Below are positions 1 through 32,000 of a stretch of DNA of 32,000 nucleotides, piece after piece (position 1 is the first letter of the stretch; each line of letters opens with the position of its first letter). A model generated the notes under the pieces. It was not told the origin of the DNA. It did no database searches and saw only the letters and a program-made list of their open reading frames with translations. Made by a program: the position numbers and the translations under genes. This DNA comes from an uncultured archaeon (lineage in GTDB: Archaea; Asgardarchaeota; Thorarchaeia; Thorarchaeales; Thorarchaeaceae): positions 120,001 through 152,000 of the forward strand of contig CAZYLT010000001.1 of the NCBI GenBank assembly GCA_964648855.1. The letters run 5' to 3'.

Positions 1-2
1 GG

Positions 3-296
3 GGTTTGCAGAAGAGGTATGAAAACGTTGCCGTAGGTGAGAGTGATGAAAGATTCAATTTCGCACTCATCCGGGCATTAGAACTCGGCAGCATGCTGGA
101 TTTGGCAGAAGCGATTGCGTTGGGAGCGCTAAGACGAACAGAGAGCAGAGGGGCACATTGGAGAGTAGATTATCCAGAGAGAAATGACAGTGAATTTCTA
201 AAGCATACGATTGTGAAAAGAAGAAAGGGCGAGCTGGAACTGGACTATTCCGACGTTAATCTGGGCCAATTTGAAGTGAAGGAGAGGACATATTGA
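3..296 (+). CDS. sdhA: Succinate dehydrogenase/fumarate reductase flavoprotein subunit, C-terminal part (5' end outside window)
   Basis: Contains ALRRTESRGAHWRVDYPERND...KHT and terminal ERTY, typical of the SdhA/FrdA C-terminus. Overlaps the start of the Fe-S subunit gene. Confidence 0.92.
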   Translation, partial: GLQKRYENVAVGESDERFNFALIRALELGSMLDLAEAIALGALRRTESRGAHWRVDYPERNDSEFLKHTIVKRRKGELELDYSDVNLGQFEVKERTY

Positions 297-1042
297 TGCT
301 GTTGAGAATAGGAAGAAGCCGAGAAGGTGGAGATATCACTCATTACGACTTGTATAAGGTGCAAGATAGGCCTGGCATGACAGTCCTTGACGCTCTCTTC
401 CAAATTCAAGACAAAATGGACCCGTCTCTTGCATTTCGATACTCCTGTAGAGGAGCTGTCTGTGGTAGTTGTGCTATGCTAATCGATAAAGAACCCCGAC
501 TGGCGTGCAAGACACAGATTTCGAGAGTAAAGGAACTCAATCAAAGACTGACTGATTTTCCTGCTCTGACAAGCCATCCAAAAGGCTGGAATCCAGACGA
601 AGAAATTCTTGTTGAACCGCTTCCAAACTTCCCTATTCTAAAGGACCTTGTCGTTAATCTGACGAAGTTCTACGATGCCCTCGAGAAAATGAAACTATGG
701 GCGACACCAGCCAAGGGAGAAGAACCCAGAATGCAGATGCCTTCTGAGCGGAAGGAGATTGAGAGATATCTTCAGTGTATAGTATGTGCTCTTTGTTTTG
801 GCTCATGTCCAGTGAATGCAGAAGAGGAGGAGTATCTTGGTCCCGCAGCCTTGGCAAAGGCATGGAGATTTGCTGAGGATACCAGAAACCGCAATAGAGA
901 ACGCTATATCGATGCAGCAGCCAGCAATAATGGGGCAGCAATGTGCGAGCTCATTATGAACTGCGTAAGGGCATGCCCAAAGGGCGTTGCACCGGGTGGA
1001 GCAATCAGGAAAATAAAGAAAGAACTTGGACAGATAGATTAG
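293..1042 (+). CDS. sdhB: Succinate dehydrogenase/fumarate reductase iron-sulfur subunit
   Basis: SCRGAVCGSC...LAC (2Fe-2S), CIVCALCFGSCP (4Fe-4S), YLGPAAL, CELIMNCVRACP (3Fe-4S). Confidence 0.95.
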   Translation: MMLLRIGRSREGGDITHYDLYKVQDRPGMTVLDALFQIQDKMDPSLAFRYSCRGAVCGSCAMLIDKEPRLACKTQISRVKELNQRLTDFPALTSHPKGWNPDEEILVEPLPNFPILKDLVVNLTKFYDALEKMKLWATPAKGEEPRMQMPSERKEIERYLQCIVCALCFGSCPVNAEEEEYLGPAALAKAWRFAEDTRNRNRERYIDAAASNNGAAMCELIMNCVRACPKGVAPGGAIRKIKKELGQID

Positions 1043-1053
1043 CTATTCCAAGG

Positions 1054-1542
1054 TCAATTCTCAATTGTATCCTTTGCTCTGCGGAGAGTCAAAGCGACCT
1101 GCCCGGCATGATGTACAGTATGGAATCCGGTCATAACGCGCATGATTGTTTCGATGGTTCCTTTCCTCAGTCGCGCTGGAGGCGGCAGCGTTGTAGTTTC
1201 ATCAATCCATTCATCTTCTAGAGAGTTGCATAATTGGCTGAACATATTATATGCAGAATTGATGTAGAAGACTAGCCGTTCATAGGCATTGGCATTGGGT
1301 GGCGCTCCAGGCTCCTCGAGCTCAATTCCATAATCCTCTGCTACCTTTGAACAGACAACTGAAACCGTCCATGAAACATGTTCAACGATTTCAGATACTG
1401 ACCTTCCTCCATCAGGAGGGTTCCAATTCAGAAGGTGAATTTCTTCATTCAATTGTGATAATAACCAGTTGCGCGCGCCCAGACCGAAGCGAAGCAAATT
1501 GCCTCTCTTTCCGTCGAGATGGTTTTCTTCTGACAAATTCAT
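1054..1542 (-). CDS. DinB/YfiT-family putative metalloprotein
   Basis: W-P..GGRSVSEIVEHV and HTVHHAGQ His motifs. ATG at 1542 is preceded by AGGAGGT. Confidence 0.8.
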   Translation of the reverse strand: MNLSEENHLDGKRGNLLRFGLGARNWLLSQLNEEIHLLNWNPPDGGRSVSEIVEHVSWTVSVVCSKVAEDYGIELEEPGAPPNANAYERLVFYINSAYNMFSQLCNSLEDEWIDETTTLPPPARLRKGTIETIMRVMTGFHTVHHAGQVALTLRRAKDTIEN

Positions 1543-1592
1543 ACCTCCTTGCACATATACATGACCACAACAAGTTGAGTGTTTTTCTGTTT

Positions 1593-2873
1593 CTATTCAG
1601 GCGTTCTCCCCTTTGATGGATTCTCAAATGGCTTGAGAGAATCAGAATGCGCCAGTTTGATTACTTCCTCAAGGCTTTGGTCGGTATCAGGATAATCAAG
1701 AATTGTCACCAGCTCTCCCATTAGCAAACCGAAGGGTCCAGCGCCCATTTCTTTGGTCACCAGCATATCTGTACCGTGTTCTATGATTAATTCTGCAGTC
1801 TTAATGCCTCGTTTTGAGTCAGCTGAAAGCCCAGGATTTTCAATAGCGACAGGATTTTCCAATTTCTCATCGGAAACATCAATAAAGAGGATATAGGGTG
1901 CCCGGGCAAAATGAGGGCTTACCGACGATGAAAGACCATTATCTTCCGTAACCGGTACAGCAATTTTGCTTGCAACTTGACTTGCTGGATCCACATGTAT
2001 CGTCATAGACTCAAGCTCAGGTTCCGCCTCACAAACTCGCTCATCAACAAGATTCGAGATTCTATGTGCATGCTCTAGCGGAAGATCTTTTCTAACGGTG
2101 ATATGCATCTCACCAAATAGAACAGCTCCAGCCCGTCTTAATCTAACATCATGAACGTCAATAACCCCATCCACGTCACATGCTGTTTCAATAATTCGTT
2201 TCAGAGATTCGGGGTCCGTTGCTGCATCCATCAAATAGATTATTGCGTCTTTTGCTAAAGTGAGGCCCTCCCTAAGGATGTAGCCTCCAATGACAATCGC
2301 AACGATGATTTCAACCTGGGCAAATCCAAGCGATGAAAAAAGTATCCCTGCAAATACGATTATTCCTGCCCAAACATCAGCCAAGGAGTGTTTGCTATCA
2401 GCAATAAGAGCCCGACTGCCTATTTCCTCTCCTACTCTTAACTTATACCGTCCAATTGCGAAATATATCACTGCGGATGCGGCGGCGGCTCCCAATGGTA
2501 ATAGTGCTTGTTCAATGGGCTCCGGGTTGAAAATGGAAAGGGCTGACTCCCAAATAATTCCCAGGCCAGTCAAAGACACCATGACTGCAACAGTCAGTGA
2601 TGCCAGAGTTTCAGCACGATAATATCCAAACGGAAATTTTTCATTCGGGTCACGATTGGCGAGTTTTAAACCAGACCATACTAGCGCGGATGCAAATATA
2701 TCAGCAAGTGAGTTGATTGCGTCTGCTTGTAGAGCAACACTTCTGTAGACTAGCCCGACCGAACCCTTTAGAATTGCAAGGAATATCATGGAAATAGCTG
2801 AAACCAAAGCAAGGGTTCTGCCTTTGTCAAATTCAGATGCTGGACGTTGTCTTCCCCCTTTCTGGGTCCCCAT
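1593..2873 (-). CDS. Cation diffusion facilitator (CDF) transporter fused to a C-terminal NifB/NifX-like (FeMo-cofactor-binding family) domain
   Basis: SVALQADAINSLAD, FPFGYYRAE, ALIADSKHSLAD, cytoplasmic domain ending IHVDP, then KIAVP...SPHFARAPY...ENP...MGAGP. Confidence 0.92.
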   Translation of the reverse strand: MGTQKGGRQRPASEFDKGRTLALVSAISMIFLAILKGSVGLVYRSVALQADAINSLADIFASALVWSGLKLANRDPNEKFPFGYYRAETLASLTVAVMVSLTGLGIIWESALSIFNPEPIEQALLPLGAAAASAVIYFAIGRYKLRVGEEIGSRALIADSKHSLADVWAGIIVFAGILFSSLGFAQVEIIVAIVIGGYILREGLTLAKDAIIYLMDAATDPESLKRIIETACDVDGVIDVHDVRLRRAGAVLFGEMHITVRKDLPLEHAHRISNLVDERVCEAEPELESMTIHVDPASQVASKIAVPVTEDNGLSSSVSPHFARAPYILFIDVSDEKLENPVAIENPGLSADSKRGIKTAELIIEHGTDMLVTKEMGAGPFGLLMGELVTILDYPDTDQSLEEVIKLAHSDSLKPFENPSKGRTPE

Positions 2874-2959
2874 TGCAATCGAGTATTCGAAGAATATCCT
2901 CCTAGTTGAATGTTGCCATGCTTACAGCAACAAGACGGTTTTATTTCAGGACTAAAATG

Positions 2960-4018
2960 TCATAATTCAGTTATATGGAATTCCCATTGCGAGCTTTCTT
3001 TTCCATCACTTCCACGCAGACCACCAAGTTGCTTTTTGGCTATATCAAGTGCATGTTCAGAGATATCGCAAACAACCCAACGACGGTTCAGTAGTTCAGC
3101 GGCTGCTGCGGTAGTACCTGAGCCAACAAAAAAATCAGCAACGATATCGCCCTCGTTGCTAGAACTCTCAATCACCCGCTCTACTAGTGCACGAGGTTTC
3201 TGAGTTGTAAACCCGCTGTATTCTCGCGACGACCCTTGTATTGGAGGGATATCAAGCCACAGGTCCGAAACGGGAATACCTTCAACATCAGACAGGTATT
3301 GTTTCTTTGAATAACGCCCATTTCGACTTTCATAGATAATGCCTTCAGCCCACCATTTGTCTAACGTTTCTTTTCTGTAAAGATACGGAGCCTTTCTTCC
3401 TCTCCATTCGAATTGTTTTCTGTTCTCCGTTCGCTGAATTCCATGTGCCTCGATCTCAATTAGGCGAAACTTACCCCGTTCATCCTCATAGCTATAAGGA
3501 CGAAGGGCTCGTTTATCATGGGGGCGATATATTGTCTTTGTCTGAAATTCTTGCGCATTGTTGGCATAGAGAAGAATCACATCATGTTGAGAACCAAATC
3601 CATGGCTTTGTACCTTCGGGCTATTTGTCCGCTTCCAGATGATTTGATTCACAAAATTCTCGTATCCAAAGATTCTATCAAGCATAACCTTAGCGTAATG
3701 CATTACATGTGAATCGAGATGGAGCCAAAACGAACCGTCTTCAGTCAGTAAAGGCCTCATGGCTTTAATGCGTTCTTGCATGAAAGACAGATACTCTTCC
3801 AACCCCCCTTCCCATACATCAGAGTACGAGTCATACTCAGTAAGGGGTGCAGCATTTTTTCTGCCTGCTACCCCTTTTTTCTTTATCGTATAATCTTGTC
3901 CCGAGAAGAACGGTGGATCAATATAGATTGTTTTGATTCCTGATTCCAGTTCGGCGCCAAGACTTTCGATGGCCTTAAGGCAATCTCCTAAGAATATCTT
4001 GTTCTTCCACGAGGACAT
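2960..4018 (-). CDS. Site-specific DNA methyltransferase (N6-adenine/N4-cytosine, beta class)
   Basis: IYIDPPF (motif IV) precedes TQKPRAL and DFFVGSGTT (motif I). Likely start is ATG 4018 (MSSWKNKIFLGDCL). Confidence 0.92.
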   Translation of the reverse strand: MSSWKNKIFLGDCLKAIESLGAELESGIKTIYIDPPFFSGQDYTIKKKGVAGRKNAAPLTEYDSYSDVWEGGLEEYLSFMQERIKAMRPLLTEDGSFWLHLDSHVMHYAKVMLDRIFGYENFVNQIIWKRTNSPKVQSHGFGSQHDVILLYANNAQEFQTKTIYRPHDKRALRPYSYEDERGKFRLIEIEAHGIQRTENRKQFEWRGRKAPYLYRKETLDKWWAEGIIYESRNGRYSKKQYLSDVEGIPVSDLWLDIPPIQGSSREYSGFTTQKPRALVERVIESSSNEGDIVADFFVGSGTTAAAAELLNRRWVVCDISEHALDIAKKQLGGLRGSDGKESSQWEFHITEL

Positions 4019-4137
4019 AATCAGTATGATTGATACAATCCTTATCACTCCTTACATTATCCAATCATCCATTGGAATTATCCGACACCAATATTAGACA
4101 CGATATGACCTAGAGAATCGCTCGGAGGATTAAGTAA

Positions 4138-6843
4138 TTGCAGAAGTACCAAGTGTCGATTGTTGCAATGATTCTTTCCATCCTTGTGTTACCAGGTGCT
4201 GTAATGGCACTTGTGGTGGTAGGACCAATCTCACCCCAACAGGCTCCAAATCCAGTCCAAGTTGCAATAGTAGGTAGTGCCAACGGAAAGTCAGTCATCG
4301 ACTCGCTTGAACTTGATAAGTCATCGATTTTTCTAGTTTCAGCTGATAGCATATTCGATGCCATTTCGGCAGGGCCCGACGCAATTATCCTAATTGATTC
4401 ACCCATTGGAGCTGGCGACCTTACGATATTGAGCCCGTATGTTGATGGAGGAGGTGGTCTTCTTATTCTCCCAGGAGCTGAAATGACCGCCAATGGCAAT
4501 GGGTTCTCCCAACTCTCAATAACAGAATCAAATAACCTCCAGGCAAGTCAAGATAATGCGGGTATCGTCACAAGAATGTTGGAAGTGGAACATCCATTAT
4601 TGACCATTGATTGGTCATCTGCCCCGACATCTGAGAAAATCACCATTCTACCCGAGCTATCCGATTCGTCTGCGGTTCTCCTTGCAAATGATACGGGCTT
4701 CGGTACAGCTGGGGCACCATTACTTGTACATACCGAGCTTGGTTCTGGAAATATATTGGTATATACGCCTTGGTTGACGGTGAATGAAACCGCTGATGTA
4801 GAGCAAACAAACTACGAACTGATTTTATGGCCCTACTTCAATTACTTTCTGTATTCATCATCTGTGTATCTTGGTGGAGAAGCCCCTTATACATACGCGG
4901 AATGGAAGTATTCGCCCGTCCCGCATTACGAGCAACAGCTAATCATCGGAATGATAGTGCTAGTAATAGGCATTACGACGGTGTCATCGTATAGGACCAT
5001 GAGAAAGCGGTCAAAGAGAAGGAAAGAGGTCCTTACTGAAATCGAAAAGGCAGAACTCCTAGTTGAAACCACTGAAGAAGTTGATGAATGGGAAGAAATT
5101 GGCATGCATAGGCAACTTGGTGGATTTCTGATACAGCTATTCGTCACATTACTGATAATCATTCCAAGAGTTGTGCTCTCAATTATGATTTATCCCAGGT
5201 TCGTTATGCCATTCCCACAAGCAGCAGGCTGGTTCTCTTTCAGTGTTAACCTATTCCTTGGCCTTTGGGTGCTATTTGACTTAGGCACCAGTGTAGCTCT
5301 TGCGAAGTACTTCGCAGAGTACAGGGTATCGCAGCCAGAGGAGGCAGTGAAGTATGCTCAGATTTTCGTATGGTTTCAATGCCTTACGGGAATGGTCCAA
5401 ATCACATTAGTTGCATTTGTTGGGTCTATCGTATTCCCTCATACTTACCTAGCTCATTTGTCTTACGTATTCATAGCCCATTCTCTGTTCCAATTTCCAG
5501 GCTTCACACTTCTTTTTATTCATGTCTTCAGGGGTATGAACAGGATAGACCTCCAGCAAATAACGAGCATTCTCTATTTTGCGGTGTTCAATGTCATAGG
5601 TCCGTATCTCATGATACTGGTCTTCCGTTGGTGGGGGAGTCAGAATCCAATATTTGGAGAAGCATTAGGAGGAGCAATAGGACAAGCAGTTGGGTCATAT
5701 CTAACTGAATGGATGACATTCGGAGTGTCGCTTTATCTCTTCAAGAGGCTCGGTTTTAGCGCTGGTACGTTGTTCCGAGTCGATTTTGATAGGAAGCAAA
5801 TCAAGAAGGCACTGAAATTTGGTGCTAAATGGACGGTCGGGGCGGCAACAGTGCCCCTTGTATGGTTCTTTCAAATGATTCTGGTGAGCACTAATCTGTT
5901 GAATTGGTCAGCCCTTCAGGGACAATATCAGCTCGCATGGGACCTTGCAATAATGGTTTCTGTAGTCGGACTATTCATGGAGGGAATGCTTGGAGGCATC
6001 TCTGAGGCATACTCTCATGCAAAAGAAAAATTGACAGAACTGTATACGGCACAGGGTTTGAAGTATGGAGCGTTCTTTGTATTCTGGCTCATCTCAGTAT
6101 TAGCTGCAATAGGTCCACGCGCAATCTTGGGTGCAGCAGGTGAAAACTGGGCATATGCGGCGCACCTACTATGGTTCTTTTTGCTATTCCAACTCATGGG
6201 CTTCTGGAGCTGGCTTGGCGATTGGATGTTTGCTGGAGCTGAGAGAACCGGACTTGCTGCTGCAGTGTGGGTTTTGGAACAATCTGTACGGGCAATAGGA
6301 ATGGCTTATTTTGTGATTGCTGAACCAATCATTTTTGGTGTGTATTTAGGGGGAATGCCTGGTATCATAATTGGCTATTGCATTGGTCTCTTTGTGAAAG
6401 ATATCGTTGCATGGATCATAATTAGGCGCAAAATTGCAGCTCCAAAATTCTACACATGGCAAAGCTATGTTGGCCCAGCCCTCGCAGCGGTAGTCAACTA
6501 CGCCATTCTTGAAATTCTATCAAGGCTAATATGGGGAGGAGTTAATGATATTGTCACCTCAGCAATACTCTTCTTCATAGGGACATTGCCATCATTGTAC
6601 ATCTATTCATTCATAAGTGGTATAACAGGGACATGGGATGAGAGAACGCTTTCTGAGTTTAAGCGAGCTTCTGAGATGGTAAAGGCAAGAGGACTTGGAT
6701 GGTTATCACGACGGTTCTACGGATCAATAGCCCTCGGTGCAGGCATATCTCCACTCCACGATAGATATCCGATAGACATCTATGACGAGGCAATGGCTGA
6801 AGCTAAAGAACTCACAAAAGAAAAGAAAGAGCTTGTCATCTAG
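4138..6843 (+). CDS. Large membrane protein: N-terminal extracytoplasmic GATase-like domain plus MOP-superfamily (Wzx/MurJ-like) flippase domain
   Basis: Signal-like N-terminus, YVDGGGGLLIL/GSGNI motifs and one TM helix, then many TM helices including LFDLGTSVALAKYFAEY, typical of polysaccharide flippases. Confidence 0.65.
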   Translation: MQKYQVSIVAMILSILVLPGAVMALVVVGPISPQQAPNPVQVAIVGSANGKSVIDSLELDKSSIFLVSADSIFDAISAGPDAIILIDSPIGAGDLTILSPYVDGGGGLLILPGAEMTANGNGFSQLSITESNNLQASQDNAGIVTRMLEVEHPLLTIDWSSAPTSEKITILPELSDSSAVLLANDTGFGTAGAPLLVHTELGSGNILVYTPWLTVNETADVEQTNYELILWPYFNYFLYSSSVYLGGEAPYTYAEWKYSPVPHYEQQLIIGMIVLVIGITTVSSYRTMRKRSKRRKEVLTEIEKAELLVETTEEVDEWEEIGMHRQLGGFLIQLFVTLLIIIPRVVLSIMIYPRFVMPFPQAAGWFSFSVNLFLGLWVLFDLGTSVALAKYFAEYRVSQPEEAVKYAQIFVWFQCLTGMVQITLVAFVGSIVFPHTYLAHLSYVFIAHSLFQFPGFTLLFIHVFRGMNRIDLQQITSILYFAVFNVIGPYLMILVFRWWGSQNPIFGEALGGAIGQAVGSYLTEWMTFGVSLYLFKRLGFSAGTLFRVDFDRKQIKKALKFGAKWTVGAATVPLVWFFQMILVSTNLLNWSALQGQYQLAWDLAIMVSVVGLFMEGMLGGISEAYSHAKEKLTELYTAQGLKYGAFFVFWLISVLAAIGPRAILGAAGENWAYAAHLLWFFLLFQLMGFWSWLGDWMFAGAERTGLAAAVWVLEQSVRAIGMAYFVIAEPIIFGVYLGGMPGIIIGYCIGLFVKDIVAWIIIRRKIAAPKFYTWQSYVGPALAAVVNYAILEILSRLIWGGVNDIVTSAILFFIGTLPSLYIYSFISGITGTWDERTLSEFKRASEMVKARGLGWLSRRFYGSIALGAGISPLHDRYPIDIYDEAMAEAKELTKEKKELVI

Positions 6844-6937
6844 AAGAAAACGAGTGGTGAATTGGGTTGGAATGCATCTGACCAGGACCCAGATGCTTCA
6901 GTGCAAGTAAATAGAAACTAGTATGCTTGATTGAGAT

Positions 6938-7186
6938 TCAGAACTCCATATCATCGAGGACTTCTTCGCCTGTTTGAGTGATTTCTGCCTCTTTTTCTGC
7001 AATTTCTTGCTTAACCAAACGGACCAGATAACCGGCAATCCTGTTCCTGACAGTCTTTGTTTGGACATCAGTGTACTGTTCGACGAGTCGTTTGTTTGTT
7101 TCAAAATCGTCGGTAAAGTCGTCAGGATAGTACTGCATCAATCGCCGTGCTGCAGCCTTAATGTAGGTAGGTCTAATACTTCCCAA
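6938..7186 (-). CDS. rps17e: 30S ribosomal protein eS17
   Basis: MGSIRPTYIK...FTDDFETNK...TKTVRNRIAGYL. TTG start preceded by GGTGG. Confidence 0.96.
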   Translation of the reverse strand: MGSIRPTYIKAAARRLMQYYPDDFTDDFETNKRLVEQYTDVQTKTVRNRIAGYLVRLVKQEIAEKEAEITQTGEEVLDDMEF

Positions 7187-7236
7187 TTGTTATCCACCAT
7201 CAAATCTGTTCGGTTTTGTGGAGCGGCTCGACTGCG

Positions 7237-7244
7237 TTTATAAA
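7237..7244. promoter_or_regulatory. Palindromic TATA-box candidate (TTTATAAA) between divergent rps17e and lig
   Basis: The only TATA-like element in the 95-bp intergenic region, and it is self-complementary. Confidence 0.5.
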
Positions 7245-7281
7245 GCATGTGGTTACTCCGTCTTCGAGTGGTGTTCATAAG

Positions 7282-9045
7282 GTGCTCTATACGCAACTAG
7301 CAGAAGCATATGACGCTATCGAGTCAGTTTCATCCTCTTTGGAGAAGATTGACATTTACTCGACGCTTCTAACCGAAGCAACCGAAAATGAAATTGAGAG
7401 AATCATCCCGCTCACAATCGGGAAACTTCATCCAGACTGGCAAGGTCGCCCTGAGATTGGAATAGCTGAAAAAATGGCGATTCAGGTTATCGCCCAAGCG
7501 GCTTCTTCAACACAATCGACTGTGAAAAATAGGCTAAGAAAGATTGGAGATGTTGGATCAGTTGCAGAAGAGCTTCTGCAATCAGGAAGTCAAATGACAC
7601 TTGCACCAGAAGAGCTTACTGTCATGGGCGTGTATACCACGCTGGATGAGATTGCAAAGGAGAGTGGCACCGGCAGCACCAGAGAAAAAATGTCTAGATT
7701 GATTGGATTGCTTTCTAATGCCGAACCGCTTGAGGCAAGATACATTGTAAGGACAATCACCGGCGCCCTTCGATTGGGGTTAAGCGAGATGGGCATTCTC
7801 GACGCACTTGCTTTGGCTTTCACTGGCAGTCGTGAAGCCAGACCAGATATAGAAAGGGCATTCAATATGTGCAGCGACTTGGCCCGTGTGGCTAGGATAC
7901 TAAGCTCCGAGGGTTTGACCGGAGTTAGAAAATTAGGGCCTGAAGTTGGAGTACCGATTAGGATGATGGCTGCAAAAAAACTCACCACAGCCAAAGAGAT
8001 ACTGGAGAAGGCAGGCGGAAAAGCCCTCGTTGAAGTCAAATATGACGGGGAACGAATCCAAGCGCATATGAAAGGCGATCAAATTGTCTTGTTCTCAAGA
8101 CGGCAAGAGGAAATAACGCATCAGTACCCAGATGTTGTGGAATATATCAGAGAAGGAATTACAGCCGATTCTTGCATACTTGAGGGTGAATGCATAGCCA
8201 TTGACCCATCTACTGGAACAACTCGTCCATTTCAGGAGCTGATGAGACGCAGGAGAAAAACGGATATTGAGGAAATGAGCGAGGAAATACCTGTCGCGTT
8301 CAAAGCCTTCGACCTATTGTTATTGAACCATGAGGATTTGACCAATAAAGCAATGATAGAACGTCGTAATCTTTTGGAGAGCATTACAGTTTCTAATGAA
8401 AACATGTCACTAACGGAGGGCAAGGTAACAGATGATGCCAGAGAGCTGCGGACTCTCTTTGAAAATTCATTGAAGTCGGGAAATGAAGGAGTAATTGCAA
8501 AGGCGGTTCATGATAATGCAGTCTATCAAGCTGGTTCTCGATCATGGCTTTGGATTAAGTTGAAGCCATCATATACAGATACATTCACGGACTCGGTAGA
8601 CTTGGTTGTAGTAGGCGCACTACATGGGAGAGGAAAGAGAACAGGAGTGTATGGGACTATTGTAGCTTCAGTCTATGACGAAGAAAGTGATACCTTTCCC
8701 ACTGTGTGTAAGATAGGAACCGGTTTTACAGACGAAATGCTGGATGAATTTAAGCAGCGTCTTGATGCATTGGTACTTGAGAGACGTAGTCCGAGAGTTC
8801 TAGCGGATGTTGAAGCGGACATTTGGTTTGAGCCCAAGGAGGTGATAGAGGTGATTGGTGATGAGATAACTCTCAGTCCAATTCATCTTGCTGGAAAGGA
8901 TAGGATGAGAGGGGGAGGATTGGCCATACGATTCCCACGCTTTACTGGTAGATGGAGAAATGACAAATCACCCAGTCAGGCAACTACCGTAGACGACCTC
9001 ATAGAATTATTCAGGTCCCAACATGCTAGACAGACTCATGAGTAA
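7282..9045 (+). CDS. lig: ATP-dependent DNA ligase
   Basis: EVKYDGER (motif I), ILEGE, AFDLL, EGVIAK, WIKLK, DLVVVG, IRFPRF. Probable GTG start at 7282 (MLYTQLAEAY) rather than 7216. Confidence 0.97.
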   Translation: MLYTQLAEAYDAIESVSSSLEKIDIYSTLLTEATENEIERIIPLTIGKLHPDWQGRPEIGIAEKMAIQVIAQAASSTQSTVKNRLRKIGDVGSVAEELLQSGSQMTLAPEELTVMGVYTTLDEIAKESGTGSTREKMSRLIGLLSNAEPLEARYIVRTITGALRLGLSEMGILDALALAFTGSREARPDIERAFNMCSDLARVARILSSEGLTGVRKLGPEVGVPIRMMAAKKLTTAKEILEKAGGKALVEVKYDGERIQAHMKGDQIVLFSRRQEEITHQYPDVVEYIREGITADSCILEGECIAIDPSTGTTRPFQELMRRRRKTDIEEMSEEIPVAFKAFDLLLLNHEDLTNKAMIERRNLLESITVSNENMSLTEGKVTDDARELRTLFENSLKSGNEGVIAKAVHDNAVYQAGSRSWLWIKLKPSYTDTFTDSVDLVVVGALHGRGKRTGVYGTIVASVYDEESDTFPTVCKIGTGFTDEMLDEFKQRLDALVLERRSPRVLADVEADIWFEPKEVIEVIGDEITLSPIHLAGKDRMRGGGLAIRFPRFTGRWRNDKSPSQATTVDDLIELFRSQHARQTHE

Positions 9046-9095
9046 AACACAAATTTGAAGGTGTCTTGTTCTGGTAACATAAGACGTGATGTTGG

Positions 9096-9554
9096 ATGCA
9101 TAGCATTCGTGTAGATGATAGGAAATTAAAATTCAGTGCGGCACATTTTGTGAAAGGAACTGATTACTGCGAGAGCCTTCATGGACATAACTACCAAGTA
9201 TCTATCACTGTAAGCGGAGAGTTGGATGCTCTTGGGATGGTTCTCGATTTCAGAATTGTAAAAAAGCAGATTGAAGAAGTCTGCGATACTCTGGACCATA
9301 TGATACTGCTGCCCGGAAACTCGGATGTGATAAGAATTTCCTCTGGAACTGATGAAACAGAAGTGAATATCGATGAGAAGCGGTATATCTTTCCTTCAGA
9401 AGACTGTTTGATTCTCCCAGTTGAGGCGACTACTGCTGAATTACTTGCAGAACATATAGCGTCACGCCTAGAAATACCAAACAACTATCAAACCACAATA
9501 TGTGTCAGCGAGAGCGAAGGAAGCAGCGGATGTTTCGAATCCAAGCCTAGGTGA
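9096..9554 (+). CDS. queD: 6-carboxytetrahydropterin/6-pyruvoyl-tetrahydropterin synthase (QueD/PTPS family)
   Basis: FSAAHF, CESLHGHNY, GMVLDF, LDH, TTAELLA, VSES. Confidence 0.88.
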   Translation: MHSIRVDDRKLKFSAAHFVKGTDYCESLHGHNYQVSITVSGELDALGMVLDFRIVKKQIEEVCDTLDHMILLPGNSDVIRISSGTDETEVNIDEKRYIFPSEDCLILPVEATTAELLAEHIASRLEIPNNYQTTICVSESEGSSGCFESKPR

Positions 9555-9651
9555 AACCAAACCCGATATCGTAAACCTAAAAGGTGATTCATTCACCGCC
9601 ACTCAACAGCAGACGACACGTTTTCGTGAACGAAGCAGGAGATAACTGAAA

Positions 9652-10464
9652 CTGGTAGTCGATACTCAAAACGAAAGCCCTAGGCACAGAATCCAACTGA
9701 AGAAGGTGGGGGTCAAGAACCTAAAGACCTTCTTAATCACCGAGAGAAGTGGATTAAGGCACCACATTATCCCCACAGTGGAGATGACCATTGATTTGCC
9801 AGCAGATTTGAAGGGAATTCACATGTCAAGATTGGTTGAGTCGATGACTGAGATCATAAGCGACCAATTCAGTGTCCACGAATCGATTGAGGAACTGCAG
9901 ATTAAGATTCTGGAGGCGCTTCAGGAGCGGCACGGTTTTACCAGAGGTGAAATCATATTCGACTTTGAATTCGGATACTCAAGTAAGACTCCCGTTTCCA
10001 AGAAAAGAACTTGGGAGGTCTGCGACATCACTGCATCGACAGTAAAGGAAGCTGGAAAGCAAGCCATTCATGATGTATCTGTGAAAGTTATCGGAAATAC
10101 GGTATGTCCACATTGTATGGCGAATAATGGTGGAATGACTCACATGCAGCGTGCATCAGGCACGATACGGGTTGTAGGAACAACCGAAGACGTTCCTACC
10201 TATGGTTCAATGATTGAGGTTGTTGAGAATTCGTTTTCAAGCAAGACCTACTCCCTGCTTAAATTAGAAGATGAGATGCACGTGACAAAGAGAATGCATG
10301 ATAACCCTCTTTTCGTTGAAGACGTCTGCAGAAATATCCTTCAGAATGCCAGAGAGGCTTTCAGTGACCGATCACTAGAAATGTACGCCGAAGCACGCTC
10401 ACTTGAGAGTATCCACAAGCATGACGTCATCGCACAAGGAAGAATTGTAACAAACGGCGGATAA
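9652..10464 (+). CDS. mptA: GTP cyclohydrolase, FolE2/MptA family (probable CTG start)
   Basis: DTQNESP..IQLKKVGV, KGIHMSRL, TVCP, HMQR, LLKLEDE, NPLFVED, ESIHKHD. The conserved N-terminus lies upstream of the first GTG (9706). Confidence 0.88.
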   Translation: MVVDTQNESPRHRIQLKKVGVKNLKTFLITERSGLRHHIIPTVEMTIDLPADLKGIHMSRLVESMTEIISDQFSVHESIEELQIKILEALQERHGFTRGEIIFDFEFGYSSKTPVSKKRTWEVCDITASTVKEAGKQAIHDVSVKVIGNTVCPHCMANNGGMTHMQRASGTIRVVGTTEDVPTYGSMIEVVENSFSSKTYSLLKLEDEMHVTKRMHDNPLFVEDVCRNILQNAREAFSDRSLEMYAEARSLESIHKHDVIAQGRIVTNGG

Positions 10465-10578
10465 CTCTTCGATTTTTTGAATCGCTACATGCTGGATATT
10501 ATTTAAAGGACTTTTTATCATTGTTATTCTGTTAATGCCAGCTAGACCATAATATTACAGAAGAAGAGGACAATCCAG

Positions 10579-11569
10579 ATGAAAAAAAGAGAATGTATTC
10601 ATTATATTTATCGCAGTTGTTCTAATCTCAAGTGCTTCTCTCTATCAGGAATTTATCAGGCAAGACTCTAATTTGCAGACCGATAATCGAAATCAAATTG
10701 GCGAAGGCCCCATTGAAAGAAATTACAGTTCAGCATCTCATTTTGGAACAAAGGCAGGAATTTTGGACCCGCTCATAGTGGAATACTCTGGATGGCAAGC
10801 ATCGGGCATTCTAGATGCAAGAACAGACACAGGCACAAATCTTGTCTATGACCTTCCTCTTGATGCGACACATGATTGGGTAGGAAGCAAGGTGGAGGTA
10901 GATGTGTGGAATCTTTCACGTTACTATGTCGTGAATGGAACTCTTAATGAGGGGATCGAAGGAACTAGTGTTAACCCCAGCGGCAACGTAAGTTACTATC
11001 CATATGGTTGGGATTCTTCTTCTTACTCCCCCGATGATGATCAGACACAAAGACCCGCCTATATTGGAAGTGGAAGAAAATACGTAATTGTGGAGAATGA
11101 AGGAGCTTACAACGAACCAACATATCAGAAGGAGTATTTGCATTATGCCGGAACCAATGTGACATGGAAACAGAATATTAGCCGAGTACCGTATGCAGAA
11201 GATTTCCATCTCTCATTCGATTTTCAGTATTTTCGAGGACCCATAGGAGAAAATGTAACGGGTAATTGCTCTATATTCGTTGCTATTAATGGCACGGAGG
11301 TCTGGAATCCAAGCCTAGTAATATTACAGGAAAGGGGTCTATGGAACTCATTCAAAGATATCCCCATCAAAGTCGTTAAACCTGGGGATACCTTTGAATT
11401 TGCCATAGGTCTAAGCATTGATGAGAATCTTGTTCTTGATCCAGGCATCGATGGAAGCCTTGAAAATACAGCTTATATCACTGTGTTTTTAGATGATGTC
11501 ATTTTTGAGGGGAAAAAAGCACCATGGCTTGAACAAGTTAGAATGTCGCTATCGGTTGGTGATGGATGA
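10579..11569 (+). pseudogene. Frameshifted, probably truncated secreted/surface protein
   Basis: ATG 10579 is followed by A7. A +1 shift gives MKKENVFIIFIAVVLISSAS (signal peptide) continuous with the 10673 ORF. The sequence is beta-rich and extracellular-like, and ends abruptly. Confidence 0.6.
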
Positions 11570-11917
11570 TGGCATTCTTGAAGCGGAGGTCTACTATAGA
11601 ATTCTTGAGTTGGTGAAAGACGAACTTTTACTATCCGAAAGCTCACGTGGAGAAACCACTCATTTCAATGATGTTGGCTAGATAGTATATTTGGCAGCAG
11701 CCTCTGTCCCCTCCGGTTCTTGTGGAACCCGAGTACGATGTGTGCAAGCGTAGTCAAAATTGCGTTCTGGTAGGCGATTTACGCATACATTTTGATGTAT
11801 ACCCAGGTATTATCCAGATATCACGCCAATAGGCCGTAGATTTGACGTAACCTTTTATGCATTCCAGTAGAAATAAGGGTGAGTTGTACCACGGAATACA
11901 AACATGGAGATGCGAAG

Positions 11918-12070
11918 ATGACCGACACTAAATCCAACAACCCTCGACCAAGCTCAACCCTTCAGAAGAATGCAGAAGTTCTCCACGTCCTTTATGGCCT
12001 GCTTGATAGTGATCGCGAACCAACAGATGCAGATGCCCAGAGCCTGCGCGTTCTCTACGCTAGCTCCTAA
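11918..12070 (+). CDS. Small 50-aa protein of unknown function with an internal repeat
   Basis: GGAG shortly before ATG 11918, TATA-like TTTTAT near 11853, hairpins and T-tracts downstream. Repeat AEVLHVLYG / AQSLRVLYA. Confidence 0.7.
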   Translation: MTDTKSNNPRPSSTLQKNAEVLHVLYGLLDSDREPTDADAQSLRVLYASS

Positions 12071-12140
12071 TTTCATGCTCCTCATATCACTATGAGGTCT
12101 TTTCGCGGCTCCGTGTGCACCTCCCGGCAACCGAACCGCA

Positions 12141-12212
12141 GTGGGGGCGTCCTTTTTGCCCCCACAAATCTTCCTGTTTTTGATTCTCGTTTCGTATTCA
12201 ATTCTCCTTTTT
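12141..12212 (+). terminator. GC-rich hairpin followed by T-rich tracts downstream of the small gene
   Basis: GTGGGGGC-GTCCTTTTT-GCCCCCAC (8-bp stem), then GTTTTTG and CCTTTTTC. Confidence 0.5.
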
Positions 12213-12304
12213 CAAAAACGGATTGGCGCAATTCATTAGAACACGTGTTCTAAATTACTAGTCAAGCAGGAAAAAAACAGAGCACCTTAATTTCAGACCG
12301 CAAA

Positions 12305-12530
12305 TTATGATTCCAGCTTCTCTAAAGCATTAAGAGCCGCCTTTGCTTGATTTTGACCAGCTTGCTTGTATAAGCCTCTCATGTAGTCCAGACTCCATCC
12401 CTCAGTCAAGTCGAGATATGGCTGTAGCAAAACCCCGATAAGAATAGACTTCTGATGTGCTAGACTGAATAAGGCCGCAGTTTCTCCGTTCTCGATAGAC
12501 AGCAGCCTTTCCTTCTAAAGTGCTCAACAC
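12305..12530 (-). pseudogene. C-terminal remnant of a nucleoside phosphorylase (PNP/UDP family)-like gene
   Basis: Manual translation gives VEHFRRKG (frameshift) LLSIENGETAALFSLAHQKSILIGVLLQPYLDLTEGWSLDYMRGLYKQAGQNQAKAALNALEKLES*, which resembles the G-v-l-a-v-E-M-E-t-a-a-l-f motif. Not in the ORF track. Confidence 0.5.
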
Positions 12531-12800
12531 ATCCTTCGATACTCTCTATCCCCGTTCTCCATCACCCGTCTATGCAATTCTTCATCGTTAGCTCCCAATA
12601 GCGTTACAGTTATATTCTGATAACCCGAACGTGCCTCTAACATTCCAAGGCGGGAAAACAAGCTTCACGAACCATATCTCAACACCAAGCAGATTAGTCA
12701 AATACCTAAAGAGATACCGCCATCTCAGGTACCTAACAGATTTTACAGAATCATTCTGCAGTGGTCAGTAGGCTAGTTTTCATCATGGAATGTCAGGAGC

Positions 12801-14849
12801 GTGAAAATACTGAGCAATTATCCGAGCGAAGAACCTGTTTTAGTAACTTGTGGCCTCCCCTATGCCAGTGGAGAGATGCATATAGGCCATTTGAGAACTT
12901 ATGTCCCAGCAGATGTGTTTGTTAGGCTCCTGAAAAAGATGGGGACCGAAGTGCGGTTTGTTTGTGGTTCAGACACACACGGGACTCCTGTTCTCACCAC
13001 AGCCGAGAAGGAGGGCATAACTCCAAAGGAACTGTACCAGAAATATCATCAGCACTATCTCAGAACCTTTCCAAAGCTGCACATAGACTTTGATAATTAC
13101 GGAACAACTGATGACCCAGAAAATATTCATCGAACACTCCAAATAGTTGAAAAAATCCAAGAGAAGGGTTACATCTATCCCAGAGAATTGGAAAGCCCAT
13201 ACTGCCCCAACTGTGGGCGTTCATTGCCCGACCGTTTTGTTAGAGGAGAGTGTCCGTACTGCCATGCCGATGCTCGAGGAGATGAATGTGATCAAGGCTG
13301 CGGAAGATATCTTGAGCCGGGGGAGATTCTCAATCCTAGATGTGCCATATGTGGTTCACCTACGAAGAAGGTTGAAAGGACTCATTATTACTTCGAACTC
13401 ACCGCATTCGAGGACTTCCTTAGAGAATTCTTGGAAAACGTTGAAGGAACTAAGAACGCAAAGAACTATGCATTAGGCTGGGTAAACGAGGGGCTAAAGG
13501 ACTGGTGTATCACTAGAGACCTCGACTGGGGCATCCCGTTTCTTGGAGACGAATCATTAACATTGTACGTCTGGGTCGATGCACCGATTCACTACATGTC
13601 AAGCACAGAACAGTGGGCAAAAAAGATTGGTGAACCTGACAAATGGAAAGAATTCTGGCTTCCAGGTAATGCAAAGCTGGTCCATTATATCGGCCAAGAT
13701 ATTGTCTATCATCATTGCATATTCTGGCCATCAATGCTGAAAGCAAGTGAATACAATTTGCCCTTCGCCATCGTTGCCTCAGGAATGGTCAAAATAGAGG
13801 GGCATAATTTCAGTAGAAGTCGGGGCTACGTAGTATGGATACAAGAAGACTACCTAGACAAGGGGCTTGACCCAGACTATCTGCGTTACTATATGGTAGC
13901 GGCAACTTCGCAAACCAAGGACCTCGATTTCAGCTGGGAAACGTTCAGAGATAAAGTGAACAATGAGCTTGTGGCGACCTTTGGCAATTTCATCTATCGT
14001 GCGCTCCATTTCACGAATAGTAACTTCGGAGAAATTCCAGAAGGGCATCTTGATGACACGCTCAAAATCCAAATCGAGCAATCTGTCGATACAATAACGA
14101 AGGCTGTAAATCAGTATGAACTGAAGAAGGTATCAGACGAAATACTGCGCTTAGCCGCAGTAGGAAATGAATACTTCCAAGCAAAGAAACCATGGGAGCT
14201 CGTTAGGAACAATAAGGAAAAAGCGGCGGATGTTCTCTATAATGCTGTTGCTCTAGTCAAAGCACTTGCAATAACAATTGAGCCAATCATGCCTGGCACA
14301 GCAGAGATGATTTGGCGACAACTGGGAAATCAAGGTGACGGAATCCATCGAGTTCCACTTAATGAGGCTCTGACGCCACCAAAGATCGGAACCAAGCTTC
14401 CAAAACCAAAACCAGTAATATCTAAGGTCGAAGATGACCTTCTTGAAGAACTCGAGAGATCATTTCAGAAGAGAATTAAGAGAGCCAAACAAGCAGAGAG
14501 CGGAGAAACCATGATAAAAGACACAGTTGAATTTGAGGACTTCAAGAAGCTTGACTTCCGGGCCGGGAAGATACTGAAATGCGAACGTGTCCTCGACACC
14601 GATAAGCTTCTAGAGATGGAAGTAGACATTGGCGTAGAGAAGAGAAAAATCGTTACTGGACTTGCAGACCAATATGAGCCTCAGGACCTTGAAGGAATTA
14701 CGGCCCTGTTCCTGGTAAATCTTGAACCCAAGAAGATTGCAGGAATTCAAAGTAACGGCATGATTATCGCGGTCGAGAAAAAGGATGAGCCAGGTCAATG
14801 GGTTCCTGTCAAGCTTGAGGGAGTGCCTCCTGGTAGCAAAGCAGCCTAG
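12801..14849 (+). CDS. metG: Methionine--tRNA ligase with C-terminal tRNA-binding (Trbp111-like) domain
   Basis: LPYASGEMHIGH, CGSDTHG, four Cys pairs (Zn knuckles), LYVWVDAP, NFSRSRG at the KMSKS position, C-terminal OB fold (FEDFKKLDFRAG...NLEPKKIAGIQSNGMI). Confidence 0.98.
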   Translation: MKILSNYPSEEPVLVTCGLPYASGEMHIGHLRTYVPADVFVRLLKKMGTEVRFVCGSDTHGTPVLTTAEKEGITPKELYQKYHQHYLRTFPKLHIDFDNYGTTDDPENIHRTLQIVEKIQEKGYIYPRELESPYCPNCGRSLPDRFVRGECPYCHADARGDECDQGCGRYLEPGEILNPRCAICGSPTKKVERTHYYFELTAFEDFLREFLENVEGTKNAKNYALGWVNEGLKDWCITRDLDWGIPFLGDESLTLYVWVDAPIHYMSSTEQWAKKIGEPDKWKEFWLPGNAKLVHYIGQDIVYHHCIFWPSMLKASEYNLPFAIVASGMVKIEGHNFSRSRGYVVWIQEDYLDKGLDPDYLRYYMVAATSQTKDLDFSWETFRDKVNNELVATFGNFIYRALHFTNSNFGEIPEGHLDDTLKIQIEQSVDTITKAVNQYELKKVSDEILRLAAVGNEYFQAKKPWELVRNNKEKAADVLYNAVALVKALAITIEPIMPGTAEMIWRQLGNQGDGIHRVPLNEALTPPKIGTKLPKPKPVISKVEDDLLEELERSFQKRIKRAKQAESGETMIKDTVEFEDFKKLDFRAGKILKCERVLDTDKLLEMEVDIGVEKRKIVTGLADQYEPQDLEGITALFLVNLEPKKIAGIQSNGMIIAVEKKDEPGQWVPVKLEGVPPGSKAA

Positions 14850-14972
14850 GATTGAACAGAAATCTAGTTCCATTCCTTTATTTGATTTGGTAGGCAGAGG
14901 GTGAAGTGTTTGAATTGTGTGGGTTCATTTGAAATAGTGTTTCGTACACAAACAACTTGAGTGTGCTGCCAT

Positions 14973-15338
14973 ATGGATTCCAAATACCAAGTATTTCTAC
15001 GGCATGCTGAAACCCAAATTGATAACAATAGACCAGCCACAGAATGGATTTTGACTCAGTCAGGAAAAAGCAATGCGAAGAGATTGTCTGCATCAAAAGA
15101 ATTTCCTACATACCATGAGGTGTATTCATCAATGGAACCCAAGGCTATAGCATCAGCAAAACCATTCTCTGAGAGAATCAATACTGAGGTTAGGGCAGTC
15201 ACAGGGCTACGAGAGCTTGACAGGTCTACCCCCTATGCTGAGAGTAGAGCTAAGTACAATCAAATGGTGAGAGAGGCTCTGGAAACCGATGCTTTATTTT
15301 CTCTGCAAATATATGGTCTACGGAGCATCAACCGTTGA
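14973..15338 (+). pseudogene. Histidine phosphatase family protein, C-terminally truncated
   Basis: FLRHAET, W-LTQSG, VYSSMEPKA, GLRE are present. The second catalytic His segment (vsHG) is absent and the product is only about 121 aa. Confidence 0.6.
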
Positions 15339-15973
15339 AATACAAGAATCGGCGACATGGGGGCAAGGTTCTAGCTGATAGGCTCTCAGACATAGACTTT
15401 GAAACCAAGCCAGTTGTCATAGCAATACCTAACGGAGGTATACCAGTTGGTGTCGAAATTGCAGAGAGAATCAATGCGGATTTTGATGCAATAATAGTGC
15501 GCAAACTGCAAATACCTAGGAACCCCGAAGCAGGATTTGGCTCTATCACATCGTATGGATCGGTAGAGTTCAATCAAACTTTACTCAGGCGGTTGAACTT
15601 GGGGCAGAACCAAATAGAGGCTGTAATTGATAAGACACGAAATCAAATTGAGTCGCGAAAAGAGGAATATGAAGGACTTGTAGGTGTTATTAGGCCAGAG
15701 GGGAGAGATACCATCATTGTGGACGATGGAATAGCTTCAGGCTATACCATGCTAGCTGCAATACATTCTATTCAGCCAATGGCTCCAAGAAGTCTGATTG
15801 TGGCCGCACCTACAGCGTCAGCCAAAGCAGCGAGTCTGGTCAGGGAAGAGGTAGATCGATTAGTATGCCCCAATATCGAATCAGGTTTTGTTTTTGCAGT
15901 GGCAAACGCTTACGAAAATTGGTATGATGTTCCAGATACTGAGGCCAAGGCGTTATTGAGAAAGTTCAGGTAA
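15335..15973 (+). CDS. Type I phosphoribosyltransferase family protein
   Basis: YKNRRHGG, AIPNGGIPVG, VRKL..P.NPE.GFG, PRPP-binding IIVDDGIASG. Confidence 0.92.
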   Translation: MKYKNRRHGGKVLADRLSDIDFETKPVVIAIPNGGIPVGVEIAERINADFDAIIVRKLQIPRNPEAGFGSITSYGSVEFNQTLLRRLNLGQNQIEAVIDKTRNQIESRKEEYEGLVGVIRPEGRDTIIVDDGIASGYTMLAAIHSIQPMAPRSLIVAAPTASAKAASLVREEVDRLVCPNIESGFVFAVANAYENWYDVPDTEAKALLRKFR

Positions 15974-16025
15974 GTAGCCAAAACTGTCCGTAGACTGATA
16001 TAGTGGATATATCACTTAGGACATC

Positions 16026-17234
16026 ATGCCCCTGACCGTTGTTCCAGTGTTCTCCTCATTGACCAGTTTGGATATCAAAAGCAGTCTATTGGATGGAATC
16101 ACAGAAACAGGTGCTAAAATTCTGGAAACTCACGAGCCTTACCCGAAAACCCACCAAGACATTCCAATCCATATTTTTGTAGGATCCGGAGGCACTGAAA
16201 GCACAATAGCACAATATGTTTCAAAACAAAAAGACATCACTTCAGTGGTACTCATTTCACATGACTCCAATAATTCTCTACCAGCGGCATTAGAAACAAA
16301 AACTTGGTTGCAGAGAAACAATATCGAATGCAAAATCGTCCATGATACATTCCAAGGAATTCTTGAGAAACTTGAGAAATGGAATCAGTTTACCGATGTT
16401 ATGGATTCAGTTTCAAAAATGACAATAGGTCAACTTGGAGCCCCATCAGACTGGCTGATTGGATCAGAAGTAAATCTGGACTTGGCAAAACAAAACTGGG
16501 GAATAGAGATTGTACGCGAAACGTTACATGATGTATTCTCAGAAAAGGGACCATCGCAGGATGAGCTGCAAACGCAAGTTTTCATGGAGGAAGCCAAGTC
16601 CATGAGTGTATCCAAGGCCAGCATCAAAAAAGCCGTCAATCTAGCGGAGCAAATGAAAAGCGCCGTCATATCAAAATATGATGCGGTTACGGTTCGTTGC
16701 TTCGATATTGTAGTAGACTCAGGCGTAACTGGATGCTACGCCCTCTCATTACTAAACGATCAGAGCATTACGGCTGGGTGTGAAGGGGATATTCCATCTG
16801 TGTTCACTATGCTCTTAATTCGCGAGATACTTAATCAGACATCATTTATGGGAAATGTTGTGACCGTTGATGAGCATGCAAATACTATTGGACTCGCCCA
16901 TTGCACTGTACCTTTATCTATGACCTCTGATTATGAGATTACTAATCACTATGAAACTGGCAAGAGCGTTTCGATGAGAGGGGATTTCAAAAAGCAAGAG
17001 GTTACAGTCTTCAAGATAGGGGGCGAATCTCTGAAGAAATTCTGGGTTTCTAGTGGTGAGATAGTCGCTACGCGGAGGAATGAAGCGGCATGTAGGACAC
17101 AGGTAAAAATACGTCTAGATCAACCCGTTGACTACTTTCTAGAACAGCCCCTTGGTAATCATCACATTATGACATTGGGCAATCACGAGGAATTGCTCAG
17201 TTCGTTCATGTCTTTCGCTACTCGTGAATACTGA
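16026..17234 (+). CDS. L-fucose/L-arabinose isomerase-like protein
   Basis: SGGTE, NSLPAALE, PSDWLI, VRCFD, GCEGD, AHCTVP, HYET, CRTQ, PLGNHH. Confidence 0.8.
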   Translation: MPLTVVPVFSSLTSLDIKSSLLDGITETGAKILETHEPYPKTHQDIPIHIFVGSGGTESTIAQYVSKQKDITSVVLISHDSNNSLPAALETKTWLQRNNIECKIVHDTFQGILEKLEKWNQFTDVMDSVSKMTIGQLGAPSDWLIGSEVNLDLAKQNWGIEIVRETLHDVFSEKGPSQDELQTQVFMEEAKSMSVSKASIKKAVNLAEQMKSAVISKYDAVTVRCFDIVVDSGVTGCYALSLLNDQSITAGCEGDIPSVFTMLLIREILNQTSFMGNVVTVDEHANTIGLAHCTVPLSMTSDYEITNHYETGKSVSMRGDFKKQEVTVFKIGGESLKKFWVSSGEIVATRRNEAACRTQVKIRLDQPVDYFLEQPLGNHHIMTLGNHEELLSSFMSFATREY

Positions 17235-17251
17235 TTTCCTTCTTTGAAGAC

Positions 17252-17704
17252 CTATGTAGTTACTGACAGTTCATTTGGAAGCTCCTCATCGCGGATTGGC
17301 AGAACTTCCAACTGCGTCATAACATTCTCATATTTTTCCATGAACGCATCTTCTAGCGATTCAACAGGTTTACCTGCGAATCCCCGACCTAACAGTTCCA
17401 TTAATTTCTTGAGCTCTATTGCGCCGAAGTTTGCATCGATGACGTTATGCTCAGATAATATCTCTAGATGTTCCATCTCACCGCTATTGTCGTCAGGAAC
17501 GGGGAGCTCATGTGCAGCTCTCAATTTGTCGGAAACAAAGAAACGCAGCAACGCAGATACCAGTGCATCGTAAAAGGCAGCGATAGCATCAGCATTCTCG
17601 CCTCTTTGTTGCCTAATGCGCCCACCACGGATATGGAGTTTTGCTCTCAACAGGAGCTCTTCCTCTTCAGGAATGTCTGATGGGATTAGGTTGGCATGAG
17701 GCAT
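17252..17704 (-). CDS. Hypothetical alpha-helical protein (weakly HEPN-like N-terminus)
   Basis: 150-aa ORF with normal composition: LLRAKLHIRGGRIR...DAIAAFYDAL. Confidence 0.65.
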   Translation of the reverse strand: MPHANLIPSDIPEEEELLLRAKLHIRGGRIRQQRGENADAIAAFYDALVSALLRFFVSDKLRAAHELPVPDDNSGEMEHLEILSEHNVIDANFGAIELKKLMELLGRGFAGKPVESLEDAFMEKYENVMTQLEVLPIRDEELPNELSVTT

Positions 17705-17893
17705 GGGTATCGCTTAATTATGTCTTCAGGGCGCCTAAAGTTTTCCGCTAATTGCAATGGAAATCTTTTCCTCATTTTTGGAGCCATTGTACGTGTTTGC
17801 CAACTCCTTTCCAGTTCAGTATATGCCGACAACTTCATGTATAAAATGCTCAAAGGCATCAGGATAGATAATATAGAAAGGAGAATTCGACCA

Positions 17894-19867
17894 ATGACTT
17901 ACGCATGGGAGCCACCAATTAGCCGCCAAGAATCGAGCTCATCGTCAGGATTGAAATTAATCGCAGTGATTATCATCTTGCTAGTTATCATTGCTGGGGG
18001 TATCGTCGCCATTTTCAACATGGACATTCTTGATACTTCCGGTGAAACTAGTGATGTTAGGATTGCAGTTATCGACTCAGGGGTAAATGCTGATTTTACA
18101 CTTCAGAACCGAATAGTATCTGCAAGGTCATTCGTATCTCCGCTCTATGGTTACGATGAAACAGACACATCTACCTCAGATTCAAATCCCACCCAAGGGG
18201 GGCAATCGGTTCCGCATGGAACAATTGTTGCATCAACGGTGATTGAAAACAGTCCTAATGCAGTCATTGTGAATGCAAAAGTGGTTGCTTCGGATGGAAC
18301 AGCGACTTCCTTGGCACTAATTGCGGCGATATATTGGGCTGTGGAAGAAAACTGCTCGATTATCAATCTTAGCATTGGGTCCACTCCTGCGTACGGAGAC
18401 CCCATGAAAGAAGCGGTGGATTATGCATTCTCGAATGGGATTCTTGTTGTTGCGTCTGCTGGAAATGAGAATTCTGCAGGAGTTGCTGGAACAAGCATTT
18501 CTTCACCCAGTGTGTTTCCCAATGCGATTGCTGTGGCGGCATTAGACCAGGATGGTATGCCAGCGGATTACTCGAGTCGCGGCCCCACGGGTCAAAGATA
18601 CATGAAGCCTAACATTGCAGCCGCGGGTTACGCAGAAACATCTAGTGCCACATATTTTGGAACTAGCTTCGCAGCCCCGCGCGTAGCAGCGGCATGCGCA
18701 GAGCTCATTTCTTACTCCGAGCAAAACAACCTTCGATACACTCCAGGTTCCATTATGGCAGCCTTATTTGAAGGAGCAGACGCCTATGAAGCCCCTAGTT
18801 TTGTGATTGGGGCGGGGATTTTGAATCTAGAAGGTGCCAAGAATGTAATAGCTTCAGCCACTAAAATATCAGGCCTACCAGAGATTACTCATATCCACCC
18901 AGAAGCTCTTCCTCTTTCTTTTGAGCGGCTATTTCTTGGTGACTCCTATGGGTTCAATCTGTTAGTCTACAATTCAGAATCGTTAGATTATGATATTAGT
19001 GTCAATAGCGACAACGAGTCAATCTTTTCTCTAGAGTCCACCGTAAGAATAAATCAGACGGGAATGGTCCATTTTGAAGTGGATATTCCTGTTGAATCCA
19101 TAGGGATATCAGCCACCATAGAGTTTCATTCCGACGTTTCAAGTGCATCTCTGGGCATTCAGTTTGCACCAGAGGAACCCGATGCAAGAATCGCTTTCGA
19201 TATCAGCCATACTACCTGGGAAATGGATACAGTGTATGGACAATTTAAAGAGCTGTACATGGAATTGACTTCGAATCAGATATCTGTCACTGAAATTCGC
19301 AACAGCAGTCTGAACAATTATGACTATTTGAGTCAGTTTGATGCCGTCTTTCTTCTTGATCCCTGCGTATGGGATGTGAATTATACAAATCCCTCCAATC
19401 CGAACATATTCTCACTCCCCTATAATCCTGAAGAAATCGAGGCATATGAGCAGTACTACAAAGAGGGGGGAGGTCTATTTGTAACTGGGTTTGCCAACGG
19501 AAGCACTGATGTAGAGTCTCTGAATGCCTTTCTATCATGGTCAGGTTTCTCTATTGGATACGAATCCATCGTCGGAGGTGGCGACCCAGCCATTGTTACT
19601 AATACGAATGCACATCCAGTGACTTCAGGAGTTGCTTCATTCGCTTATTCGGGAGCTGCTGTGCAATTCAATTCCAGTGCGCAATCATTGGCTGACTACG
19701 GAGCACACTCTCTCATTGGTGCTATGGAACGTACCGGAGGGGGAAGAATCATTGTTACAGGAACTAACTACTTCGTAGACAATTGGGCATTGACTGGAAA
19801 CTATGGCTCATCATCAGACGACATACTATCACTCAAAATAGCCCTCTGGTTGACGGGCATCTTGTAG
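17894..19867 (+). CDS. Membrane-anchored S8 (subtilisin-like) serine peptidase with C-terminal GATase-like domain
   Basis: N-terminal TM helix. Triad IDSG / HGT / GTSFAAP and oxyanion SAGN. C-terminal RIAFDISH...GGGLF...GGRIIV domain. ATG 17894 preceded by AGGAG. Confidence 0.92.
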   Translation: MTYAWEPPISRQESSSSSGLKLIAVIIILLVIIAGGIVAIFNMDILDTSGETSDVRIAVIDSGVNADFTLQNRIVSARSFVSPLYGYDETDTSTSDSNPTQGGQSVPHGTIVASTVIENSPNAVIVNAKVVASDGTATSLALIAAIYWAVEENCSIINLSIGSTPAYGDPMKEAVDYAFSNGILVVASAGNENSAGVAGTSISSPSVFPNAIAVAALDQDGMPADYSSRGPTGQRYMKPNIAAAGYAETSSATYFGTSFAAPRVAAACAELISYSEQNNLRYTPGSIMAALFEGADAYEAPSFVIGAGILNLEGAKNVIASATKISGLPEITHIHPEALPLSFERLFLGDSYGFNLLVYNSESLDYDISVNSDNESIFSLESTVRINQTGMVHFEVDIPVESIGISATIEFHSDVSSASLGIQFAPEEPDARIAFDISHTTWEMDTVYGQFKELYMELTSNQISVTEIRNSSLNNYDYLSQFDAVFLLDPCVWDVNYTNPSNPNIFSLPYNPEEIEAYEQYYKEGGGLFVTGFANGSTDVESLNAFLSWSGFSIGYESIVGGGDPAIVTNTNAHPVTSGVASFAYSGAAVQFNSSAQSLADYGAHSLIGAMERTGGGRIIVTGTNYFVDNWALTGNYGSSSDDILSLKIALWLTGIL

Positions 19868-19967
19868 AAATTAACTCAAAGTGTACCCAAGCACACCTTG
19901 ATTGCTTAGTATCGGAGGTTTAAAAGGGAGGATTTCCATAATCCTCATACCAAAAAAACCGAGTCGA

Positions 19968-20030
19968 AGTCGGATATGCTGGTGGCAGGATGTATTTCCA
20001 GTCATCAGCTTTCCGCACTATTTTCTTTTG
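19968..20030 (+). terminator. Long imperfect hairpin plus T-tract between convergent genes
   Basis: CGGA..GCTGGTGGC.GGA-loop-TCC.GTCATCAGC..TCCG followed by ATTTTCTTTT. Confidence 0.4.
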
Positions 20031-20101
20031 ATGTACCAACCTTATCACATCTACGCCAAAATTTTATGACAATAGCTGAATAACTAGCATGAAACGAGAT
20101 A

Positions 20102-21046
20102 TTATGTTTTTGCTATCTTATCAAAGACCAAATTTGCTAGGAGCACTTCAGTTCCCGCAAGCCCTACTGAACAGAATAGGGTTATATCGTTATCATTTTC
20201 CCGTCCAGATTCTTTGCCGGCAACTATGTCGCCAAGCTCGACCATTCTATTTCTGTGTTTAGTTGACGCAAGAAAATACGGCCGGGTAGGCGTTCCAGTT
20301 GTATCGACTTGAGCCACAGAATCTGTTGCGATGGTGTCACTTCGGTCGGCCACCTCCATTTCAATTTCACTCCTACCTACCAAGTTCTGTGCCATAGTTG
20401 TTACATGCATTCCTTCTTGAAGATGTTCTGAGTCGAATACAGGGGTCGTGCTTCTTGTTGAGCAGATGACAATATCCGATTGGGATACTGCCAGTTCGTT
20501 CGATTCAACGGCATCTATTCGTAAATCGAGTTTCCTGCTCAATTCTTTAGCAAATTTCTCTCTGTGTTTGCGAGTTGGGCTATACACCTTAGCATATTCT
20601 AAATCGCGAACAACCGATGCCGCCACTAGTTGAGCACGAGCCTGAGTACCAGATCCGATAATTCCCACAACCTTTGAGTCAGCTCTTGATAGGTACTTTA
20701 TTGCCACTCCCCCTATTGCTCCTGTTCTGATTATTCCCAATCTGAATCCAAGTGCTAAACCTTTGAATTCGCCAGTAGAACTGTCAAAGACAGCAACTAG
20801 TTGTGTGTGATTCGATGATTCCTTGGGATATGTTTCATATACTCTAAAGCCCACGCCCTCTCCTTCGCCCGAAGCTCCCCCAGCGGTGAAAACTAATGAA
20901 CCATTTTCGACATCAACAGTGAATCGGGGAGGGGCAATCAGATTTCCGCTGACATATTGTTTGAACCCTGTTTCTATTCTATCTATGGCTGTTTCCATGC
21001 TTAATGTTTGGTCAATTTCGTCATCGGTAAGAATGGGATACTTCAT
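20102..21046 (-). CDS. Ornithine cyclodeaminase/mu-crystallin family protein (imine reductase-like)
   Basis: APPR, IRTGAIG, GIIGSGTQA, YSPT, DIVICST, ITLFCSVGLAGTE. Confidence 0.93.
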   Translation of the reverse strand: MKYPILTDDEIDQTLSMETAIDRIETGFKQYVSGNLIAPPRFTVDVENGSLVFTAGGASGEGEGVGFRVYETYPKESSNHTQLVAVFDSSTGEFKGLALGFRLGIIRTGAIGGVAIKYLSRADSKVVGIIGSGTQARAQLVAASVVRDLEYAKVYSPTRKHREKFAKELSRKLDLRIDAVESNELAVSQSDIVICSTRSTTPVFDSEHLQEGMHVTTMAQNLVGRSEIEMEVADRSDTIATDSVAQVDTTGTPTRPYFLASTKHRNRMVELGDIVAGKESGRENDNDITLFCSVGLAGTEVLLANLVFDKIAKT

Positions 21047-21081
21047 CACTATGGTCTCTTTCGTTTTGCTCTGGGCAAGTG

Positions 21082-22206
21082 CTAAGCGAGACGCCCCATA
21101 AGTCTGTCTATGTCTTCCAAGGTGTTATAGAAATGCGGCGAAATTCTAAGACGTCCATTTCTTATTGAACAGAAGACCCGTTCTTTCTTGAGCCGTGCTT
21201 CTAACCCCTCTAAGTTGTTGGGAACACAAGAAACTATGGGGGAATTATGTGCATCTCCGAATTCATAGAAATCAATATCCAATTCCATAAGGCGTTCCTT
21301 GACGTATGAAGCATTCTTCATCGCTCTCTTTTCAATGGAGGAGATTTCGAATTCATCAATAATGCTTAATGCCTTTAAGAAGCCCGCATAAGCCACAATG
21401 GGAACGGAGCCCCCTTCAAATTTCGCTGCATCGTCCGAAAGTTCGCGCTGGAAATATTCAAAATTCCGATGGTTCTTAATACTCCTCCAACCTGGTGCAA
21501 TAGGATTCAAATCAGGCAAAATCTCTTTCTTTACATATGCGTATCCAGCCCCAATGGGCCCCGCAATCCATTTTGTTGCCTGTCCTGCAGCAAAATCAAC
21601 ACCCATTTTTTCCAGGTTGAAATCTTTCCATCCCGCAGACTGGATGACATCTACAACTAGATATCCTCCCTCACCATGGATAATACTTGCAAGTTCTCGC
21701 AAATCGGCTCGAAATCCTGTACCAAATTGGACATGGCTAATAGCAACTATTCGAGTATTAGAATCAATCTTCTGCTCAAATGCATCAGAATACGCAGCTC
21801 CTTCTTCAGACCTGACAATTCTGAGCTCCACCCCATATCTCTTGCTGATATTCTGCCAAGGTATGTAATTCGATGGAAATTCCAAATCGGAAATTACAAT
21901 ATTGGAATTCTGCGAATACTCTATCGCGTGTCCAAAGAAATTCAGACCTAATGATGTGCTGGGAACGAAAGCATATTGTCCGGGGTCTCCTCCGAGAAGG
22001 GAAGACAATTTTGCCTTGATATTCGTATAGAGTGATGCAGTATTCTCACTCTGCCATTCTCCATTGCTTCTCATTGTTGCTAACTCAGTAACTGAATCAA
22101 TGACTGGATCTGACAGCAATCCGGTTGAGGCTGTATTCAGGTATGTTATGTTCTTCAAATTAGGCCAGTATCTGTAGATTTCGCTAGTGAGGATTCGTTG
22201 TGTCAT
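21082..22206 (-). CDS. Class V-fold PLP-dependent enzyme (cysteine desulfurase-like)
   Basis: YLNTASTG, EFPSN, SHVQFGTG, DVIQSAG, TKWIAGPIG (PLP Lys), FEGG, RISPHFYNT. Confidence 0.92.
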   Translation of the reverse strand: MTQRILTSEIYRYWPNLKNITYLNTASTGLLSDPVIDSVTELATMRSNGEWQSENTASLYTNIKAKLSSLLGGDPGQYAFVPSTSLGLNFFGHAIEYSQNSNIVISDLEFPSNYIPWQNISKRYGVELRIVRSEEGAAYSDAFEQKIDSNTRIVAISHVQFGTGFRADLRELASIIHGEGGYLVVDVIQSAGWKDFNLEKMGVDFAAGQATKWIAGPIGAGYAYVKKEILPDLNPIAPGWRSIKNHRNFEYFQRELSDDAAKFEGGSVPIVAYAGFLKALSIIDEFEISSIEKRAMKNASYVKERLMELDIDFYEFGDAHNSPIVSCVPNNLEGLEARLKKERVFCSIRNGRLRISPHFYNTLEDIDRLMGRLA

Positions 22207-22289
22207 GAGTAGATGGGGCAATAAAACAGGAATATATCTGTTCGTTTAGCTACACCGTTCAATGAGGGACTAGCAGAGAGATTAATCAA

Positions 22290-22745
22290 TTAGATGGGGA
22301 CACGACAGCTTTCTTTTATCACTTCAGCTATTATGTGAGTACTGGTTCTCTGAACACCATCTAGGTTCATTACTCTTCTAACAATCTTATTGAAGTCATC
22401 TTGGGTTTCTGCACGGATAAAGGCCAAGTAATCGATTTCTCCATAGGCCCAGTAGACTCTTCTTACTCCCCGAATCTCAGCGATTTGTACACCAAGGTCC
22501 TCGAATCGGGGGCCATGTTCCACGAAAATATGGAGAAACCCGCTAAAAATCAACCCCGTTTTCTCAGGGTCAACCAATGCAGAATAGCCTCTGATGACAC
22601 CCCCTTTTTCTAAACGTTTTACACGATAATGTAATGTTGATATGGGTGTATTCAACCGATCGGCTATCTCTTGGAGGTTTCGGCAATCGCCCTGGAGTGC
22701 ACGGATTAGTTTCCTATCCAAATCATCTAACGAATGCAATTTCAT
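22290..22745 (-). CDS. Lrp/AsnC family transcriptional regulator
   Basis: LDDLDRKLIRALQGD, HTH (IADRLNTPISTLHYRVKRLEKGGVIRGY), RAM domain with GEIDY and GVQRTST. Confidence 0.95.
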   Translation of the reverse strand: MKLHSLDDLDRKLIRALQGDCRNLQEIADRLNTPISTLHYRVKRLEKGGVIRGYSALVDPEKTGLIFSGFLHIFVEHGPRFEDLGVQIAEIRGVRRVYWAYGEIDYLAFIRAETQDDFNKIVRRVMNLDGVQRTSTHIIAEVIKESCRVPI

Positions 22746-22857
22746 CCCTCAAAACCTTATCCCTGCATTGAATAAACAGCAGAGACTGAGCGGTGACAGT
22801 AAAGACACCTATCTCAGTCTACTGATTATAGATAACTTAAACGTTTTCTCTATAGGT

Positions 22858-24195
22858 TTATGTCATATTTTTGGAAATACGTTCCATGTCCACCTCTTCG
22901 ATATTATCAATGGAATGGACTAATGACTCGACAGTTTCAGATGACATATACTTGCTTGCAGATTTTCGAATGTTATTTCTCACCTGCTCCGACGATAAAG
23001 TGGGGAATTCTTGACCACTTATGGTGTAAACCTTGCCATCATCTGTTCGGATTACCACTCTGTTATAGAATCCCTCCGCGTCCTCGTTGGTGTTGATTTC
23101 AACCTTTTTAGATAGCTCGGAAACCTCTTCATCACCGAAATTGTTAGCAGTCACAGCTGAAACTTCTTTGTATTTCAGTGCAATTCCAACAGCGCATGGA
23201 AGTGATTTGAAGGCCTGGGTTTTGTTCACATATGGACCTTCATCAAGAATTGAGGACTTCAATGGCCCTTGAGTTACTCTAGGTCCCGCCATTATTTGAA
23301 TACGTTCTATTTCCTGATATTGAATGTCATTATGGTCAATCAGCATCAAGACGTTATGAATAACGGGTAGAATGGTAGTAATGACACTATATGGTTTCAT
23401 AACCATTTTCAATATTGAGAATTCGTTTCCTAGGTCCGTTGTTATAGGCGATAGATCATCTGGGGCTTCACCGCAATATGCCTTGAAAAAACCACGGTCA
23501 CCTTCGAAGGTATCGGATGCACCGCTTATTGACCTACTAGCTAACTGTGCAGATAGAACACCATTACTAGCAGCGAGTCCACTTGCGTATAGCCATTCAT
23601 CAGTACCAGATAACCAACATTGCATTAGGCCTGAAGATGTATTTGCCGCCATGGCTAAAGCATTCTTAGTTTCTTCTAGTGAAAGACGCAGGATTTTGGC
23701 TGCAGTTGCAGCAACACCAATTACGCCGAATATAGTGGTTCCTCGCCAACCGCGGGGGCTTGTATAGCTCGCACAGAGTTCTCCTAAACGTATGTTGATC
23801 TCGTATCCGGCAACTATTGCAGTCAATATTTCCTTGCCAGACCGAGGGAAGTTTTCTGCAAGAGCAAATGCTGCAGGAATTGTGTGTGGTCCAGGATGCA
23901 GTCCTCGATATGTGTCCTCTTGCTGAATGCTGTGCATTAAAACGGCATTGGAAAAAGTAGCCTTTCTAATAGGGTACTTCTTTTTCAGCCCAAGAACAGT
24001 GGACTTGGCGCCGGACAGTTCCTCCTCGTCCAGTAGAGACAATGCCACCTTCGCTTCTGATTCCTCAACTCCACTATAGCCAGTATGCAAATGATGCAGA
24101 ATTAGGTCCTTTGCCATCTTTATAACTTCACTATCAAGGTCAGAGTAGGAGAGATTGTGCACGAAATTTGCCATTAGTTCAATCAAATCATTCAC
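22858..24195 (-). CDS. MmgE/PrpD family protein
   Basis: NAVLMH...D, LHPG...IPAAFALAE, AIVAGYE, FEGDRGF, KPYS. Confidence 0.9.
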   Translation of the reverse strand: MNDLIELMANFVHNLSYSDLDSEVIKMAKDLILHHLHTGYSGVEESEAKVALSLLDEEELSGAKSTVLGLKKKYPIRKATFSNAVLMHSIQQEDTYRGLHPGPHTIPAAFALAENFPRSGKEILTAIVAGYEINIRLGELCASYTSPRGWRGTTIFGVIGVAATAAKILRLSLEETKNALAMAANTSSGLMQCWLSGTDEWLYASGLAASNGVLSAQLASRSISGASDTFEGDRGFFKAYCGEAPDDLSPITTDLGNEFSILKMVMKPYSVITTILPVIHNVLMLIDHNDIQYQEIERIQIMAGPRVTQGPLKSSILDEGPYVNKTQAFKSLPCAVGIALKYKEVSAVTANNFGDEEVSELSKKVEINTNEDAEGFYNRVVIRTDDGKVYTISGQEFPTLSSEQVRNNIRKSASKYMSSETVESLVHSIDNIEEVDMERISKNMT

Positions 24196-24215
24196 TTTTT
24201 GTTTTCTCCTTATTC

Positions 24216-24998
24216 TTACACGATGTTCATGCCACTTTTTGTTGTAAGCGCCCTAATGAGTGATCCATAGAGTGACACCAAGGTGTATTCTCCTGTTACT
24301 CCTTTGATTGCTGAAGACCTTTTGATTTCCAATCTGGTTCCACCGCCAGTAGCAACAACGTGTTGAAGGGCGTCATCGTTTTCAGGGTCAGATATTAGAA
24401 TAGATGTTGTTCTATCGAATCCGATTCCACTGAGGGCGACGACAGCATGAGCATTCACGTTTCTTGGATATTTCGAGCAAATTCCTCGTGTAGGACCTTC
24501 ATAGAGGGTAGTTTTCTCAGTGATGTCTTCTCCATCATAATCATCTGTAAAACTAAAGTCGATATTTTTGGGATTTTTAGTCGTGATCACCTTCACTTCA
24601 GATAACGTATCTCTCGCATCATAAATACCATCCATGCCAAGTAGAGCACCATGAGGAATCAAGAGCCGAGTGTCATTCTGTGAGCAGACCCTGTCCAACT
24701 TAGAGCTTAATTCTTTCTCAGCTAGCGCAGTGACTGATAGGATGAGCATATCTGTTTTCTCTAGAATAATGGGTGCATATTCCTTGACCACGCGGAAGTC
24801 TGCAGCCTCCACAACCAGATCAACATCCTGTGAGGTGATCTCATCCGAAGATGCCAGAATTTTTGACGGTGCCAAATCCTTTGTCTTATCCTCAACTGGG
24901 TCGTAGACGAATGAAACATCCAATTCGTTGTTCTCGCTTATTCTATCGTATAGGTAGGATCCAATCCTACCAAATCCAACTATTCCAATTTTGTACAT
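24216..24998 (-). CDS. L-aspartate dehydrogenase (NadX)-like protein
   Basis: IGIVGFGRIG, DLVVEAA, LSVTAL, GALLGMD, TKNP, YPRNVN, SDP...QH. Confidence 0.88.
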   Translation of the reverse strand: MYKIGIVGFGRIGSYLYDRISENNELDVSFVYDPVEDKTKDLAPSKILASSDEITSQDVDLVVEAADFRVVKEYAPIILEKTDMLILSVTALAEKELSSKLDRVCSQNDTRLLIPHGALLGMDGIYDARDTLSEVKVITTKNPKNIDFSFTDDYDGEDITEKTTLYEGPTRGICSKYPRNVNAHAVVALSGIGFDRTTSILISDPENDDALQHVVATGGGTRLEIKRSSAIKGVTGEYTLVSLYGSLIRALTTKSGMNIV

Positions 24999-25013
24999 TT
25001 CGTAATCACTTTC

Positions 25014-26312
25014 TCATTTGTTTATAGTGCTAGTTTTTTTGAGAGCTTCCTCTAATCTCTTCATGAAAACATCCACAATAGGTTCAGTAGATATTAGAGG
25101 AGGACACAAGCGCAAGACATTCTGATACGCTCCTGCGGGAAAGACCAGCACCCCTGCTCTCAACAAGTGGTCTATGACCTTCTTTGTCCTGGCTGGTGCT
25201 GGTGATTTGTCTGGTTCCACTATTTCGACGCCAATTAGTAGACCCCTTCCCCGTACGTCTCCAATTAACGGGTCATCGGTCTTGATCTCATTCAATCGCT
25301 CAAGTAGATACCTGCCCACCTTTTGAGCTTGCATCAGTGTATCCTTCCTTTGAAGAATCTCGAAACTCGCTAGGCCCGCAGCACAACTAATTGGACTACC
25401 TGAGAAGGTGCCTCCACCGGAAAAACCAGACATGATTTCCTTATTTGCTACGATTGCTGCAAGTGGAAGTCCATTGGCGATTGATTTGGCGAAGTAGACG
25501 ACATTTACGTCTATGTCATAATAATCGATTGCAAACATATTGCCACTGCGGCCAAAACCCGTGGTGACTTCATCAACTACTAGTTGGATTCCTTCACGTT
25601 TGCAAATCTTGTGTAATCGTGATAGATACTTGCTAGGCATTGGAATAATACCCCCGTGCACTTGAATTAGCTCAATGAAAAAGGCGGCAGTTTCTTCGGG
25701 GGGAATTACATTTGTTTCAAATTGATATTCCAGAAAATCAAGACAGGCTATATCGCAAACACTGGGGTCTTGACCAAATGGGCATCTATAACAATAGGGA
25801 AATGGCTGATACATGATACCAGGCATTTGTGGATAACTGCCTGTGTGGGCGCTGGTGTTCATGGCAAGTGCATCAGTTGAAATGGAACCGTGATAACAGC
25901 CAAAGTGACAAAGTAACATGTGTCTTTCAGTTCGTTCCTTGGTAAGACTCATCACGAGTTCAGTTGCGTCAGATCCCGAAATGCAAAAACCGATTTGTGG
26001 ATTTTCAATCTTGCCCGTGAGATGTTGTAATAGCTTTTCTGCAAGTTTAGTACGAGTCGCATTTCGCATCCAACCATGTGAACAGAAGCCAGTGAGTTCA
26101 ATCTGTTCATTGACAGCCCGTCTAATTTCAGGATGATTATGTCCAAGGTTACATGTTTGACCACCGGATGTGAAGTCAACATACCGTGTTCCATCCACCG
26201 CGGTGACATAAACTCCTTGGCTATTGGATAGAACAACAGAAGGAAACCGATAGTTTTTCTTAATCACGGTTTCATCTTTTTCCATCCAGTATTCTTGGTC
26301 ATGTTTGGACAT
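25014..26312 (-). CDS. Class III PLP-dependent aminotransferase/racemase family protein
   Basis: YVDFTSG, NLGHNHP, SGSDA, YHG, FPYCYRCP, DEVTTGFGRSG, AKSIANG, GTFSG, RGRGL, VLRLCPPL. Confidence 0.93.
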   Translation of the reverse strand: MSKHDQEYWMEKDETVIKKNYRFPSVVLSNSQGVYVTAVDGTRYVDFTSGGQTCNLGHNHPEIRRAVNEQIELTGFCSHGWMRNATRTKLAEKLLQHLTGKIENPQIGFCISGSDATELVMSLTKERTERHMLLCHFGCYHGSISTDALAMNTSAHTGSYPQMPGIMYQPFPYCYRCPFGQDPSVCDIACLDFLEYQFETNVIPPEETAAFFIELIQVHGGIIPMPSKYLSRLHKICKREGIQLVVDEVTTGFGRSGNMFAIDYYDIDVNVVYFAKSIANGLPLAAIVANKEIMSGFSGGGTFSGSPISCAAGLASFEILQRKDTLMQAQKVGRYLLERLNEIKTDDPLIGDVRGRGLLIGVEIVEPDKSPAPARTKKVIDHLLRAGVLVFPAGAYQNVLRLCPPLISTEPIVDVFMKRLEEALKKTSTINK

Positions 26313-26351
26313 TTGGCTAACCTGCTGAACTTGATTATGACTTTTGAAAGT

Positions 26352-26398
26352 AAAGAAAAGGGGGTTCCTCCCACGGGAGAAAAAGTCCCGCAGGAGGA
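26352..26398 (-). terminator. Strong hairpin plus T-tract after the substrate-binding protein gene
   Basis: Minus strand reads TCCTCCTGCGGGA-CTTTTTC-TCCCGTGGGAGGA (13 bp including G-U pairs), then a C run and TTTTCTTT. Confidence 0.6.
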
Positions 26399-26416
26399 TT
26401 AGAGAAAGGAGGGAAT

Positions 26417-28021
26417 CTATGTGAAAACTACATCATGTAAGTGGTAGTCCCAACTGACTGCACCGTACGTAAGTCCTTCAACATTGCCTCTGCTGAATTG
26501 ATATCGAGTTTCTCTCCAAACGAAGATGTTTGGTACCCATTCGGCCCAAATGTCTTGGAGCTCTTCCAGAATCTCGACCTTTCTTGTACTGTTGGTTGTG
26601 GCTGCAGCCTCTGCAACGAGATTATCTACATATGGATACAGACCAGCCATGTCGCCTCCCATAACGTGGGAGAAACCAGGTCCCCAACCAGTGGAAGCGA
26701 TGAACTGTGAGGCCCAATCGTCCGTGGATGGATAGTTAGCGCTCCATGCCCAGAGATTCATCTCTTGAGCTGCACTCTGTTTGTAGCTATCCTTGTAGGC
26801 AGCATACTCTTCTTGTACGATAGTCACATCAAAGCCGGCATCTTCAGCATAGCTCTGAATGAGAGTAGCGATATCGGGCTCTGCACTACCGTAGTGTGTG
26901 GGGGTTATGTGAAGAGTTACCTCTACTGGGGTTGTGTGGCCTGCGTCAGCAATCAATTCCAGCGCCTTAGTGGCGTTGTAGTCGTAGTCAAAGACAGCCT
27001 TGTATCCTTGATACTCTGGTGGTAGGAAGCTGTATTGCCTCTCACCAAGTCCACCAAGTCCAGTGGCGATGATCTCATCATAGGGTATTGCATAGGCGAA
27101 TGCTTGTCTCATGGTCTTATCGGGGAAAACATCCCAAATTGAATCATTCATGTTGAATGTGAGCCATCTGCGAGAGGCACTTGCGCTAACATCGTGTGTA
27201 ATCAGATCAGAGTTCTGGAGTAGGCTTGAGTAGTCAGCAAGATTGAATCTACCATCAGTTGTATCAATCGTGCCATCTTCGATAGCCAATTTCAAGGTTG
27301 CTGCATCAGAGAGCTGTACGAAGACCACTTCATCAAGAGTGATTTCTTCGCCCGCATCGAGTCCCCACCAATTCGGGTTATCCTCAAGGACGACTTCTGT
27401 GTCAACAATTTTACTCACAAACCTGAATGGGCCGGTTCCGACTGGGTGATCGTTCACATTTTCGACGCCGAATGTTTCAATTGCGGTTGGGCTTGGAATG
27501 AAGCCTGCAATATTACATAGGGTGTCGAGGAAGTCGGAGTTAGGATCATTCAATACGAACTTGACTGAGTACTCACTAACTACTTCTGTGTGGTTTACTA
27601 ATCCTTCAGTGTAGATGTAGGTAATACCTGCACCGTGTGTAAAAATGAGGTCAAAGTAGTAATCTACAGCGCTTGCGTTGAAGGGGGTTCCATCGTGAAA
27701 CATAACGTCTTCTCGGAGTGGAATAGTAACTTCTAGCCCATCAGATGATATTGTGGGTATGTCCGATGCAAGAACAGGCTCTAATTCAAGCGTGTCCTCA
27801 ACATAGCCGTACAATCCCTCGAAAATCTGATTCACAATGGGGTCGTCTCCACCGTGAACTGTGAGTGGATGCACTACTCTTCCAATCTCAAACGTCGTTC
27901 CAACCGTGAATTTCACTTCTCCCTCTGCTGGAGGTGTGGCCGACCAAAAATAGAAAAGTCCGCCGCCCGCAACAAGGGCGATAATGACAATAGCGATTAT
28001 GATATTCTTCGTTTCTGGCAT
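26417..28021 (-). CDS. ABC transporter substrate-binding protein, family 5 (Dpp/Opp)
   Basis: N-terminal anchor helix, IFEGLY, LREDVMFHDGTPFNA, HPVGTGPF, RQAFAYAI. Confidence 0.95.
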   Translation of the reverse strand: MPETKNIIIAIVIIALVAGGGLFYFWSATPPAEGEVKFTVGTTFEIGRVVHPLTVHGGDDPIVNQIFEGLYGYVEDTLELEPVLASDIPTISSDGLEVTIPLREDVMFHDGTPFNASAVDYYFDLIFTHGAGITYIYTEGLVNHTEVVSEYSVKFVLNDPNSDFLDTLCNIAGFIPSPTAIETFGVENVNDHPVGTGPFRFVSKIVDTEVVLEDNPNWWGLDAGEEITLDEVVFVQLSDAATLKLAIEDGTIDTTDGRFNLADYSSLLQNSDLITHDVSASASRRWLTFNMNDSIWDVFPDKTMRQAFAYAIPYDEIIATGLGGLGERQYSFLPPEYQGYKAVFDYDYNATKALELIADAGHTTPVEVTLHITPTHYGSAEPDIATLIQSYAEDAGFDVTIVQEEYAAYKDSYKQSAAQEMNLWAWSANYPSTDDWASQFIASTGWGPGFSHVMGGDMAGLYPYVDNLVAEAAATTNSTRKVEILEELQDIWAEWVPNIFVWRETRYQFSRGNVEGLTYGAVSWDYHLHDVVFT

Positions 28022-28059
28022 CTGGGGTTTCTCCCATGAATAGTAGCCTAGTAAAACCT

Positions 28060-28175
28060 CGCTATAAAAGTATATCGTAAGACTTTGGAAAATCGATAGC
28101 CATTTATAAATTATATGCTAAAAAATACCCCTTCTGTTTAGAGTATATGCATAATATACGATAGAATTTATAACT
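28060..28175. promoter_or_regulatory. AT-rich divergent promoter region with candidate operator
   Basis: TTTATAAA at 28103-28110, TTTATAA at 28167-28173, inverted repeat GTATAT-N5-ATATAC at 28143-28159. Confidence 0.5.
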
Positions 28176-28216
28176 GAGCCTAGTACTATGTGGAAAGCGT
28201 ATTTGGTGACCAAAAT

Positions 28217-29224
28217 ATGGCATTCAAAAAGTACATCATTATTAGACTACTGACAATGCTTGTTGTGGTTTTTGTCCTCTTAACATTCATTTTTTTCGCC
28301 GTTCATATTATCCCCGGAGACCCAGTGGCCTCGATGGTTGGCGAAGGGGCAAGTCAGGAGTTTATTGATTCGGTAAGAGAAAGACTTGGGTTAAATAAAC
28401 CGGTGTATCTCCAATATCTCGACTACGTTATTGGGGTGTTTGCAGGTGATTTGGGGTATTCCATTGTCCTTAGCCAGCCTGTTAGTACAGTCATAATCAC
28501 ACGTGCGGGAGTCACAGTCCAGCTGGCTGTGCTCGCGTGGATTGTTTCTACAATCATAGGAGTAGGAATAGGTAGGTATAGCGCCCAGAGACCTGGAGGG
28601 GTTCAGGATCACTCCATCCGTTCTATTACCTTGTTTCTATATGCGGTTCCAGTATATGTATTGGGCATCATTTGTCAGCTCGTATTTGGAGTCTATCTTG
28701 GCGTATTGCCCATATTTGGAACAAACAGTCCAAATGTAAGGCCGCCACGTATTACCGGGATGATTCTGATAGATACTCTGCTTGCCGCGGATATCTCGGG
28801 ATTCGTTGATGCAGCACTTCATTTTGTCTTGCCAGTACTGGTCCTGTCTGCATATTATATTGCAGTCACAATCAGACTAACCCGTTCAGAAACTATGAAA
28901 GCAATGAAACGAACTTTCTGTCTTCTGGCTCAAGCTAAGGGACTTTCCAAGACGCAGATTGTCAAGAAACACGCTTTCAGAAACGCAATACTACCGGTTA
29001 TTACACTGATTGGACTTCAAGCAGGAACTCTACTGACTGGATCTATCCTAGTTGAAACTGTTTTCTCTTTGAATGGCCTAGGCAATCTCATTTACGTTGC
29101 AGCCTCAGCTAGAGATTACATCCTGATACAGGGGGTAGTTACTGTGTTTGTGTTGATAACGTCCCTGATTGGAGTTATTATAGATATCTCGTACTATTTC
29201 CTTGACCCACGGGTAAGATACTAG
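28217..29224 (+). CDS. ABC peptide-family transporter permease (DppB-like)
   Basis: IPGDP, GLNKPVYLQY, GDLGYS, AQAKGL...KHAFRNA, LDPRVRY. ATG 28217 preceded by GGTGA. Confidence 0.96.
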   Translation: MAFKKYIIIRLLTMLVVVFVLLTFIFFAVHIIPGDPVASMVGEGASQEFIDSVRERLGLNKPVYLQYLDYVIGVFAGDLGYSIVLSQPVSTVIITRAGVTVQLAVLAWIVSTIIGVGIGRYSAQRPGGVQDHSIRSITLFLYAVPVYVLGIICQLVFGVYLGVLPIFGTNSPNVRPPRITGMILIDTLLAADISGFVDAALHFVLPVLVLSAYYIAVTIRLTRSETMKAMKRTFCLLAQAKGLSKTQIVKKHAFRNAILPVITLIGLQAGTLLTGSILVETVFSLNGLGNLIYVAASARDYILIQGVVTVFVLITSLIGVIIDISYYFLDPRVRY

Positions 29225-29232
29225 GAGGTTGA

Positions 29233-30123
29233 ATGATGGAGAGATTCAACAAACTGGTTAGGTCTATTCCGGAGCGCGTTCGAACCAACAGAGTCTGGGC
29301 ACTTGAGAGAGGAGAACGAGCTTCATTTTTCATAGGTGTCATCATAGTGGGAGTTATCATCTTCATGGCAACATTTGCAGACTTTGTTGCTCCATTTGAC
29401 CCCCTAGAAATACATACAGACGCTGTTCTGCAACCACCAGGTTGGCCCTACTTAATGGGTACCGATGCACTCGGAAGAGATGTGTTCAGCAGAGGCATTT
29501 ATGGAACCCGGGTATCACTCTTCGTAGGACTCTTTTCAGTTATTGTGGCCACAATTATTGGAGCAACGCTGGGCGTAATCACTGGATACTATGGTGGAAA
29601 ACTTGATCGTTTGATTACATTGCCCATGGATGCATTGTATTCTTTCCCTGCATTTCTCACAGCTTTGTTAATTGTAACTACACTAGGCGGCGGTCTGATA
29701 TTTACCGCAATTGCTGTTGCTTTTGGGCTTCTGCCCAAGTTCTATAGGACAATAAGAAGTGCATCTGTTGCCCTTAAGGAGGAAGACTTCGTTGAGGCAG
29801 AGGTTTCTATCGGTGCCAGCAACTTGTATATTATATTCAAGCACATCTATCCTTTGACTTTTACAGTGCTAGCAGTTGTTCTCACAGTTAGTGTCGCTAC
29901 CTCAATTCTAAGTATTGCTGGACTAGGATTCCTCGGACTTGGTGTGTCACCACCAACACCTGAATGGGGTTCTGACCTTGCAGCGGGAAGACCGTTCATA
30001 CTCTCTGGAGTCTGGTGGACCACAATGAGTCCAGCAGCCTTCATCTTCTTAACCGTCCTTGGTTTTAATTTGGTCGGCGAGGGTCTGAACAAACTCTTTG
30101 GAGCTGCATTGGAGGAGATATAG
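29233..30123 (+). CDS. ABC peptide-family transporter permease (DppC-like)
   Basis: MGTDALGRD, FVEAEVSIGA, LGFLGLG..PPTPEWG, FNLVGEGL. Confidence 0.96.
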   Translation: MMERFNKLVRSIPERVRTNRVWALERGERASFFIGVIIVGVIIFMATFADFVAPFDPLEIHTDAVLQPPGWPYLMGTDALGRDVFSRGIYGTRVSLFVGLFSVIVATIIGATLGVITGYYGGKLDRLITLPMDALYSFPAFLTALLIVTTLGGGLIFTAIAVAFGLLPKFYRTIRSASVALKEEDFVEAEVSIGASNLYIIFKHIYPLTFTVLAVVLTVSVATSILSIAGLGFLGLGVSPPTPEWGSDLAAGRPFILSGVWWTTMSPAAFIFLTVLGFNLVGEGLNKLFGAALEEI

Positions 30124-30124
30124 A

Positions 30125-31096
30125 ATGGAGAAAGTTCTTGAGGTCAAGGGGATAAAGACAAGGTACTTTACTCCGTCAGGGCAAGTGAAAGCAGTAGAGA
30201 ATGTATCGTTCTCCTTACGGAAGGGCGAAACTCTTGGAATCGCTGGCGAATCCGGTTGTGGAAAGACCACACTAGCAATGTCCATTCTGAGACTACTACA
30301 GCCTCCTCACAAGGTTGTGGAGGGAAGCGTAGAATACAAAGGTGTCGACCTGCTAAAGGTTTCAGAAAAAGAGTTTCAGAACTATCGATGGGACGAGATT
30401 TCCCTTGTCCTTCAGCAATCAATGAATGCGCTGAATCCCATGTTGCGAATTTCAGAACAGATGATTGAGCCAATAATGATTAAGAAAAGCATGAAGAAAC
30501 AGGAGGCTCTGGAGCGAGCAAAGGACCTCTTTAGGATGGTAGGCGTCGAGCCTTCCAGAATCACTAATTTTCCACACGAGTTCAGCGGAGGGATGAAGCA
30601 ACGGGCTCTAATCGCACTCTCAATGATTTCAAATCCTGAGATTATAGTGCTCGATGAACCGACTACCGCACTGGACGTAGTCGTCCAGCATATGATACTA
30701 AAACTGATTGATGATATCACGAAGGAATTCGGGCTCTCAGTCATATGGATTACACATGATTTAGCGGTGCTTTCAGAGATGTGTGACCGCGTAATCATTA
30801 TGTATGCAGGTCGGGTCATGGAGGCCGGAACTTCCGAAGAGGTAATCCTTGATCCTAAGCATCCCTATACCATGGGACTGCTCCACTCCTTCCCAACAAT
30901 TGATCAAACTGACAAAAAATTAGAGTCTATACCTGGAACCCCACCAGACCTCATTGACCCACCACCTGGTTGTCCATTTCATCCTCGCTGTAGTTATGCA
31001 ACAGAAATCTGTAAACAAGATCGACCCAAAAATGAAGAGATACCGGGACGGCCAAATTCACAGATTGAATGTCACCATTGGAGGGAGATTGAATAA
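30125..31096 (+). CDS. ABC peptide-family transporter ATP-binding protein (DppD-like)
   Basis: GESGCGKT, FSGGMKQR, LDEPTTALD, ITHD, HPYT, GCPFHPRC. Confidence 0.97.
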   Translation: MEKVLEVKGIKTRYFTPSGQVKAVENVSFSLRKGETLGIAGESGCGKTTLAMSILRLLQPPHKVVEGSVEYKGVDLLKVSEKEFQNYRWDEISLVLQQSMNALNPMLRISEQMIEPIMIKKSMKKQEALERAKDLFRMVGVEPSRITNFPHEFSGGMKQRALIALSMISNPEIIVLDEPTTALDVVVQHMILKLIDDITKEFGLSVIWITHDLAVLSEMCDRVIIMYAGRVMEAGTSEEVILDPKHPYTMGLLHSFPTIDQTDKKLESIPGTPPDLIDPPPGCPFHPRCSYATEICKQDRPKNEEIPGRPNSQIECHHWREIE

Positions 31097-32000
31097 TGAC
31101 AGAACGAGATAAATCAGGTCATATCATCGAAGTTGAAAATCTGAAGAAGTGGTTCCCATTGAAGAAGGGACTAATGGCCTTGGGTGAAGACAAACATGTC
31201 CGAGCTGTTGATGGGGTTGATTTCTTCATTCGAAACCGAGAAGTATTCGGAATTGTTGGAGAGAGTGGGTGCGGAAAGACCACCCTTGGGAAGCTTCTAG
31301 TAAGATTGCTGGAACCTACTGATGGAAAGCTTGAGTTCATGGGCAAGGACATAACTCACATTTCAATGAAGGAGATGAAAGAAGAGCGACGCCAGGCACA
31401 GATTATTTTTCAGGACCCCTTCTCAAGCCTGCCTGTCAGACTCAACACTGAGGAAATCCTTCAAGAGCCATTCAAAATTCATAAGATGGTTAAGAATGAT
31501 AAAGAGGCCCGAGAGAAGATTATTGAGTTGCTGGAAGATGTAGGGCTAGTTCCAGTTGATGTGTTCTTGGAAAAGCATCCCAACCAACTGAGTGGAGGTC
31601 AACGTCAAAGGCTTAGTATTGCGCGATCGCTGTCACTTAAGCCGAAGTTCATCGTGGCTGATGAGCCAGTGTCCATGCTCGACCTATCAGTTCGAGCTGA
31701 GATTCTAAATCTACTAAGGAAACTTAAAGAGGAACACGGTCTTACGCTTCTTCTGATAACCCATGATTTGGCTAGTGCTCAATACATGTGTGATAGAATT
31801 GGAATCATGTATGTAGGAGTAATTGTTGAGAGAGGGCTCGGAAAAGAGATACTTGATACGCCATACCATCCCTATACAATGCTTTTGAAGGCAGCATTAC
31901 CGACGCTAGATCCAAGAACTAAGCATCATTTAAGAGAGCTCCCTACAGAAGAGGAGATTGCAGATCCAATCGACATTCCGAGCGGTTGTCGATTTCATCC
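31096..32000 (+). CDS. ABC peptide-family transporter ATP-binding protein (DppF-like), 3' end outside window
   Basis: Manual translation from ATG 31096 (TAATG overlap): MTERDKSGHIIEVENLKKWFP...GESGCGKT...LSGGQRQR...ADEPVSMLD...ITHD...HPYT...GCRFH. Missing from the ORF track. Confidence 0.96.
   Translation, partial: MTERDKSGHIIEVENLKKWFPLKKGLMALGEDKHVRAVDGVDFFIRNREVFGIVGESGCGKTTLGKLLVRLLEPTDGKLEFMGKDITHISMKEMKEERRQAQIIFQDPFSSLPVRLNTEEILQEPFKIHKMVKNDKEAREKIIELLEDVGLVPVDVFLEKHPNQLSGGQRQRLSIARSLSLKPKFIVADEPVSMLDLSVRAEILNLLRKLKEEHGLTLLLITHDLASAQYMCDRIGIMYVGVIVERGLGKEILDTPYHPYTMLLKAALPTLDPRTKHHLRELPTEEEIADPIDIPSGCRFH

Follow-up and report, generated by a model that had tools for sequence, protein, structure and literature searches.

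A rare island of Asgard archaea that may import and hydrolyse a non-standard amide-linked acidic amino compound

The span 20102-32000 of the window, that is, of the whole 32,000-nucleotide stretch of thorarchaeal DNA that was analysed, is one arm of an accessory island of ~30 kb, which is carried or absent as a block in few Asgard archaea. The results supported a dedicated uptake-plus-catabolism system, not one for NAD synthesis, and it is tentatively proposed that the island imports and hydrolyses a non-standard amide-linked acidic amino compound and then converts the products. The enzymes encoded by the island are unusual and uncharacterised; only gene content and conservation were observed, and all steps of the mechanism are what we infer from them.

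Profile searches recovered all the genes named in the original prediction, with the families and the order that it had claimed. The enzyme labels are given at the family level only, and none of the enzymes encoded in 20102-32000 reaches an NCBIfam equivalog cut-off. The features are as follows:

17696-19867, convergent on the OCD gene: S8 subtilase
20102-21049, minus strand: OCD/mu-crystallin family imine reductase-like protein (Pfam OCD_Mu_crystall, 190 bits)
21082-22221, minus strand: class V PLP enzyme, SufS / C-S lyase-like (Aminotran_5, 158 bits)
22290-22745, minus strand: Lrp/AsnC-family regulator (HTH_24 and AsnC_trans_reg)
22858-24195, minus strand: MmgE/PrpD-family protein, remodelled (PrpD1; Pfam N domain, 188.5 bits)
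24216-24998, minus strand: AspDH-fold NAD(P) oxidoreductase, the AspDH-like protein (NAD_binding_3, 47 bits; Asp_DH_C/DUF108, 59 bits)
25014-26312, minus strand: class III PLP enzyme, racemase-like (Aminotran_3, 295 bits)
26417-28021, minus strand: family-5 (Dpp/Opp/Gsi-type) substrate-binding protein, 534 aa (Pfam SBP_bac_5, 239 bits)
28190-29224, plus strand: ABC permease 1, Dpp/Gsi-type (BPD_transp_1)
29233-30123, plus strand: ABC permease 2, Dpp/Gsi-type (BPD_transp_1; best NCBIfam match GsiD)
30098-31096, plus strand: ABC ATPase 1, with a C-terminal oligo_HPY region
31096 to past the window end, plus strand: ABC ATPase 2, with a C-terminal oligo_HPY region
152140-152610 of contig C1 of the same genome (G000), beyond the window: DUF6917 protein, continuing the permease/ATPase operon
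152625-153713 of the same contig, beyond the window: C45 Ntn-hydrolase, after DUF6917

The spacing of 15-20 bp claimed among the three enzymes was measured as 15 nt between the class III and AspDH-like genes and 20 nt between the latter and the PrpD1 gene. The binding-protein gene precedes the class III gene by 104 nt, 112 nt separate PrpD1 from Lrp, and the remaining minus-strand gaps are of 68 nt and 32 nt; the Lrp/AsnC gene probably has its own promoter. An AT-rich spacer of 168 bp lies between the binding-protein gene and the permeases, which together with the ATPases are divergent as predicted, being on the plus strand with the binding-protein and enzyme genes on the minus strand. Genes for M19, AstE/AspA-like, M24 and M20 hydrolases come after the C45 gene, outside the window. 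The statement that no peptidase is present is thus correct within 20102-32000 and incorrect beyond it, where the S8 subtilase lies on one side and the C45 and M19/M24/M20 proteins are encoded on the other. The argument built on it, that the cargo could not be a peptide, fails because C45 and DUF6917 are conserved in the divergent operon and the island encodes hydrolases of four further families.

The conserved co-occurrence that neighbourhood analysis was expected to reveal was found in a sample of 201 Asgard genomes, in which orthologues of PrpD1, the AspDH-like protein, C45 and a second PrpD protein (PrpD2) occupied an identical set of six, five of which also carried class III PLP orthologues. 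The conserved genes were co-located in all five other genomes, in a single island whose order was partly shuffled and whose content was retained. The AspDH-like gene was placed directly upstream of the PrpD1 gene in every locus, binding-protein orthologues (46-64% identity) lay inside the island of the five other genomes, permease orthologues (58-70% identity) were present in all loci, and an Lrp orthologue was found directly downstream of PrpD1 in loci L010, L011 and L016. Each DUF6917 copy mapped in the six island genomes had a C45 gene after it, and a second, diverged C45 paralogue was often present. The shared set of six genomes, the single island, the constant order of the AspDH-like and PrpD1 genes and the pairing of DUF6917 with C45 were all counted in favour of an amide-linked compound.

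The Dpp/Opp/Gsi-type importer set is complete, comprising the family-5 binding protein, two BPD_transp_1 permeases and two oligo_HPY ATPases. The binding protein carries a membrane anchor at its N terminus, and its best NCBIfam match is GsiB (126 bits, below the cut-off); 5u4o, GsiB/YliB 1uqw and HbpA are the solved structures closest to it, with AgaA, NikA and CntA among the weaker matches, and this closeness to glutathione/peptide binders also counted in favour of the amide-linked compound. In E. coli, gsiABCD-iaaA is a glutathione / isoaspartyl-peptide importer linked with an Ntn hydrolase, and it likewise comprises a family-5 binding protein and Dpp-type permeases and ATPases encoded with an Ntn-type amide hydrolase. 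However, the E. coli hydrolase is of the T2 asparaginase type whereas that of the island is a C45 protein paired with DUF6917, and the island further differs by its class III, AspDH-like and PrpD-like enzymes, by its 30-kb setting and by Gsi scores below cut-offs.

The C45 protein scored 191 bits against NF040521 (cut-off 85), and its predicted nucleophile, Cys105, which corresponds to Cys103 of the fungal enzyme, is invariant in nine sequences. The nearest solved structure is isopenicillin N acyltransferase, at low similarity (E = 2e-12). This enzyme and Tan, a Drosophila C45 enzyme that cuts beta-alanyl amides (PMC1285064), have the Cys nucleophile in common with the C45 protein and cut non-alpha amide bonds, which, along with the score above the cut-off and the retained Cys, argues for an amide-linked cargo. 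The C45 protein differs from both in being archaeal, in its pairing with DUF6917 and in its frequent association with a diverged paralogue. Against an amide-linked cargo, it was considered that DUF6917 is fused in other organisms to GFO/IDH/MocA sugar-type oxidoreductases, because of which a sugar-derived cargo is possible, and that sugars are among the known cargoes of archaeal Opp/Dpp-type transporters.

The AspDH-like protein had been labelled NadX-like, which held for the domain architecture, as both AspDH domains (NAD_binding_3 and Asp_DH_C) were above Pfam cut-offs and AspDH is the closest named family. The label did not hold for the active-site His, replaced by Gln, or for the score, which lies under every AspDH cut-off (best 139.4 bits, against an NCBIfam AspDH equivalog cut-off of 267). 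Gln212 aligns with the conserved active-site His of both solved enzymes (Tm His193 / Af His189), and this position was Gln in all eight of the eight Asgard orthologues, with a varying following residue (H, L, Y). The two-domain fold and the FPRNxN and TxK motifs are common to the AspDH-like protein, NadX (TM1643, AF1838) and human ASPDH, but canonical AspDHs have PSG or ASG where the AspDH-like protein has a PHG motif with an invariant His116. Human ASPDH is a 2-aminomuconate reductase whose active-site His is off the prokaryotic position (bioRxiv 10.64898/2026.06.05.730449), and the AspDH-like protein is similar in that its active-site His is not where the prokaryotic enzymes have it.

Unlike NadX, the AspDH-like protein, encoded by the sole Asp_DH_C gene of the genome, has no link to nadA/nadC. 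Neither of these genes was found within 20102-32000, in agreement with the original prediction for this span; both are present elsewhere in the genome and, like nadB (above its cut-off), are located on other contigs or far off. A role in NAD synthesis is therefore unlikely. A relative of 48% identity also adjoins a C45 gene, and relatives at 49-53% identity sit amid M20 and M55 peptidase genes; these neighbourhoods and the location of nadB, nadA and nadC were counted for the amide-linked compound, whereas the sugar-acid dehydratases adjoining farther relatives (41-46% identity) were counted against it.

The nearest solved relative of the class III enzyme is an Ala/Ser racemase (269 bits), followed by Ile 2-epimerase, amino-acid-amide racemase and ACL racemase, versus 184 bits for GABA aminotransferase, and this nearness to racemases was also counted for the amide-linked compound. 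The enzyme shares the PLP Lys (Lys276) and the DEV motif (DEVTTG) with the closest systems, the Pyrococcus Ala/Ser racemase, the Lactobacillus Ile 2-epimerase and ACL racemase, and differs from them by His219 and by a four-Cys insertion. His219, within an invariant QVHGG, occupies the place of the Asp of the EPIQGDxG motif, which is typical of class III racemases and was also seen in the aligned racemase. The insertion (Cx2Cx8Cx3C; Cys174/177/186/190) is kept in orthologues, and both the QVHGG and four-Cys motifs were conserved in five of them. Since His replaces the Asp of racemases and the Glu of transaminases, neither activity can be assumed.

The MmgE/PrpD-family protein had been likened to iminodisuccinate epimerase. 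Residue roles in this family have been described (PMC6789909, PMC12290011), and the strictly conserved set, defined on three solved enzymes, comprises Asp93, His103, Lys207 and Lys272 in hCAD numbering (PMC6789909). PrpD1 retains His88, His100 and Lys267, the last two being the equivalents of His103 and Lys272, and lacks two of the four, Asp93 being replaced by Gln91 and Lys207 by Trp201, both invariant in 24 orthologues. Moreover, the second active-site His (hCAD His159) corresponds to Arg151, within an invariant GWRGT, and the His277 equivalent is missing. The epimerase activity cannot be transferred to PrpD1 because of the absent Asp93 and Lys207 equivalents and the Arg in place of His159. 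PrpD1 has the N-terminal domain, a clear match, in common with 2-methylcitrate dehydratase, cis-aconitate decarboxylase, iminodisuccinate epimerase and methylsuccinate isomerase, but differs from them at these four positions; its C domain scored 24 bits against a Pfam cut-off of 32.1. Among solved structures, CAD and IDS epimerase come closest to PrpD1; its surroundings showed no prpB/prpC or itaconate genes, and its orthologues at identities of at least 49% carry Asgard labels only. As the active site is remodelled, the role of PrpD1 in the mechanism is a guess.

If the cargo is amide-linked, the anchored Gsi/Dpp-like binding protein and the DppBCDF-type ABC importer would take up a small peptide-like compound, whose amide bonds would not be ordinary alpha-peptide bonds but omega-linked (gamma/beta/delta-acyl), N-acylated or formed with D-residues. 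Cleavage would be carried out by the C45 Ntn-hydrolase, whose gene closes the transporter operon and always has DUF6917 ahead of it, with M19, AstE/AspA-like, M24 and M20 hydrolases contributing in a combination that varies between genomes. The racemase-like class III PLP enzyme could epimerise or transaminate the released amino acid, and the tightly coupled AspDH-fold oxidoreductase and PrpD1 may turn an acidic amino, imino or hydroxy acid of the dicarboxylate type into a central metabolite. The Lrp/AsnC protein would sense the amino-acid product and govern the divergent promoters.

A dicarboxylic amino compound, as originally predicted, fits the family-level PrpD and AspDH chemistry, although its aspartate, iminodisuccinate and opine specifics were unsupported. 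In an unlikely explanation, an N-substituted dicarboxylic amino acid that is not a peptide (opine-, iminodisuccinate-, EDDS- or metallophore-like) would be the cargo, with epimerase activity assigned to the PrpD-like protein and either opening of the C-N bond or handling of iminosuccinate to the AspDH-like protein. A C4-dicarboxylate substructure is common to all known substrates of the PrpD family (PMC12290011), and enzymes with the AspDH fold take amino or imino acids of the dicarboxylic type as substrates (bioRxiv 10.64898/2026.06.05.730449). Family 5 also includes opine and metallophore binders, consistent with the weaker AgaA, NikA and CntA matches, but the scores of the binding protein with opine or nickel binders were below those with GsiB and HbpA. 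A DtxR repressor and FeoB adjoin PrpD1 in two related loci, yet these neighbours are limited to two closely related genomes. This cargo is further opposed by the conserved C45 amide hydrolase and the four hydrolase families of the island, by the residues of iminodisuccinate epimerase, CAD and methylcitrate dehydratase that PrpD1 lacks, and by the fact that no opine dehydrogenase/oxidase or C-N lyase was seen.

Salvage of glutathione-like or other thiol / gamma-glutamyl peptides is improbable. The Ntn hydrolase would replace gamma-glutamyl transferase behind a Gsi-type importer, M19/M20 proteins would be Cys-Gly-type dipeptidases, and the sulfur amino acid would go to the class V, CysK-like and SelA-like PLP enzymes. 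The GsiB and GsiD matches, the GsiB and HbpA structures and the E. coli linkage of gsiABCD with iaaA agree with this, as do the SufS/C-DES-like, cysteine-synthase-like and Cys-rich TIGR04076 proteins held by the island; M19 and M20 dipeptidases cut Cys-Gly in other organisms. However, all Gsi scores were far under cut-offs, and the conserved class III, AspDH-like and PrpD1 trio would be left without a role.

It is quite improbable that the island serves to break down a compatible solute of the ectoine-like cyclic amidine or N-acetyl-diamino-acid kind. Such a pathway would cast the M24 protein as ring hydrolase, the AstE-like protein as deacetylase, the class III enzyme as diaminobutyrate transaminase, the AspDH-like protein as acting on aspartate semialdehyde and Lrp as a DoeX-like regulator. 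DoeB/EutE was the sole NCBIfam match of the AstE-like protein (94 bits, cut-off 402.7), and matches were found between the M24 protein and DoeA (77 bits, cut-off 575), the OCD protein and EutC (148 bits, cut-off 471.65) and the class III enzyme and diaminobutyrate transaminase (263 bits, cut-off 671), but each of these scores falls far short of its equivalog cut-off. Besides, the M24 protein scored higher with peptidase models, the ectoine importers known so far rely on binding proteins of other families, and the C45, PrpD, M19 and M20 proteins have no place in the pathway. It is very improbable that the system takes up ordinary peptides and feeds general amino-acid catabolism, or that it makes NAD with the help of a NadX-type aspartate dehydrogenase, despite the Dpp-type importer, the S8 protease next door and AspDH being the nearest named family, given a rare, all-or-none module (6/201 genomes), remodelled active sites with Gln for the AspDH His, and nadB, nadA and nadC encoded elsewhere; the system probably does not serve ordinary peptide use.

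Membership of the OCD and class V genes in the unit had been left uncertain. The OCD gene is a neighbour outside the conserved unit; it was located at the island or beside it in only two of the six genomes, G000 and G027, with no orthologue found in G103 and G102. The original prediction had pointed to BhcD, an iminosuccinate reductase of the OCD family, but the solved structure that best matches the protein is pyrroline-2-carboxylate reductase (159 bits, against 93 bits for BhcD), and its score was 137 bits against a BhcD equivalog cut-off of 500. The class V gene is a loose, occasional associate, with orthologues in or at the island in four of the six genomes, and the solved structures nearest its product are cysteine desulfurases and C-DES.

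Orthologues of the MmgE/PrpD-like protein of the enzyme arm (PrpD1), the aspartate dehydrogenase-like protein (AspDH-like), the C45 Ntn-hydrolase and a second PrpD (PrpD2) were found in the same 6 of the 201 Asgard genomes sampled, which bore out the conserved co-occurrence anticipated by the original prediction. The class III PLP enzyme had an orthologue in five of these six island genomes, and DUF6917 was present in all six and in three others of the sample. When all island proteins were placed on the 30-60 kb around PrpD1, the whole set, comprising both PrpD genes, the AspDH-like gene, the importer, one to five C45 genes, and the M19, TIGR04076, AstE-like, SelA-like, CysK-like, M24, small unannotated ORF, M20 and MFS genes, was recovered in G103, G131, G102 and G027, and the contig of G164 stopped inside the island. 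Gene content was kept across these genomes, with an order that was partly rearranged. The AspDH-like gene was directly upstream of PrpD1 in eight loci from species-representative genomes, wherever the flank was present, and most of these loci were divergent from perm1-perm2-ATPase1-ATPase2-(DUF6917)-C45; in two loci, the binding protein and class III genes had been relocated to the far side of C45, still within the cluster. The highest C45 copy number was observed in G027 (C22:227403-243818), in which two DUF6917-C45b-C45a triplets contributed to a total of five C45 genes inside the island. PrpD1 orthologues of at least 49% identity carried Asgard labels only (Thor-, Heimdall- and Hodarchaeales), and the next relatives were at only about 30% identity. 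Lrp was found downstream of PrpD1 in three further loci. A weaker association was observed for the two outer genes of the arm, the class V gene (in or at the island in 4/6 genomes) and the OCD gene (2/6), whose orthologue was not found in G103 or G102.

In the source genome, all genes listed in the original prediction for positions 20102-32000 were found, in the order described and with the 15- and 20-nt gaps between the enzyme genes. The contig is archaeal and 426 kb long, the same window encodes an ATP-dependent DNA ligase, an archaeal-type GTP cyclohydrolase and MetRS, and the G+C content across the window is uniform (0.41-0.47). None of the enzymes in the island arm reached an NCBIfam equivalog cut-off. 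The binding protein starts with an N-terminal hydrophobic anchor, and its gene is separated from the divergent permease gene by an AT-rich spacer of 168 bp with TATA-like runs (28022-28189). No conserved operator was found on aligning the divergent promoter regions across loci, a sigma-70/terminator scan, whose models are not meaningful for an archaeon, returned fewer matches than in shuffled sequence, and no tRNA or Rfam element was found in the window. The transporter operon extends past the window edge, from ATPase2 to DUF6917 (156 aa) and the C45 Ntn-hydrolase (362 aa), and the following features flank the arm:

17696-19867 of the window, plus strand: S8 subtilase of 723 aa, convergent on the OCD gene
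beyond C45, opposite strand, first group: M19, second PrpD, TIGR04076, Cys-rich unknown, AstE/AspA-like deacylase, SelA/DgaE-like PLP protein
opposite strand, second group: CysK-like PLP enzyme, M24, small unannotated ORF
opposite strand, third group: M20, MFS transporter

The absence of peptidases that had been noticed therefore held within 20102-32000 only, since the S8 subtilase adjoins the OCD gene and hydrolase genes (C45, M19, M24, M20) follow past the window end. An orthologue of the subtilase (48-50% identity) was directly beside PrpD1 in G027 (locus L014), and this protein may be an island border marker or a peptide supplier.

PrpD1 was compared with CAD and was also aligned with PrpD2 and with bacterial homologues. 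Of the CAD residues, His103 and Lys272 were retained as His100 and Lys267, and Asp93, His159 and Lys207 were replaced by Gln91, Arg151 and Trp201, with no His corresponding to His277. According to a previous study (PMC12290011), these residues hold a C4-dicarboxylate substructure that is common to the known substrates of the MmgE/PrpD family.

The nearest solved structures of the AspDH-like protein were two aspartate dehydrogenases (E about 1e-19), whose His193/His189 aligned to Gln212. In a 20-member alignment, this column was Gln in all eight Asgard orthologues; among the non-orthologues, His occurred only in some relatives at 41-53% identity, and bacterial members were hydrophobic. His116 was invariant, within a PHG motif that is PSG or ASG in canonical AspDH enzymes. 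A 2026 preprint described a conserved active-site His in prokaryotic AspDH and revealed that in human ASPDH this His has moved two residues, giving a 2-aminomuconate reductase without aspartate dehydrogenase activity (bioRxiv 10.64898/2026.06.05.730449). Given this precedent and the Gln at the conserved His position, the label "NadX-like" should not be taken as a function. A role in NAD synthesis only, which would run counter to the original prediction, was rejected as unlikely because nadA, nadC and a true nadB (G000:C1:287123-288622; 570 bits, over the cut-off) are encoded elsewhere in the genome. A further flavoprotein gene reaches into the start of the window:

G000:C1:118626-120176 (covering window 1-176): NadB/fumarate-reductase-like flavoprotein, nadB model 399 bits vs a cut-off of 453 bits

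Relatives of the AspDH-like protein at 48-53% identity had as neighbours a C45 gene, or M20 and M55 peptidase genes and RidA, and sugar-acid dehydratases were alongside more distant ones.

The best solved relatives of the class III enzyme were racemases/epimerases (269 to 187 bits), with GABA aminotransferase at 184 bits. However, a QVHGG sequence was common to the orthologues, and His219 occupies a position that is Asp in racemases. A cysteine motif missing from the aligned Ala/Ser racemase was also conserved in the orthologues, and may be a metal site:

25743-25793 of the window, minus strand: Cx2Cx8Cx3C motif, class III residues 174-190, four Cys

The OCD protein was nearest to pyrroline-2-carboxylate reductase, and the class V enzyme to cysteine desulfurases and C-S lyase. 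The reactions originally proposed, namely conversion of aspartate to iminosuccinate, iminodisuccinate epimerisation and BhcD-type reduction, were based on family names, and defining residues or scores were missing in each case. Because hallmark residues are changed, automatic annotation (as 2-methylcitrate dehydratase or aspartate dehydrogenase, for example) is probably incorrect.

Regarding the cargo, an amide-containing compound is indicated by two conserved features: C45 and DUF6917 close the importer operon, and four further hydrolase families are encoded in the island. The C45 protein scored over its family cut-off with a conserved Cys nucleophile. The delta-aminoadipoyl amide of isopenicillin N, a C45-type cleavage target, is a non-alpha amide. 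Tan, a characterised C45 enzyme, likewise cuts non-alpha, beta-alanyl amides (PMC1285064). Since the conserved hydrolases point to an amide and characterised C45 enzymes cut non-alpha ones, a non-standard peptide-like cargo is favoured. Glutathione salvage and ectoine catabolism both find family-level echoes in the island, but in either case the scores were all far below cut-offs, and both are treated as rival readings. The binding protein was closest to 5u4o, GsiB and HbpA. It is suggested, with moderate confidence for the outline and low confidence for any named substrate, that a non-standard peptide-like compound would be imported and that the class III, AspDH-like and PrpD1 trio would then process its acidic amino-acid part.

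More tentatively, the island might encode a pathway, not described before, whose substrate would be an acidic amino compound with an amide linkage; we consider this possible rather than probable. New chemistry would then have been gained together by three enzyme folds, namely a PrpD fold in which the substrate site is rebuilt, an AspDH fold with a moved catalytic His, and a racemase-like class III PLP fold with His at the specificity position, and DUF6917 would be a new C45 accessory. Candidate compounds include a D-/omega-linked pseudo-peptide from bacterial necromass, a succino-/succinyl-type amino acid, or a chelator. DUF6917 was confidently modelled as a small beta-barrel (pLDDT 96), and Foldseek and VIA-align gave no clear structural match (best Z 4.4, generic small beta-barrels). 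In other organisms the domain forms fusions with GFO/IDH/MocA oxidoreductases (in three cases), with an M20 peptidase and with a methyltransferase (P0288, P0334, P0338, P0279 and P0337); the bacterial gene contexts of DUF6917 were not informative, and no published literature on it was found.

Most knowledge of Asgard archaea comes from genome sequences, with substrates deduced from annotation. A substrate-specific importer with a catabolic cluster is a kind of system already known; this one contains three enzyme subfamilies (PrpD-like, AspDH-like and class III PLP) with changed hallmark residues. No published literature was found on the island gene combination, or joining PrpD with aspartate dehydrogenase in one pathway. 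As a sharply delimited, all-or-none block of more than 20 genes with a dedicated importer, the island offers a testable handle on a nutrient used by some sediment Asgard archaea and not by most. If its chemistry is new, these folds would be known to catalyse a wider set of reactions, as recently happened with human ASPDH.

The surroundings of PrpD genes varied. For distant bacterial homologues (about 30% identity) they were uninformative, including an Asp-Al_Ex transporter with a NadB/Frd-like flavoprotein, TctC clusters and a molybdate ABC system. On a Synergistales contig (L017/L018), a 31-33% homologue lies behind the Asp-Al_Ex transporter and flavoprotein, echoing the dehydrogenase-plus-PrpD pairing, but with an unrelated oxidoreductase. 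In two related genomes, a DtxR-type iron repressor and FeoB adjoin PrpD1 on the opposite strand (L013:11410-13888; same in L015). In two genomes, a 320-aa protein without a Pfam family is encoded directly downstream of PrpD1 (L009:11442-12419 and L012:11404-12354); at 69% identity, its copies resemble each other more closely than the island enzymes do, and the gene may be mobile or have a regulatory function.
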